This document shows positions 1 to 64,000 of a DNA stretch of 64,000 bases, piece after piece. Source of the DNA: an uncultured delta proteobacterium. GTDB taxonomy: Bacteria; Desulfobacterota; RBG-13-43-22. The notes beneath the pieces were generated by a model. That model was not told the DNA's origin. It did no database searches and worked only from the letters and a program-made list of their open reading frames with translations. The stretch is taken from positions 1,280,001 to 1,344,000 of the forward strand of contig CAWBOS010000012.1 of the NCBI GenBank assembly GCA_963790475.1, read 5' to 3'. Made by a program: the position numbers and the translations under genes. Position 1 is the first letter of the stretch. Each line of letters starts with the position of its first letter.

Positions 1-94
1 TTGCGGCGCCAACGACAGCAAAAAGAAAATACCTGTATTTATCCTGCGACAACCGAAGTTGTCGATGAGCCTCAGGAAAGTTTTCATCTCCCAT
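1..94 (-). CDS. Hypothetical cassette-type protein, N-terminus only (runs off window)
   Basis: ATG at 94 with AGAGAGG RBS, just downstream of the attC core GTTAGGT; reads MGDENFPEAHRQLRLSQDKYRYFLFAVVGAA without a stop. Confidence 0.55.
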   Translation of the reverse strand, partial: MGDENFPEAHRQLRLSQDKYRYFLFAVVGAA

Positions 95-126
95 ACGTTT
101 TACCTCTCTAAGAATAAAGTTGAGTC

Positions 127-194
127 ACCTAACCCCGTGGATCAGGCGCGATGGGCGCCAGTGGCAACTGGCTCCCTGCTGCCGCTTGTTCGGC
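127..194 (-). other. Integron attC recombination site
   Basis: Minus strand GCCGAAC-aagcggcagCAGG...CCTGatccacggg-GTTAGGT: R''/R' cores, imperfect L boxes, 68 bp, overlapping the 3' end of the upstream ORF as is typical for cassettes. Confidence 0.7.
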
Positions 195-941
195 ATGCCC
201 TCTGAAGTACGTCGCTACCTTCTCCCGAAGCTCTTGTTGGCGCGCGGTAAAGTCCCGCACCCGTCCACCGTTGGCACCGGAAGGATGTGGAAACCCGAAG
301 AGGCAGCGCTCCGCAGATACATCTCCACGACCCGCAAGATACTCAAGCGCCGCTGAGACCGCATTGCCGAGCGGGATGATGAGGGCGTCCGGCACACTCG
401 CGAGCTCTGGTGCCAGCATCGACTCCACACACTCCTGCAGAAAGAGATTCCGCAGCATGTCGGGGCCGTGGCCGGTGTAATTGCGCCCTTTGACGAAGAC
501 GGGATAGCGGATCGCCGACCCGGTGTGGACCAACGCAGCGGCTGATCCGAACAACTCCGAGGTGGATTTGATGCCTAGAAACGATGGCGCGCCCAAGTCG
601 TCGAGCATTCGAATGAGGTTCGTGCGCATCGTGCCCGCGAAGCTGGCGTTCTGTTTCGCCCGCCTGCAGATTTCTTCTGCCGGGATGCCAAGCTCCATTT
701 CCCTGCGTGCCACTCGATACGCGATTTCCATCTGGGTCCATCCCGGCGTGATGCCGAGCAGCACGATGGCGGCCGATGGATTCACTGCACCAAACGGTGC
801 GTAGTACATCTCCAGGCTGTCTTCTTGGTGCAGTCGCAGGGAGGGAATCAGTAGGTCGGCTCGCTCGAAGCGCTCGCGCACCGGAAACGCGCGGATGACG
901 TCCTCGAAGTCAGAGAAGAGGTTGGGATGTGCGATCCTCAT
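129..941 (-). CDS. Uracil-DNA glycosylase-superfamily protein (cassette-borne)
   Basis: Motifs IVLLGITPG (motif A-like) and FPHPSGANG (motif B HPS); higher GC than neighbours; preceded by GTTAG core, ends in attC. Confidence 0.6.
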   Translation of the reverse strand: MRIAHPNLFSDFEDVIRAFPVRERFERADLLIPSLRLHQEDSLEMYYAPFGAVNPSAAIVLLGITPGWTQMEIAYRVARREMELGIPAEEICRRAKQNASFAGTMRTNLIRMLDDLGAPSFLGIKSTSELFGSAAALVHTGSAIRYPVFVKGRNYTGHGPDMLRNLFLQECVESMLAPELASVPDALIIPLGNAVSAALEYLAGRGDVSAERCLFGFPHPSGANGGRVRDFTARQQELREKVATYFRGHAEQAAAGSQLPLAPIAPDPRG

Positions 942-1002
942 CCGTGATTCACCCCCTAACAAGTTATTTTTATCAAAATAGGGACAGCGCCCATATATTA
1001 AC

Positions 1003-1542
1003 TCAAGGATTTTCAGTTCTATCCCGTTTTACGTATTCCCAATAATCGGAGTAGATCTTGTTGATGAGTTCCTCCAACGTCCGCGTGCCGATAAAAGCTT
1101 GACAGTGTATCTTCTCCTTCTCTACTCGTTCTTCTTCTACCCGCTTTTCATGCCCCTCTTCGTCAAATGGACTCAACTTTTCTTCCATGTCCCTTTTTGC
1201 GTGTTCCAATGGAATTCCCTTAGCGTCATCGGCTTCCACTTCCTTGAGTATTTCATCAACCCCTGATTCCATAGGGTCCTGTTCCCTTTCGTATCCAGGC
1301 TCTGGAATGTTGTCATAATCGAGGATTGGCTGGCCGAATGCCTCGGCCATCATTACCCATGCATGTCGTAGCTCTTCTATGTTCTCCCCAAAGGGCTCTG
1401 TTGGGTCTTGGGTGATGGCTCCAACATGTCCGTTCCTGTCGTAGTACGCCTCATGTATAGCATATGTGAAGTATGCTCTTTTCATCTTGTCTTTGGCGTC
1501 AGCGTCGACATTCTTTTTCCGGACGACTCTATAATTCCACAT
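1003..1542 (-). CDS. Hypothetical protein (cassette-like)
   Basis: 179-aa ORF, MWNYRV...IHEAYYD; GTTAGTA directly before the ATG. Confidence 0.65.
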   Translation of the reverse strand: MWNYRVVRKKNVDADAKDKMKRAYFTYAIHEAYYDRNGHVGAITQDPTEPFGENIEELRHAWVMMAEAFGQPILDYDNIPEPGYEREQDPMESGVDEILKEVEADDAKGIPLEHAKRDMEEKLSPFDEEGHEKRVEEERVEKEKIHCQAFIGTRTLEELINKIYSDYWEYVKRDRTENP

Positions 1543-1543
1543 G

Positions 1544-1630
1544 TACTAACCCCTATGCCACACCCTGCTTGCTTTGAACCCGATTGGTCTTATGCTCAGC
1601 ACCTCCGTCCTGTTGAATGACTCGTTAGAT
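1544..1630 (-). other. Degenerate attC-like site
   Basis: Minus strand ATCTAAC-gagtcattcaacaggacgg (typical attC left half) ... GTTAGTA; right half is not complementary to left half. Confidence 0.4.
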
Positions 1631-1895
1631 GCCGCTTTGAATCAAATTTCAAGGGGTATTTTTCTGGATTTTCAAAGTTATCAATTTCCAAGTCAACATC
1701 CAGCTCAGGCCAATACAAATGATAGTCATGAAGTAGTTGAACATTTTGAATGGAATTTAATGTTTGGTTTTTGAAATAAGGATAATCCTTACAGCTTAGA
1801 AAAAATCCCTTCTCTTTTACATACAGCCATATTCCGAAAGGTGTGATATTTTCAACGCTCACTGAAAAATTTTTTCCATGCTTTAATGATTTCAT
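1596..1895 (-). CDS. DUF2442-family protein (putative TA component)
   Basis: VENITPFGIWL...YPYF...LYWPELDVDL signature; C-terminus runs into attC left half. Confidence 0.75.
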   Translation of the reverse strand: MKSLKHGKNFSVSVENITPFGIWLYVKEKGFFLSCKDYPYFKNQTLNSIQNVQLLHDYHLYWPELDVDLEIDNFENPEKYPLKFDSKRHLTSHSTGRRC

Positions 1896-1897
1896 CT

Positions 1898-2002
1898 TTA
1901 TTCTCCCCGACAATACTCCCTCGCCTGAAACCCCAGATTATATGCTAACGCCAAAGGCTTAAGCTTAAGCCAGACCTTGGCCAAGAAAGCGTCCCGGTCG
2001 AT
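1898..2002 (-). pseudogene. DUF4160-family remnant
   Basis: IDRDAFLAKVWLK(LK)PLALAYNLGFQARE resembles the DUF4160 AKFWL...N.GF..RE segment; no start, 6-bp CTTAAG duplication; sits directly upstream of DUF2442, its usual partner. Confidence 0.55.
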
Positions 2003-2084
2003 TATGCAACTTATTATAAAGGGTAAATAGTATCTTAACAAATGATTTTTATCGCTTACCTGGCGTGGGGGAAATACGAAGATC

Positions 2085-3359
2085 TTAAGATTGGCAAAAG
2101 ATATGGGCGAAGACCTGGGCGTCTTTGATGAGAGCAGAAAGCCGGCAGAACTCATTGGGTCGATGAGCGGTGCCCGAGGACGTTAACCAGACGGCCGCCG
2201 GAAGCCCGGCCTGGCGGAAAAAGGCGGCTACGGTGCCCCCACCGATACCGTAGGGGAAGGCCTTTTTATGATGCACGGCCCAGATGGCTTTTTGTAAAGC
2301 CTTTACGACCGGGGCCTCGGCCTTCGTTTCCGGCGGGGCCTGAATCTTATTGACCACTTCGATTTTTATTCCCAATCCGGTTTTTTTGCCCACCTCAGCG
2401 GCGATGTCTTTTATCTTGTTAATGACCTCGGTTAATGGATACCCAGGCAGAACCCGGCAATCCAAATAAAAAACATCCTGCCCGGGGATAGTATTGACAT
2501 TGGGCACATTGGCTTCTTTTTGAGTCGGTTCAAAGGTGCTTTTCGGGAAATCGAAACGAAGGTCTTTTTTATTAAAAAAACGGGGCAGCTTTTCCAGGGC
2601 CAGGATCAAATGGGCGGTGCCTCGCAGGGTGTTAAGGCCCATATCCGGACGGCTGCCATGGCATTGCCTTCCGGACAGGGTAAGTTTTATCCAAAGGAGG
2701 CTTTTTTCCGCTACTTCGATCAGGGTCCCTTCCCGGTTTCCAGCATCGGGAATAATAAAAAGGTCATCATCCTTAAACAAACGGCGTTTTCTCTTTAAGA
2801 CATATTCCAGTCCTTTTTGACTCCCGGTTTCTTCATCGGAGACCCACAGGAGCCCGATGGAACAGGTCGGACATACCCCTTCTTCCTGTAAGGCTTTAAC
2901 TGCAAAAAAAGAAGAGACAATACCGTGCTGGTCGTCCTCAGCCCCGCGTCCATAAAGAAAATCCCCTTTCCTTTTCAATTCATAGGGATCGCTTTTCCAC
3001 AACTTCCTGTCTCCGATGGGAACAATATCGATATGACTCAAGATCCAGATCGTTTTGGAAGGACGCTCCCCGGGAAAAAGGGCCAGGAGATTGGAGCGAA
3101 ATCCCTCAGGGACCTGAGGATCGGGACAGGGAATATTGAAAAGGGTTTGGGGCAATAAGGCCTTTAATTGTTTTTCGAGAAAAAAGGCTTTGGCATTTTC
3201 CCCTTGCCCCCCGTTTCGCGGACCCAGGGCCGGGATAGCCGTCAATTCCTGCTGAAGGGTCACCATCGCCTCTTTATACCCCTGGATCCGTTTCTTTATC
3301 CGCGGCCAGGGGTCGGAGGAAGTCTTATCTCGATTAATGGGTCGTGGGGGTCGGGCCAT
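2085..3359 (-). CDS. M20 family metallo-hydrolase (DapE/ArgE-like)
   Basis: SHIDIVP, GRGAEDD, DEETG, HGSRP, AHRPNE motifs. Confidence 0.88.
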   Translation of the reverse strand: MARPPRPINRDKTSSDPWPRIKKRIQGYKEAMVTLQQELTAIPALGPRNGGQGENAKAFFLEKQLKALLPQTLFNIPCPDPQVPEGFRSNLLALFPGERPSKTIWILSHIDIVPIGDRKLWKSDPYELKRKGDFLYGRGAEDDQHGIVSSFFAVKALQEEGVCPTCSIGLLWVSDEETGSQKGLEYVLKRKRRLFKDDDLFIIPDAGNREGTLIEVAEKSLLWIKLTLSGRQCHGSRPDMGLNTLRGTAHLILALEKLPRFFNKKDLRFDFPKSTFEPTQKEANVPNVNTIPGQDVFYLDCRVLPGYPLTEVINKIKDIAAEVGKKTGLGIKIEVVNKIQAPPETKAEAPVVKALQKAIWAVHHKKAFPYGIGGGTVAAFFRQAGLPAAVWLTSSGTAHRPNEFCRLSALIKDAQVFAHIFCQS

Positions 3360-4699
3360 TTTGAATCCCTTCGATTTGCGATGACAGGAAATGGATTTGT
3401 TTGGAAATCTCCGGATTTTTTTTAAGGCCCTTTTCCACGGTGCTGACCGCATAGATCACCGAGGTCGTATCCCGATTGAAGGCCTTGCCGATGGTCTCTA
3501 AGGTGTGGTCGGTATATTTCCTGCTCAAAAAAATGGAAAGGTTTCGGGGAAGAAGATGAATCCGTTTCCGGGAACGGGAGGTCATCTCTTCCAAAGAAAC
3601 CCGAAAATATTTTCCGACCAGATCTTTGATGGCTTGAATGGAAACTTCCTTTTTTTCTTCCAACTGTTCATTGACCACCAATTCAGCCAGGGAAAGATCC
3701 AGCCTCTGGTTCATCAAGGTGGCCTGAGCCGACATCCGTATCAGACAGCCCTCCAACTGCCTCATGTCTTTGAAGGGTTTGCCCGCCAGAAATTGTTTGA
3801 CCTCCTCATGAAGACCTATCCCCAAAAAATTGGATTTCTTTTCTACAATCGCCCAAACGGGTTTCAAAATCAGGGGGATCGATGGAGCCGATCAAGGCTG
3901 AACTCAAACGGGATTTTAATTTGCTGCCCAGGCGGGGAATATCCTTGGGCGGCAGCGAACTGGTGAAAATAATTTTTTTGTTGTCGTTGAACAAGGTGTC
4001 CAGGGTATAGCCCAACTCCGTCTGGGTGGTTTCTTTTCCGCTCAGGAAATGGACCTCTTCCAAAAGAAGAAAATCGCAGTTTTTTCGATACTTGTCTTTG
4101 AAGGAATTCATGGAATTGGTCTTGATGGATTCGACCATTTCATTGGTAAAGTCTTCGGTGGAAAGATACAAGACCTTGGCCTGGGGTTTGTGTTTCTGGA
4201 TATAATTACCTACGGCTTGTGACAAATGGGTCTTGCCCAAACCGGAGGAGGAAAAAAGATACAAGGCATTATTATGAAGATTTTTTTCGGTGGCCAGGGC
4301 CATGGAAGCCAGGTAGGCAAAATGGTTGCTGGGACCGGTCACGAATTGATCAAAAGTAAACCCTCCGTTTAGGCGCTGTTGTCCTTTTCGGTCGAATCCG
4401 GGCAGGATGAACTGTTGAGTCTGGGCCGGAGAGGAAGGAAGTGTTCGGTTTGGAGGCGGAGCAGAAACCCGCAAGTTGATCTTCGGAGTTTCCGGATCCA
4501 GGTTATGGGCGGCTTGAACGATTGCGGCTAAATATTTATCTCTGACCCAATCCCGGAAAAAGGGGTTGGGACAACCCAAGATGAGTTCCTGATCCCCGGA
4601 CTCAAGGAGGTCCAGAGGTTCGATCCACATCCGATATTGATTATCAGGGATTTCGATCTGAAGTTTTTCTTTAATGGCCTGCCAGAGTGTATCCATCAT
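3334..4699 (-). CDS. dnaA: Replication initiator DnaA (paralogue); +1 frameshift near 3852
   Basis: FTFDQFVTGPSN, Walker A GLGKTHL, RLKSRL-like box, domain IV IGKAFNRD; two overlapping ORFs joined by removing one G in TTGGGCG. Confidence 0.88.
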
Positions 4700-5031
4700 G
4701 AAATCGAATTCTTCTCCTTACGGTCCAAAACGAAAAAAATTGACCGGGATGCTTTTCAAAAATCTTAATTCATGATCCGCCTGCGGCAGACCAAGAAAGC
4801 CAAATTTTTTTAGGTAATTTACCTTGCCGGGAAACCCAGACCTTGGTCGGGGAACTTCCGGAGTCGATTGACCACTGCTCGTAAGGTTAAAGGCAACTAT
4901 TCCAAAGTCTCTTGCTTAAACATTTTTCAATCACCCCGCTGATGAGACGCGGGAAATTGTTCCATCGTTTGGGCCAAAGACCTATGAAGAAGGGTTCAAA
5001 AAGGAGAACCCCGTTAGGTTGGATGAATGTG

Positions 5032-5060
5032 TATTTATCTCAGGAATGGAGGGCTGTCAA
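5032..5060 (-). promoter_or_regulatory. Putative sigma70 promoter for dnaA
   Basis: TTGACA-17 bp-TAAATA on the minus strand. Confidence 0.45.
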
Positions 5061-5460
5061 ACCCTAAAGAGCGGACTTTGAAGTTAGCCTGCCGGACGCA
5101 TCAACAAGGTGTAAAAGCGGCCTCTAACTTGAGTTAAGGAAGATTCCCCCGGCTAACCTGTTAAAACCATGCTCTATTGAGTGAAATCAAAAAATAAATG
5201 GGAATCTATAGCGGTTAGAAAAGAAAACTCCCAAAGGGACCTTTTCTTCTCTTTAAACGATCTTCTGTTTCCTATGTTTTTCTCGCTTTTTTAAAGGCCC
5301 CCTCAATAAGGGTTCAATAAATCGGTTATTGCACTGGCCTCGGATTGATAATCATCGAAATGGCCAAGGGTTTGGTTTGGTCAATATCCCTTTGGGGCAT
5401 GGATAGGGGATGAGGTAAAGACCGCGAGGGAAACTATTCTTATTTTAGTGCCTTGGCCGA

Positions 5461-6813
5461 TCAGAATTTTTTTTGAACCTGGTGGAGAATCCCTTCAATT
5501 AAATTTTGAATCTCTTGTAATCGTTCCGGGGACCGGGCTTCAAATCGTAAAACCAGAACCGGCTGGGTATTGGAAGCCCGGATCAGACCCCATCCGTCCT
5601 CAAATTTAACCCGGACTCCATCGACATCGATAATGGAAAACCTTTGAGCCAGTTCGTTTTTGACCGCTTCCACCACCTGAAATTTGGTCTCTTCCCTGGT
5701 TTCGACCCGAATCTCCGGTGTGGAATAGGTCGTAGCCAGGCCGGATAACAACTCGGGGATTTTTTTTCCGGTTTTTGATAAAATTTCCAGGAGCCGTAAA
5801 GAGGCATAGACAGCATCGTCAAACCCGAAATACCGATCGGCAAAAAACAAGTGGCCGCTCATCTCGCCGGCCAGGACTGCCTGGACCTCTTTCATCTTTT
5901 GTTTGATCAGGGAATGGCCGGTTTTCCACATCAGGATCTTTCCTCCCTGCCGGGGAATATCATCGTATAGATTCTGGGAACATTTCACCTCGCCTATAAA
6001 AGTGGCCCCGGGCCGTCCGGGGAGGATGTCACGGGCAAAAAGGATCAACAACTCATCCCCCCAGATGATGTCCCCGGCATGATCGACCACCCCCAGCCGG
6101 TCTCCATCCCCATCATAGGCCAATCCAACATCGAGATGTTCCCGGTTGACCAGGTCGATCAACTCCTTTAGATTTTTAGGTACGGTTGGGTCCGGTTGGT
6201 GGTGGGGAAAGGACCCGTCTATTTCGCAATATAAATCAAAGACCTCACAGCCAAGTTGGCGGATGATCGGCAGGGCCGTCCAACCCCCGGTCCCGTTTCC
6301 ACCGTCGATGCCTACCCTCAGGGCGTGTGGCAAATGAATATCTTTATAAATAAACTCCTGGTAAGCCGGGAGGACATTTTCCTCCCTGACCGACCCGATA
6401 CCGGTCATGAACTTTCCTTGCTCGGCAATCAGACCTAACCGCTGAATCTCGGCCCCGAAGATGGTATCCGGCCCGCTGCATACTTTGAATCCGTTGTATT
6501 CCGGTGGGTTGTGACTGGCGGTGATCATGACCCCGCCATCGGTTTTGAAATGACGTATGGAAAAATAGAGCAAGGGGGATGGACAAACCCCGATGTCTAT
6601 GACCTGACAACCCGTGGATAGGAGCCCCTTTAACAAATAGTCTCGAAAGGCATTGGAACTAAGCCGGCCATCCCGGCCCAATGCAATTTGTTTTTTTCCG
6701 GCTTGACCCAGGTAAGTGCCAATGGCCTTTCCCATGGTCTCCACTTCTTCCAGAGTGATCTCTTTACCGACAATGGCCCTTATGTCGTATTCTCGAAATA
6801 TTTGTGGGTTCAT
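5461..6813 (-). CDS. Phosphomannomutase/phosphoglucomutase
   Basis: IFREYDIR, ITASHNP, DGDGDR, GEMSGH motifs. Confidence 0.95.
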   Translation of the reverse strand: MNPQIFREYDIRAIVGKEITLEEVETMGKAIGTYLGQAGKKQIALGRDGRLSSNAFRDYLLKGLLSTGCQVIDIGVCPSPLLYFSIRHFKTDGGVMITASHNPPEYNGFKVCSGPDTIFGAEIQRLGLIAEQGKFMTGIGSVREENVLPAYQEFIYKDIHLPHALRVGIDGGNGTGGWTALPIIRQLGCEVFDLYCEIDGSFPHHQPDPTVPKNLKELIDLVNREHLDVGLAYDGDGDRLGVVDHAGDIIWGDELLILFARDILPGRPGATFIGEVKCSQNLYDDIPRQGGKILMWKTGHSLIKQKMKEVQAVLAGEMSGHLFFADRYFGFDDAVYASLRLLEILSKTGKKIPELLSGLATTYSTPEIRVETREETKFQVVEAVKNELAQRFSIIDVDGVRVKFEDGWGLIRASNTQPVLVLRFEARSPERLQEIQNLIEGILHQVQKKF

Positions 6814-6903
6814 TTATTTCCTCCTGATCCGAGTGAATTGAAAAATCTTTCTGTTGGATTCTTACATTAGATCATCTGGGAATTGATTACGAACATAAAC
6901 ACT

Positions 6904-6983
6904 GTTGCGGGTTTCAGGTTACGGGTTGCGAACTAAGAGAGCGAAGTCTTTTCTCTAACAACTCGTAACGCTCAACCCATAAC
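6904..6983. repeat. Inverted pair of degenerate heptamer tandem repeats
   Basis: gttgcgg-gtttcag-gttacgg-gttgcga ... aactcgt-aacgctc-aacccat-aac. Confidence 0.6.
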
Positions 6984-7021
6984 TTTTATTGGAAAAATTT
7001 CAAATAGGTTGGGTAAGTTTT

Positions 7022-8104
7022 TTATAACAGCTCAAGTTTTCCTTGAGCTTCCAACATCTCTACGATTTTCTTAACCTCCTGGGCCCTGTCCCGGGGACAA
7101 ATCAAGAGGGCATCCGGAGTATCAACCACGATGAGATCTTTCATCCCGATCAATCCTACGGCCTTTTGAGGGCTATGTACCAGGCAACCCCGGCTATCCA
7201 GGACCAGAATCGGACCAGTCAGATAATTTCCTTGTTCATCTTTGGGTTCCAACTGATAGACCGCCTCCCAACTGCCTACATCATTCCATCCGAAATCCCC
7301 GGCCAGCATGAGGACTTTTTCGGCCTTTTCCATAACGGCATAATCAATGGAGACATTCTCCATGGCCTCATAACCGGTCTTTAGGGCCTCTTCCCATCCC
7401 GGGGTGCCCAGGCATTTTTTGAGTTTTATCAATTCGCCGTACATGGTCGGTGTCAGCCGGGCCATTTGTTCCATGATGGCCGAAACGGTCCAGACAAACA
7501 TCCCGCTGTTCCAAAAAAACCGGCCGGTCTTGAGCATGGCTTCAGCCTTAGGGCGGTCCGGTTTTTCATGAAAGGCCTTTACCTCCCAAACCTCATGGCC
7601 ATTGACTTCCGAAACCTTTCCCCCCCTTTCCAGATAACCATATCCGGTTTCCGGAAAGGTTGGAGTGATCCCGAGGGTGACCAGAAAGTTCCCGGATAGA
7701 GCGGTCCGGGCCGCAGCCAACAGGGTCTCCTGAAAATCAGGGATCCGGGAGATATAATGATCGGCGGGAAGAACAACCATCGTAGCCGCCGGATCGATAC
7801 TTTCCAGGATCAAGGCTGCCAGGCCGATACAAGGGGCCGTATTCCTGCCCAGGGGCTCCACTATCAGCCGGGATTCCGGCAATTCCGGCAGCAGATCTTT
7901 GATAGCCTCGGCTTGAGAGATTTCGGTTACTATAAAAATGTGCTCCCGGTCGGTAAAGGGAAGCAGGCGGTCAATGGTTTGCTCCAGGATCGACTTGGGA
8001 CCGACAATGTCCAGAAGTTGTTTGGGCCGTTTGGACCGGCTCCTGGGCCAGAAACGAGTGCCCCGGCCCCCGGCCATGATTACAAAATATAAAGAGGTGT
8101 TCAT
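7022..8104 (-). CDS. manC: Mannose-1-phosphate guanylyltransferase
   Basis: MAGGRGTRFWPRS, PADH, ETGYGY, WNSGMF, SIDYAVME, WNDVGSW. Confidence 0.93.
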   Translation of the reverse strand: MNTSLYFVIMAGGRGTRFWPRSRSKRPKQLLDIVGPKSILEQTIDRLLPFTDREHIFIVTEISQAEAIKDLLPELPESRLIVEPLGRNTAPCIGLAALILESIDPAATMVVLPADHYISRIPDFQETLLAAARTALSGNFLVTLGITPTFPETGYGYLERGGKVSEVNGHEVWEVKAFHEKPDRPKAEAMLKTGRFFWNSGMFVWTVSAIMEQMARLTPTMYGELIKLKKCLGTPGWEEALKTGYEAMENVSIDYAVMEKAEKVLMLAGDFGWNDVGSWEAVYQLEPKDEQGNYLTGPILVLDSRGCLVHSPQKAVGLIGMKDLIVVDTPDALLICPRDRAQEVKKIVEMLEAQGKLELL

Positions 8105-8284
8105 AATGACCCGTTTTGATTTTTCGGTTAGTTTCTTCTTAAGCGATATTTAATAAAGTTCAAAGTTCGATGTTCAACGTCAATAGTTAACTGTTTTTGG
8201 CTTAATGTCTATGACTTGTGGATTTTTATGATCCTTAAATCTGGCATCAAAAATCTTAAACCTTAAACCTTGACCCCGTTGTCT

Positions 8285-9472
8285 TTATTGCCCGGCCTCA
8301 GCCGTCCGGCCTTTCCCATCTTTCCAGAAAGGAGAGATCTCCCTGAGGCGTTGGATGATCGGCGGAAGATGCTCCAGGACATAATCGATCTCTTCCTCGG
8401 TATTATAAATGCTGAGGCTGAAGCGAATGGAACCGTGAGCGGCGGTAAAAGGCACGCCCATGGCCCGGAGCACATGAGAGGGTTCCAGGGATCCGGAAGT
8501 GCAGGCCGATCCTGAGGAAGCACAGACCCCCAGATTACTCAGTAGCATGAGGATCGATTCTCCTTCCACATACTCAAAGCTGACACTCAGGGTATTACCC
8601 AGTCTTTCTTTTTGATGTCCGTTGATCAACACCCTGGGAATGGTGTCCAGAATCCCTCGTTCTAATTTATCCCGCAGGGCCCGGACCCGATTATTCTCTT
8701 CGGTCATATTTTTTTGGGCCAGCTCGCAGGCCTTTCCCAGTCCGATGATATAGGGTACGTTTTCAGTCCCTCCGCGACGTCCTCTTTCCTGGTGTCCTCC
8801 GATAATAAAAGGAGTGAACCGGGTCCCTTTGCGGATATAAAGGACCCCGATGCCTTTCGGGGCGTGAAGCTTATGACCGGAAAAGGACAGAAGGTCGATC
8901 GGGACCCGGGACAGATCGATAGGGAGTTTACCCACGGCCTGGACGGCATCGGTATGAAAGACCACCCCCCGGGCCTTGACCAGCCGGGCAACTTCCTCAA
9001 TCGGAAAAAGGACCCCGGTTTCATTATTGGCCCACATGATGCTGACCAGGGCCGTTTCCTCGGTGATGGCCGAGTTCAAAAGATCGGGATCCAGGCGGCC
9101 TTCCCGGTCTACCGGCAGTGAGGTCACTTTATAGCCTTTTTTGATAAGATAGGCGGCCAGGTTTCCGACCGCGGGATGCTCCACCCGAGTGGTAATGATA
9201 TGGTTTTTTTGAGGATAGGAATTCAAAGTGCCCCAGATAGCCGCATTGTCGCTCTCGGTGCCGCAGCTGGTGAAGACGATTTCGGCGGGATCGGCCTGGA
9301 TCAGGGCCGCCACCTGTTCCCTGGCCTGCTGCACCGGTTTGGCCAACTGCCCCCCAAAAGAATGCATGCTGGAGGGATTGCCGTAAAGGTCCGTGAAATA
9401 AGGCAGCATGGCCTCGACCACTTCGGGGGCCGTCCGGGTCGTGGCATTATTGTCCATATAAACTACCCTCAT
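8285..9472 (-). CDS. nifS: Cysteine desulfurase NifS
   Basis: YMDNNATT, SGHKLH PLP lysine, SSGSACTS catalytic Cys. Confidence 0.95.
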   Translation of the reverse strand: MRVVYMDNNATTRTAPEVVEAMLPYFTDLYGNPSSMHSFGGQLAKPVQQAREQVAALIQADPAEIVFTSCGTESDNAAIWGTLNSYPQKNHIITTRVEHPAVGNLAAYLIKKGYKVTSLPVDREGRLDPDLLNSAITEETALVSIMWANNETGVLFPIEEVARLVKARGVVFHTDAVQAVGKLPIDLSRVPIDLLSFSGHKLHAPKGIGVLYIRKGTRFTPFIIGGHQERGRRGGTENVPYIIGLGKACELAQKNMTEENNRVRALRDKLERGILDTIPRVLINGHQKERLGNTLSVSFEYVEGESILMLLSNLGVCASSGSACTSGSLEPSHVLRAMGVPFTAAHGSIRFSLSIYNTEEEIDYVLEHLPPIIQRLREISPFWKDGKGRTAEAGQ

Positions 9473-10317
9473 ATCTTGACCTCCTCTACAAAGATTTCCG
9501 GGGAAACAAACTCCTTGAATTTGGTCTCCACATATTGTTTCAAGGTCACCTCCGCGGCCCGGCAGGAAGAACAGGCCCCCCGGAGGGAGACCAGGACCTT
9601 GTTGCCTTCGATATCGATCAGATCAATATCCCCTCCGTCGGCCTTGAGGGCCGGTCTGATCTCCCGTTCCAAAGTCTCTTCAATCAGTTTCATTTTTCGA
9701 AGGTTGGTCAGCGGCGCAGGCCTGGAAACGGCCGGAGTCTCGATGGGGCTTTTTTCTTCTTTGAGTATCCGGTTCAGGATGGCTTCGATCTTGTCATGGC
9801 AGGATTCACAGCCCCCCCCGGCTTTGGTGTAATTGGTCACTTCTTCGCGGGTCTTGAGGTTGTTCTGCCGGATAACCCGTTCGATTTCCTTATCGGTCAC
9901 TCCAAAGCACTCGCAGACCAATTCCCCTTCTTCCACCTTGGGAACGGGCTGGCCGCGATAATTGGCAATGGCAGCGGATAGGGCCTGCTCTCCCAAGACC
10001 GAACAATGCATCTTTTCCTTAGGCAAGCCTCCCAAAAAGGCGGCAATATCTTTATTGGTGATTTTTTCGGCCTCTTCCAGGGTCTTCCCTTTTATCAATT
10101 CCGTCAAAGCCGATGAAGAAGCAATGGCACTGGCGCAGCCGAAAGTCTGGAACTTGGCCTCCTGGATCCGTTTTTGTTCATCCAACTTGAAAGTCAGCCG
10201 CAGGGCATCCCCGCAGGCCAGGGAACCCACCTCGCCGACTCCATCCGGGTTCTCCACTTCCCCGATATTTTGGGGGTTTTCAAAATATTCTTTCACTTTA
10301 TCCGTATATTCCCACAT
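9469..10317 (-). CDS. nifU: Fe-S cluster scaffold NifU
   Basis: MWEYTDKV, CGD, FGC, KMHC, CECF..GGGCESC, C-terminal GACSSC. Confidence 0.95.
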   Translation of the reverse strand: MWEYTDKVKEYFENPQNIGEVENPDGVGEVGSLACGDALRLTFKLDEQKRIQEAKFQTFGCASAIASSSALTELIKGKTLEEAEKITNKDIAAFLGGLPKEKMHCSVLGEQALSAAIANYRGQPVPKVEEGELVCECFGVTDKEIERVIRQNNLKTREEVTNYTKAGGGCESCHDKIEAILNRILKEEKSPIETPAVSRPAPLTNLRKMKLIEETLEREIRPALKADGGDIDLIDIEGNKVLVSLRGACSSCRAAEVTLKQYVETKFKEFVSPEIFVEEVKI

Positions 10318-10464
10318 GACTGAGCCTCACTTTTTAAAAAAAGGTTTCAAGGTTTCTATGGTTCAAGGGTTCAAGTAAAATGACTCGAAAGTCAAAATCC
10401 CTTAACGCCCGAATCTCGGGACCTGCTTTTTGTTTCGCCGAACGCTGAACGCTGAACATTTTTA

Positions 10465-10866
10465 TTAATGTTCCCCCTGTACCAATTCAATCAAAATCCC
10501 GTTGGTCCCTTTGGGGTGCAGGAAGGCGACCCTGGTTTGATGGGCCCCGGGCCGGGCCTGTTGATCGATCAAGGGGACCCCTTTGGCCTTCAATTCTTCG
10601 AGAGCCTGGTCGATATCCTCCACTTCCAAAGCAATATGGTGAATGCCCTCTCCCCTTTTTTCGATAAATTTTTTCATGACCCCGTCGGGTTCGGTGGATT
10701 GGACCAGTTCGAGATTGGTCTCTCCCACCGGCAGGAAAACGGTTTTAAGTTCTCCCACGCATTCTTCCCCGGTAACAGGCAGGCCAAGCATTTCTTGAAA
10801 CAGGGACTTGGCTTTATCAGCGTCTATTACACCAACCCCGATATGAGCGATCCGTTTGATCTTCAT
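10465..10866 (-). CDS. mce: Methylmalonyl-CoA epimerase (VOC family)
   Basis: HIGVGV, GEGIHHIAL, GAH..VAFLHPK...LIEL. Confidence 0.85.
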   Translation of the reverse strand: MKIKRIAHIGVGVIDADKAKSLFQEMLGLPVTGEECVGELKTVFLPVGETNLELVQSTEPDGVMKKFIEKRGEGIHHIALEVEDIDQALEELKAKGVPLIDQQARPGAHQTRVAFLHPKGTNGILIELVQGEH

Positions 10867-11031
10867 AAGATAAAACCTCCCGTCTTTTTATTCCCTTATA
10901 GCTAATTTTTCTTTATATTTCAAGTGAAAAGCCAGGAATTAGAAAGCGCCTGTCTGTAAAGGAAATCAATAAGGCGGTTTAGAGTGAAAAAAACAAAAAA
11001 TGTATCAATATAGCTGTATGAAAAAGCCTAA

Positions 11032-11110
11032 TAAATCCCTCCCGACCTCCCTTTGAGAAAGGGAGGGGTCAAGCTTCCCCCTTTGGAAAAGGGGGATTGA
11101 TGGGGATTTA
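11032..11110. repeat. Branched palindromic (REP-like) element
   Basis: Outer taaatccc/gggattta stem enclosing cctccctttgagaaagggagg and ccccctttggaaaaggggg hairpins. Confidence 0.75.
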
Positions 11111-11244
11111 GCCCTTGGAATCATTGAAGTCAGAATTATTTTTCCTTTTTTTCAACACGATAATTTGTTACCAAAAAATAAGATTGCTTTTATCCTGAAA
11201 AAATTGAATTATTTCTAAAATTTCCGATCATAAAACTCAATATT

Positions 11245-11523
11245 ATGAAAATAAAAGCCTTGTTTCACGGAATATTGGCCGACTGGATTGGCTTGGGTGA
11301 AGTGGAATTTACCTTGCCAAAGGAAGCGACCCTGGCTGACCTTCTGTTCGAGATCCGCAAAAACTACGGTTCTAATATGCCTCCCCAACTGGGGATGAAA
11401 GAGCAGGCGGATTTTGATCAGGCCTTTTGGATGGTCAGAGGCTCAGAACAGGTCAAAGAGTCGGAAGAAAAGTTAACCGACGGCGAAGAAATTCGATTTT
11501 TTTTGCCCCTGTCCGGTGGATAA
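11245..11523 (+). CDS. MoaD/ThiS ubiquitin-like sulfur carrier
   Basis: 92 aa, DGEEIRFFLPLSGG C-terminal diglycine. Confidence 0.8.
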   Translation: MKIKALFHGILADWIGLGEVEFTLPKEATLADLLFEIRKNYGSNMPPQLGMKEQADFDQAFWMVRGSEQVKESEEKLTDGEEIRFFLPLSGG

Positions 11524-11738
11524 AAGTGGATAACAGTGAGAAAGGGATATTATCCGACTATAAAAATATTACAAATTTAAGCAGTTACGTTTTAGGGAAG
11601 TTTCTATTTTGTTGAAAAGGCAAAAACTGTTTGTTATTATCCAGAAACTGTTCAATAACTTTTTAGATAGCTGCTGTTGGTCCGGCGTCCAAATAAGTGG
11701 GGATGACCAGTCATAGTTTTCGTTTTTGGAACACATCA

Positions 11739-12599
11739 ATGAACCGGAAGAACGCTCTTTTTGTCTTTCAAGTTGCGGTAGTGGTGCTACTGGTTGCCCT
11801 TGTGGATGCCGTACCGGCAGCCGCGCAATCGCCGGCTCCAGAGCAATCAAAGTCTACTCAACCCAAAGACACCGATGATGAGGATCTGATCAATCCTGAT
11901 CGGCCCGGTATCGCCGATGGTAGCATGGTCATTGGTGCTAAAAGGCTTCAGATTGAGAGCGGCATTCAAGCAGAATACCGCCATCAGAACGGGAGTAGTG
12001 AGTACACACTCTTTTTCCCGACCTTGCTGCGCATCGGCCTCAGTGGCCGTTGGGAAGCGCGTATTGAAGGTAACACCTTTACCTGGAAGAGTGATTTTGA
12101 TGATACGACTAATCAAGTCTCTGGGCTGGCACCTCTCTCATTGGGCCTCAAATACCACATTGCAGACTCAGAGGGAGTGCATCGTCCTTCGATGGGTGCT
12201 ATTGTTCGCCTCTTTCCAGCGTCGGGGACGAGCGACTTTCGCACGAACCACGTCACAGGCGATCTGCGGTTGGTCGCTGACTGGGACTTCGCGCCCAAGT
12301 TATCACTCAACCCTAATGTAGGAGTGGGAGTGTATGAGGATGGTCAGGGGGAGGTATTTGTTGCCGGGCTGTTTGCGCTGACCTTGAACTATCTTCCCAG
12401 CAAAAAGCTGAACCCGTTTATTGATTTTGGTCTACAGGCCCCTGAAGAAAAAAATGGGAAAGCCTCCGTTATTGTGGATACGGGGGTGGCTTACATCGTG
12501 GGGCGTAACGTTCAGCTTGATTTCAGCGTGGGCACCGGGGTGCAGGGGGAGACGCCACCGCATCCGTTCGTATCATTCGGTGTGAGCTTGAGGTTCTAA
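11739..12599 (+). CDS. Outer-membrane beta-barrel transporter-family protein (MetA-pathway/phenol-degradation-like)
   Basis: Signal peptide, PDRPG motif, alternating beta strands, C-terminal Phe. Confidence 0.7.
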   Translation: MNRKNALFVFQVAVVVLLVALVDAVPAAAQSPAPEQSKSTQPKDTDDEDLINPDRPGIADGSMVIGAKRLQIESGIQAEYRHQNGSSEYTLFFPTLLRIGLSGRWEARIEGNTFTWKSDFDDTTNQVSGLAPLSLGLKYHIADSEGVHRPSMGAIVRLFPASGTSDFRTNHVTGDLRLVADWDFAPKLSLNPNVGVGVYEDGQGEVFVAGLFALTLNYLPSKKLNPFIDFGLQAPEEKNGKASVIVDTGVAYIVGRNVQLDFSVGTGVQGETPPHPFVSFGVSLRF

Positions 12600-12688
12600 T
12601 GCCAGCGGACGAAGGAAATAGGAAGGAAGATGCAGGAAAGGAGTGACAAGGTGTTAGAAGAGGGATCCTTGCTTTATCAAGATCAATC

Positions 12689-13615
12689 ATGAGAAAAATT
12701 TTCTATCAAAGATTTCTTTTTCTGGCTGGCATTTGGCTCTGTGGATTTTTTTTCCCTCCCATGGAATTATGGGCTGACGGGGCGTATTCTTATCATTTTC
12801 CGGACCCCAAACTCGTTCTGGATTCCAAGGCAGATACGGTCATCGGCCTTTTGGGCGAATATACCATTAAAGAAAAAGACACCTTGTTGGACGTGGCCCG
12901 GGATAATGATCTTGGATTTAACGAGATGGAGAGCTTATACCCAGATATTGATCCCTGGCTACCGGCCGTGGGAACAAGGCTCATTATTCCCAGTCAATGG
13001 GTCCTACCGCAAACCCGGGGGATTGGTATTGTAATCAATATCCCCGAAATGCGACTATATTATTTTTTAAGTTCCATAAGGATGGTTCGAACCTATCCCA
13101 TCGGAATCGGGGACGAGGGGTGGTTCAGCCCTGAAGGGACCTTCTACATCACCGAAAAAAGAAAGAATCCTGCCTGGTATATTCCAGAGTCTCTTCAGGA
13201 AAAATATCAGATGAAGGTCATGCCTCCCGGGCCGGATAATCCCTTGGGGGACTACTGGCTGGGCTTGTCTATTCCAGAATACGGGATTCATGGAACTAAT
13301 ATCCCTTGGGCCATCGGTCGGTTGGTAACGCACGGCTGTATCCGTCTTTATCCTGTGGATATAGAGAAATTGTTTTTTATGGTACCAGTTAAGACGCCGG
13401 TCGAGTTTATTTATGAACCAGTCAAGGTGGGTTGGAAAAAAGGAAGGATCTTTGTGGAAGTCCATCCCGATGTCTATCATAAGATATCCGACTTCAACGA
13501 TTATGGGTTAAATAAAATAAGGTCATTGGGATTGACCGAACGGGTAAACACCGGTTTACTGCTGAAAGTCTTGGGAGAAAAACAAGGTATCCCGGTCGAT
13601 GTAACCAAAGATTAA
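12689..13615 (+). CDS. L,D-transpeptidase (ErfK/YbiS/YcfS family) with LysM
   Basis: INIPEMRLYY, PPGPDNPLG, GIHGTN...THGCIRL. Confidence 0.93.
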   Translation: MRKIFYQRFLFLAGIWLCGFFFPPMELWADGAYSYHFPDPKLVLDSKADTVIGLLGEYTIKEKDTLLDVARDNDLGFNEMESLYPDIDPWLPAVGTRLIIPSQWVLPQTRGIGIVINIPEMRLYYFLSSIRMVRTYPIGIGDEGWFSPEGTFYITEKRKNPAWYIPESLQEKYQMKVMPPGPDNPLGDYWLGLSIPEYGIHGTNIPWAIGRLVTHGCIRLYPVDIEKLFFMVPVKTPVEFIYEPVKVGWKKGRIFVEVHPDVYHKISDFNDYGLNKIRSLGLTERVNTGLLLKVLGEKQGIPVDVTKD

Positions 13616-13789
13616 ATTTGCTATTCTTTCCCTTGATCCGTGATAATTTTGAAGACCAATCTTGAGAACTTCATCATCTGCTTTCTTTCAATTTGTTAAA
13701 ATCTTTGGTGGGATTGCTTTTCCCTCCTTTTATTCCTTTTAGGGATTCAAAGGTCAGTAAGTATTTAGAAAGAAGAAGGTTATTAGAAT

Positions 13790-13826
13790 AAAAAAAGGCC
13801 GAGAAACCGTCACCGGTCTCTCGGCC
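13790..13826 (-). terminator. Intrinsic terminator
   Basis: ggccgaga...tctcggcc hairpin followed by a T-run on the minus strand. Confidence 0.75.
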
Positions 13827-13856
13827 AACCTGAAGAAAGAGAGTGAATAAGATTGG

Positions 13857-14216
13857 TTATTTTTTCATTTTTTTCATAAAAATAGATTCCGCTTTGTCTG
13901 CAGCCGCTTCGGCCTTGACAGCGGCATTTTCTGCTTTCTCCGCCGCCTTTTCCGCTATGGTAGCCGACTCTTCGGCCTTGTTGCCAGCGATTTCTGCCTT
14001 TTGTGCTGAAAGGTCCGCCTTCGTGGCCGCAGCCTCTGCCTTGTTGGCCGCCGATTCCACTCTTTGCATTAACGATTCTATTTTTTTCTCATCAAAGGCC
14101 GGAGCGGGGGTCGCTACCGCTTCTTTAGTAGTAGAACATCCCGAACTGAAAGCCAATAAAAAGACGAGAATCATTAAAGCTGCCATGAATTTCAGGACTT
14201 GTTTTCTTGAAGCCAT
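13857..14216 (-). CDS. Alanine-zipper coiled-coil lipoprotein (Lpp/OprI-like)
   Basis: Lipobox SSGC, KAExAA heptads, C-terminal KKMKK, GGAGG RBS. Confidence 0.8.
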   Translation of the reverse strand: MASRKQVLKFMAALMILVFLLAFSSGCSTTKEAVATPAPAFDEKKIESLMQRVESAANKAEAAATKADLSAQKAEIAGNKAEESATIAEKAAEKAENAAVKAEAAADKAESIFMKKMKK

Positions 14217-14546
14217 TTTTTTTCACCTCCTTTCCATATTACATTAAAATTAAATCAAAAAAATCTTCTTGATTCGGTCGCAATCAATGGCTTACTTACC
14301 TAATTAATCTAAATGCATGATTTTGGCCGTTTTATTCATGTTCCCCCCTTCCCTTAAGAGAAAAATGCTCTAAAGTCCTGGCAATTAATCCCCTTTCATT
14401 AAAATAAGTTGCCTATTTGGTCTAAAATTTAACGATGAAATTAAAGGATGGGAATAAAGGAAACTAAGTATTTTAAATAGAAAAACCCTGTATTTTTAGA
14501 AGGACTGTTTATCGAGAAGTCGCCAGAGATCCGTAGCAACGGCTAG

Positions 14547-16529
14547 CCCATCTTCCGCAGTTAGAAAGCATGGAAGACGCGATATCAAATAGTTACGACA
14601 AGAATTAGGGCATTTTCTTCACTACATTTTCAATAATTTTTGGTTTGTTGGGGAGCAGAATTTTCAATCTCTGAAGCAGCACTTTGAGTTCCTTTGAGGG
14701 AGTAGCCACCATTCTGAGCCGGAGGGTTCTCTCCCGCGCCGGTAGTAGCACATCCAAAGATTTCAATTCCCGCAACTCCTCCAACAGCTTTCTTGGGGCG
14801 GTACCGAGTCCCGAGGCTTTCATCCATTGCTGGAGCGTTCGCCACATAGTCAGCGCCAAGAAGCAGACCAGGATATGAGCCTGGGTCCGTTCCTGTTTTT
14901 GATGGAAGATCGGTCGCATTCCCAGATCATGTTTCTCGGTACGGAATGAATCTTCCACTTCCGTCAGTTGGATGTAGGTATTCCATAGGACTTTCGGGTC
15001 ACTTTCGGTCCAGTTGGTGCGCAGGATGTAGCTACCGCCGGTCTCCAAGGCCCACTGTTGCCGTTGTTCGTTCTTCTTGACTTCTAGGGAAAGCGGTGCG
15101 TCTTTTCCGGTACCGGTCTCTATGACTGTAATATTGAACAACGAGGCCGCACGTTTATTTTGTTCCAGCAGTCGCCCTATTCTCCGCTCGACTTTCTGCT
15201 TGTCTCGGAGCTTGCCGGTTTCGGCCTGGCGGGCCAGGTGATCCAGTTGGCTTTCCAGTCGGGTCAAAAAGTGGTTTAGAATGGCGTTTTCTTTCTCCTT
15301 CCGGCCTTGAGACCGGCACAGGACAAAGATTTCATCCGTTCCTTCCGGCGAGCAACAGAGCTTGACCTCAACATCAGGTTGGACCGCTTCCCAGTTCTGT
15401 TCGAAAAGCTGCTGCTCAAACTTCTTCAGCATCACTTTTGGGGTGCCGACCAAATAGCGGGCACCGACTTTGCGCATAAACTCCAGATTCTCCTCACTCA
15501 CCATGCCGCGATCCATAACCCAGATCCGGTTGGCTTGGCCGTATTTGGCCTCCATCATCTGAACCATCTCTTGGGTCGTCGTAACATCCGGTCGATTGCC
15601 GTCAAAAACCTCAAAGGCTATGGGAAAGCCCTCTCGGGTGGCCACCAGGCCGATGCAGACCTGGGGACAATCTGGACGACTGTCCCGGCTGTAACCCCTC
15701 TTGGCCTGGGCATTGCCCTTGGCGGTCCCCTCAAAATAGGTGGAGGTTATGTCATAAAACAAAAAATCAAAGCTACTGCCGAACAGTTCCCCATAACGCT
15801 CCTGAAGGTGACGGCTTAAGGCATCCTTGTGGGGAAGCAAGGCATCCAGGGCACGATAAAGCCGATCCTCATTGATCTTATAGTCGGCCACTCCCAGCAG
15901 ATCGTCTAAGGCCGTCTGGCCATACCAAAACTCGGCCATCTGTAATTCCGACGATGGGGCGCAAAAGCGTCCAAGAACTAAAATAGACGCCATGATCGAC
16001 CAAGGAATCTCTTCCCGGTTGGAAGGAATATGATCTCGGCAGAACCTGGCAAGCCCCAGTTTGTTCCACAAAAGCAACCCCAAATAGACATCGCCGAAGC
16101 CTCTGAGTCGCTCGACGCTTACGCCATGGATATTGACCGTGGCCCAAGATGGGGGGTCTTCCCCCTGCTCAAACAGTTCAGGTCCAGGTAGAGGCTTTCC
16201 GGAAAGAATCCGTCCGATCTCCTCCCAACCTATCCGCTCTTCCCGATCAAGGCCAGGAAGTTTCCCTATCGTCGCCACTACTCGCTGACGGGGCCCTCGG
16301 GCAGTACGGACCGACTCAACTAAAAGCCAGCTCTCGTACTCCGCTCCACCTTTCTTTTTGGTCGCACGCCGGAGATACATAACCCCATTATCTCCGTTCC
16401 CACAGCACCTGGCAAGGGGGTGGTCTTCACTACATCCAATTTTCAAAGATCAGGACTTGAAATCATTTAACAATTCCTAACAATTCATCACGTTTTTCTT
16501 GATTTTTTCTCCAAACTGCGGAAGATGGG
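14547..16529 (-). mobile_element. IS1634-family insertion sequence, copy 1 (1983 bp)
   Basis: 16-bp perfect terminal inverted repeats CCCATCTTCCGCAGTT, CTAG on both sides. Confidence 0.92.
14605..16380 (-). CDS. IS1634-family DDE transposase
   Basis: YDITSTYFEG, GYSRDSRPD, VMDRGM, Y..L..VE..FR..K; same protein as 39955-41730. Confidence 0.92.
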   Translation of the reverse strand: MYLRRATKKKGGAEYESWLLVESVRTARGPRQRVVATIGKLPGLDREERIGWEEIGRILSGKPLPGPELFEQGEDPPSWATVNIHGVSVERLRGFGDVYLGLLLWNKLGLARFCRDHIPSNREEIPWSIMASILVLGRFCAPSSELQMAEFWYGQTALDDLLGVADYKINEDRLYRALDALLPHKDALSRHLQERYGELFGSSFDFLFYDITSTYFEGTAKGNAQAKRGYSRDSRPDCPQVCIGLVATREGFPIAFEVFDGNRPDVTTTQEMVQMMEAKYGQANRIWVMDRGMVSEENLEFMRKVGARYLVGTPKVMLKKFEQQLFEQNWEAVQPDVEVKLCCSPEGTDEIFVLCRSQGRKEKENAILNHFLTRLESQLDHLARQAETGKLRDKQKVERRIGRLLEQNKRAASLFNITVIETGTGKDAPLSLEVKKNEQRQQWALETGGSYILRTNWTESDPKVLWNTYIQLTEVEDSFRTEKHDLGMRPIFHQKQERTQAHILVCFLALTMWRTLQQWMKASGLGTAPRKLLEELRELKSLDVLLPARERTLRLRMVATPSKELKVLLQRLKILLPNKPKIIENVVKKMP

Positions 16530-16749
16530 CTAGCTTTCCATCCGGGGCTATTAACTTCAACCCGTGACAAAATGTCGCAATTTCACTCCCTTCTTCTCTA
16601 AGCCTTTGTTTTAACTTTCTCCAGTATGCTCCAGCATCCGCGCTTTCAGTCAAGGCAGCACATACATCGACAATAGAAAAACACCACTCATTGTTATGCA
16701 ATAGCTTCCTGATTTCCCTACCCCTGAAAACCGCTATATGAGATTCCAT
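16530..16749 (-). pseudogene. BRO-N domain protein truncated by IS
   Basis: FSIVDV...YWRKLKQRL..EGSE...LKL.APDGK; cut at the CTAG of the IS end. Confidence 0.75.
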
Positions 16750-16793
16750 ACTATCTCCTTATGATGGTTTGGCTCGTACCATTCATATCCGCC

Positions 16794-17274
16794 TCACGTT
16801 ATACTTACCCTGTTCTTTGAAGTGTTCGTGCTCTCCGTGGTGAGAACAATCTGTTCCGTGGCAAATGACACCGGTGCATCAGGAAGAGAGTCATGGCCTT
16901 CTACAAAGTCTGCCACCTCTTCTTGCCTGATAAAAAGTTCGAGTGCTTCATCGCCAATAATTAGACGTAGCGCATCGTCCCTATTTTCTTTCAATCCTGC
17001 TAACACCGGAGCAGATGGAATACAGGTTTTGCGTCCGAGCCAGATTCCCCATACGGGATTGGTCATAGCATCGGTAATCTTTTTAAGCAATGACTTAGCT
17101 CCCTCCAGGAGAACACCAAAGGATGCATCGGTGAGGTACTGCCGATGCGTGATGTGGCAATCCTTGCTTTTCCCCTCTGCTGTCTTCGTGTTCCGGACGG
17201 TGTGATAGTCTTGGAGGCGTCGAACCGGCAACTCCTTCCTGATTGCTTTTCTTGGAATGGCAATAGCGGTCATC
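16794..17274 (-). pseudogene. cas5e: Type I-E Cas5 (CasD) remnant
   Basis: LQDYHTV, THRQYLTDASF, P.W.IWLGRKTCIPSAPV, D.PVSF; N-terminal RAMP start missing; frameshift near 16850. Confidence 0.8.
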
Positions 17275-18054
17275 TGCGTTGTAGCTTGATCATATTCATA
17301 CACCATCAAACTGCCAACATCATGTCAGTCTGATTTAACACAAAAATCATCCGATCTCTGTGTAGGATTCCGGAAAGCAAAGCTACATCTCAACCGGATA
17401 AAAAAAGCCCTCCTCCAACAATTGGAAAAGGGCCTTTGATCTTCATCTTATCCTCCCTGGGGTAGGGGTTAAAGACAAAAAGAAAAGAAAATTTAACAAG
17501 ATAGTGGGAAAATACCACAGGGTCTGCCGATTGTCAACGGCTGGTAAAAGCCATACTTGGTCCTCCCAATCGAAATCACTCGAAATAGAATCGGGCCGCG
17601 ACAACTGATTAGAATAAGATAGCAATAACAGAGGAGTGGGACTTTTTTTAGGTCTATTCTGCAATTTTTAGGCCCCAAATAACAGCGTTTGAGAAATACA
17701 TCAAAGAAAACAGGGCTATGTTTTTCTTTTTCATCGTGCGATGCTCTGAAAGGAAAGCGATGAGGATAATATGATTTTTACCCATTACCGCTCAAAGCAT
17801 ATTTGGGTAGGGATTTAACCTCCACCTTTGGACAAAACTCTGGGGCGAGAAGACACTACTGACTCATATTAGCGTCATCGAGGAAACACCAGGTCAATAC
17901 AGCGGTCCTTATCCCTTCTTTGACGTGGTTTCGCCAAAGTAGGACAATTTGAGGACAGGTCTACGTTTTAATTCAGGAGATTTCTGGATAAGGGAGTTTT
18001 CCCGGGCAGGGCATTTAGAAAAGGGGCAAAGCGGAACCGGGGGTGTTCATTTGA

Positions 18055-18471
18055 TTACTTTTTACGATTTGTAATCCACTGAATCGGGACCAATTTTTCT
18101 ATAGCCTTGAATTCAGGATCGCTGGTCAGGATGCGGCCGCTAAAACGTCTGGCCGTGGCCACACAGAAGGCATCGGCATAAGCGATGGGATACTCGGATT
18201 TGATTTCTGCGGCCTCACTGATTAATTGATCGTCCACCGAAAAGATGTCAATCGGGAGTTGCTCAATGAGAGCCAGGGCTTCCAGAGTTTTTACCCGGCA
18301 GACCCGTCTCTTGACAATGTAGTAGAATTCCCCCCAGTTGATTCGGGAAAGAAAGGCCTTTTTTTCAGCCCCGGTCAGCTCTTTAAAAACGGAACGGACT
18401 GTTTCCCATCCGGGTTCCTGGTGAAAAAAGCTCATAAGGGCAAAGCTGTCAAGAACGATGGGCTGGTCCAT
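18055..18471 (-). CDS. vapC: VapC PIN-domain toxin
   Basis: VLDSFA, NWGE, YADAF, TSDPEF acidic motifs. Confidence 0.88.
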   Translation of the reverse strand: MDQPIVLDSFALMSFFHQEPGWETVRSVFKELTGAEKKAFLSRINWGEFYYIVKRRVCRVKTLEALALIEQLPIDIFSVDDQLISEAAEIKSEYPIAYADAFCVATARRFSGRILTSDPEFKAIEKLVPIQWITNRKK

Positions 18472-18697
18472 GCTTTCGTTCCTGGGAATGTTCTTGTAAA
18501 AGGTCATTGGTGAGGGAAAAATCGCCTTTGAGGAACCCGCAGGCGGTTTCAAGGGGATCCTCCGGGGCCGGTTTAATCAGAATCCCTTCGGTTTGTTCCA
18601 AAATATGAACTTTCCCTCCAGGCTTGACCCCATATTTGTTTCGAATCCTCTTGGGTAGTAAAATCTGACCTTTTGAGGAAATTTGAGCAAGAGACAT
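18449..18697 (-). CDS. AbrB/MazE/SpoVT-family antitoxin
   Basis: ISSKGQILLPKRIR; overlaps the vapC start. Confidence 0.88.
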   Translation of the reverse strand: MSLAQISSKGQILLPKRIRNKYGVKPGGKVHILEQTEGILIKPAPEDPLETACGFLKGDFSLTNDLLQEHSQERKHGPAHRS

Positions 18698-18719
18698 AAA
18701 CGTACTCCTTTTTTCTAAA

Positions 18720-18748
18720 AAGATAACTTTATATTTTATTGTTGTCAA
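18720..18748 (-). promoter_or_regulatory. Putative sigma70 promoter of the TA operon
   Basis: TTGACA-17 bp-TATCTT. Confidence 0.6.
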
Positions 18749-18798
18749 TTAAAATAAAATTCCAATTTTTACTCTTTGGAAGGAAAAAAATAAGCAAC

Positions 18799-18827
18799 TT
18801 GACTTTTGGGCTGATCTTTATTATATT
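18799..18827 (+). promoter_or_regulatory. Putative sigma70 promoter of ssrA
   Basis: TTGACT-17 bp-TATATT. Confidence 0.6.
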
Positions 18828-18890
18828 TATAAATAATAGACAGCATAGTGAGGACGACTAAGTTCTGGTTTTCTTGTCTACTTTCAGAAA

Positions 18891-19241
18891 GGGGGCGAAA
18901 CGGCTTCGACGGGGATATTTAGCTTAGGTGGCATACCGAGGTCCTATCGGCTCGTAAAACAGATAGGAAACAATAATCGCAGACAACTACGATTACGCCT
19001 TGGCCGCTTAGGCGGCCGACATCCTGTCCTTCTTTCCTGCGTGGAGGATAAGGGTGACGATTAGCAGGATAGCCCGAACGAATGGCCTGTGGTCGGGAGG
19101 GCGAAACACTTTACAGGCTAGCTTTTCAGGTCTCCCGCCTGGCGGATCCCCGGAAAGCGAATCTTAAATAGCCAGGATATGTATGTAGAGGCCTAAGTGA
19201 TGTATTTTCGGACGCGGGTTCAACTCCCGCCGCCTCCACCA
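18891..19241 (+). ncRNA. ssrA: tmRNA; tag peptide ADNYDYALAA (18979-19011)
   Basis: 5' GGGGGCGAAACGGCTTCGAC, 3' GGGTTCAACTCCCGCCGCCTCCACCA, tag ORF ending ALAA-stop. Confidence 0.97.
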
Positions 19242-19289
19242 AAAATTAGAAATCCATTTCAGTTATTCAACGTGAGCCGCTTTTAATAT

Positions 19290-19324
19290 AAAGCCCCTGA
19301 GGAATAATCCCGGGGGCTTTTTTT
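19290..19324 (+). terminator. Intrinsic terminator after ssrA
   Basis: aaagcccc...ggggcttttttt. Confidence 0.75.
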
Positions 19325-19341
19325 GTTTGGAGAGGAAGATC

Positions 19342-20634
19342 ATGGAGATCTTAATCATATTCCTGCTGATGATCTTGAATGGTTTGTTTGCCATGTCCGA
19401 GATGGCAGTGATATTTTCCCGAAAAGCCCGACTACAACAATGGGCCAGGGAGGGGAATAAGCGGGCTCAAACAGCCCTGGAATTGGCGGAAAACCCCAAT
19501 CGATTCCTGTCCACCATCCAGGTGGGTATCACCTTGATTGGCATCCTGGCCGGGGCCTTCGGGGGGACCACAGTAGCCCGTTCTCTTGACGCCTATCTGA
19601 AAGGGATACCTTTTTTGAAAGGATACAGTGAAGCCCTGTCTTTGGGGGTTGTGGTCCTGGCCCTTACCTACCTCTCCATTGTCATTGGGGAACTGGTCCC
19701 CAAGCGATTGGCTTTGAACAACGCCGAACGGATAGCCTCAGTGATGGCCGTTCCCCTGCGATGGGTGTCCAGAGTCACCCACCCGGTAGTTCAGATCCTG
19801 ACTATTTCTTCCGAATGGATTTTAAGGCTTCTTGGTTCTCAACCTTCCCAAGAACCGTCCATCACCGAAGAGGAAATCAAAATCCTGATCGATCAGGGCA
19901 CCCGGGATGGTGTTTTTGCCGAAGCTGAAAAAGATATCGTCAAAAGTGTGTTTCGGTTGGCCGATCGGGAAGTCGGGGTTCTGATGACCCCCCGCTTAGA
20001 GATCGTCTGGCTGGATCAGAATGCCCCTGTTGAAGAAAATCGAACTAAGATCATGGAAAATACCTTTTCCCGTTTTCCGGTCGCTCAAGGCAGTCTGGAC
20101 AATGTCCTGGGGGTGGTACGGGCCAAGGACCTTTTGGTCCAGGGCCTCTCCGGCCGACCGATAGACCTGAAAGAAAAGATGAGCCCCCCTCTTTTTATTC
20201 CGGAAAATGCAGCAGCCATGCATCTTCTGGAGTTGTTCAAGAAATCCCGTCCGCACCTGGCCTTGGTAGTGGATGAATACGGCGGCATCCAGGGTCTGAT
20301 CACCTTGAATGATATCTTGGAATCCATCGTCGGAGAGATCTCTTCTCAGGATCAGACTACGGAGCCCCAGTCGGTTCAGAGGGAAGACGGTTCCTGGCTG
20401 GTGGACGGAATGATACCTATAGACGAGCTTAAGGAGCTCTTTGAACTGGGGGAATTACCGGACGAGGGTAGCGGCCACTACCAGACCCTGGGCGGGTTTA
20501 TAATGATGCAGATGGGAAGAGTTCCCAAGCCAGCCGAACATTTCCAATGGGAGGACTTGCGTTTTGAAGTGGCGGATATGGATGGAAAACGGGTGGATAA
20601 AGTGATCATTTCCCGAGAACAAAAGCCGGAATAG
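19342..20634 (+). CDS. HlyC/CorC (hemolysin-family, CNNM-CBS) protein
   Basis: FAMSEMA, GELVPK, SRFPV, VVDEYGG, CorC C-terminal domain. Confidence 0.9.
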   Translation: MEILIIFLLMILNGLFAMSEMAVIFSRKARLQQWAREGNKRAQTALELAENPNRFLSTIQVGITLIGILAGAFGGTTVARSLDAYLKGIPFLKGYSEALSLGVVVLALTYLSIVIGELVPKRLALNNAERIASVMAVPLRWVSRVTHPVVQILTISSEWILRLLGSQPSQEPSITEEEIKILIDQGTRDGVFAEAEKDIVKSVFRLADREVGVLMTPRLEIVWLDQNAPVEENRTKIMENTFSRFPVAQGSLDNVLGVVRAKDLLVQGLSGRPIDLKEKMSPPLFIPENAAAMHLLELFKKSRPHLALVVDEYGGIQGLITLNDILESIVGEISSQDQTTEPQSVQREDGSWLVDGMIPIDELKELFELGELPDEGSGHYQTLGGFIMMQMGRVPKPAEHFQWEDLRFEVADMDGKRVDKVIISREQKPE

Positions 20635-20812
20635 AGGTTAAAGGTCAGATTGTAAAAGGCAAAAGGTAAAAGGAAAAAGGGGAAAAAGCATAGTGCAGAG
20701 TGAAACGTTCAAAGGTCAAAATGCAAAATAAAGGGAATAAAACTAAAAGTCTTAGGCTCTTAGACCAGTGGGAACGTGGATGCTTTTCCCTTGAACCCCA
20801 ACCCCCAAACCT

Positions 20813-21031
20813 CTAATCTCCCACCTCCGGCCTGTTGTCTATTAACTTTTTGTCTGCTTCTTCCCTTTCTTTCTGAGATTCGTTGATCAGGCACTGGGGT
20901 CGAAATTTGCAATATAGTTTGGGATCGCTGCAGGCCACTCCTTCCTCAAAGCAGGCCGGGCAGTAAGCGATCAGATGTTTCTGGCAAGGGAAGACCCCTT
21001 CCCGGTCCGGATGGTTTCGGCAGCTTGGCAT
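20813..21031 (-). CDS. Small Cys/His-rich (B-box-like) protein
   Basis: CxxHP...CxKH...CxxC...C...CKFRxxC. Confidence 0.6.
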   Translation of the reverse strand: MPSCRNHPDREGVFPCQKHLIAYCPACFEEGVACSDPKLYCKFRPQCLINESQKEREEADKKLIDNRPEVGD

Positions 21032-21111
21032 AATAAAAAGTCTTATACCATAACTTCGGGAAGAAACGAAAGGGATTCACGACTTTTTTCGCTTTTCTTT
21101 CTTTTTTCATT

Positions 21112-21140
21112 TTGACAAATCTCGAAAATCCTTATATATT
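21112..21140 (+). promoter_or_regulatory. Putative sigma70 promoter of polysaccharide locus
   Basis: TTGACA-17 bp-TATATT. Confidence 0.6.
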
Positions 21141-21234
21141 CATTTAGATAAATTAAATAGACCCAAAAGACCCAATACCCAGCTAAACCAGATAAACCAA
21201 ACGCTAAACAGGCCAGACAGAACTGATCAAAGCA

Positions 21235-21936
21235 ATGCTTTTGTCCGTCATTATTCCGGTTTTTAATGAGAAGGAGACCTTGGAGGGTTTGGTGGAAAAG
21301 GTTCGTTCGGTTGATCTTTCCTCCTTGAACATTACCATGGAGATCGTGGTCATCGATGACTGCTCCCAGGACGGTACCCTGGATGTGGCACGAAAGCTGG
21401 CCGAGGAGGGGAAGATCCGTTTACTAAGACATGATAAAAACCAGGGGAAGGGAGCAGCCCTACAAACCGGGTTTCAGGGGGCGCAGGGAGAAATCGTTTT
21501 GATCCAGGATGCCGACCTGGAATACGACCCTGAAGAATATCCTAAATTGTTAAGGCCCATCATAGAAGGGAAGGCCGACGTTGTTTATGGCTCCCGCTTC
21601 ATGGGAGGAGAGCCCCATCGGGTCCTCTATTTTTGGCATTATGTCGGAAACAGATTCCTGACTCTTCTATCCAGCATGATGACCAACCTTAATTTATCCG
21701 ATATGGAGACCTGTTATAAGGTCTTCCGAACAGAGATGCTCAGGTCCATCCATTTGAAGGAAAAAAGGTTTGGTTTCGAACCTGAAGTCACGGCCCGGAT
21801 CGCCCGGTTGGGGTGCCGAATTTACGAGGTTGGTATTTCCTATACCGGACGGACCTATAAAGAGGGGAAAAAAATCAACTGGAAAGACGGTGTCCGAGCT
21901 ATGTGGTGTATCATTAAGTATGCGGTAGTTAAATGA
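21235..21936 (+). CDS. Glycosyltransferase family 2
   Basis: IIPVFNE, DDCSQDGT, QDADLEYDP. Confidence 0.93.
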   Translation: MLLSVIIPVFNEKETLEGLVEKVRSVDLSSLNITMEIVVIDDCSQDGTLDVARKLAEEGKIRLLRHDKNQGKGAALQTGFQGAQGEIVLIQDADLEYDPEEYPKLLRPIIEGKADVVYGSRFMGGEPHRVLYFWHYVGNRFLTLLSSMMTNLNLSDMETCYKVFRTEMLRSIHLKEKRFGFEPEVTARIARLGCRIYEVGISYTGRTYKEGKKINWKDGVRAMWCIIKYAVVK

Positions 21937-21976
21937 TTACAACCGGTTGGCTTTTTGAGATTTAAAAAATTTATTC

Positions 21977-22173
21977 GACAGGATTTACAGGATTGCTTTC
22001 TTTTGTGCCTTTCGTCCTGTCTGCATGCGAGCACGCAGACAGGCATGGGGATGAAAGGGACAAACCGAATCGTCCTGCGGACAGAAGCATTCATTTCCGC
22101 TGGAAGCGGACCGAGGTTGCTCAGGGCCTAACAGGGCCTGAGCAATGAACATGTAAATCCCGTTAATCCTGTC
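21977..22173. mobile_element. Gene-less derivative of the GxxExxY element, with nested palindrome
   Basis: gacaggatttacaggatt ... aatcccgttaatcctgtc ends; left cctttc/gaaagg and right ttgctcag/ctgagcaa hairpins as in 25485-25997. Confidence 0.7.
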
Positions 22174-22200
22174 AGACAAAAACACTTTCTTTAGGTTTTT

Positions 22201-23193
22201 ATGAAACATGTCTTAGTCACCGGGGGAGCCGGATACATCGGGAGTGTGGTCTGCCAAACCCTTCTCGAAAGAGGGCACTCGATTATTGTTCTGGATAGTC
22301 TGGAGGAAGGACATCGACAGGCTCTGCCAACGAATAGCATTTTTTTTCAGGGTGATCTTGGGGATGAGCCCTTTTTAAAAACTATTTTTGATTCCTATCC
22401 CATTGGGGCCGTGCTGCATTTGGCTGCTTATTGTCTGGTGGGGGAGTCGGTCCAGGATCCGGAAAAATACTATGGAAATAATGTGTCCAAGGGGCTTGTT
22501 CTCTTGAAGGCCATGAGGGGTTTCGGGGTTAATAAGATAGTCTTTTCCTCTTCGGCAGCGGTCTATGGGGAACCCATCTCCACTCCGATTGCTGAAACTC
22601 ACCCGACTCAGCCGGTCAATCCCTATGGTCATTCCAAACTCATTTTTGAACAGGTCCTGGATTGGTACCAAAAGGCCTATGGGTTGAAGTATGTCACCTT
22701 TCGCTATTTCAATGCCGCCGGAGCAATAGATCGGCTGGGAGAGGACCATCATCCGGAAACCCACTTGATCCCCCTGATCCTTGGGCCCCTCTTGGCTGGG
22801 GAAAGGGCTGCAGAACCGCTAACGGTTTTCGGAACGGATTACCCGACGCCGGACGGAAGCTGTCTGCGGGATTATATCCATATCCGGGACCTGGCCTTGG
22901 CCCATGTCCTGGCCCTGGAAAGATTGGATAAACTCCAGGAGAGAATTTTTAATCTGGGAAACGGGATGGGTTTTTCGGTCTTGGAGGTTATTGAGGCGGC
23001 CGGCCAGGTCAGCGGCCGGAAAATCCCTTATCGCCATGGAGAACGCCGTCCGGGAGATCCGGCTGTGCTGGTGGCTTCTTCCATTCGGGCCCGGAAGGTC
23101 CTGGGCTGGGAACCCTGCTATCCGGAGTTAAAAGAAATTATCGCATCCGCCTGGGACTGGCATCAAAAATTTCCCAGAGGGTATGAACAATAA
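22201..23193 (+). CDS. galE: UDP-glucose 4-epimerase
   Basis: GGAGYIGS, YGHSK, RYFNAAGA, RDYIH. Confidence 0.95.
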   Translation: MKHVLVTGGAGYIGSVVCQTLLERGHSIIVLDSLEEGHRQALPTNSIFFQGDLGDEPFLKTIFDSYPIGAVLHLAAYCLVGESVQDPEKYYGNNVSKGLVLLKAMRGFGVNKIVFSSSAAVYGEPISTPIAETHPTQPVNPYGHSKLIFEQVLDWYQKAYGLKYVTFRYFNAAGAIDRLGEDHHPETHLIPLILGPLLAGERAAEPLTVFGTDYPTPDGSCLRDYIHIRDLALAHVLALERLDKLQERIFNLGNGMGFSVLEVIEAAGQVSGRKIPYRHGERRPGDPAVLVASSIRARKVLGWEPCYPELKEIIASAWDWHQKFPRGYEQ

Positions 23194-23202
23194 CCGGCTA
23201 CT

Positions 23203-23244
23203 GGCAGGATTAACAAGATTTATGTGAATCCTGTTAATCCTGTC
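23203..23244. repeat. Minimal hairpin of the GxxExxY terminal repeats
   Basis: ggcaggattaacaagatt-tatgtg-aatcctgttaatcctgtc. Confidence 0.8.
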
Positions 23245-23306
23245 GGACCATTTTTTTTTGAAGCTAAACTGTTACGATTTTTCTAAGATATCCTGTTACA
23301 TAAGAG

Positions 23307-23819
23307 ATGATGATGAGCAATATTGAAACCTGGTATACGGTTTATACCAAAAGCCGCTGTGAACAAAAGGTTTTTCAGACTTTGACCGACAAATCCATTG
23401 TCGCCTTTTTACCCAAAATCGAAACCTTAAGCCGCCGCAAAGACAGAAGGAAAAAGATTTGGCTTCCCCTTTTCCCCGGATATGTTTTTTTTCGAATTCC
23501 CTGGGAACTGAAATTATATTGGGAAGTATTAAAGACCGACGGTGTTGTAAAGGTCCTGACCATGGGAGGGGCACCGGCCCCGGTGCCGGAGGTGGAGATT
23601 CAGTCGGTTAAAATTGCGGTGGAAAGCCTGTTGCCGCTTTTTCCGCATCCCTTTGTCAGGGAGGGAGACCGGGTGATTATTGAAGCAGGGCCTTTAAAAG
23701 GCGCCCAGGGAATTTTTATATCCCGGGAGGGAAAAATGGGAAAATTCGTGGTTGGGGTTGATTTGCTCAACCGGGCCGTGGCTGTGGAGATTGAACCGGA
23801 ATTTATCCGGAAATTGTAA
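23307..23819 (+). CDS. UpxY/RfaH-type NusG paralogue (antiterminator)
   Basis: WYTVYTKSRCE, PLFPGYVF, KOW GDRV.I..GPLKG. Confidence 0.85.
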   Translation: MMMSNIETWYTVYTKSRCEQKVFQTLTDKSIVAFLPKIETLSRRKDRRKKIWLPLFPGYVFFRIPWELKLYWEVLKTDGVVKVLTMGGAPAPVPEVEIQSVKIAVESLLPLFPHPFVREGDRVIIEAGPLKGAQGIFISREGKMGKFVVGVDLLNRAVAVEIEPEFIRKL

Positions 23820-25478
23820 TTGTCAGAAAAAAAGGAGGTTCAAAAGTCTATGGATTATTCAATTGCCCCCACGGGAGAACGGTTTTCCCTGCCCAATCCT
23901 GAGGATGCAGAGGCGGAAAACAAACGCCTCCGAACCCTGGCGGATGAACAACGCCGGCAAGGGAGGGAGATTGTGGTGGTGATGGGGGTCGGCTTTGTGG
24001 GCGCGGTGATGGCCGGTGTGGTCGCCGATTCCGTAGATGCCCAGGGCCGGTCCGCAAAATTCGTCATCGGCATGCAGCGGCCCAGTTCCCGGTCTTTTTG
24101 GAAGATCCCTTTTATCAATCGGGGGATCTGTCCGGTCACGGCAGAAGACCCGGAGGTCGCCCCTTTGATCCGCCGCTGCGTGCTGGAAAAAAAGACCATG
24201 ACCGCCACCTTTTCCATCGAGGCCTTGTCCCTGGCCGATGCCGTTGTGGTAGATGTTCAATGCGATTTCATCAAGGAAGACCTGGGCAATGTCAAAAGCG
24301 GCAATGCCGACATTCAGGCCCTGGAAGAAAGTTTTAAGATTATCGGGCACAAAATTTCTCCCAAGACCCTGGTCCTGATCGAAACCACCGTTCCTCCCGG
24401 AACGACCGAATACATCGCCTACCCTTATATTAAAAAGGCCTTTGAGGAGCGGGGCATATCGGAGGAACCTCTTTTGGCCCACAGCTTCGAACGGGTCATG
24501 CCGGGAAAGAACTATGTAGCCTCAATCCGGAATTTCTGGCGGGTCTGCAGCGGCATCAACACCGAGGCCCGGGACCGGGTAGTCCGTTTTCTGTCCGAGG
24601 TCATAGAAGTGGAGAAATACCCTTTGACGGTCTTGGACCGGCCAATGGAAAGTGAGACCTGCAAGATCATTGAAAACAGCTTTCGGGCGACTATGCTGGC
24701 CTATATGCATGAATGGAGCTTATTTGCCGAACGCAACGGCGTGGATCTTCTCAAGGTCATCGAGGCCATCAAGGTCCGGCCGACCCACAGTAATATCATG
24801 TTTCCAGGACCGGGAATCGGCGGCTATTGCCTGCCCAAAGACGGGGGGCTGGGCCTCTGGTCCTATAAGCACCTGATGGGATTTCAGGACGATATCTTTC
24901 AGGTCACCCCTTTGGCCATCAATATCAATGATACCCGGGCCCTTCATGCCGCCCAATTAGTAAGGGACGCCCTGCGCAACCAAAACCGGATTGTGGCTTC
25001 TTCCCTGATTGCCGTTTTGGGGATTTCATACCGGGAGGATGTGGGCGATACCCGCTACAGCGGTTCAGAACTTTTGGTCAGAAAATTAAGCGAAATGGGG
25101 TCCGAGGTGCGGGTCCATGATCCTTATGTGGACCACTGGTGGGAAATGGAAAAGCAGGACGATTATCCCATTCACAATAGTTGGGCGCGATTTTTCCGGA
25201 ACCAGGAAGGGTTGAAAAATCTGCAAGTCAACAAAGAAATTCCTGAAACCCTGCGGGGGGCGGATGCCGTCGTCCTGGCTGTGCGTCATTCGGCCTATAT
25301 GGACCTGGCCCCGAAGCAGGTGGTGGAGTGGATCGGCAAGCCTGCGGCGGTGGTGGATTGTTTTGGAATTCTGAATGACGACCAGATCCGAAAATATTTT
25401 GAGCTGGGATGCGAGGTGAAAGGTTCCGGACGAGGCCATATCAATCGTATTAAAAGGGAAGTATTGGGGAAAAAATAA
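23820..25478 (+). CDS. Nucleotide-sugar dehydrogenase
   Basis: GVGFVG, ETTVPPGTT, GPGIGGYCLPKD. Confidence 0.9.
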   Translation: MSEKKEVQKSMDYSIAPTGERFSLPNPEDAEAENKRLRTLADEQRRQGREIVVVMGVGFVGAVMAGVVADSVDAQGRSAKFVIGMQRPSSRSFWKIPFINRGICPVTAEDPEVAPLIRRCVLEKKTMTATFSIEALSLADAVVVDVQCDFIKEDLGNVKSGNADIQALEESFKIIGHKISPKTLVLIETTVPPGTTEYIAYPYIKKAFEERGISEEPLLAHSFERVMPGKNYVASIRNFWRVCSGINTEARDRVVRFLSEVIEVEKYPLTVLDRPMESETCKIIENSFRATMLAYMHEWSLFAERNGVDLLKVIEAIKVRPTHSNIMFPGPGIGGYCLPKDGGLGLWSYKHLMGFQDDIFQVTPLAININDTRALHAAQLVRDALRNQNRIVASSLIAVLGISYREDVGDTRYSGSELLVRKLSEMGSEVRVHDPYVDHWWEMEKQDDYPIHNSWARFFRNQEGLKNLQVNKEIPETLRGADAVVLAVRHSAYMDLAPKQVVEWIGKPAAVVDCFGILNDDQIRKYFELGCEVKGSGRGHINRIKREVLGKK

Positions 25479-25484
25479 GGGTTA

Positions 25485-25997
25485 GACAGGATTAACAGGA
25501 TTGACTTGATATTTTTTACCCTTTCCGGATGAAAGGGCAAAATGGTCCTCCACAATGAAACACGAAGATATAACCAAAAATAACATAGGAGCATCTTACA
25601 GGGTATTCAATACGCTCGGCTTTGGTTTTTTAGAAAGTGTTTATAGAAAGTCGATGGGGATTGAATTGATGAAAAATAATTTGAAATTTGAAGAAGAGAA
25701 ACCATTAAAAGTTTTTTATGAAGACCATGTAATTGGAGATTTTTACCTAGATCTTTTGATAGAGGATGAAATTGTGGTTGAATTAAAATCGATTCAGAAT
25801 TTACTTAAAGAACATGAGGTCCAACTTGTAAATTATCTGAATGGGTTGAAAAAGGAAGTCGGTCTATTAATCAATTTTAGCCCCCATGGCGTCGAAGTTA
25901 AACGTAAATATCGACAACCGTCGCCGAAGGCAGATTGAATTTGCTCAGTTTCTTCTGGAAACTGAGCAAAAATCCCTTTAATCCTGCAAATCCTGTC
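25485..25997. mobile_element. Putative GxxExxY-encoding element bounded by inverted 9-bp tandem repeats
   Basis: gacaggattaacaggatt ... aatcctgcaaatcctgtc; hairpins at 25514-25542 and 25940-25970. Confidence 0.65.
25555..25938 (+). CDS. GxxExxY protein (PD-(D/E)xK nuclease fold)
   Basis: GFLESVY motif, D...VELK, QLVNYL, GLLINF; AT-rich relative to neighbours. Confidence 0.92.
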   Translation: MKHEDITKNNIGASYRVFNTLGFGFLESVYRKSMGIELMKNNLKFEEEKPLKVFYEDHVIGDFYLDLLIEDEIVVELKSIQNLLKEHEVQLVNYLNGLKKEVGLLINFSPHGVEVKRKYRQPSPKAD

Positions 25998-26017
25998 TGA
26001 AAAAAAGTGGATTTTTT

Positions 26018-27112
26018 ATGAACCAATCCAAAGTAGCTGTCTTAAAAACCGAACCAAAGACTGTCTTTGAGGATATCGATCGTCTGTGCGAACTGGCCGA
26101 TTTTAAAAAACATCTCGACCCGACCCGTCCGGTAATCCTCAAGGACAATATTTCCTGGCATTTTCCCTTCCTGAGTGCCAATACCACCCCCTGGCAGTTG
26201 GAAGGAATGATCAAGACCCTACTGGAAAATGGGTACCGGGACCTGGTTGCGGTCCATAATAATACGGTGGTCACCAATCCTTATAAGGGAGGCCGGTTGA
26301 ATAAACTGACCCCTATCTATGAGAAATACCAAATCCCGGAACTCTATAATTTCAGAAAAGATCAGATCCGCTGGGAAGTCTATCGGCCTAAAGCCCGAAT
26401 GAGAGTCCTGAACCAAATCTTTCCTCAAGGGATACGTATCCCTGAATTCTTTATCGGGAAAAACATCGTACACCTCCCTACTGTCAAAACCCATATTTAT
26501 ACTTCCACCACCGGGGCTATGAAGAATGCCTTCGGGGGCTTATTGAACACCAAACGGCATTACACCCACAGCGTGATCCATGAAACCCTGGTGGATCTCT
26601 TGGCCATCCAGAAGGAAATCCATTCCGGGATCTTCGCCTTGATGGATGGGACCGTTTGCGGCTCCGGCCCGGGGCCGAGGACCATGACCCCGGTAGAAAA
26701 GAATTATCTGTTGGCGTCCGGAGACAGCGTCGCCATCGATGCCGTAGCCGCCCATATGATGGGTTTTGATCCCTTAACTCTCCCCTTTATTCGTCTGGCC
26801 TGTGAAGACGATCTGGGTCAGGGACAATTTAAAGACATCGAAATCCTTGGGGAAGATGTATCCAAAGAAAACTTCGGATTTCAGGTGGGAGATAACTTTG
26901 CCAGTAACATAGGTGATTTCTTATGGTTCAGTCCCTTCCGCAGGTACCAAAAGTTTTTTTTTCATACCCCAATGGTCAACCTCTTTATTTTTGCTTCCTT
27001 CTTTTACCATGATTTTATCTGGTGGCCTTTTAGAGGCACCAGGATTATGAAAAATTTTAAAAAGGAGTCCCGGTGGGGGAGGTATTTTTCAACCTATCCC
27101 GAGCTGCGGTAA
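26018..27112 (+). CDS. DUF362-domain protein
   Basis: LPTVKTH...TGAMKN.FG, D.VAIDAVAA..MG. Confidence 0.8.
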   Translation: MNQSKVAVLKTEPKTVFEDIDRLCELADFKKHLDPTRPVILKDNISWHFPFLSANTTPWQLEGMIKTLLENGYRDLVAVHNNTVVTNPYKGGRLNKLTPIYEKYQIPELYNFRKDQIRWEVYRPKARMRVLNQIFPQGIRIPEFFIGKNIVHLPTVKTHIYTSTTGAMKNAFGGLLNTKRHYTHSVIHETLVDLLAIQKEIHSGIFALMDGTVCGSGPGPRTMTPVEKNYLLASGDSVAIDAVAAHMMGFDPLTLPFIRLACEDDLGQGQFKDIEILGEDVSKENFGFQVGDNFASNIGDFLWFSPFRRYQKFFFHTPMVNLFIFASFFYHDFIWWPFRGTRIMKNFKKESRWGRYFSTYPELR

Positions 27113-27118
27113 TCAATC

Positions 27119-28297
27119 ATGGACTTTGTCGATTTAAAATACCAGCAACAACGAATTAAAGATAAACTCGAATCCAGGATTCAAGCCGTTCTGGCTCATG
27201 GCCAATATATCATGGGCCCCGAAGTCAAAGAACTGGAAGAACGACTGGCTGAGTACGTAGGCGTAAACCAGGCCGTAAGCTGCGCTTCGGGTACCGATGC
27301 CCTGCTCCTGGCCCTGATGGCTTTTAATCTTGGACCGGGCGAGGCGATATTTACCACCCCGTTTACCTTTGTGGCCACGGCCGAGGTGATCAGCCTCCTG
27401 GGGGCTACCCCCATCTTTGTGGATATAGATCCCCAGACTTTTAACCTGGATCCCAACAAACTTGAATTGGCCATCAGGGCCTTAAAGTCGAACGATCCGA
27501 CCATCCATCCGCTCCCCCGTTTTGACTCGCCCCTCGTCACTCGTTACTCGTCGCTTCGCCCGAAGGGCCTGATCTCCGTGGATCTGTTCGGCCTGCCGGC
27601 TGATTTTGACCGCATCAATACCATTGCCCGGGAACACCTCCTTTATGTTATCGAAGATGCGGCCCAATCTTTCGGGGCTGAATATCACAACAGGAGAGCC
27701 TGTGCCTTATCCGAGGTTGCCTGTACTTCTTTCTTCCCGTCTAAACCACTGGGGGCTTACGGGGACGGCGGCATGTGTTTTACTCAGGATGACCACCTGG
27801 CCGATGTAATGCGATCTATTAGGATTCATGGGCAAGGTGTTAATAAATATGAGAATGTAAGAATTGGATTTAACGGGCGGTTGGATACCCTTCAAGCGGC
27901 CGTATTGCTGGCCAAATTTGAAATCTTTTCGGAGGAGATCGAATTAAGGAATCAAGTGGCGAAACGGTACACCGATCTTCTCACCCGCTACTCGTCACTC
28001 GTCACTCCTTCTATTCCTGGAGAGATGAAGAGCGCCTGGGCCCAGTACTCTGTTCTATCCAAGAATTCAACTGAGCGGCAAAATTTTATTCAAAAACTTA
28101 AAGGGGCTTCCATTCCCACGGCCATCTATTATCCAAAACCCTTGCATCTTCAAACTGCTTTTACCTTTCTGGGATATAAGGAAGGTCAATTCCCAGTCAG
28201 CGAGGATTGTGCCCGGCGAATTTTCAGCTTGCCCATGCATCCTTATTTAAAGCTGGAAGATCAGGAGAGAATAGTAAGTATTCTCAGCCAGGTGTAA
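27119..28297 (+). CDS. DegT/DnrJ/EryC1/StrS aminotransferase
   Basis: EDAAQSFG, SFFPSKPLGAYGDGG, SLPMHPYL. Confidence 0.93.
   Translation: MDFVDLKYQQQRIKDKLESRIQAVLAHGQYIMGPEVKELEERLAEYVGVNQAVSCASGTDALLLALMAFNLGPGEAIFTTPFTFVATAEVISLLGATPIFVDIDPQTFNLDPNKLELAIRALKSNDPTIHPLPRFDSPLVTRYSSLRPKGLISVDLFGLPADFDRINTIAREHLLYVIEDAAQSFGAEYHNRRACALSEVACTSFFPSKPLGAYGDGGMCFTQDDHLADVMRSIRIHGQGVNKYENVRIGFNGRLDTLQAAVLLAKFEIFSEEIELRNQVAKRYTDLLTRYSSLVTPSIPGEMKSAWAQYSVLSKNSTERQNFIQKLKGASIPTAIYYPKPLHLQTAFTFLGYKEGQFPVSEDCARRIFSLPMHPYLKLEDQERIVSILSQV
27525..27552 (+). repeat. In-frame heptamer tandem repeat inside DegT
   Basis: actcgcc-cctcgtc-actcgtt-actcgtc. Confidence 0.7.
27983..28010 (+). repeat. Second in-frame heptamer tandem repeat inside DegT
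   Basis: acccgct-actcgtc-actcgtc-actcctt. Confidence 0.7.
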
Positions 28298-28313
28298 GGA
28301 TAATCTTAACACT

Positions 28314-29615
28314 CTACTTAGCCTTTTTGAAAACCCGTTTGAAAATCACATCCACATTTTTTAACATATGACCGAGGTTGAATAGTCCAGTCAGTTCCCT
28401 GGGGGTCAGCCATTGTTTTATCCTCGGGTCCTGCTTCAGCAACTCTTCAAAACTTTTCTCCCCGGCCCAGATCTTCATGGCATTTTCCTGCACGACCGGG
28501 TAAGCTTCTTCACGAGTTATTCCCTTTCTGGTCAAGGCCAACAGGATCCCTTCAGAAAAAATTAATCCTTTTGTTATCATAACATTTTTCTTCATGTTAT
28601 TTGGATAAATAATTAAATTACTTATAATATTTGTTAGTCTATTCAGCATATAATCCAGGAGGGTTGTGGCATCAGGACCGATCACCCGTTCCACGGAGGA
28701 GTGACTGATATCCCTTTCATGCCACAGGGCTTGGTTTTCCATGGCGGCCAGGGCATAACCACGGACCAGCCTGGACAAACCGGTCAGATTCTCCGAGGCA
28801 ATTGGATTTCTCTTATGGGGCATAGCCGAAGAACCTTTTTGTCCTTTGGAAAAGTATTCTTCCGCCTCCAAGACCTCCGTCCGTTGAAGGTGTCTGATTT
28901 CCACAGACATCTTTTCAATGGAACCGGCAATAACGGCCAAGGTGCAAAAATACTCGGCGTAGCGGTCCCGCTGAATGATCTGGCTGGAAGCGGGCGCGGG
29001 TTTGAGTCCCAAGCTGCGGCAGACATAGGCCTCAACCCGGGGGGAGATATGGGCGAAGGTCCCCACCGCCCCGGATATTTTGCCGACGGCAATGGTCTCC
29101 CGGGCCTGAATTAGACGGCGGAGATTACGGCCGGCCTCATCATACCAGAGGGCCATTTTCAACCCAAAGGTAATGGGTTCGGCATGAATACCGTGAGAAC
29201 GGCCGATCATGACTGTTTTTTTATGGGCCAGGGCCTGGTCCTTTAATACCGATTGCAGGACCTTCATATCCTCTATCAGGACCCCGGCGGCCTCCTTGAG
29301 CAGGACGGACATGGAGGTGTCCAATACATCGGATGAAGTCAGCCCCAGATGGATGTGGCGGCTGGCCGGACCCACATGTTCGGCGACATTGGTCAGGAAA
29401 GCGATGACATCGTGTTTGGTGATCTGCTCCAATTCTTCGATCTGCTCCACTGAAAAGCGGGCTTTCTTTTTGATTTGCTCCAGGTCCCGGGGAGGGATAT
29501 GACCCAGTCGGGAAAGGGCTTCACAAGCCAGAATTTCCACCTCAAGCCATTTCTGGTATTTATTCTGCTGACTCCAGATGTTGGCCATAACAGGACGGGT
29601 GTAACGAGGGATCAT
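28314..29615 (-). CDS. purB: Adenylosuccinate lyase
   Basis: MIPRY, GRSHGIHAEP, GSSAMPHKRNP. Confidence 0.96.
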   Translation of the reverse strand: MIPRYTRPVMANIWSQQNKYQKWLEVEILACEALSRLGHIPPRDLEQIKKKARFSVEQIEELEQITKHDVIAFLTNVAEHVGPASRHIHLGLTSSDVLDTSMSVLLKEAAGVLIEDMKVLQSVLKDQALAHKKTVMIGRSHGIHAEPITFGLKMALWYDEAGRNLRRLIQARETIAVGKISGAVGTFAHISPRVEAYVCRSLGLKPAPASSQIIQRDRYAEYFCTLAVIAGSIEKMSVEIRHLQRTEVLEAEEYFSKGQKGSSAMPHKRNPIASENLTGLSRLVRGYALAAMENQALWHERDISHSSVERVIGPDATTLLDYMLNRLTNIISNLIIYPNNMKKNVMITKGLIFSEGILLALTRKGITREEAYPVVQENAMKIWAGEKSFEELLKQDPRIKQWLTPRELTGLFNLGHMLKNVDVIFKRVFKKAK

Positions 29616-29630
29616 GAAAATCTCCATTGA

Positions 29631-29686
29631 AGGTATAAGGTATAAGGTATAAGGTTCAGGGTTCAGGGTTCAGGGTTCAGGGTTCC
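29631..29686. repeat. Heptamer tandem array (8 units)
   Basis: aggtata x3, aggttca, gggttca x3, gggttcc. Confidence 0.85.
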
Positions 29687-29854
29687 GAAGAGTTATTAAA
29701 CTGAATTGGTACTTGCCTGTCAATGAAAAATTGATTATCTTTGCTTAGAAAGGGTCCAAGGGGTCTAGGAGTCGAGGGTTCATGTGTTTCGGCTTCCGAG
29801 CTTTTATCTTGAAACCTTGATCCCTTGATCCCTTGAATCCTTTGTGATTTTTTT

Positions 29855-32800
29855 ATGGACGATAAGTTTTGGAATGAAGAGGTTGAGAGACTGAGCCGGA
29901 CCGGTCCCGGTCTCCAGACTGTGATTCAAGAAATCCTGGCCGGCCGTCTCCCTTTCCGGGTTGCCGGGCTGCAGGGATCGTCCCCGGCCTATTTTCTTCA
30001 TCAGACCTGGACCCGGGTCCGAAGACCGATGCTGGTGGTCTGTGCCGATCCGGAAGAGGCCCAAAACCTTTTTAAGGATCTGCTCTTTTTTGCCGGGCGG
30101 GACCCCGAAGAAATTCAATTTTTTTTACCGTCCCCCATTCTCTATTTCCCGGTTTATGAAACACCGGACTTTCGGGAATATGCCCCGCAAACGGATACCG
30201 TGGCCCAGCGACTGGCCTGCCTCTATTCTTTGCTCACCCGCCCCGGACCGATGCTCCTGATTACCTCGATTCAGGCCCTTCATTCGGCGGTCATGCCCAG
30301 GGAATTACTTTCAAGTCAGGTGGATTATCTGGTCCGCAAAGAAGAAACCGCCAGAGAGGAACTCCTGGCGCAGTTAGTCCGGTGGGGCTATTTAAGGACC
30401 CCGCTGGTCGAAGGGGTTGGGGACCTAAGTGTCCGAGGCGGGATCCTGGATATATTCCCTCCCCTCCACAGCCGTCCGGTCCGGGTCGAATTTTTCGGGG
30501 ACCAAGTAGATTCCATCCGGGAATTCAATCCTGCCACCCAGCGGTCGGTTCTGGACCTGGAGGAGTTGGTCCTTCTCCCGGTCAGCGAAATCCTTTGGGA
30601 CCCGGAAAGAATACACCTGGCCGGAGTTAGACTGGAGCAGGCCTTGAGTAAAGGGGCCATTGCTGAAAACGAAGCCTCCTGGCTTAAACATCGCCTGGAT
30701 CAAGGCCTCCCTTTTGAAGGGGGAGAACGTTGGTTGTCCTGGTTCTATGAAATACCGGGTTGTTTAAAAGAGTATCTGCCCCACGATTTTCTCTTAGTCT
30801 GGAATGACCCTTTGTCGTTGCAGCGGGGCATGCCGGCCGAAGCCCCCGATCCTCAAAAAAAGTTTTGGGACGGCTGGGAAGATGTTCCGGCTATTTCCCT
30901 GGAGAATTTGCCGGTTGAAACACCGGGGATGATAACCGGCCCTCTCTGGTCTTTATCGACCAAGGAAAATCAGGAGATCAGCCATATTATCCGGGAACAG
31001 TCTTCGTCCAAGGAGGGACTTCAAAAACTGGCGGCTTTCCTTTCCGCCTGGAAAGAACTGGAACAGGAAATCTGGATCATTGTTTCTCAAGATGCTCAAG
31101 CCAGACGACTGCGGGACATCCTCTCCTTCTATCAGATTGATGTCTCTTATTTCCCCGAACAGAAGCACCTGTTCGGCGGGCAAAACCCCGGTGTGCGTAT
31201 CCTGACCGGCCGTCTTTCGGGGGGGTTTCGAATGAAATCCCCATCCCTGATTTTCCTGACCGAGAAAGAGATCTTCGAGCCTAAAAAGGAGATCCGGAAA
31301 AAAGACCGGAAAGAGGATTTAGAGGCCTATATTACCTCGTTGGATGATCTGAAGGCCGATGACTTCATAGTCCATAAGGATCATGGTATCGGCTTGTACC
31401 GGGGCCTGCAATTTTTTAAATTGGACGGCTGGGAGGGCGAATTCCTATTTATTGAATATGCCGAAGGGGACAAGCTCTATATCCCGGTGGACCGGCTTCT
31501 GGGGATCCATAAATTTATAGGTCTGGAGGGACAGGTCCCTTCTCTGGACCGGTTGGGCGGGGCCGGATGGAAGAAGTCCAAAGCCAAAGTCAAAAAGGCC
31601 GTGGAGAAAATCGCCCAGGAATTGGTGGACCTCTATGCCCACCGGGCGGTCAGCAAGGGCTTTGCCTTTTCCGGCCGCGATCAGATGTTCAAGGAATTTG
31701 AGGCCGCCTTTCCCTATGAAGAGACCCCGGATCAACTGAGGGTAATCGAAGAAGTGCTGGGCGATATGGAGTCGGAAAAGCCCATGGATCGCTTAGTGTG
31801 CGGTGATGTGGGATACGGCAAAACCGAGGTGGCCCTGCGGGCCGCTTTTCGGGCGGTGCTGGATGGAAAACAGGTGGCGGTTTTGGTTCCGACCACGGTT
31901 TTGGCTGAACAGCATTATCAAACCATGTCCCGGCGTTTTGGGGGCTATCCGGTTGAAGTCCGGATCTTGAGCCGGTTCAAAAGCCCCAAGGAACAGAAAC
32001 AAACCCTGGCGGATCTGAAGGCCGGGAAAGTGGATATCGTGATCGGGACTCATCGATTGCTTCAAAAGGATATCCAATTCAGGGATCTGGGACTGATTAT
32101 CATTGATGAGGAGCACCGCTTTGGCGTTTCCCATAAAGAGCGGCTCAAGACCCTGAGGACCCAGGTGGATTGCCTGACCCTGACCGCCACCCCCATTCCC
32201 CGAACCCTGCAGCTGTCTCTGACCGGGATCCGGGATTTGAGCACCATAGAGACCCCGCCGGAGGACCGTCAATCCATCCGGACCCATATCATCCCTTTTG
32301 ATGAAGCCAAAATCGTTGAAGCAGTCCGGCGTGAACTTCAACGGGGCGGGCAGGTCTTTTTTGTCCATAACCGGGTCCATAATATTCAGTCCATGGCCTA
32401 TTTTTTGAAAAAGATTTTACCCGAGGTGCGGATCGGCGTCGGACATGGACAGTTGCCGGAAAGGGAATTGGAAAAGGTGATGCTCCAGTTTGTCCGCCGG
32501 GAATTGGATCTCCTGGTCTGTACGACGATAATTGAATCCGGGCTGGACATCCCTACGGCCAACACCATTATCCTCAATCAAGCCGACCGGTTTGGACTGG
32601 CCCAGATGTATCAGTTGCGGGGCCGGGTAGGGCGTTCACGGGAAAGGGCCTATGCCTACCTGGTTGTTTCCGGGGAGAGTACCCTGACCCGGGATGCCCA
32701 GAAACGTTTGAAGGTCCTGATGGATTTCAGCGAACTGGGGGCCGGGTTCAAGATCGCCCTTCACGATCTGCGGATACGCGGGGCCGGACATCTATTGGGC

Positions 32801-33346
32801 ACCAGCCAGTCGGGGCATGTAGCCGCTGTAGGCTATGAGATGTATATTCAGATGCTGGAACAGGCCATTAACGAATTAAAAGGGGGCGGTCCGGTCCCGG
32901 AGTGGGAGCCCGAAATTCGGCTTCGGGTCCCGGCCTTCATACCGGAAAAATACGTGCCGGACCCCGGACATCGGTTATCTTTGTACAAACGTTTAACTTC
33001 TTTGAAGACCGAAGATGAATTGGTCGATATGCGGGAGGAAATGGAAGACCGCTTCGGGTCGATTCCGGAAGCTTTAACCAATCTGTTACAGGTCTTGAAT
33101 ATCAAACAGAAGATGAGAACAATAGGAATAGAACGGATCGAGATCCTGGAAAACGATCTGGTTTTTTCTTTTTACCCTGGAGGAGCCTGGAAACCGGAGA
33201 GGCTGGTGGCCCTGGTCCAGCAAAACCCCCGAAGTTATCGTTTTAAAGGAGAAGGGAAGCTATACGTAACCTATAAAAGTGAAAAGACTGAATTGGAAAC
33301 CACTGGGGGGCTGCTGGAAGAGTTTGCTCTGCGGTTAATCGGGTAA
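29855..33346 (+). CDS. mfd: Transcription-repair coupling factor
   Basis: [38 protein letters not shown] domain. Confidence 0.97.
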
Positions 33347-33351
33347 TGATT

Positions 33352-33586
33352 GCTCATAGCTCATGGCTGATAGCTCATAGGTAATGACTTCAAGATAAAA
33401 ACTGAAAGTCTAACATCACAATGATAATCTCATAAAAGGCCTCCAAAACCTGTCTTACCCCGAAGGCTGCAAACTTCAAGCCGATTTTCATCGAAATAGC
33501 AAGAAAATAAATTTTTGACGACCTTTTGCAAAACCATCAAATTTGATAGTCATTTTTCTATGAGTTATCAGCTATGGGCTGTCAGC
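33352..33586. repeat. Nested inverted-repeat element (heptamer outer arms, 20-bp inner arms)
   Basis: gctcata-gctcatg-gctgata-gctcata / ctatgagttatcagctatgggctgtcagc; inner 33422-33441 / 33520-33539. Confidence 0.7.
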
Positions 33587-33595
33587 TGTCCCGTC

Positions 33596-33623
33596 TTGAC
33601 AACTTCAAATCCATGATTATATT
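33596..33623 (+). promoter_or_regulatory. Putative sigma70 promoter of hsp20 pair
   Basis: TTGACA-16 bp-TATATT. Confidence 0.5.
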
Positions 33624-33653
33624 TTTCCCAAAAATATTACAGGTAAGGAGGGG

Positions 33654-34121
33654 ATGACGATGACTCTATGGAGATGGGGGTCGCCGAATACCTTTGGAAA
33701 CACCTTTCAGGAAGTGGAAAGACTGCAAAATGAAATGAATCGACTTTGGGGGATGGTATCGGGTACACCGGCCAGCACCGAGAGGGCGCGGATTTTTCCG
33801 CCGGTGGTGGTCAGTGAGGATAGCGACTATTTGTATGTGAGAGCCGAACTTCCCGGAGTGGAAACGAGCCATTTGGATCTTTCAGTAGTTAATGATCAAC
33901 TCATTTTAAGGGGTGAACGCAAGACCGTAGAAGAAGGGGAAAAGGTTAATTGTCACCGTAGGGAAAGAGAAGAAGGTATCTTCCGACGGGTAATTACCCT
34001 ACCCTCCAGGGTGAATACCGAAAAGGTGGAAGCCCGAACCAAGAACGGGATATTAACCATTAAATTGGCCAAGGCCGAGGAGGTCAAACCCCGACCGATT
34101 CAGATCCAGGTGGGGCAGTAA
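33654..34121 (+). CDS. Hsp20/alpha-crystallin small heat-shock protein
   Basis: AELPGV, RER..G.F.R, NGILTI.L.K, C-terminal IxI. Confidence 0.93.
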   Translation: MTMTLWRWGSPNTFGNTFQEVERLQNEMNRLWGMVSGTPASTERARIFPPVVVSEDSDYLYVRAELPGVETSHLDLSVVNDQLILRGERKTVEEGEKVNCHRREREEGIFRRVITLPSRVNTEKVEARTKNGILTIKLAKAEEVKPRPIQIQVGQ

Positions 34122-34134
34122 GTAATTTAACGAG

Positions 34135-34545
34135 GTGAAGACTATGACGGAAAAAGAAATGCAGTTCAGAGAAAAGCAGGAATTAAGGGGGTCGGGGGAA
34201 CCGACCAAAACCGGTCTGACTTTTATCCCGGCCGTCGATATTTTTGAAACGGAAGAGGCCCTGACCTTGATGGCTGAGATGCCGGGGGTCGACCAGGAGG
34301 GGTTACATCTTGATCTTAAAGACAATCAGATATCTATCCTGGGGGAAGTGGGAGAATCTCCCGGTCCTCAGGAAAGGACCCTGCTCAAAGAGTTTGAGAC
34401 AGGAAGATTCTTTCGGCAATTTAATTTGTCGGAGGTCATTGATCAGAATAAAATCAGCGCCCACCTCAAGAACGGGGTTCTGAAGGTGGTTTTGCCTAAA
34501 ATCGAAAAAGCCAAACCACGAAAGATTGAGGTTACGGTGGACTAA
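34135..34545 (+). CDS. Hsp20/alpha-crystallin small heat-shock protein
   Basis: PAVDIFE, EMPGV, NGVLKV.LPK, KIEV. Confidence 0.93.
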   Translation: MKTMTEKEMQFREKQELRGSGEPTKTGLTFIPAVDIFETEEALTLMAEMPGVDQEGLHLDLKDNQISILGEVGESPGPQERTLLKEFETGRFFRQFNLSEVIDQNKISAHLKNGVLKVVLPKIEKAKPRKIEVTVD

Positions 34546-34556
34546 CGATGCATCTG

Positions 34557-34639
34557 GACAGGATTTAGAGGATAATTAACTTTCGCCCTTTCCGGAAGAA
34601 AAGGCAGACATAGATCCTAATGATCCTGTTAATCTTGTC
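34557..34639. mobile_element. Short gene-less derivative of the GxxExxY element
   Basis: gacaggatttagaggat ... atcctgttaatcttgtc enclosing gccctttccggaagaaaaggc, matching the left-arm hairpin ccctttccggatgaaagggc. Confidence 0.7.
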
Positions 34640-34641
34640 AC

Positions 34642-34878
34642 CTATTTTTTTGCAGGAGCGGGCTTGGGTGCCGAATTAGAAGGTGCCGGGCCCGCATTTT
34701 TTTTGAGGACCTGGCTTTTCAGATATTGCCTCATCTTCCGGTCGGCCTCAAAGATTTCTTCCGCATCCGGACCGGAGATATTATAAGAATAGCCTTTTTT
34801 ATTGTCATGGAAAAGCCTGATCTGGAGGGCGGTGGTCAGGACCAAAGTGATCAGAATAAAAGAGGACATGATTTTCAT
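34642..34878 (-). CDS. Small hypothetical exported/membrane protein
   Basis: 78-aa ORF with hydrophobic N-terminus and Pro/Ala/Lys tail. Confidence 0.5.
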   Translation of the reverse strand: MKIMSSFILITLVLTTALQIRLFHDNKKGYSYNISGPDAEEIFEADRKMRQYLKSQVLKKNAGPAPSNSAPKPAPAKK

Positions 34879-35018
34879 GCTTTTTGGACCTTTCTAAAAA
34901 AGGGTAAACTTAAAGGGTCAAGGTTCAAGGTGTACGTTAAAACGGATCAATAATCTATAGTCTCGGAAAAGATTGAAGGATAAGGATCGGATTTCGTATC
35001 TAACCGAAAACCTTAAAC

Positions 35019-36113
35019 CTATATTTTAAATCTTTCCCTGGCCCTAATACTCACCTCGGCCAATAAAGCCAGGAGCTGCCTGGCCGTCTGTTCGGAAAGG
35101 GTTCCCATTCCGCAGGCCGGAGTGAGCAGGGCCTGGGTGTATAACCGGCCTTGATCGATTCCTTGACTGATCAGGTTTTCAAAAAGGGCGGCCAATCGGT
35201 CCAGCAGGCCGGAGGCCGTTTCTTTTCCGGTGAAGCCAGTAGTCGGGACCAGGCCCCAAGCCACGGCCTTTCCTTTTTCCAGGAATTTTTTAATCTCCCG
35301 AGGATAAAGTATAAAAGAAGATCCAAAATTAAAGGCATCTAAATTGATGATATCCAGGTCCAGAGAAAGCAGCAAGGACCAATCGGTATTGCCGCAACAA
35401 TGAAGACCGATCAGAGTTCCGACCTGCTCCCGAATGTGTTGTATGGTTTCTCCTAAAATTTTTATGACTTCATCTTTAGACAAGGGGGTGAAGGCCGAAC
35501 CATAACCGGAAAGAGAGGGTTCATCCAAAAAGATGATTGATTTCCGGTGTAAGTCTTCAAACTTTTTTACCTGATAAACGGCCTGCAAGGCCAACCCCCT
35601 GACCACCGTATCCATCAATTCCGGATCATGAATCAGAAACCGGTCAGAGGACAGTTTGACACTCAAACCCAGGGTAATGGGGCCTACGATCTGCCCTTTG
35701 ATATAGCGGACCGTAGAAGGAAGAGAGGGCAGGATCTCCAACAGCCGGTAAAACCCTGAGGCAAATTCCGGAAGAAGTGAAAAGAAAGAAAAATCGGAGG
35801 CCAAAAATTTTTCATAAAAAAGTAATAGGGCATCCGCCCGGTTACAGTCCGGATCATAAGATAAACTTTTCTGCGCAAGATCGGGTTGAAGACAGGGCAG
35901 GGGGGGACTATATTGGAGGACCATATCCTCCCGTGGGTCTTTCTGAACCAACTGGGGCCAAAAAGGGATCAAAGATTCCTGTGACAGGATTTCCCGACAG
36001 GCCTGTTCTGGTAAAAGAAAAGGAACGCTGCCGATTCCTGTGGCGCTGAAGGGGGCCAGGTCTTTCCAAAGGGTGTTTTGAGTCATTGGTTTCTTTTCGG
36101 ACATGAAAGGCAA
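35019..36113 (-). CDS. Cobalamin-independent methionine synthase-like (MetE C-terminal/URO-D fold) protein
   Basis: TGIGSVP, KGQIVGPIT, DEP, HCCG, TPACG zinc ligands. Confidence 0.75.
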   Translation of the reverse strand: MPFMSEKKPMTQNTLWKDLAPFSATGIGSVPFLLPEQACREILSQESLIPFWPQLVQKDPREDMVLQYSPPLPCLQPDLAQKSLSYDPDCNRADALLLFYEKFLASDFSFFSLLPEFASGFYRLLEILPSLPSTVRYIKGQIVGPITLGLSVKLSSDRFLIHDPELMDTVVRGLALQAVYQVKKFEDLHRKSIIFLDEPSLSGYGSAFTPLSKDEVIKILGETIQHIREQVGTLIGLHCCGNTDWSLLLSLDLDIINLDAFNFGSSFILYPREIKKFLEKGKAVAWGLVPTTGFTGKETASGLLDRLAALFENLISQGIDQGRLYTQALLTPACGMGTLSEQTARQLLALLAEVSIRARERFKI

Positions 36114-36186
36114 AGAGCATAGAGCAAAGGGTAGTGTGCTTTTCCGATTCCCTTTGAGCTTTCGGCTATAGGCTATGAGCTATATG

Positions 36187-36747
36187 CTATTTCACCCTTT
36201 CCATGTAATTCCCTGTTCGAGTATCAACCCGAATCCGGTCTCCCTCGGATATGAATAAGGGGACCTGGATAACGGCCCCGGTTTCCAAGGTAGCGGGCTT
36301 ATTCCCCCCGGTGGCTGTGTCTCCTTTGAATCCGGGTTCGGTGGCGGTTACCGTCAGTTCTACAAAGTTAGGTAATTCCAGACCCAGTGGTTCTTTATTG
36401 AAGTAGAGAAGCTTGATATTGATATTTTCCTGAAGAAACTGAACCTGGTCCCCTATCTGGTCTTTGGACAGATAAATTTGGTCATAGGTGACGTTGTCCA
36501 TAAAAACAAAGTTGTCCCCTTCCCGATAGAGAAACTGCATCTCTTTTTCTTCCATATCCGGACGTCCCACCTTTTCCCCGGAACGGAAGGTTTGATCGAC
36601 GACTCTTCCATTGATCATGTTTTTTAGTTTGGTTCGTACAAAGGCCCCACCCTTTCCCGGTTTGACGTGCTGGAAATCAACGATCAGGTAAGGCTTTCCT
36701 TCTATTTCGATTTTAAGCCCTTTTCGGAATTCGGCAGTGGAATACAT
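36187..36747 (-). CDS. efp: Elongation factor P
   Basis: HVKPGKGGAF, KPATLETG, VDTR. Confidence 0.97.
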   Translation of the reverse strand: MYSTAEFRKGLKIEIEGKPYLIVDFQHVKPGKGGAFVRTKLKNMINGRVVDQTFRSGEKVGRPDMEEKEMQFLYREGDNFVFMDNVTYDQIYLSKDQIGDQVQFLQENINIKLLYFNKEPLGLELPNFVELTVTATEPGFKGDTATGGNKPATLETGAVIQVPLFISEGDRIRVDTRTGNYMERVK

Positions 36748-36849
36748 AAAATTGGTTAACAAACCTCCTGGATAAAATTTTTGATAAGGTCTTTTCTAAT
36801 GACCAAAGCTTAGGTAGTTCAACCTTTCCGAGTAAGAAAAAAACTATTA

Positions 36850-37512
36850 TCAGGCCTTGTCTTCTTTTAGCTGGGAAAGCCAGCCGGTCAAGGTTGAAAG
36901 AATGTTGGAATCGGAGGGGACTACCTTTGGTGTTTCTTTTTCATTTTTGTTTTTTTCGGGGGTTGAAAGGGATGATTCTTCATTGGCGATTTGGGAATAG
37001 GGCTTGGTTTCCAAAACTCCCTGCGGGTGATTTGCAGGAACGGGGCAATCCGCCCCAGTCCGAAATTCCTCTTCGGGAAAAAGCGAGGGGACCGGGGTAT
37101 CGGCTTTTCCTACAGGATCTTCTTCCGGGTAATGGGAAAGGAGCTGAAAGAGTTGATGGAACCACTCCGACAATTTGTTTTCTTCACGGTGCCGGAGGTC
37201 TTTGGAGATTGAATCAAATATCGGAGCCAACTGATTTAATTCCTGAACCACGGTCTTTATTTCCGTCCGAGCCTCTTCCTTTTCCGACAGATCCAAATAG
37301 GATATGGCCATTCCCAGACGTAACCCCATATCCCCAGGGAAATAATTTAATCCCAGACGACAGAGTTCGAGAGATTGTTGAGGTTTTTTTTGAGCCCTGA
37401 AGAATTCTGCGATGGCTACAATTAACGGATAAGAAGGTTCTATCTCTATGGAAAGATTTTTTCTCTCCGGTTGTTGTTGACCGCCGTTACTTAGAATGGG
37501 TGCCAGTGACAT
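36850..37512 (-). CDS. Hypothetical TPR-like protein
   Basis: Helical segment with TPR-like spacing; overlaps the ftsB-like gene end. Confidence 0.5.
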   Translation of the reverse strand: MSLAPILSNGGQQQPERKNLSIEIEPSYPLIVAIAEFFRAQKKPQQSLELCRLGLNYFPGDMGLRLGMAISYLDLSEKEEARTEIKTVVQELNQLAPIFDSISKDLRHREENKLSEWFHQLFQLLSHYPEEDPVGKADTPVPSLFPEEEFRTGADCPVPANHPQGVLETKPYSQIANEESSLSTPEKNKNEKETPKVVPSDSNILSTLTGWLSQLKEDKA

Positions 37513-37831
37513 TTCGCGGTGCCTCCTTGGAATGGCCTTCATCGAGAAAAAATATAATTTCGTCAGGTTTAACTAACCCGAATTCCCTTCGGGCGACTTC
37601 TTCCAGATAGATGGGATCATGCTTGAGGCGGGAAATTTCTCTAAACATTTCCTCATTTTTCAAATTGAGTTGTTGATTAGAAAGGATCAGGGTTTCCCTT
37701 TTTTGGGCCAATAGCCTGATCTTCCCAACTTCTTGATATCCTTTAATAGTCAAAAAAAACAGAGCAACACAGAGCAAGATCGGGAGAAACCAAAAAGACC
37801 ACCTTTGGGTGAGCTTAAACATGAAGTTCAC
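37487..37831 (-). CDS. FtsB/DivIC septum formation initiator
   Basis: N-terminal TM, coiled coil, YLEEVARREFGLVKPDE. Confidence 0.85.
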   Translation of the reverse strand: MNFMFKLTQRWSFWFLPILLCVALFFLTIKGYQEVGKIRLLAQKRETLILSNQQLNLKNEEMFREISRLKHDPIYLEEVARREFGLVKPDEIIFFLDEGHSKEAPRNVTGTHSK

Positions 37832-38115
37832 GCTTGAATTCTCTCCAACGCCATCCTATCCCGGAATAAGATCGGTTCCCTTGCCGGGATTCTTCGCTTT
37901 TCCCGGTCGCTGAAAAAAAATATACTTTGATAATACACGGATTTTTATTAAAAATCCACTTTTATCTTTTTAAAGCAAAATGTGTCTTAGGTCAAGAGGA
38001 TTTATTGATAATTGGCCTGTTTGATTAAGAAAGGAAATTAGTCTATAATAACAAAATTATTTCACGAAATAACCTTAAGGGGAGAGGAAATCTTTTGCCT
38101 GGGAAAGGAAGGGAA

Positions 38116-38790
38116 ATGAAAAAGGGATTAGGATTTGGAATCTGTTTGGTAATGGGGATTTTACTGGTGGTCAGTTCTATTGCCCAGGAAGGCGTATTAT
38201 GGGTAGACAAATTTTCTGTTGGGAAGCAGTCTGGCGGCATTCCTGAAGGGTGGAGCTTAGAGAAAAAGACCGGTGAGCCTGAAATAAAAGTCGAACAAAC
38301 CGGGGATAATGCTTATGTCCATTTTCGTTCCGCCAATTCCTCCTTCGGCTTAAAGAAAGAAATGGATTTTTCCATCAAAGACTACCCCTATCTGAACTGG
38401 AAATGGAAAGTGACTCAACTGCCGGAAAAAGGAGATTTCTTAAAAAAAGAGACCGATGATCAAGCGGCCCAGGTCTATGTTATTTTCCCGCGCTTCCCGG
38501 CCAAGCTGAATACCGAAATTGTCGGTTATCTCTGGGAAAGCAACCGGAAGAACAAAGGGGCAGAGGGTGTAAGCCCGGCCTGGTCAAAGTCCAAGGTCAT
38601 TGTCCTTCAGGCCGGTCCAGAGAAGTTGAATCAATGGGTGCAGGAAAAACGGAATGTTTATGAAGATTATAAGAAGTTATTCAAGAAAGAACCGCCTAAG
38701 ACCGGCGGGATCTCCTTGTATATCAATACCCAGCATACTCAGGGCAAAGGGGAATGCTTTTTCAGTCAGATTTATTTTTCCAAGAATTGA
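38116..38790 (+). CDS. DUF3047-domain exported protein
   Basis: Signal peptide, P.LNWKWKV, DDQAA.VYV.F, KRNVYEDYK.LF. Confidence 0.75.
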   Translation: MKKGLGFGICLVMGILLVVSSIAQEGVLWVDKFSVGKQSGGIPEGWSLEKKTGEPEIKVEQTGDNAYVHFRSANSSFGLKKEMDFSIKDYPYLNWKWKVTQLPEKGDFLKKETDDQAAQVYVIFPRFPAKLNTEIVGYLWESNRKNKGAEGVSPAWSKSKVIVLQAGPEKLNQWVQEKRNVYEDYKKLFKKEPPKTGGISLYINTQHTQGKGECFFSQIYFSKN

Positions 38791-38943
38791 AACAGGCCTG
38801 AGGCTTGAGGCAAGAGGGATGAGGCGAGAAGGAATTCGAACTTGCCGATTTAGGAATGTTATTATGAGGTCCGCTGAAGGGGAGGCCGCCCTTTTTTAAA
38901 ATAACGCTTTTTGATTTTTGTGCCCCATGCTTCAGGCCTGCTT

Positions 38944-39765
38944 TTAGTCCCCCTGCCTCACACCTGTTTTTATGACTTCATCGACAATCCGGTTAAAGGC
39001 CCGGACTAAGGGCGAATCTTCGTGACCCTTGAAATAGGGCCGACCGGCATCGGCTTCTGAAACCAGACTTGGCTCCAAGGGAATCCGGCCCAGGAAAGGG
39101 ACCCCCCATTCCCGGGCCAGGGCTTCTCCACCACCTTGTTTAAAAAGATCGATTTCCTTCGCGCAATGAGGACAGATCAAACCACTCATGTTCTCAATCA
39201 CCCCGAGAATGACTATGGAGACCTTGTTTAAAAACTGCAAGGACCGTCGAACATCCTCTATAGCCACCTGTTGAGGGGTGGTGACCACGATGGCCCGGAC
39301 ATCGGGAATCAATTGGGCTATGGATAGGGATTCGTCTCCGGTCCCTGGAGGGGCATCGATGACCAAAAAATCCAAAGGTCCCCAGAGGACCTCTCCCAGA
39401 AGCTGACGGATTGCCGCTCCTTTGCGAGGACCCCGCCAAATAACCGCTGTTTCCCGATCATCCAGAATAGAGGCCATAGAAATGACAACCAGCTTTTGAT
39501 TGTAGGCCAGTGGTTTTAAGAACCCCTTCTCCACGGTAACTTTTTGACCGGAAAGCCCCATCATTTTGGGGATGCTGGGTCCATGAAGGTCGATATCCAA
39601 AAGGCCGGTTTTAAATCCCCGGTGGGAAAGGGCTACCGCCAGATGCACCGCTACGGTGCTCTTTCCTACGCCTCCTTTTCCACTCAATACCAAGAACTTG
39701 TTCTTGATAAGGGCCATCGTGTCTCGAATTTTGGCCTTTTTTGCGATTTGATCCGGAAATTCCAA
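38944..39765 (-). CDS. Mrp/NBP35 (ApbC) Fe-S carrier ATPase
   Basis: SGKGGVGKS, DAPPGTGD, ENMS..CPHC. Confidence 0.93.
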   Translation of the reverse strand: MEFPDQIAKKAKIRDTMALIKNKFLVLSGKGGVGKSTVAVHLAVALSHRGFKTGLLDIDLHGPSIPKMMGLSGQKVTVEKGFLKPLAYNQKLVVISMASILDDRETAVIWRGPRKGAAIRQLLGEVLWGPLDFLVIDAPPGTGDESLSIAQLIPDVRAIVVTTPQQVAIEDVRRSLQFLNKVSIVILGVIENMSGLICPHCAKEIDLFKQGGGEALAREWGVPFLGRIPLEPSLVSEADAGRPYFKGHEDSPLVRAFNRIVDEVIKTGVRQGD

Positions 39766-39805
39766 GGTTTCTCCTATTGTTTTCTGAAGCGGCGCTTCGC
39801 TCTAG

Positions 39806-41788
39806 CCCATCTTCCGCAGTTTGGAGAAAAAATCAAGAAAAACGTGATGAATTTTCAGGAATTGTTAAATGATTTCAAGTCCTGATCTTTGAAAATTGGA
39901 TGTAGTGAAGACCACCCCCTTGCCAGGTGCTGTGGGAACGGAGATAATGGGGTTATGTATCTCCGGCGTGCGACCAAAAAGAAAGGTGGAGCGGAGTACG
40001 AGAGCTGGCTTTTAGTTGAGTCGGTCCGTACTGCCCGAGGGCCCCGTCAGCGAGTAGTGGCGACGATAGGGAAACTTCCTGGCCTTGATCGGGAAGAGCG
40101 GATAGGTTGGGAGGAGATCGGACGGATTCTTTCCGGAAAGCCTCTACCTGGACCTGAACTGTTTGAGCAGGGGGAAGACCCCCCATCTTGGGCCACGGTC
40201 AATATCCATGGCGTAAGCGTCGAGCGACTCAGAGGCTTCGGCGATGTCTATTTGGGGTTGCTTTTGTGGAACAAACTGGGGCTTGCCAGGTTCTGCCGAG
40301 ATCATATTCCTTCCAACCGGGAAGAGATTCCTTGGTCGATCATGGCGTCTATTTTAGTTCTTGGACGCTTTTGCGCCCCATCGTCGGAATTACAGATGGC
40401 CGAGTTTTGGTATGGCCAGACGGCCTTAGACGATCTGCTGGGAGTGGCCGACTATAAGATCAATGAGGATCGGCTTTATCGTGCCCTGGATGCCTTGCTT
40501 CCCCACAAGGATGCCTTAAGCCGTCACCTTCAGGAGCGTTATGGGGAACTGTTCGGCAGTAGCTTTGATTTTTTGTTTTATGACATAACCTCCACCTATT
40601 TTGAGGGGACCGCCAAGGGCAATGCCCAGGCCAAGAGGGGTTACAGCCGGGACAGTCGTCCAGATTGTCCCCAGGTCTGCATCGGCCTGGTGGCCACCCG
40701 AGAGGGCTTTCCCATAGCCTTTGAGGTTTTTGACGGCAATCGACCGGATGTTACGACGACCCAAGAGATGGTTCAGATGATGGAGGCCAAATACGGCCAA
40801 GCCAACCGGATCTGGGTTATGGATCGCGGCATGGTGAGTGAGGAGAATCTGGAGTTTATGCGCAAAGTCGGTGCCCGCTATTTGGTCGGCACCCCAAAAG
40901 TGATGCTGAAGAAGTTTGAGCAGCAGCTTTTCGAACAGAACTGGGAAGCGGTCCAACCTGATGTTGAGGTCAAGCTCTGTTGCTCGCCGGAAGGAACGGA
41001 TGAAATCTTTGTCCTGTGCCGGTCTCAAGGCCGGAAGGAGAAAGAAAACGCCATTCTAAACCACTTTTTGACCCGACTGGAAAGCCAACTGGATCACCTG
41101 GCCCGCCAGGCCGAAACCGGCAAGCTCCGAGACAAGCAGAAAGTCGAGCGGAGAATAGGGCGACTGCTGGAACAAAATAAACGTGCGGCCTCGTTGTTCA
41201 ATATTACAGTCATAGAGACCGGTACCGGAAAAGACGCACCGCTTTCCCTAGAAGTCAAGAAGAACGAACAACGGCAACAGTGGGCCTTGGAGACCGGCGG
41301 TAGCTACATCCTGCGCACCAACTGGACCGAAAGTGACCCGAAAGTCCTATGGAATACCTACATCCAACTGACGGAAGTGGAAGATTCATTCCGTACCGAG
41401 AAACATGATCTGGGAATGCGACCGATCTTCCATCAAAAACAGGAACGGACCCAGGCTCATATCCTGGTCTGCTTCTTGGCGCTGACTATGTGGCGAACGC
41501 TCCAGCAATGGATGAAAGCCTCGGGACTCGGTACCGCCCCAAGAAAGCTGTTGGAGGAGTTGCGGGAATTGAAATCTTTGGATGTGCTACTACCGGCGCG
41601 GGAGAGAACCCTCCGGCTCAGAATGGTGGCTACTCCCTCAAAGGAACTCAAAGTGCTGCTTCAGAGATTGAAAATTCTGCTCCCCAACAAACCAAAAATT
41701 ATTGAAAATGTAGTGAAGAAAATGCCCTAATTCTTGTCGTAACTATTTGATATCGCGTCTTCCATGCTTTCTAACTGCGGAAGATGGG
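39806..41788 (+). mobile_element. IS1634-family insertion sequence, copy 2 (1983 bp)
   Basis: Same 16-bp TIRs and CTAG flanks; inverted relative to copy 1. Confidence 0.92.
39955..41730 (+). CDS. IS1634-family DDE transposase
   Basis: Protein identical to copy 1. Confidence 0.92.
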   Translation: MYLRRATKKKGGAEYESWLLVESVRTARGPRQRVVATIGKLPGLDREERIGWEEIGRILSGKPLPGPELFEQGEDPPSWATVNIHGVSVERLRGFGDVYLGLLLWNKLGLARFCRDHIPSNREEIPWSIMASILVLGRFCAPSSELQMAEFWYGQTALDDLLGVADYKINEDRLYRALDALLPHKDALSRHLQERYGELFGSSFDFLFYDITSTYFEGTAKGNAQAKRGYSRDSRPDCPQVCIGLVATREGFPIAFEVFDGNRPDVTTTQEMVQMMEAKYGQANRIWVMDRGMVSEENLEFMRKVGARYLVGTPKVMLKKFEQQLFEQNWEAVQPDVEVKLCCSPEGTDEIFVLCRSQGRKEKENAILNHFLTRLESQLDHLARQAETGKLRDKQKVERRIGRLLEQNKRAASLFNITVIETGTGKDAPLSLEVKKNEQRQQWALETGGSYILRTNWTESDPKVLWNTYIQLTEVEDSFRTEKHDLGMRPIFHQKQERTQAHILVCFLALTMWRTLQQWMKASGLGTAPRKLLEELRELKSLDVLLPARERTLRLRMVATPSKELKVLLQRLKILLPNKPKIIENVVKKMP

Positions 41789-41873
41789 CTAGGACCGTTG
41801 CACTTAAAGAGCACCCGCCTTCGGCGGATTAGAGGCAAACAATAGTTGCCTTAAGCCTTAAGCGTAGCGCTCC

Positions 41874-42713
41874 TCAAGCCCGGTCCTTGTTCCGGGCGAT
41901 CCTTAATCTAGATTTCAGCCCTTCATCCATACTCCCCGAACGAAATCCTTTTAGATCAAGGGTAATATAGGTGAACCCCAAGACTGAAAGACGGGTTATC
42001 AGATCGTATTTTTTCTCGAGGTCAATAATCAAAGGCAGTTGATCCTCAGGAATCTCAATTCTAACTAAGGAACCATGAACCCTGAGGCGGCATTCACTAA
42101 ACCCCATTTGATGCAGAACCTCTTCCCCTTTGGCCAGACGTTTGAGCAAAGGGAGGGTAATTGCCTGGCCGTAGGCGACTCGGGTGGCCATACAGGGGGA
42201 TGAGGGCTGATTCCAGGTGGGTAAACCAAAAACCCGACTGACTTCGCGAATTTCTTTTTTTGTCCAATCCAATAAAGCAAACGGGCTGATAATATTGCCT
42301 TCTATTGAAGCACGGATCCCCGGACGATAACTCTTGAGGTCATCGGCATTGGTTCCATCGAGAAAGAATTTAATCCCCTTTTGGTTTAAAAAAGGGCGGG
42401 CCTGTATAATTCGGGATTTTTTGCAATAATAGCACCGGGTCGGCGAATTTTTTCTAAATCTCAAATCCAGATATTCCCTGGTTTTCAGCCAATGCAGTCG
42501 GACCTTCAGGAACCCGGTCAACTCTTGAATCCTGTCCCGTTCCTTGGCTGTTAACAAAGGGGAGGTAAACGAAACGGCTAAAGGGGGTTCGGGCCAAGCC
42601 TCCCGGGCCAGATATAAAAGGAGGGTACTGTCCACACCACCGGAGAAGGCAATAGCACCAGGTTGATATTGTTTAAGGGTCTTGATCAGGCTTTTAGTTT
42701 TGGAAGTAGACAT
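41874..42713 (-). CDS. larE: LarE-like ATP-dependent sulfur transferase (PP-loop)
   Basis: AFSGGVDS, RCYYCK, DGTNADD, RPG, PC.ATR, GFRSGSM. Confidence 0.85.
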   Translation of the reverse strand: MSTSKTKSLIKTLKQYQPGAIAFSGGVDSTLLLYLAREAWPEPPLAVSFTSPLLTAKERDRIQELTGFLKVRLHWLKTREYLDLRFRKNSPTRCYYCKKSRIIQARPFLNQKGIKFFLDGTNADDLKSYRPGIRASIEGNIISPFALLDWTKKEIREVSRVFGLPTWNQPSSPCMATRVAYGQAITLPLLKRLAKGEEVLHQMGFSECRLRVHGSLVRIEIPEDQLPLIIDLEKKYDLITRLSVLGFTYITLDLKGFRSGSMDEGLKSRLRIARNKDRA

Positions 42714-42854
42714 GGTTCCTTCAAAGATCCGAGGAGGACAAGGGTAAAACAGCTTTTAGGTTATGGGCTATAGGATATGAACTACCGGTTTATCGGTTAT
42801 CGGTCATTGCGGTTTCGAGTCTTTGGCCTCTTGCCGAATGCCCGCTTTTTTGTT

Positions 42855-43454
42855 TTATTCCTCCGAAGAGATGACCTTATGTCCTTTCTTCCCCAGGGCC
42901 TGGATTATCGGCTCCACGGGACAACGCTTTAAGCGGAACAGATAGGTTTTTTTGGACCCTTTGCCCATCATTCCCACGCTGATGATTTGCCCTCCTTTCT
43001 GTTGGATGATGCCCGAAGCCTCCTCGAAGGCTTTGGGTCGGGCGGCCAGCTGGATATCCAGTCGGGAACTGGCCTCCAAGACCCCCATCAACTGGATAAA
43101 AGCGGTCAGAATATCAGGTGTGGTCAATATCCCTACTAATTTTCCTTTGTCGACCACCGGAAGCCCACTAATTTTGTATCGGTAAATTAACCGGGCGGCC
43201 TCTTCCAGAGATTCTTCCGGACCGATGGTCACCGGGTTATTGATCATGACCTGGTCAAGACGCATTTCTTCCAGAAGAGAGGGCATCATGACTTGCCGAA
43301 GATCACTCTCGGTAATCAACCCCATCAGGATTTTATCCTCGACCACGGGAAGATGCCTGATGGAATATTTTTTCATCAAGGCCAAGGCTTCCACGATATG
43401 GCCATTTTTAGAAATGGTCACCACTTTCTTGATCATCCAATTTTTGACTTGCAT
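42855..43454 (-). CDS. CBS-pair plus ACT protein (AcuB-like)
   Basis: IRHLPVV and ISGLPVV CBS repeats. Confidence 0.8.
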   Translation of the reverse strand: MQVKNWMIKKVVTISKNGHIVEALALMKKYSIRHLPVVEDKILMGLITESDLRQVMMPSLLEEMRLDQVMINNPVTIGPEESLEEAARLIYRYKISGLPVVDKGKLVGILTTPDILTAFIQLMGVLEASSRLDIQLAARPKAFEEASGIIQQKGGQIISVGMMGKGSKKTYLFRLKRCPVEPIIQALGKKGHKVISSEE

Positions 43455-43613
43455 CGGCCCTCCTTTGTTGTAAAAGGGTTCCAGAATTCCAGAATTCAAC
43501 GGTTAATCAGACAAGAGGCATGAGCCCACAGTAAAAAAAGATTAAAAATCCTATCGCCTATGGCAGGATAATATATTTTTATTTATTTTTCAAGAGAAAG
43601 GGTATCCCTTAGG

Positions 43614-43642
43614 TTGACATTTTTTTTGTTTTAGGTTAAGTT
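43614..43642 (+). promoter_or_regulatory. Putative sigma70 promoter of pyrG operon
   Basis: TTGACA-17 bp-TAAGTT. Confidence 0.55.
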
Positions 43643-43649
43643 CCGGTAA

Positions 43650-45317
<1,668 letters not shown>

Positions 45318-45332
45318 GCGGGAAGAATCCTA

Positions 45333-46164
45333 TTGAAAGAGATACAAATAGGCAATTGGAAGGTCGGAGAGACCACCCCGCTTCTGGTCATTGCCGGACC
45401 CTGTGTCATCGAAGACGAAACGACTACCGTAGCCATTGCCAGGGAACTTCGTGAAATCCGGGACCGCCTGAACATCCCTCTTGTTTTTAAGGCTTCTTAC
45501 GACAAAGCCAATCGAACCTCAATCCACAGTTTTCGAGGGCCTGGCCTGGAAGCCGGGTTGGATCTTATTAGCCTTTATACGGAACCGCTTTGAACTTCCC
45601 GTTCTCTCCGACGTCCATCAAATCAACGAAATTGAAAAGGCCGTTCAGGTCCTGGATGTGATCCAGATACCGGCCTTTTTGTGTCGTCAGACCGATCTAT
45701 TGACTGCCGCGGCTGAAACGGGCCTGCCGGTTAATGTTAAAAAAGGCCAGTTTCTTTCTCCCTGGGACATGCGGTTTGTGGTGGAAAAAATAACTGAAAC
45801 CGGGAATGAACAGGTTTTGATAACCGAAAGGGGGACCTCCTTCGGATATAATAATCTGGTGGTGGACATGAGGTCCTTGCCTATCCTGGCCGGTTTTGGT
45901 TATCCGGTTATCTTCGATGCCACCCACAGTGTCCAACTCCCCGGAGGGGGGGCAGGGAGTTCCGGAGGAGAACGAAAGTTTGTCCCCTATTTGGCCAGAG
46001 CGGCAGTGGCGGCCGGTGTTCAAGGGGTCTTCCTGGAAGTCCATCCGGACCCTGAAAAAGCCCTGTGTGACGGCGCCAATTCCTGGCCTTTGGATCAATT
46101 GGAAGACCTGTTACGAAACCTGATAGAGATTCATGAATTGGTGAAAATGAGTGACAAAATATAA
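45333..46164 (+). CDS. kdsA: KDO-8-phosphate synthase; +1 frameshift near 45565
   Basis: IAGPCVIE, KASYDKANRTS in ORF1; IPAFLCRQTD, KKGQF, DATHSVQ in ORF2. Confidence 0.92.
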
Positions 46165-46293
46165 AGATACGGGGAAGTGAGGAAAGTGAGAGACTGAGAA
46201 CTCGAAAAAACGTTCGGCGTTCGGTGTTCGGCGAATAATACACTCGGGAATCTTTAGTATGAAGAACTTCATACCGATAATATAAGGAAGCCT

Positions 46294-46845
46294 TTGAATC
46301 AGAAAATTATCCATCAAAAAGCCCAAAAAATAAGGTTACTCCTTCTCGATGTGGACGGAATTCTGACGGACGGCCGAATTTTTTACGGAGAGAAAGGCCG
46401 GGAGATGAAGTGCTTTCATGTTCATGACGGTCAGGGAATTCGCTGGCTCCTTAAAGAAGGAATTAAGGTGGGTTTTCTTTCCGGACGTTCCTCCGGGGCT
46501 GTTGAAATGAGGGCCAAAGATTTGGGTATTTCCTTTCTTTTTCAAGGGATCAAGGATAAAATGGTCATTTATAGAGAACTTCTTCAAACAGCAAACCTCG
46601 AACCGGACCAGGTGTCTTTCATGGGGGATGATTTTATCGATCTTCGGCTGCTTCAAAAGGTAGGCCTTTCGGTCAGTGTGCATAATGGACATCCCCTGGT
46701 TCAAAAAGAGGTGGATTATGTCACCCAAGCGGCCGGAGGTTTTGGGGCTGTTCGGGAAGTGTCCGAATTGATCTTAAAGGCCCAAGGGAAATGGGATTCC
46801 ATCCTGAGAGACTATGGGTTAAAAAATAAAGACGGAAACCATTGA
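46294..46845 (+). CDS. kdsC: KDO-8-phosphate phosphatase
   Basis: DVDGILTDG, GDD..D, GG.GAVRE. Confidence 0.92.
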   Translation: MNQKIIHQKAQKIRLLLLDVDGILTDGRIFYGEKGREMKCFHVHDGQGIRWLLKEGIKVGFLSGRSSGAVEMRAKDLGISFLFQGIKDKMVIYRELLQTANLEPDQVSFMGDDFIDLRLLQKVGLSVSVHNGHPLVQKEVDYVTQAAGGFGAVREVSELILKAQGKWDSILRDYGLKNKDGNH

Positions 46846-47041
46846 CCATGGAGAAGGATTTGATTATAGTTATCAATAGATCTAAGATTGAAAGCCCTTT
46901 AGTGGGATCAATTGTTAATCAAGGTGGCCAATCAGGAGACCATTAGGGCCGCCCCCGCATTTCTCCCGATCCCCCAAAGATGGAATCCTTTTGAAGAAGG
47001 GTGAGGGGAGGTATTTTAGGGTGGCGGTTTCAACCACCTGA

Positions 47042-47644
47042 ATGTTTGCAAAAACAGAGGCCCATTTGATTAATACCAAAAAATTAAAAAGTATCCTGAT
47101 CATTGGCATTCTTTGCGTAGTTGCTTTCTGGATAGGATTGTACGCCTTCAGGACTCAGAAGCCGGCAACTCCGGTGCCCAAGGTTAGCAACGCCGGGAGC
47201 GGCCCCGGTCAGGTAGGACTGCAGGAAATCAATTTTGTGCAAGTTAAGGACGGGGTCAAGCTGTGGGAACTGAAGGCCGAGGCGGTTGAATATCAACAAC
47301 CGAAGAACCTGGTTTCTTTTAAAAAGGTTACCCTGACCTATTTTCCTAAAGGTGACCAGCCGATCACCCTGGTGGGGAATCTGGGTAATTTCGATACCCA
47401 AACGAAAAATATTTTCATTGAAGGGGAGGTGGTTATTTCAACCCCGGAAGGTTATGAACTTAAGGTCCCTTTCCTTCATTATCGGGATGACATCAGGGAA
47501 GTCTCTTCGGAGGGGACGTTCACCCTCAAAAGTCGGGCCATTTTATTAGATGGTCAGGGGATGACTATGAATCTTGATTCTCAGAAGGTATGGGTGAAAA
47601 GAAAAGTTAGAATGACGCTTTATCATTCTTTTCTCAAGTCTTGA
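47042..47644 (+). CDS. lptC: LPS export protein LptC
   Basis: N-terminal TM, WELKA motif, position before lptA. Confidence 0.8.
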   Translation: MFAKTEAHLINTKKLKSILIIGILCVVAFWIGLYAFRTQKPATPVPKVSNAGSGPGQVGLQEINFVQVKDGVKLWELKAEAVEYQQPKNLVSFKKVTLTYFPKGDQPITLVGNLGNFDTQTKNIFIEGEVVISTPEGYELKVPFLHYRDDIREVSSEGTFTLKSRAILLDGQGMTMNLDSQKVWVKRKVRMTLYHSFLKS

Positions 47645-47658
47645 GAGGGGGGACGGGT

Positions 47659-48241
47659 ATGTCAGAATTAAGGAGGGCACTCCTTTTTCTCATGGGTTTT
47701 ATCTTGATAGGGTCAGGGTTTTGGGGGCCTACGGGGGTGCAGGGGAAAAACACGGAATCCTCAGACGCCGACCATCCTATCATCACCACCGCAGATACCT
47801 TGGAATTAGACAACAAAAATAAAACAGCCACCTTTACGGGAAACGTTGTGGCCAGGCAGGAACAAAAAGGGAAAGACCCCATTATTATTTATTGCAGATA
47901 AAATGGTGATTTATTCCTCCGAAGAATCCGGGAAGAAACCTTCTTCCTCCAAGTCTAAAGGAAATGAGAAAAAGAACCTGGAGCAACAAAACCAGGTGGA
48001 CAAGATAGTGGCCACCGGTCAGGTCAAGGTGGTCCAAGGAAAAAATGTGGCGACCGGTGAATCGGCTGTTTTTACCAATGTCGACCAACGGATCGTCTTG
48101 TCGGGTAAGGCTGAATTTTGGCAGGGAAAGAATTTGATCAAAGGAGAAGAAATAACGGTTTGGATAAAGGAAGATAGGGCATTGGTCACCAGCAAGGGGT
48201 CGAACCGGGTGCGGGCTGTTATATATCAAGAAGAGAAATGA
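47659..48241 (+). CDS. lptA: LPS export protein LptA; +1 frameshift at about 47896
   Basis: PIITTAD, ATFTGNV, A.G.V, RV.AVI; removing one A joins IYC-DKM. Confidence 0.85.
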
Positions 48242-48265
48242 AGACCTGTTAATGATAAGAGCATA

Positions 48266-48991
48266 ATGAAACAGTTAGTCGTTCAGGACCTGGTCAAAAT
48301 CTATCATAGAAAACCGGTGGTCAACAAAGTCAATTTGCATTTGACCGAGGGGGAGATTGTCGGTCTATTGGGGCCGAATGGCGCAGGTAAGACGACGACC
48401 TTTTATATGATTGTCGGACTGACCCATCCCGATCAGGGAACCATCTTGTTGAATGAGGAGGATATCAGTGAACTCCCCATGTATCTTAGGGCCCGGAAAG
48501 GAATCAATTATCTTCCTCAGGAACCTTCGGTTTTTACCCGGCTTACGGTGGCTGAAAACATAATGGGTATTTTGGAAACCCTGGATATTTCATCGGTCGA
48601 GAGGGAAGCCCGTTTGGCCGGTCTTCTTCAGGAACTTAAGTTGGCCCATCTGGCCCATCACAAAGCTTTTTCACTATCCGGTGGGGAACGCAGGCGGGTG
48701 GAGATTACCCGGGCTTTAGTCACCTCACCCTCTTTTATCTTGCTTGATGAACCATTCGCCGGGATCGATCCTTTGGCTATCAATGATATCCAGAACATCA
48801 TTGAGACCCTGAAATGTAAGAATATTGGAATCCTCATTTCCGATCACAATGTTCGGGAAACCCTATCAGTATGTGATCGGGCCTATATCATTAACGAGGG
48901 GGTGGTCCTGGAAGAGGGGACTCCCCAGGAGTTGGCTGTAAGTGAGATGGCCAAAAGAATTTATCTCGGAGAAAAGTTTCAATTACCCTGA
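48266..48991 (+). CDS. lptB: LPS export ABC ATPase LptB
   Basis: GPNGAGKTT, LSGGERRRVEI, DEPFAGIDP, DHNVRETL. Confidence 0.96.
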   Translation: MKQLVVQDLVKIYHRKPVVNKVNLHLTEGEIVGLLGPNGAGKTTTFYMIVGLTHPDQGTILLNEEDISELPMYLRARKGINYLPQEPSVFTRLTVAENIMGILETLDISSVEREARLAGLLQELKLAHLAHHKAFSLSGGERRRVEITRALVTSPSFILLDEPFAGIDPLAINDIQNIIETLKCKNIGILISDHNVRETLSVCDRAYIINEGVVLEEGTPQELAVSEMAKRIYLGEKFQLP

Positions 48992-50496
48992 TGGCTTTAG
49001 AAATCAAACAACAACTTAAGCTGAGCCAGCAGTTGATTATGACCCCTCAACTGCAACAGGCGATTAAACTGCTGCAACTGTCCCGGTTGGAGCTCCTGGA
49101 AAACCTCCATCAGGAATTGGAGACCAATCCGATTTTGGAAGAGGCCTTGAGCGAGGAACCGGAGCCTACCCAGATTGAAAAGGCTCCGGGGGAAGCGGAA
49201 ACCGAGCCGGAAGACCGGCAAACCGAAGTGACTATCGGGGAACAGGCCTTTGAAGGTACGGATTGGGATAATTATATCAACGACTACTACACTCCTCGCA
49301 GTGAAGACATTTCAGAAGACCGTGACCAGTCTTCCTATGAGAATATGGTATCCAAAAAGACTTCGTTGACCGACCATCTGATGTGGCAGTTGTCCCTTTC
49401 CAATTTGACCCCGGAAGAAGAATACGTGGGATCCGAGATTATCGGAAATTTGGATGTGAACGGTTATCTGTCGGCTTCCCTGGAAGAGATTTCCCAAAGT
49501 ACCCACAAAGAGATTGCTTTGGTGGAAAAGGTTTTGATGCGTATCCAGGAGTTTGATCCCCTGGGAGTGGGCTCCCGGGACCTCAAGGAGTGCCTGCTGA
49601 TCCAGGCCCATTACCTGAAGAGTCAAAATCCCTGGGTGGATTCGATTATCGTGGACCACTTGAATTCTCTGGAAACCAAAAATTACCAGGCCATTGCCCG
49701 AACCTTACAGGCCCCGATCGAAGAAATTATTCAGGCTATCGAAATTATTTTACATCTGGACCCCAAACCGGGCCGGGCTTATAGCGATGAAGAGCCTCAA
49801 TATATCAGTCCCGATATTTATGTTTATAAAATAGGAGATGAGGTTCATATTGTCTTGAATGAAGACGGCCTTCCTCGTTTGAGGATCAATTCCTTTTATA
49901 AACAGGCCTTGGATCATCGGGGATCCGTTTCGGAAGCCACCCGGGATTATATTCAGGAAAAATTGCGGTCGGCCATATGGTTAATCAAGAGTATTCATCA
50001 ACGGCAACGTACTATTTACCGGGTGGCTGAAAGCATTTTTAGATTTCAACGGGAATTTTTGGATCAGGGGGTGGCCTATCTAAAACCCTTGATCTTAAGG
50101 GACGTTGCTGAAGAGGTCCAGATGCATGAATCGACTATCAGCCGGGTAACCACCAACAAGTATGTCCACACTCCCCAGGGAATTTTTGAATTGAAATTTT
50201 TCTTTAACAGTTCGGTCCCCGGGGCTAATGGAGAAACGGTTGCTTCGGAAAGCGTCAAGGAAAAGATACGTCTTTTGATAGCTCACGAGGATCCGGCCCA
50301 CCCTTTGAGTGATCAGGAACTCACCGAACACCTGTTGAAACAAAGTATATATATTGCCCGCCGTACGGTGGCCAAGTATCGGGAAGCCTTAAGGGTTCTT
50401 CCGTCCAATAAGCGAAAAAATATCCCTATCCAGGATTGGATTCGCTCCCAAAAAATGGAAGTTGAAAAAGAAAAAATGACGGAAAAAGAAGAATAA
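48991..50496 (+). CDS. rpoN: RNA polymerase sigma-54
   Basis: MTPQLQQAI, HESTISR, RpoN box ARRTVAKYRE. Confidence 0.98.
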   Translation: MALEIKQQLKLSQQLIMTPQLQQAIKLLQLSRLELLENLHQELETNPILEEALSEEPEPTQIEKAPGEAETEPEDRQTEVTIGEQAFEGTDWDNYINDYYTPRSEDISEDRDQSSYENMVSKKTSLTDHLMWQLSLSNLTPEEEYVGSEIIGNLDVNGYLSASLEEISQSTHKEIALVEKVLMRIQEFDPLGVGSRDLKECLLIQAHYLKSQNPWVDSIIVDHLNSLETKNYQAIARTLQAPIEEIIQAIEIILHLDPKPGRAYSDEEPQYISPDIYVYKIGDEVHIVLNEDGLPRLRINSFYKQALDHRGSVSEATRDYIQEKLRSAIWLIKSIHQRQRTIYRVAESIFRFQREFLDQGVAYLKPLILRDVAEEVQMHESTISRVTTNKYVHTPQGIFELKFFFNSSVPGANGETVASESVKEKIRLLIAHEDPAHPLSDQELTEHLLKQSIYIARRTVAKYREALRVLPSNKRKNIPIQDWIRSQKMEVEKEKMTEKEE

Positions 50497-50515
50497 CGGA
50501 CCAGAGGAGGTCAAT

Positions 50516-51058
50516 ATGCAAATTTCTGTATCCTTCCGGAATGTAGATCCATCAGATCATTTGAAAAGCTATGCGGAAACTCGAATGGCGCGTTTTAAGA
50601 AATATATGGAAGAACCGGTTGAAATTCACCTGGTCCTTTCCATTCAAAAATTCAGGCATACGGCCGATGTGACTATTTCGGCAAACGGGGTAAAGATCAA
50701 GGCCCAGGAAGAAACGGGCGACTTATATTCGGCCATCGATATGGTTTTGGATAAAATTGAAAAACAAATCAAAAGACATCGGGAGAAGATCAAAGAACAT
50801 AAGGCCAATGGAAAGACCAAGGGTCAGCAGGAAGTGAAGAAAAGCCAGGGAGAGGGAGAGCCCGAGGAAGATGATTCTCCCCAGATTGTGAAGACCGAAA
50901 GTATCTTGGCCAAGCCTATGGATGCGGAAGAAGCCTCTTTGCAACTGAAACTGTCGACCGATGAATTCCTGGTTTTTACCAATTCCAAAACCCGACTGAT
51001 TAATGTTATGTATCGCCGGAAGGATGGAAATTTTGGATTGATCGAGCCCACCAGTTGA
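50516..51058 (+). CDS. hpf: Ribosome hibernation promoting factor (long HPF)
   Basis: DLYSAID, KPM..EEA, YRRKDGNFGLI. Confidence 0.93.
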   Translation: MQISVSFRNVDPSDHLKSYAETRMARFKKYMEEPVEIHLVLSIQKFRHTADVTISANGVKIKAQEETGDLYSAIDMVLDKIEKQIKRHREKIKEHKANGKTKGQQEVKKSQGEGEPEEDDSPQIVKTESILAKPMDAEEASLQLKLSTDEFLVFTNSKTRLINVMYRRKDGNFGLIEPTS

Positions 51059-51179
51059 CCTTTTGCTCAAAGCTTAAGGTTTAAAAACAGACAGGTAAAG
51101 GCCGAATGGTTGCCTTGAGCTTTCAGCGCTCAACCTTGAGCGTTAATCGAGTTTGGATTTTGGCTCGAGTAGGAAACTT

Positions 51180-51641
51180 ATGAAAATATGCCAATATTTA
51201 CCCTCCGAATTGATCGTGCCGGATTTGAAGGCGCTGAATAAAGAAGGGGTTCTGACGGAACTGGCCGATTTGATCGTTGATCATGTCCCCGGCATGAATA
51301 CCGGAGAGGTTCTCCAGGTCTTGCTGGACCGGGAACGTCTGGGCAGTACCGGAATCGGTGAGGGGTTTGCCATTCCTCATGGAAAATTAAAAACCCTTGA
51401 GAAAATGGTCATCGCTTTCGGCCGTTCCCGTCAGGGGGTCCCCTTTGATTCCCTGGATGGGAAAGCGGCTTTTTATTTTTTTGTTTTAATAGCCCCGGAA
51501 GATTCCGCCGGACTTCATTTAAAGGCCCTGGCCAAAATTTCCCGTTTTTTGAAAAACAGCGCTTTCAAAGAGAGTCTTTCCCAGGCTTCTGACCGAGAAG
51601 CATTACAGAAGGTTATTCAGGAACAGGATAATCTAACGTGA
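51180..51641 (+). CDS. ptsN: PTS IIA(Ntr)-like protein
   Basis: RE.LGSTGIG...AIPHG, FDSLDG. Confidence 0.9.
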   Translation: MKICQYLPSELIVPDLKALNKEGVLTELADLIVDHVPGMNTGEVLQVLLDRERLGSTGIGEGFAIPHGKLKTLEKMVIAFGRSRQGVPFDSLDGKAAFYFFVLIAPEDSAGLHLKALAKISRFLKNSAFKESLSQASDREALQKVIQEQDNLT

Positions 51642-51667
51642 ACTGTGTCACTTTTTTGGGGAACTGA

Positions 51668-52540
51668 ATGTCGCAAAAAAGTATCCGACTGGTGGTTATT
51701 ACCGGGTTGTCCGGATCGGGCAAGAGTACGGCCCTGAAGGCCTTTGAGGATATCGGCTTTTTTTGCATCGACAATCTGCCCGCCACCCTGCTTCCTCGAT
51801 TCCTGGAACTAAGGGATCAGATATCCCGGGAGGTCTTTAAAATCGCCCTGGTCATGGACCTTAGGGGAAAAGATTTTTTAGCCAACTTCCCAAAGATTTT
51901 CCAGGAAGTCAAACGCAAAGGTAATATCGTCGAAGTTTTATTTTTGGAGGCCGATGAAGAAATATTAATCCGCCGCTACAGTCAGACCCGGCGCCATCAT
52001 CCCCTCGGAGACCATAGGATTCTTTCGGTCACTATTCGATTGGAAAGAAAGAAAATGGAACCGATCAAACGGTTGGCGACCTACCGTCTGGACACCAGCC
52101 ATCTCAATGTTCATCAACTCCGCGAGGAGATCATTCGACTTTTCTCCAAAGTGGCCCGGCCGGTCAAAATGACCATGAACCTGATTTCTTTCGGTTATAA
52201 ATACGGCCTGCCCAATGAAGCCGATATCGTTATGGACGTGCGTTTTCTGCCTAACCCCTTTTTCGTCACGGAGTTGAAGGAATTGGACGGGAATCAGAAA
52301 CCGGTGATCGAATACGTGATGAAATGGAAAGAGACCAAGATTTTTTTAAAAGACTTTTACGAATTGATCTCTTTTCTGATCCCTCAATATCAGAAGGAAG
52401 GAAAATCCCAACTCACCATTGCTGTTGGCTGCACTGGAGGAAGGCATCGTTCGGTTGTCATAGTCAATGCCTTGTCTGAATTTTTAAAAAAGCAAAAGCT
52501 CCTGATCAATGTCCGCCACCGGGATATCCGGTTGGGGTAG
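51668..52540 (+). CDS. rapZ: RNase adaptor RapZ/YvcJ
   Basis: GLSGSGKS, DVRFLPNP, GCTGGRHRSV. Confidence 0.95.
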   Translation: MSQKSIRLVVITGLSGSGKSTALKAFEDIGFFCIDNLPATLLPRFLELRDQISREVFKIALVMDLRGKDFLANFPKIFQEVKRKGNIVEVLFLEADEEILIRRYSQTRRHHPLGDHRILSVTIRLERKKMEPIKRLATYRLDTSHLNVHQLREEIIRLFSKVARPVKMTMNLISFGYKYGLPNEADIVMDVRFLPNPFFVTELKELDGNQKPVIEYVMKWKETKIFLKDFYELISFLIPQYQKEGKSQLTIAVGCTGGRHRSVVIVNALSEFLKKQKLLINVRHRDIRLG

Positions 52541-52558
52541 TTTGGAGGCAGCAACCCT

Positions 52559-52966
52559 ATGATAGGAATTGTGATTGTAACCCATTGCAATCTGGGTTTG
52601 GAACTCATACGCTCGGCGGAATTTATCGTGGGAAAATTTGGAAAGGCCAGGGCGGTTTCTCTTAATCCGGAGGACCAGGTTGAGGCCCTGCGGGGAAAGA
52701 TTGCCGAGGCCATCGAAAAGATGGATACCGGGGATGGCGTGATTCTTCTTACAGATATGTTTGGGGGAACCCCATCCAATATCAGCCTTTCCTTTTTAGC
52801 CGAAGGGAAGGTTGAGGTGGTAACCGGAGTAAATCTGCCCATGTTGATCGGTTTGGCTTCCAGAAGAGAAGGGAAATCCTTGAACGAGGTTGCCCGGGAG
52901 ATCAAGGATTATGGCCTTAGAAGTATCGCCCTGGCCGGAGAGATCCTCAAAAAGGAGGTCAAGTAA
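52559..52966 (+). CDS. PTS mannose/fructose-type IIA component
   Basis: IVTH, DMFGGTPSN, GVNLPML. Confidence 0.9.
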   Translation: MIGIVIVTHCNLGLELIRSAEFIVGKFGKARAVSLNPEDQVEALRGKIAEAIEKMDTGDGVILLTDMFGGTPSNISLSFLAEGKVEVVTGVNLPMLIGLASRREGKSLNEVAREIKDYGLRSIALAGEILKKEVK

Positions 52967-52983
52967 GCGTTAAGGAGTTTTCT

Positions 52984-53424
52984 TTGATCTTTGTTCCCGC
53001 CCTTGTGAATGATTTGCCTGATCTATTGACTATTGAATCAGCGTCATTTGCCCAACCTTGGACGAGAATTGCCTTTCTTTCCGAACTGAGAAAGGTGCCC
53101 CCCAGTCTTTATGTGCTCCGACGAGAAACTTCAACTTGTATTTTAGGATATATTTGTTTTTGGCTGGTGGCCGACGAAATCCAGATGCTCAATCTTGCCG
53201 TCCATCCCGACTACCGGCGACAGGGACTGGGCCGCAAGCTAATGACTTTTCTTTTTACCGTGGCCGAAGAAAAAAGTGTATCAAAAGTGCTGTTAGAGGT
53301 CCGTCCCTCTAACCAGATCGCCATTGCCTTATATCACTCCCTTGGATTTAGAATCCTCTATCGTCGTCCAGGTTATTATGAACCGGAAGGAGAGGATGCC
53401 CTGGTGATGGAATGGTCCGGGTAA
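52984..53424 (+). CDS. rimI: Ribosomal-protein-alanine N-acetyltransferase
   Basis: NLAVHP..RRQGLG, LEVRPSN, R.GYY...EDA. Confidence 0.88.
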   Translation: MIFVPALVNDLPDLLTIESASFAQPWTRIAFLSELRKVPPSLYVLRRETSTCILGYICFWLVADEIQMLNLAVHPDYRRQGLGRKLMTFLFTVAEEKSVSKVLLEVRPSNQIAIALYHSLGFRILYRRPGYYEPEGEDALVMEWSG

Positions 53425-53487
53425 TTTCTGGTTTGTTTTTATAGGGTTGCTAAATCTTAAGGGAAAAATATTAAAAAAATCCCTTTT

Positions 53488-53513
53488 TAACTATTTATTT
53501 ATATTTCTGTCTA
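53488..53513 (+). promoter_or_regulatory. Possible ECF autoregulatory promoter
   Basis: TAAC-17 bp-GTCTA just upstream of the ECF sigma gene. Confidence 0.4.
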
Positions 53514-53532
53514 TTATAGGTAATAAGACCAT

Positions 53533-54069
53533 ATGACCGATGATCAGTTAGTGGAGAGGGTAAAAGATGGGGATTCCGGAGCCTTTGAAGAACTGGTCGT
53601 TCGGCATCAGAAGTCACTCTATTATTTTGTGCTAAGGGTACTGAAGAATTCCCTGGATGCAGAGGACACGGTCCAAAGAATATTTTTATTGGCCTATCAA
53701 AATATCAAAGGATTCCGTGCTGATGCGACTTTTAAAACTTGGATATATCGAATCGGCATCAATCAATGTCATAATTATTTTCGTCAGAACAAAAACAGGG
53801 AATTTATCTCGGTTGATGATATCCCGGTGACCGATACAAAAGCCAATCCGGAAGGGGATTTTTCGGATAGAGAAAGGCTGTCCCATCTCCAGAAGGCGGT
53901 GGAACGGCTGCCCTATAAACAGAGGATGGTGGTTATTCTGAGAATCTATCAAGAACTCACTTTTGAAGAGATTGGGAAAACCCTCAATATAAGGGCCAAT
54001 TCAGCCAAGGTCAATTTCCATCATGCCTTGGAAAAGCTTAAAAATTGGATAAAAACGGAAAAGAGATGA
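53533..54069 (+). CDS. ECF sigma factor
   Basis: AFEELV, DAED.VQ, FKTWIYRI, region 4 HTH. Confidence 0.9.
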   Translation: MTDDQLVERVKDGDSGAFEELVVRHQKSLYYFVLRVLKNSLDAEDTVQRIFLLAYQNIKGFRADATFKTWIYRIGINQCHNYFRQNKNREFISVDDIPVTDTKANPEGDFSDRERLSHLQKAVERLPYKQRMVVILRIYQELTFEEIGKTLNIRANSAKVNFHHALEKLKNWIKTEKR

Positions 54070-54749
54070 AAAGAAAAATTTGTATAAAAATGAGAAAACT
54101 AGGTGATGATTATTATCAAAATCTCCTGGAATCCGGTCCCGCTTCAGAGTTTGAGGCCCATTTATCCGAATGTCCCTCCTGCCGGAAGGCCTATGAAGAA
54201 ACCCGGGAGGTTTTGACTTTATTAAAAAAGAACGACCTGCCGGACCCGGGGCCGGGCTTTTGGAATGGCCTGAGTTCCCGGATTATGACCCAAGTCCGTC
54301 TTTACCGGCCGGAGGAGAAGGAAGAGCCCTGGTACAAAAAGGTCCGGATAAATCCTTTCGGGTGGCCGGGCTATGCCTGGGCCACAGCTTTGATTCTAAT
54401 GCTGTTGACTCCTGTGGTTATTTATAATATGCATGTTCAAGACAATAGCAGGCCTTCAATCCAGGAAATTAAAGGCCCTGAAATGAAATGGGATACGGGG
54501 TCATTGACCTTTTCTGTGCCCGTTGAATCCCTTTCCGACAATGAGTCAGTTCGTTTGGCGAAAAAGGTGGTGGCTCGGATGGGAAAGGACTTGCCCGGCC
54601 CCACCCGTTTGGTGATGGACGATGAGCTGCATTGGGATGTTTCCGGATCCCTCGAGGGGCTGAATAATCGTGAGCTGGAAGTCTTGATCAAAAAAATGGA
54701 ACCCGGCGATTCCGCGGTTTATAAGGAGGAAGGGGGAAATGTCTGCTAA
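54066..54749 (+). CDS. Zinc-finger (HxxxCxxC) anti-sigma factor
   Basis: HLSECPSC plus single TM; follows ECF sigma. Confidence 0.8.
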   Translation: MKRKICIKMRKLGDDYYQNLLESGPASEFEAHLSECPSCRKAYEETREVLTLLKKNDLPDPGPGFWNGLSSRIMTQVRLYRPEEKEEPWYKKVRINPFGWPGYAWATALILMLLTPVVIYNMHVQDNSRPSIQEIKGPEMKWDTGSLTFSVPVESLSDNESVRLAKKVVARMGKDLPGPTRLVMDDELHWDVSGSLEGLNNRELEVLIKKMEPGDSAVYKEEGGNVC

Positions 54750-55263
54750 AAATACCATATGGATTTTTATTCTTTCTTTGATTTTGGGAAGTTTTCCGGC
54801 CTGGGCCGACCCCTGGAAAGAAATGAAAGACCCTCACGAAAGAAGCTGGGAACGAATTCAGATGATGAAGGTATGGAAATTGACCGAAACTCTGAAATTG
54901 GACCGGGAAAGCGCGGCCCGATTCATTGCCGTGAACAATTATTATGAAGAGGCTCGAAAAAAGGTCCATCGTGATTTTCGAGAAGATATCCAAAAGGTTA
55001 GAAATATGCTTCAGGGTACGAATCCTTCGGAACGGGAGTTGAAAGACCTCGTGATTCGTCTAAAAAACCGGAAAAAAGAGATGAACGATTTGGAAAATAA
55101 GCAAATGGAAGAAGAAATGAATTTACTTAAGCCCGAACAACAGGCTCGGTATTTTCTGTTTCAGATAGACTTCCGGAGGGAGATGGAAGACATGATCCGT
55201 GAAATTCGAGGAGAAAGACCCCCCCGGACCGGGTTTGATAAGCCAACGGAAAAAATAAGGTAA
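54739..55263 (+). CDS. Periplasmic Spy/CpxP-like helical protein
   Basis: Signal peptide, L.L..E, L.PEQQARY motif. Confidence 0.6.
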   Translation: MSAKNTIWIFILSLILGSFPAWADPWKEMKDPHERSWERIQMMKVWKLTETLKLDRESAARFIAVNNYYEEARKKVHRDFREDIQKVRNMLQGTNPSERELKDLVIRLKNRKKEMNDLENKQMEEEMNLLKPEQQARYFLFQIDFRREMEDMIREIRGERPPRTGFDKPTEKIR

Positions 55264-55894
55264 TTATTTAAGTGACTTGAAACTCTTTTAAAACCTTACT
55301 AATGGAATCCTTTGCTCCTTTTTCCCGACTACTGGATAGAAGAATCCAAAGGTTCAGCCATCAAAGGAGTGGCAATTTCCCGCCTTTATCCGAAAACGAT
55401 TTTTCTCCTAATTGAAAGAGGCTTCTAAAAAAAAATCAAATGGTTAATTTCGACCAAAAATTGCCTTGACTTCGGTGGTGAAAAATAGTACATGGGAAAT
55501 ATAATTTTTTCGGGGACCGGAAAATTGCCTAACCAATAAACGTTAAAATTCGGTTGGATATAATTTAAAGTGAGCAGGAAAAAGGAACCTTGTGTATTCC
55601 TCCCCCTGGTATCCCCACCAGGCCGATCTATTGATATGAAAAATATTATTTGTAGGATTCGATGCAGATCGGGATTGGATAGGTTTGGGGGCTGATAAAG
55701 GCGAGTACCTCAGGGAGATAGTGAAGACCGTGGTTTTTTTTCGTCGGGAATCTGAACATTAGACGAATCGCAACACCCCCTCAACACTCCCCCCCCGGAA
55801 GGGTAACCAAAGACGGGTTTCCCGTTCAAAACCAGCAAAAAATTTTCAACCGCAGGGCCTTTGCGTCCTCTAATCTTCTTAGGGAAGGATATCC

Positions 55895-56767
55895 ATGAGT
55901 ATTCAAAAGCGATTACAAAATGGTGAGTTTGTCGTTCTCGCTGAAATGAACACACCGAAAGGAGTGGACATTTCCCGGTTTATGACCGATGCCCGGCGGA
56001 TCAAGGGACGAGTCGATGGAATGGTCGTCCCCGACTTGAATAACGGCGTTATGCGAATGAGTGCCCTGGCCGGTGGTGCATTACTTCAACAACAAGGGAT
56101 CGAATCTATCATCATGGTCTATGGACGGGACCGAAACCGGATGGCCCTGCAGGGTGATCTGCTGGCCGCCCATGTACTTGGTATCCAGAACCTGATTGTG
56201 GTTCGGGGTGAACCCATGTCTAACAGTGACCACCGCAATGCCTTGCCGGTTGACGATCTGGATGAACTGGGTTTGCTGGAAACGATCCAGTCCCTTAAAG
56301 GGGGAAAGGATTTGGCCGGATTTGATCTGGAAGGACGACCAGAATTCTATGTTGGTTGCCAAATCGCACCTTATACCGACGATGAGGGCTTAAACAACGA
56401 ACTGGAGCTGGCCAAGAAAAAGATAGCCACTGGCGCCGCTTTCCTGGTTACCCCTCCGGTTTATGACCTCAACCATTTTGAAAGTTTTATGCAAAAAGCC
56501 GCCTCCCTCAACACACCGGTCATTGCCCCGGTTTTTCTGATCAAGTCCGTGGCGGTGGCCCGCTATATCCTGACCCATGAACCGGGCGCTTCTATTTCCG
56601 AAGAGTTGATCAGACGTATCCGAAAATCCTCTGATCGTGAAATGGAGGGTGTAAAAATTGCCGGAGAGACCATTGCTCAACTCCGAAAAATGGTCCAAGG
56701 GGTTTTGATTCAAACCATGGGATGGGAGCACCGCCTGTCGAACATTATGGATATGGCAGGCATCTAA
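55895..56767 (+). CDS. Methylenetetrahydrofolate reductase-like paralogue
   Basis: E..PKG, RDRNRMALQGD, K...GA.F..T; divergent RGE and TPP motifs. Confidence 0.8.
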   Translation: MSIQKRLQNGEFVVLAEMNTPKGVDISRFMTDARRIKGRVDGMVVPDLNNGVMRMSALAGGALLQQQGIESIIMVYGRDRNRMALQGDLLAAHVLGIQNLIVVRGEPMSNSDHRNALPVDDLDELGLLETIQSLKGGKDLAGFDLEGRPEFYVGCQIAPYTDDEGLNNELELAKKKIATGAAFLVTPPVYDLNHFESFMQKAASLNTPVIAPVFLIKSVAVARYILTHEPGASISEELIRRIRKSSDREMEGVKIAGETIAQLRKMVQGVLIQTMGWEHRLSNIMDMAGI

Positions 56768-56781
56768 CGGAAACCTTCAAG

Positions 56782-59700
56782 ATGGAAATTAAAAAGAAAG
56801 ATATGGAACTAGAAAACCCACTTCAAACGAACGACAAGGTCCTGGTAATCGGGGGCGGAATGGGGGGTATTCGGGCGGCATTGGATCTGGCCGAGTCCCA
56901 AAAAAGTGTTGTCCTTATTGATAAAGCCAATGCCATTGGCGGATTAATGACCCTCCTGGACCGAACATTTCCGACCAATAACTGCGACCTTTGCACCATC
57001 TCCTCGACCCTGTCCGAAACCAATCGAAACCAATACATCCAATTGATGCCCCTGACCCAAATCTCACAATTGAAGGGTGAGGCCGGTAATTTCACGGCAG
57101 TTCTTTCCACTACCCCGCGTCATATCGACCTGGACCGATGTACTGCCTGCGGGGAATGCCGCCGGCAATTCCCGGAGTGTGTGGATTTCAATCCGGGCCT
57201 TGATCATCGGGCACCAACCTGTATGCGCTACCCCCAGGCCACTCCTCAGGCCTTTTCCATCGACCTGAGCCGATGTCAGGACCCCCAGGGGCTGGAGGCC
57301 TGTTGCCCGGCCGGCGCCATCCTTTTAGACGATCATGAACGCCAAATTGAGATGCCTGTAGCGGCGATTGTTTTGGCTCCCGGTGCCGCCATTTTTGACC
57401 CCTCGGGCCTGGACAACTTGAGCTATCAAGATCCTGATGTATTGACCAGTCTGGAATACGAGCGAATTTTATCCGCGTCCGGACCCACCCAGGGTAAGTT
57501 GGTTTGTCCCTCCGATGGGCGTGTTCCGGCCAAAATCGCCTGGATCCAATGCGTGGGTTCCCGGGGGATGCAACATGGGGCGGCTTCTTATTGTTCCAGC
57601 GCCTGTTGCATGTTCGCCCTCAAGGAAGCCATGGTCACCAAAGAGCGTTTTCAGAACAGCATTGAAACAACCATGTTTTATATGGATATGCGGACTTTCG
57701 GGAAAGACTATGAACGATATTTAGAACGGAGCCGGAAGGAATACGGCGTACGTTTTGTTCGCAGCCGGCCGCACACCGTGGCCCGGAGGTCCGGAGAGTC
57801 TCAGGTGACAGTCTTCTTTGCTGCCGAAGAAGGGGGAGCTCCAAAAGAAGAATTATTTGACCTGGTGGTCCTTTCCACCGGATTCCGGGTCAACGAAGAC
57901 CTCAAACAAATGGCCGATCGTCTGGGCATAAATCTGAACACACACGGTTTTGCCCAAGGCGATTCTTTTAATCCGGTGGCCACCTCCCGACCCGGAATAT
58001 ATGTGTGCGGCATGTTTGAAAGTCCTAAGGACATCCCCGACACCATGGTCCAGGCCAGTGCCGCTGCCTGCCGGGCTTCGTCCCATGTTTCCGCCCAGGC
58101 GGTTTTATCTGAAATTGATGAGGAATTGATACCGGAACGGGATGTGACCGGCGAAGCCCCCCGAATTGGTGTGTTTATCTGTGACTGCGGGGAAGACATC
58201 GGTGGTGTGATCAGTGTACCGGAATTGGCTGCTTATTCGGCCAAGATGGGTGGTGTGATCCTGTCCGAAGGAGTGGGACACGGCTGCAGCCGCGAGTCCA
58301 TGAATCATATACAAGAGGCGATTGTCAATCATAAGCTTAACCGTGTGGTCATCGGCGGGTGCTCTCCCCGTACCCATGAGTCCCGGTTTCAAGATGTCCT
58401 CCGCCGGGCCGGGTTGAATAAATATTTGCTGGAAATGGCTAACCTCCGGGAACAGGATACCTGGGTTCATCGGGATCGTTTAATTGAGGCCGGGGCCAAC
58501 GCCCGACAATTTATCCGGGCGGCTGTCCAGGCTGTCAAAAAGGCCCGACCCCTTACTGAAAACCAATTGCCTATCAATAGGGATGTTTTGGTTGTGGGCG
58601 GGGGGATAGCGGGAATGACCGCTGCCCTGCGATTGGCCGAACAGGGTTTCAAGGTCTTTCTGGCCGAACGACTATCCTTTCTGGGGGGTGTGGCCAACCT
58701 GGTCCACCGGACTTTGGAAGGCGAAGACGTTCAGACCTTTGTTCAAGACCTGATCCGTCAGACGATGTCCCATGCCAATATCCAGGTCATTACCAATGCT
58801 ATTATCGTCGATCATAGCGGCAGGCCGGGCTTGTACAAAACCGGTCTGCAGGTCGGACCGCAGATGTTTTACCGGCAAATCAGCCACGGGGTTACGATCC
58901 TGGCCACCGGCGCACTGCCTAACCGCCCGAAGGATTATCTCCTCGGCCAACACGAGGCGGTCATGACCCAGTTGGATGCGGATGGCCGGCTCGAAGAAAC
59001 ACCGGAAAAGACCAATAACTGGGAAACCGTGGTCATGATTCAATGTGTAGGCTCCCGGCAAGCGGATAATCCTAACTGTTCGCGGATCTGCTGTCAGACG
59101 GCGATCAAAAACGCCCTAAGAATTTTGGAAAAGAACCCGGATGCCCTTATTTTCGTCCTTTATCGGGATATGCGGACTTATGGTTTCCAGGAAGACTATT
59201 ATCGGCTGGCCCGGGAAAAAGGGGTCGTCTTTGTTCGTTATGAACCGGAAAACCCACCCGAGGTCCAGGCCGCAGGAAAGCAGGTGAAAATTACCTTCAC
59301 CGATCCTATCCTGGGCCGATCCCTGGCCGTCACTGCAGACGCCCTGCTTTTAAGTACCGGTCTGGTCAGCGATGATGAATCCACGGAAGACCTGGAAGCG
59401 ATTTTCAAAATTCCCAGAACATCGGATGGTTATTTTTTGGAAGACCATATCAAATTACGCCCGGTGGATCTTTCCAATCCAGGGTTTTTTCTGGCCGGAA
59501 CCGCTCATTCCCCTCGGTTGATCCGGGAAACAATCGCCCAGGCCGAGGCCTCAGCCGCCAGGGCCCAGACCATCCTCAGCCGCGACCACATCAACCTTGG
59601 TGCGGCCGTCGCCCGGGTTGACTCCAAAAAATGTGCCGCCTGTCTGATTTGCGTCCGGGCTTGTCCTTTTGACGTCCCGTTTATCAACGCAGACGGGACT

Positions 59701-59841
59701 TCGGAAATCGATCCGTCCAAATGTCAGGGTTGTGGCATTTGCGTCTCCGAGTGCCCGGCCAAGGCCATACAACTGATGCAGTTTGAAGACGATCAGATTC
59801 TGGCCAAGCTCGATGGCTTGCTGGAAAGGAGAGTAGCATAA
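56782..59841 (+). CDS. hdrA: Heterodisulfide reductase subunit A-like flavoprotein
   Basis: Two GGG.GG/GGGIAG FAD motifs, TFPTNNC, two IQCVGSR, C-terminal 2x[4Fe-4S]. Confidence 0.93.
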   Translation: MEIKKKDMELENPLQTNDKVLVIGGGMGGIRAALDLAESQKSVVLIDKANAIGGLMTLLDRTFPTNNCDLCTISSTLSETNRNQYIQLMPLTQISQLKGEAGNFTAVLSTTPRHIDLDRCTACGECRRQFPECVDFNPGLDHRAPTCMRYPQATPQAFSIDLSRCQDPQGLEACCPAGAILLDDHERQIEMPVAAIVLAPGAAIFDPSGLDNLSYQDPDVLTSLEYERILSASGPTQGKLVCPSDGRVPAKIAWIQCVGSRGMQHGAASYCSSACCMFALKEAMVTKERFQNSIETTMFYMDMRTFGKDYERYLERSRKEYGVRFVRSRPHTVARRSGESQVTVFFAAEEGGAPKEELFDLVVLSTGFRVNEDLKQMADRLGINLNTHGFAQGDSFNPVATSRPGIYVCGMFESPKDIPDTMVQASAAACRASSHVSAQAVLSEIDEELIPERDVTGEAPRIGVFICDCGEDIGGVISVPELAAYSAKMGGVILSEGVGHGCSRESMNHIQEAIVNHKLNRVVIGGCSPRTHESRFQDVLRRAGLNKYLLEMANLREQDTWVHRDRLIEAGANARQFIRAAVQAVKKARPLTENQLPINRDVLVVGGGIAGMTAALRLAEQGFKVFLAERLSFLGGVANLVHRTLEGEDVQTFVQDLIRQTMSHANIQVITNAIIVDHSGRPGLYKTGLQVGPQMFYRQISHGVTILATGALPNRPKDYLLGQHEAVMTQLDADGRLEETPEKTNNWETVVMIQCVGSRQADNPNCSRICCQTAIKNALRILEKNPDALIFVLYRDMRTYGFQEDYYRLAREKGVVFVRYEPENPPEVQAAGKQVKITFTDPILGRSLAVTADALLLSTGLVSDDESTEDLEAIFKIPRTSDGYFLEDHIKLRPVDLSNPGFFLAGTAHSPRLIRETIAQAEASAARAQTILSRDHINLGAAVARVDSKKCAACLICVRACPFDVPFINADGTSEIDPSKCQGCGICVSECPAKAIQLMQFEDDQILAKLDGLLERRVA

Positions 59842-59845
59842 CCTA

Positions 59846-60268
59846 ATGGAAACATTTGAACCGGTCATCGTCGCTTTTTGCTGTCATTACTGCGCCTACA
59901 CCGCCGCGGACATGGCCGGCACCCAGCGGCTCAGTTATCCCCCCAATGTCAAAATTATCCGGGTACCCTGCTCCGGGAAGGTAGATACCATTCATATTTT
60001 GAAGGCCTTTGAAAAAGGCGCCGACGGCGTCTATGTGGCTGGTTGTCTGGATGGAGACTGCCATTTTAAAAAAGGGAACATCCGGGCTGCCAAACGGGTG
60101 GCACAGGTGCGAAGGCTCCTGGAAAGCATCGGCATTGAAGGCCAAAGAGTGGAAATGGCCAATCTCTCAGCCGGCATGGGAGAGGGTTTCGCCGAGATTG
60201 CCCGGCAGATCACCGAAAAAATACGGAATCTGGGGCCCAACCCAGTCCGAATACCGAAGGAGAAATAA
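59846..60268 (+). CDS. mvhD: MvhD [2Fe-2S] subunit
   Basis: FCC.YCAY.AAD, PCSGKV, GADGV, GC..GDCHF. Confidence 0.93.
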   Translation: METFEPVIVAFCCHYCAYTAADMAGTQRLSYPPNVKIIRVPCSGKVDTIHILKAFEKGADGVYVAGCLDGDCHFKKGNIRAAKRVAQVRRLLESIGIEGQRVEMANLSAGMGEGFAEIARQITEKIRNLGPNPVRIPKEK

Positions 60269-60273
60269 AGTCG

Positions 60274-60942
60274 ATGATTACAGCGGAATCAAAACCCCTG
60301 GAGGAAATCATTGAATATATCCGGCCGTTTCAGAGAATTCTGCTGGTCGGATGTAATGAGTGTGTGACGGTTTGTTCCGCCGGCGGCCGAAAGGAAGTCG
60401 GTATCCTGTCCTCACTACTGCAAATGGCCTTTCTGAAGCAGGGTAAAAATCTACAGATTCGGGAACATACCCTGGAACGCCAATGCGATCCGGAATATGT
60501 GGAAGAACTGACGACCATGGTTGACGGCGTGGATGCGATCTTGTCCATGGCTTGCGGATGCGGCGTCCAGGAGTTGAGCCGCCGGTTTAAAGCCAAACCG
60601 GTATTCCCCGCGGTCAATACCAAATTTATGGGGGCCTCGGAACGACAGGGCATATGGTCGGAACGGTGTGCGGGATGCGGCGATTGTTTGCTGGGGATTA
60701 CCGGCGGGATTTGTCCCATTGCCCGATGCTCCAAACAATTGATGAACGGTCCCTGTGGAGGTTCCATCTCCGGTAAATGTGAAATCAGTCCGGATGTGGA
60801 CTGTGCCTGGCAATTGATCTGGGACCGGCTCAAGTCGATGGGGCTGGAAAGCCGTTTCGAAGAAATCATCCCGGCTAAAGACTGGCGTCCCGGCCGGGGA
60901 GCCGGCCCCCGAAAAATTATCAGAGAGGATTTGGCAGAATGA
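60274..60942 (+). CDS. metV: MTHFR small subunit MetV
   Basis: CAGCGDC, CPIARCSK..NGPCGG, CE...CAW. Confidence 0.9.
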   Translation: MITAESKPLEEIIEYIRPFQRILLVGCNECVTVCSAGGRKEVGILSSLLQMAFLKQGKNLQIREHTLERQCDPEYVEELTTMVDGVDAILSMACGCGVQELSRRFKAKPVFPAVNTKFMGASERQGIWSERCAGCGDCLLGITGGICPIARCSKQLMNGPCGGSISGKCEISPDVDCAWQLIWDRLKSMGLESRFEEIIPAKDWRPGRGAGPRKIIREDLAE

Positions 60943-61865
60943 AAACTGAGAGTGTCCTGGAAAAAGTTTTGAAAGCCGGAAAGCTGGCCGTAACCTCGGA
61001 GTGTGGTCCTCCTCGAGGGGCCGTGCCGGAAAAGATTCGTCAGAAAGCGGAACTGTTGAAAGGTTATATTGATGCCGTCAATGTCACCGATAACCAGACG
61101 GCCATGGTCCGCATGTCGAGCTTTGCTGCTGGTGTTTTCCTGCGGCAAATGGGACTGCATCCGATCCTGCAAATGGTCACCCGGGATCGTAACCGATTGG
61201 CTATGCAGGCCGATATCATCGGGGCTTATGCGCATGGCATCAATACCATGCTTTGCCTATCGGGAGATCATCCTCATTTTGGAGACCACCCCATGGCTGC
61301 CAGTGTCCATGATATCGATTCAATTCAGTTTTTGCAGATGGTCAAGAAAATGAGGGATGAAGGCAAGTTTCAGGGGGGTGCGGACATTGAAAATCCTCCC
61401 AGAATGTTCATCGGTGCAGCGGCCAATCCCTTTGCGGATCCCTTTGAACTCCGGGTGGCCCGTCTGGCCAAGAAGGTGGCTGCCGGTGCTGATTTTATTC
61501 AGACCCAATGTATCTACAATGTGGAGAAATTTGAAAAATGGATGGAAGGGGTCCGAAACCGGGGTCTTCATGATAAATGCTATATCCTGGCCGGCATCAC
61601 TCCCCTGAAAACGGCAGGAATGGCCCGATATATGAAAAATAAGGTTCCAGGTATGGATGTCCCTCAGGAAGTGGTGGACCGGATGGCCGGTGTTCCAAAA
61701 GAACAACAGGGAGAAGAAGGGATTCGTATCTGCGTGGAAACCATAGAACGACTTAAGCAGGTCAAGGGTGTGGCCGGTTTTCATATCATGGCCATTGAGT
61801 GGGAGCAGAAAGTGCCCGAGATTGTGGAGCGGGCCGGACTTTATCCCCGACCCGATGTCGCGTAA
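60939..61865 (+). CDS. metF: Methylenetetrahydrofolate reductase MetF
   Basis: E.GPP, NVTDNQ, RDRNR, SGD, GADFIQTQ. Confidence 0.92.
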   Translation: MKTESVLEKVLKAGKLAVTSECGPPRGAVPEKIRQKAELLKGYIDAVNVTDNQTAMVRMSSFAAGVFLRQMGLHPILQMVTRDRNRLAMQADIIGAYAHGINTMLCLSGDHPHFGDHPMAASVHDIDSIQFLQMVKKMRDEGKFQGGADIENPPRMFIGAAANPFADPFELRVARLAKKVAAGADFIQTQCIYNVEKFEKWMEGVRNRGLHDKCYILAGITPLKTAGMARYMKNKVPGMDVPQEVVDRMAGVPKEQQGEEGIRICVETIERLKQVKGVAGFHIMAIEWEQKVPEIVERAGLYPRPDVA

Positions 61866-61956
61866 AGACCACCTCAAAGGTCAAAGGAAATTCCGTTTCC
61901 AAGAAAGAATTTGAAATTTCAGATTTGAAATCTGAAACCTAAAGAAGGAGAAAAAA

Positions 61957-62343
61957 ATGAACGACAAAAGACTTATCCTGGTAGTGGACGATGACCCGGA
62001 TCTGGTTGAAGCGGTTGCCTTGAAATTAGAAAGCGAAAATTTCCGGGTGAATAGGGCCTATGACGGTGTGGAAGCGATGGATCAGATCAAGAAGGAACGC
62101 CCGGCACTGGTCGTCCTCGACGTGATGATGCCCCGTAAAAACGGATACGAACTGTGTGAAGAACTGAAAAAATCGGATGAGTATAAGGGCATTGTAGTAC
62201 TCCTGCTCACCGCGGTAGGTGAGGCCGTGACTTCGACCAACTATACCCATTGGGACGGCAAAAATACCCTGGCCGACGATTATATCCAGAAACCGATCGA
62301 TCTCGAAAAGCTGATGGGAATTGTTAAAGATTATTTGGGATAG
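61957..62343 (+). CDS. Single-domain response regulator
   Basis: VVDDD, LDVMMP, TA, KP. Confidence 0.93.
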   Translation: MNDKRLILVVDDDPDLVEAVALKLESENFRVNRAYDGVEAMDQIKKERPALVVLDVMMPRKNGYELCEELKKSDEYKGIVVLLLTAVGEAVTSTNYTHWDGKNTLADDYIQKPIDLEKLMGIVKDYLG

Positions 62344-62459
62344 ACTCAGAACCAAGGTCCAGAGGATGGAGGGATGGGAAAAAGGAGGGGCCGAATCTTT
62401 CCCCTTTCTCCTCCATATCTTTTCTCCGGAGTGATGATTAAGTTCTGAAACATTTCATC

Positions 62460-62966
62460 ATGAATGCCAATGCCCCTGTCCAGAAATTTTCAATCGGCGG
62501 ACTCAAACTGAGCCTGGAACTTATCCAAATTCGTCTGTTTCCAGATGCCGGATTGCCGGTGACCGAGATGTTTCGCCGATTGGCGGATCAGCAGGTTAAT
62601 TTGATCGGGGTGATACTTGATGCCGTTGATGGTCAAATGACCGGCGTCTGTTATATTTCTGTTGAGGACCGGCAGGCAGCCGAACAGGCCCTTCAATCGT
62701 TTGAGGGGTTATATGAGCTTCAATCGCCGGTAGGGTTACTGACCATTTTTCCCCATCAATCGCGCTCGGAGCTTATGGGGCGCATATTCTCGGCACTGGG
62801 CCATGCGGGACTGCCGGTTTATGGTATCACCTCTTCCCTCTCATCCTTGACCATCACGACCGATTACCGCCGTTTGGATGATGCCGTTTCAACCGTCTGC
62901 CAGGTAGTGACTCTGCCGGACAACCACGCCCCGTTTCGCCCGGAGTTTCGCGTAAAACAACTTTAA
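62460..62966 (+). CDS. ACT-domain-like protein
   Basis: Tandem ACT-like beta-alpha patterns resembling aspartokinase regulatory domains. Confidence 0.55.
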   Translation: MNANAPVQKFSIGGLKLSLELIQIRLFPDAGLPVTEMFRRLADQQVNLIGVILDAVDGQMTGVCYISVEDRQAAEQALQSFEGLYELQSPVGLLTIFPHQSRSELMGRIFSALGHAGLPVYGITSSLSSLTITTDYRRLDDAVSTVCQVVTLPDNHAPFRPEFRVKQL

Positions 62967-63490
62967 TGGAAACCATCGCCTTTTACCGGGAATCGATTAT
63001 TAAAACCTACGGATTTGCCGAGCTAAGCGGCCTTTGCCTGGTTACTGTCGACCTCCCCTTCCATCAAATAGGTGATTGGGGGGACGGTTTATCGGATTTG
63101 CCTTCCCAATTCGGTGTTTCCTTAATATTACTGATCGCCCGACCTAAATCTGGAAATAGTCTTCGAATCCATATGGTCTTGGATGAAAGCCAAACCGGAC
63201 CATTGTTGATGAACACGCCTCAGCCTTTTTTCGCGACTAATCGGGGGCAGTTGCGGATTGAAAGGGAAATTGAACTGCTTTACTTCCAAGGCCCTCATTA
63301 TGGCGACCGATACGGAATTGCCAGTGCGGCCTTAACCGCTCTGTCCGCTTGTGATGTGCCGGTCTTGGCAATGACTTGCACGGGGGCTTCGGTTTTCTTG
63401 GTTACTTCCAAGGGGAAAACTCCCATGGCCCGAGAAGCCTTGGGACAGGCCTTTATGGTTCCCGAATCCGAAAAACGTGAAAGGTCATGA
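62966..63490 (+). CDS. ACT-domain-like hypothetical protein
   Basis: GPHYGDRYGIA..AL.AL followed by ACT-like strands; translationally coupled. Confidence 0.55.
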   Translation: METIAFYRESIIKTYGFAELSGLCLVTVDLPFHQIGDWGDGLSDLPSQFGVSLILLIARPKSGNSLRIHMVLDESQTGPLLMNTPQPFFATNRGQLRIEREIELLYFQGPHYGDRYGIASAALTALSACDVPVLAMTCTGASVFLVTSKGKTPMAREALGQAFMVPESEKRERS

Positions 63491-64000
63491 AGGATTTTCA
63501 ACTGCAACAGGAAATTGATTGGCGATTGCGGGTTTTTGACTCATTGTCCTTCCCGACGCTAATCCTGACTCCTGAACATACCATCATCGCGGTCAATCAA
63601 AAATTGCAAGAGACCTATGGGTTGTCTCGGGAGAAACTCATCGGAAAAACTTGTCGAGAATTTTTTAAGACCTTTGAGGGCAATCAAGACCTCCCTTGTG
63701 CCAAAAATTTTTGCCCCCTGGATGAAACGCTCAGGGATGGAATGGGACATTCCCTGTTGCGTCGCATCCAGCATAAAGATGGCAGTGAACATTGGGAAGA
63801 TCGGGTTTTTTCCCCTATTCTGGATGATGCAGGAGAGGTTCTCTATGTCATAGAATCCATAAGGGATGTCACCCGGTCAAAGGCCATGGAAAAAGATTTG
63901 CATGACATTCGAGAATTTCTCAACCGGGTTTTGCAAAGCTCGGCCAGTGCTATCGTGGCTGCCGACCGGGAGGGCCTTGTTTTGTTGATGAACCGGGCAG
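63487..64000 (+). CDS. PAS-domain sensor protein, N-terminal part (runs off window)
   Basis: Open frame from ATG 63487: N......G.SREKLIGKTC, SPILDDAGEV...IESIRDVT, second PAS start. Confidence 0.85.
   Translation, partial: MKDFQLQQEIDWRLRVFDSLSFPTLILTPEHTIIAVNQKLQETYGLSREKLIGKTCREFFKTFEGNQDLPCAKNFCPLDETLRDGMGHSLLRRIQHKDGSEHWEDRVFSPILDDAGEVLYVIESIRDVTRSKAMEKDLHDIREFLNRVLQSSASAIVAADREGLVLLMNRA

Follow-up and report, generated by a model that had tools for sequence, protein, structure and literature searches.

The window analysed here is a 64,000-nucleotide stretch of DNA (G000:C12:1280001-1344000) from a 6.34-Mb assembly with a GC content of 48.8%. At positions 25485-25997, the window contains a 513-bp insert that starts 6 nt past the stop codon of a UDP-glucose/GDP-mannose dehydrogenase family gene and ends 20 nt before a DUF362 gene. 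The ORF of the insert and both neighbouring genes are all on the + strand and lie inside a polysaccharide-type cluster that contains GT2, epimerase, UDP-glucose/GDP-mannose dehydrogenase family and DegT genes. A preliminary description of this DNA placed the insert between two sugar-pathway genes; the cluster is of polysaccharide type overall, but the downstream neighbour, DUF362, is no recognisable sugar enzyme.

The insert is built in the order two units, hairpin A, ORF, hairpin B and two inverted units. The left arm (25485-25502, + strand) consists of two 9-bp-phased units (G-ACAGGATT, A, ACAGGATT) and the right arm (25980-25997, - strand) of two inverted units, the outer-but-one of which carries a G to C change. 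The arms are tandem 9-bp units without a hairpin of their own, and there is no GTAG/CGTC-type tag at their ends. Hairpin A (25519-25537, + strand) has a 7-bp GC-rich stem and a 5-nt loop, with weaker pairs extending to ~25513-25543, and hairpin B (25940-25970, + strand) has a 13-bp stem and a 5-nt loop. Between the hairpins lies a gene for a 127-aa GxxExxY/PDDEXK_3 protein (25555-25938, + strand), and the last 18 nt of its coding sequence together with the spacer that follows (25921-25939, + strand) are homologous to the central hairpin of gene-less copies of the element. The GC content of the gene is 33.6% vs 47-52% in the flanking genes. The AT-rich gene, the arms and the two hairpins that had been reported in the preliminary description are, therefore, all present at these positions.

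The 8-mer ACAGGATT has 11 matches in the window vs 2.51 expected, a count reached in 0 of 100 shuffles, and the arm pair is the top-ranked inverted repeat of the whole window. In the predicted RNA fold (MFE and centroid; z -3.41), the left arm pairs with the right one in a long-range stem that encloses the ORF, and hairpins A and B are both formed. No sigma-70-like site was found on the + strand within the element, and a search for Rfam families at 21000-36000 gave none, apart from one sub-threshold miRNA match, and no rRNA match. A second inverted repeat in the window (50180/50637) was treated as a chance occurrence because it lies within the coding sequences of rpoN and hpf.

The 127-aa protein matches PF13366 over profile positions 2-116 of 117 (126.3 bits, cut-off 22; E 1e-36) and TIGR04256 (125.5 bits, cut-off 35; E 1.3e-36). 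PF13366 is its sole Pfam match and no known transposase class was matched. The residues G24-E27-Y30, D66, E76-x-K78, Q90 and Y94 are present; among 66 diverse homologues E27, Y30, E76 and K78 are invariant, and D66, Q90 and Y94 are conserved in at least 90%. An AF2 model of the protein (pLDDT 94.6) has Cas4 SSO0001 (4ic1; E 8.7e-5, TM 0.59) as its top Foldseek match, and the VIA structure search returned near-tied matches at Z 7-8 to the restriction-endonuclease-like 3ijm (8.2), BpuSI (7.9), Cas4 4ic1 (7.7) and SwaI, and a match to Hjc at Z ~6. The modelled fold is that of a PD-(D/E)xK nuclease, as had been noted, and because Cas4, restriction enzymes and Hjc are tied in the fold searches no subfamily is singled out. 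The protein is devoid of cysteines and therefore has no Cas4-type Fe-S cluster, and a sequence search of the PDB gave no match. Several GxxExxY homologues are two-domain fusions of 250-270 aa, which hint that the protein may act as a dimer. The PF13366/GxxExxY family comprises 11,935 cluster representatives at E<=1e-3, and its function is listed as 'Unknown' in a survey of PD-(D/E)XK proteins (PMC3424549). A literature search, supplements aside, found the name GxxExxY in three papers and no functional study among them.

Insertion of the cassette and its gene-less copies

The orthologous junctions were compared in 12 fetched loci, in which a DNA search of 40 relatives had located the flanking genes. 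In two congeners the junction is empty: in G004 the stop codon of the first gene overlaps the start codon of the second, and in G006 the two genes are 11 nt apart. G013 and G011 have the gene-carrying element at the same junction, with proteins that are 92% and 88% identical to the one described here. At the remaining junctions, the same arms enclose a structured repeat in G007 that is unrelated to the element, G002 has a degenerate arm-loop-arm only, G009 has the left arm and half of hairpin A followed by a four-helix-bundle ORF that is decayed and has its own arms, and G005 and G008 have other hairpin families. The spacer after the epimerase gene shows a turnover like that of the main junction. 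The element is 94.3% identical to that of G013 vs 80-81% for the flanking genes, and the part from the arm through the hairpin A region (25485-25554) is 98.6% identical. At third codon positions the identity to G013 is 91.4% in the gene vs 60.6% and 58.3% in the flanking genes, and the block of raised identity spans ~25380-26100, i.e. it reaches ~100 nt into each flanking gene. The cassette is an insertion in an operon spacer, in sense orientation, that is far younger than the surrounding genes, and it has been exchanged horizontally. The mobile inserted unit postulated in the preliminary description is in this way borne out by the empty sites and by the young age of the element, and the gene is not vertically conserved at this locus, although three congeners share the site. 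A metagenome scan for an empty allele gave 0 matches.

The gene-carrying copy is one member of a family of frames. The two-unit arm searched genome-wide at <=3 mismatches gave 142 matches, and when a frame is defined as a forward/reverse pair within 1.5 kb the genome has 17 frames, with the gene in one of them and no gene in the other 16. Thirteen of the 17 frames are 139-197 bp long, occur in both orientations and can be aligned as arm, hairpin A, central hairpin, hairpin B and arm. The three gene-less relatives that had been noticed in the window are real, and the genome total is 17 frames rather than the four counted at first. The copy at 21977-22173 (+ strand) has arms, an extended hairpin A, the central hairpin and hairpin B, with an outer conserved extension to ~21949-22195, and its predicted ssDNA fold has -52.6 kcal/mol (z -7.34). 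At 23204-23244, a minimal frame to which no strand is assigned has two arms with 6 nt between them; the corresponding spacer in G005 has a full 3-unit frame, and in G013 it has no frame and one solo arm of another unit type. The short degenerate frame at 34557-34639 (+ strand) has arms and hairpin A only. The insert in the extended hairpin A was considered as an independent repeat and this was rejected, as it has only two copies in the genome, both within this frame family.

On the two sides of its coding sequence, the element aligns with the gene-less copies over their left ~55 nt and their right 81 nt, respectively; in the alignment with the copy at C12:1040957 the right block covers 25921-26001 and takes in the last 18 nt of the ORF. 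The gene-less copies therefore correspond to the element minus its gene, i.e. they are deletion derivatives, in line with the non-autonomous copies proposed before. Pairwise identity among them is 65-85% (median 77%), and the copies are thus old, with no sign of present activity in this genome. Arms and hairpin stems have ~0.9 pairwise identity vs 0.3-0.6 in linkers and loops. Hairpin A holds a position common to the gene-less copies, in which compensatory variants of its stem occur and its stem columns are at ~0.9 identity, and hairpin B likewise has compensatory variants there. As arms and stems are kept while linkers diverge, the structured parts are under constraint.

The ends of the unit were examined in the same copies. 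In ~8 of 12 gene-less copies, conserved and mutually inverted sequence continues for another ~45 nt beyond the unit arms, a feature absent from the gene-carrying copy; therefore, the arms are not the tips, and the units are subterminal in the gene-less lineage. No target-site duplication was seen beside any of the 17 copies, which agrees with the preliminary description. TA adjoins both ends in many compact copies, where it is indistinguishable from a palindromic tip, and the available empty orthologous sites are ~20% diverged. A/T runs flank the arms in many copies, and nested insertions inside frames are found in G007, in G009 and in the genome's own copy at C10:199773. Where gene-less copies lie in one-direction contexts, seven are co-oriented and three anti-oriented, numbers too small to read. 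A metagenome scan for further copies of the 5' part of the element gave 0 matches.

Arms are also plentiful in congeners, as counted on both strands at <=1 mismatch and set against PF13366 matches; the genomes are draft MAGs, and a missing match does not prove that the gene is absent. Cognate genes are found in G011 (263 arms or ~130 pairs; one gene, 88% identical), G013 (42 arms; 92% identical) and the genome described here (30 arms). G007 has 97 arms and PF13366 fragments only, and in G006 70 arms occur alongside a single intact gene (41% identical) that has a different word. PF13366 gave no match in G003 (39 arms; 76% complete), G009 (29 arms; 93% complete), G002 (13 arms; 100% complete), G012 (9 arms) and G005 (7 arms), and G001 and G010 have 0 arms and four and one genes of other clades, respectively. 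The many arms in congeners without a PF13366 match imply that frames persist without a detectable cognate gene. The number of frames had been expected to follow the presence of the gene, and this expectation is contradicted in part by the plentiful frames in the five genomes without a match and in G007 with its fragments. The share of exact arms shows a weak trend: it is highest, at 19/30 and 139/263, in two genomes with a cognate gene (G000 and G011) and ranges from 2/13 to 48/97 in genomes without one, and in this small sample of related genomes it fits a slow decay after gene loss.

The arm word and the GxxExxY clade across phyla

Eighty loci that encode relatives of the protein were fetched from named genomes, with Pelotomaculum propionicicum MGP and Desulforhabdus sp. 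TSK among the carriers; because a single protein was used as query, this set is biased towards the GxxExxY clade described here. Of the 76 loci that could be used (37-92% protein identity), 36 are framed, within 200 nt, by two or more forward ACA[GAT]GAT units on the upstream side and two or more reversed ones on the downstream side. The other 40 are without this simple forward-reverse layout; most of them still have units, otherwise arranged, and some relatives' genes have direct arms on both sides or a complete hairpin next to them. When relatives in congener genomes and the genome's own paralogues are added to give a set of 95 loci, 64 loci from at least 15 named phyla have at least three ACA[GAT]GAT units in their 200-nt flanks. 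Compact copies in other phyla have the arms immediately next to the gene and lack a separate frame. A mismatched-flank control reached an inverted-repeat score >=12 in 33 of 76 cases vs 58 of 76 for the real flanks, and is uninformative because the arms are common to different loci.

More distant GxxExxY clades have other words (CGCAAAG/CACAGAG, CACGGAT/GCGGATT, CGCAGAT and CACGAAT). The other five GxxExxY genes of this genome are likewise outside ACAGGATT frames and have other units or a direct-repeat array, three C11 paralogues being located in such an array. A quick protein tree has 15 changes of unit class, compared with a mean of 28.8 and a minimum of 25 in 300 label shuffles. As kin share labels, this test shows that arms and gene are inherited jointly, and co-evolution is not implied. 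Across phyla, proteins of 42-92% identity are accompanied by one and the same word, and the survival of a non-coding word at ~45% protein identity in unrelated hosts argues that pairing alone would not keep it.

The specificity of the word was examined in five congeners with 29-263 ACAGGATT arms each. None of the 28 PF05635 (four-helix-bundle) genes in these genomes is flanked by the ACAGGATT word, and 24 of the 28 have their own phased inverted arms of other words. In the genome that contains the window, 8 of 10 PF05635 genes checked also have phased inverted arms of their own words. The word is specific to a clade of GxxExxY proteins, and a second protein family uses the same design with words of its own.

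By crude ORF calls, 39 of 45 callable loci have an upstream neighbour that points the same way as the GxxExxY gene, and 37 of 51 have such a downstream neighbour. In a survey of 40 loci with upstream units and a long upstream open frame, the frame reaches the arm in 29. In 8 of these the stop codon of the upstream gene is made up of TA and the initial G of the element; 12 stop codons fall within the element, 10 of them in its first 17 nt, where they mostly span the unit spacer as TAA or TGA (the outliers are at +111 and +538); and the remaining 9 lie <=15 nt upstream of the element. From these positions it follows that the cassette sits at the very end of a gene and that the arm often supplies the stop codon.

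A candidate mobile cassette and the rival explanations

Combining these data, we suggest that 25485-25997 is the gene-carrying copy of a selfish, horizontally spreading cassette, with a layout like that of REPIN/RAYT systems, in which a PD-(D/E)xK nuclease reads its own unit arrays. We give this reading an even chance of being correct. In this model, (i) the nuclease, probably as a dimer or higher multimer, would bind the unit arrays at both ends, with the arms either as duplex DNA or as a fold-back stem, (ii) it would cut at or near the unit arrays, and (iii) host repair or recombination would then copy or move the unit, with gene-less copies being served in trans. Expression would come from read-through from the upstream gene, as may be suggested by the co-orientation at 39 of 45 loci and the lack of a promoter-like site in the element, and the long arm stem may in addition allow excision of the cassette from the host transcript. 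Points against this reading are the plentiful frames in congeners without a PF13366 match, the age of the gene-less copies here, the lack of a target-site duplication, the arms that are not the tips and the layout that varies among relatives; moreover, transposition is not known to be performed by any lone PD-(D/E)xK nuclease. More tentatively, and with somewhat greater doubt than belief, we propose that GxxExxY proteins could be the enzymes of cross-phylum miniature mobile elements that read clade-specific 7-9-bp word arrays at their own and at gene-less ends, and that together with the four-helix-bundle (Avd/IVS-protein) cassettes they could form one super-family of self-addressed hairpin cassettes that includes rRNA intervening sequences. 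A literature search on PDDEXK proteins with inverted repeats and on IVS/four-helix-bundle proteins, supplements aside, found no paper describing such cassettes.

Homing, RNA processing and mobilisation by another enzyme are not mutually exclusive readings. In a homing-type selfish gene, the nuclease would cut gene-less palindromic frames, whose arms are close to each other, and the gene would enter the break when an occupied frame or allele serves as template for recombinational repair; the frames would spread by a different route. The coding sequence does replace almost exactly the centre of the gene-less unit, the raised identity to G013 over ~100 nt in both flanks resembles a co-conversion tract, and the minimal arm-loop-arm frames at 23204-23244 and at the orthologous site in G002, as well as the insertions nested inside frames, would also fit. 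Nevertheless, we consider homing rather unlikely, given that just one of the 17 frames here is occupied, that the arms abut the gene in the compact copies of other phyla, that the word travels with the protein clade through at least 15 phyla and that a second mechanism would be required to spread the frames. Alternatively, the cassette may act at the RNA level in the manner of 23S rRNA intervening sequences, with RNase III cutting the arm stem to release a stable small mRNA while the host operon stays intact, and with the nuclease having a cellular job, e.g. in repair or defence, unrelated to the arms. The drift by compensatory change that is to be expected of a stem kept for pairing only is at odds with a word retained at 42-92% protein identity, and gene-less copies are found in both orientations relative to their surroundings (7 co-oriented vs 3 anti-oriented). 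We therefore regard this reading as unlikely, even though it would explain the predicted stem around the ORF, the co-oriented upstream genes and the lack of a promoter-like site, and even though PF05635 genes, whose family is found in rRNA intervening sequences (PMC10053308), have the same arm architecture in 8 of 10 cases checked here.

Quite unlikely, in our judgement, is that the frames are REP-like structured repeats, useful to the host or neutral (as a terminator or mRNA stabiliser), that are moved by an unrelated enzyme such as a Y1 transposase and carry the GxxExxY gene as a passenger. That the word keeps to one GxxExxY clade, with hosts from at least 15 phyla, and that all 28 four-helix-bundle cassettes of the same genomes are without it both speak against a passenger, as do the lack of a link between any Y1 gene and the frames and of an Rfam family at 21000-36000. 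On the other side, genomes that lack the gene have many frames, old copies have kept their stems and arms, A/T runs lie beside the arms in many copies, and the genome has 20 PF01797 matches, all away from this locus. That the gene is instead an ordinary small one of vertical descent, next to inverted repeats that arose by chance or form a simple terminator, is highly improbable: its presence at the same site in three congeners is outweighed by a word count that no shuffle reached, by the empty orthologous sites in two congeners and by a third-codon identity of 91% vs about 60% in the flanks.

The fixed pairing between a protein clade and a DNA word provides a concrete and testable hypothesis for the function of a large family to which none has been assigned. 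If the nuclease moves the cassette, it would represent a new enzyme class for mobile DNA, and such elements would account for many structured repeats between genes in Desulfobacterota, Acidobacteriota, Planctomycetota, Chloroflexota and other phyla. The four-helix-bundle cassettes are of parallel design and thereby offer a link to the unexplained origin of rRNA intervening sequences. Moreover, the location of cassettes at gene ends, with the arm often giving the stop codon, matters for the annotation of metagenome-assembled genomes.

Relation to known systems

In REPIN/RAYT systems, as described in two reports, an enzyme gene is bracketed by inverted repeat copies and many doublets are gene-less (PMC3116915, PMC3337134). 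The cassette resembles these systems in that few enzyme genes are flanked by inverted repeats, far more doublets are gene-less and the type of repeat follows the clade of the enzyme. REP repeats are described as short palindromes tagged with GTAG/CGTC (PMC3733652), and the 20-40-bp tagged palindrome differs from the tandem 9-bp word array and separate hairpins found here. In addition, the gene described here is AT-rich, young and horizontally exchanged, whereas RAYTs are described as vertically kept (10.1101/2021.07.10.451892). Finally, the enzyme is a PD-(D/E)xK nuclease rather than an HUH Y1 transposase (PF01797).

Intervening sequences in 23S rRNA are known from Leptospira and Coxiella. They share with the cassette a small ORF within inverted arms that form a long stem and a sense insertion in a transcribed region, and the PF05635 genes, both here and in the congeners, are flanked by phased inverted arms built in the same way. 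The cassette differs in its location between protein-coding genes, in the fold of its protein and in its arm words, which are unshared (0/28). That PF05635 (Avd-like four-helix-bundle) ORFs occur in 23S rRNA intervening sequences is stated in PMC10053308.

Among other mobile elements, the gene-less copies, being the element minus its coding sequence, and the inverted ends made of tandem sub-repeats recall two known arrangements. MITEs are paired with autonomous elements, and fold-back transposons have terminal repeats of short tandem units. The cassette departs from both in having no known transposase fold, no target duplication that was found and conserved sequence beyond the arms in the gene-less lineage. 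With Cas4/RecB-type and type II restriction nucleases, the protein shares the PD-(D/E)xK fold and the acidic/lysine triad plus Q..Y; Cas4 and AddB have a four-cysteine Fe-S cluster, and the protein described here differs in having only 127 aa, no cysteines and no PDB sequence match. Free-standing homing endonuclease genes include some of PD-(D/E)xK type. Unlike these, the cassette occurs at many unrelated sites, has its own inverted arms and has gene-less copies; like them, it brings a small nuclease gene that is younger than its flanks, with raised identity extending ~100 nt into both.

Variants shared by gene-less and gene-carrying copies

In two gene-less copies of the source genome, one at window 22010-22065 and the other at G000:C10:1607611 on contig C10, the loop of hairpin A holds an extra stem-loop of approximately 35 nt, and the same extra stem-loop is present in the gene-carrying copy of the related genome G011 (locus L009). 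Because this stem-loop is found in both types of copy, variants are common to the gene-less and the gene-carrying copies.

At one site on contig C10 (G000:C10:628644), the gene-less family's outer left extension abuts, almost directly, the final 6 nt of a right arm together with the outer right extension, a join that represents either a near-complete internal deletion or the footprint of a frame. The Y1 transposase family (PF01797) is also represented in the source genome, by 20 matches, several of them in identical copies; no link between these matches and the frames was seen in this genome.

In the polysaccharide cluster of the window, the dehydrogenase gene is immediately preceded by the gene for a 170-aa NusG-family paralogue (23307-23819), which may act as a specialised RfaH/LoaP-type antiterminator. 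In the related genome G009 (locus L012), the spacer 3' of the epimerase gene contains, amid hairpin repeats, a look-alike of the 3'-part of a tRNA with a T-arm-like stretch (GGTTCAAGTCC...GCC).

Four-helix-bundle cassettes

The PF05635 family (four-helix-bundle/23S IVS protein) has 13 matches in the source genome, and phased inverted arms surround eight of the ten genes examined there. The arm word of 7-9 bp differs from one arm-bracketed gene to the next in this genome, and orthologous pairs of arm word and PF05635 gene were found again in congeners. The copy nearest to the window (G000:C12:1347602-1347916) is located 3.6 kb beyond its end. At window 34900-34945, phased AAGG-type units (GGTCAAGG, GTTCAAGG) form a run that resembles the arms of the four-helix-bundle cassettes of the related genomes G007 and G008; no gene adjoins this run.

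Tandem fusions and a gene array

Among the closest cluster representatives, natural tandem fusions give proteins of 250-273 aa with two GxxExxY domains (P0001, P0002, P0005-P0007 and others). Beyond the limits of the window, three GxxExxY genes that are nearly identical lie on one strand of contig C11 at a spacing of approximately 2 kb (L132; G000:C11:162500-173500), in an array that adjoins genes for GDP-mannose dehydratase and epimerase. Between them are a TumE-like ORF, a DUF5615/DUF433 pair and uncharacterised small ORFs, and the intervening repeats are phased and direct, not inverted. In its layout, this locus resembles an integron-like cassette array.
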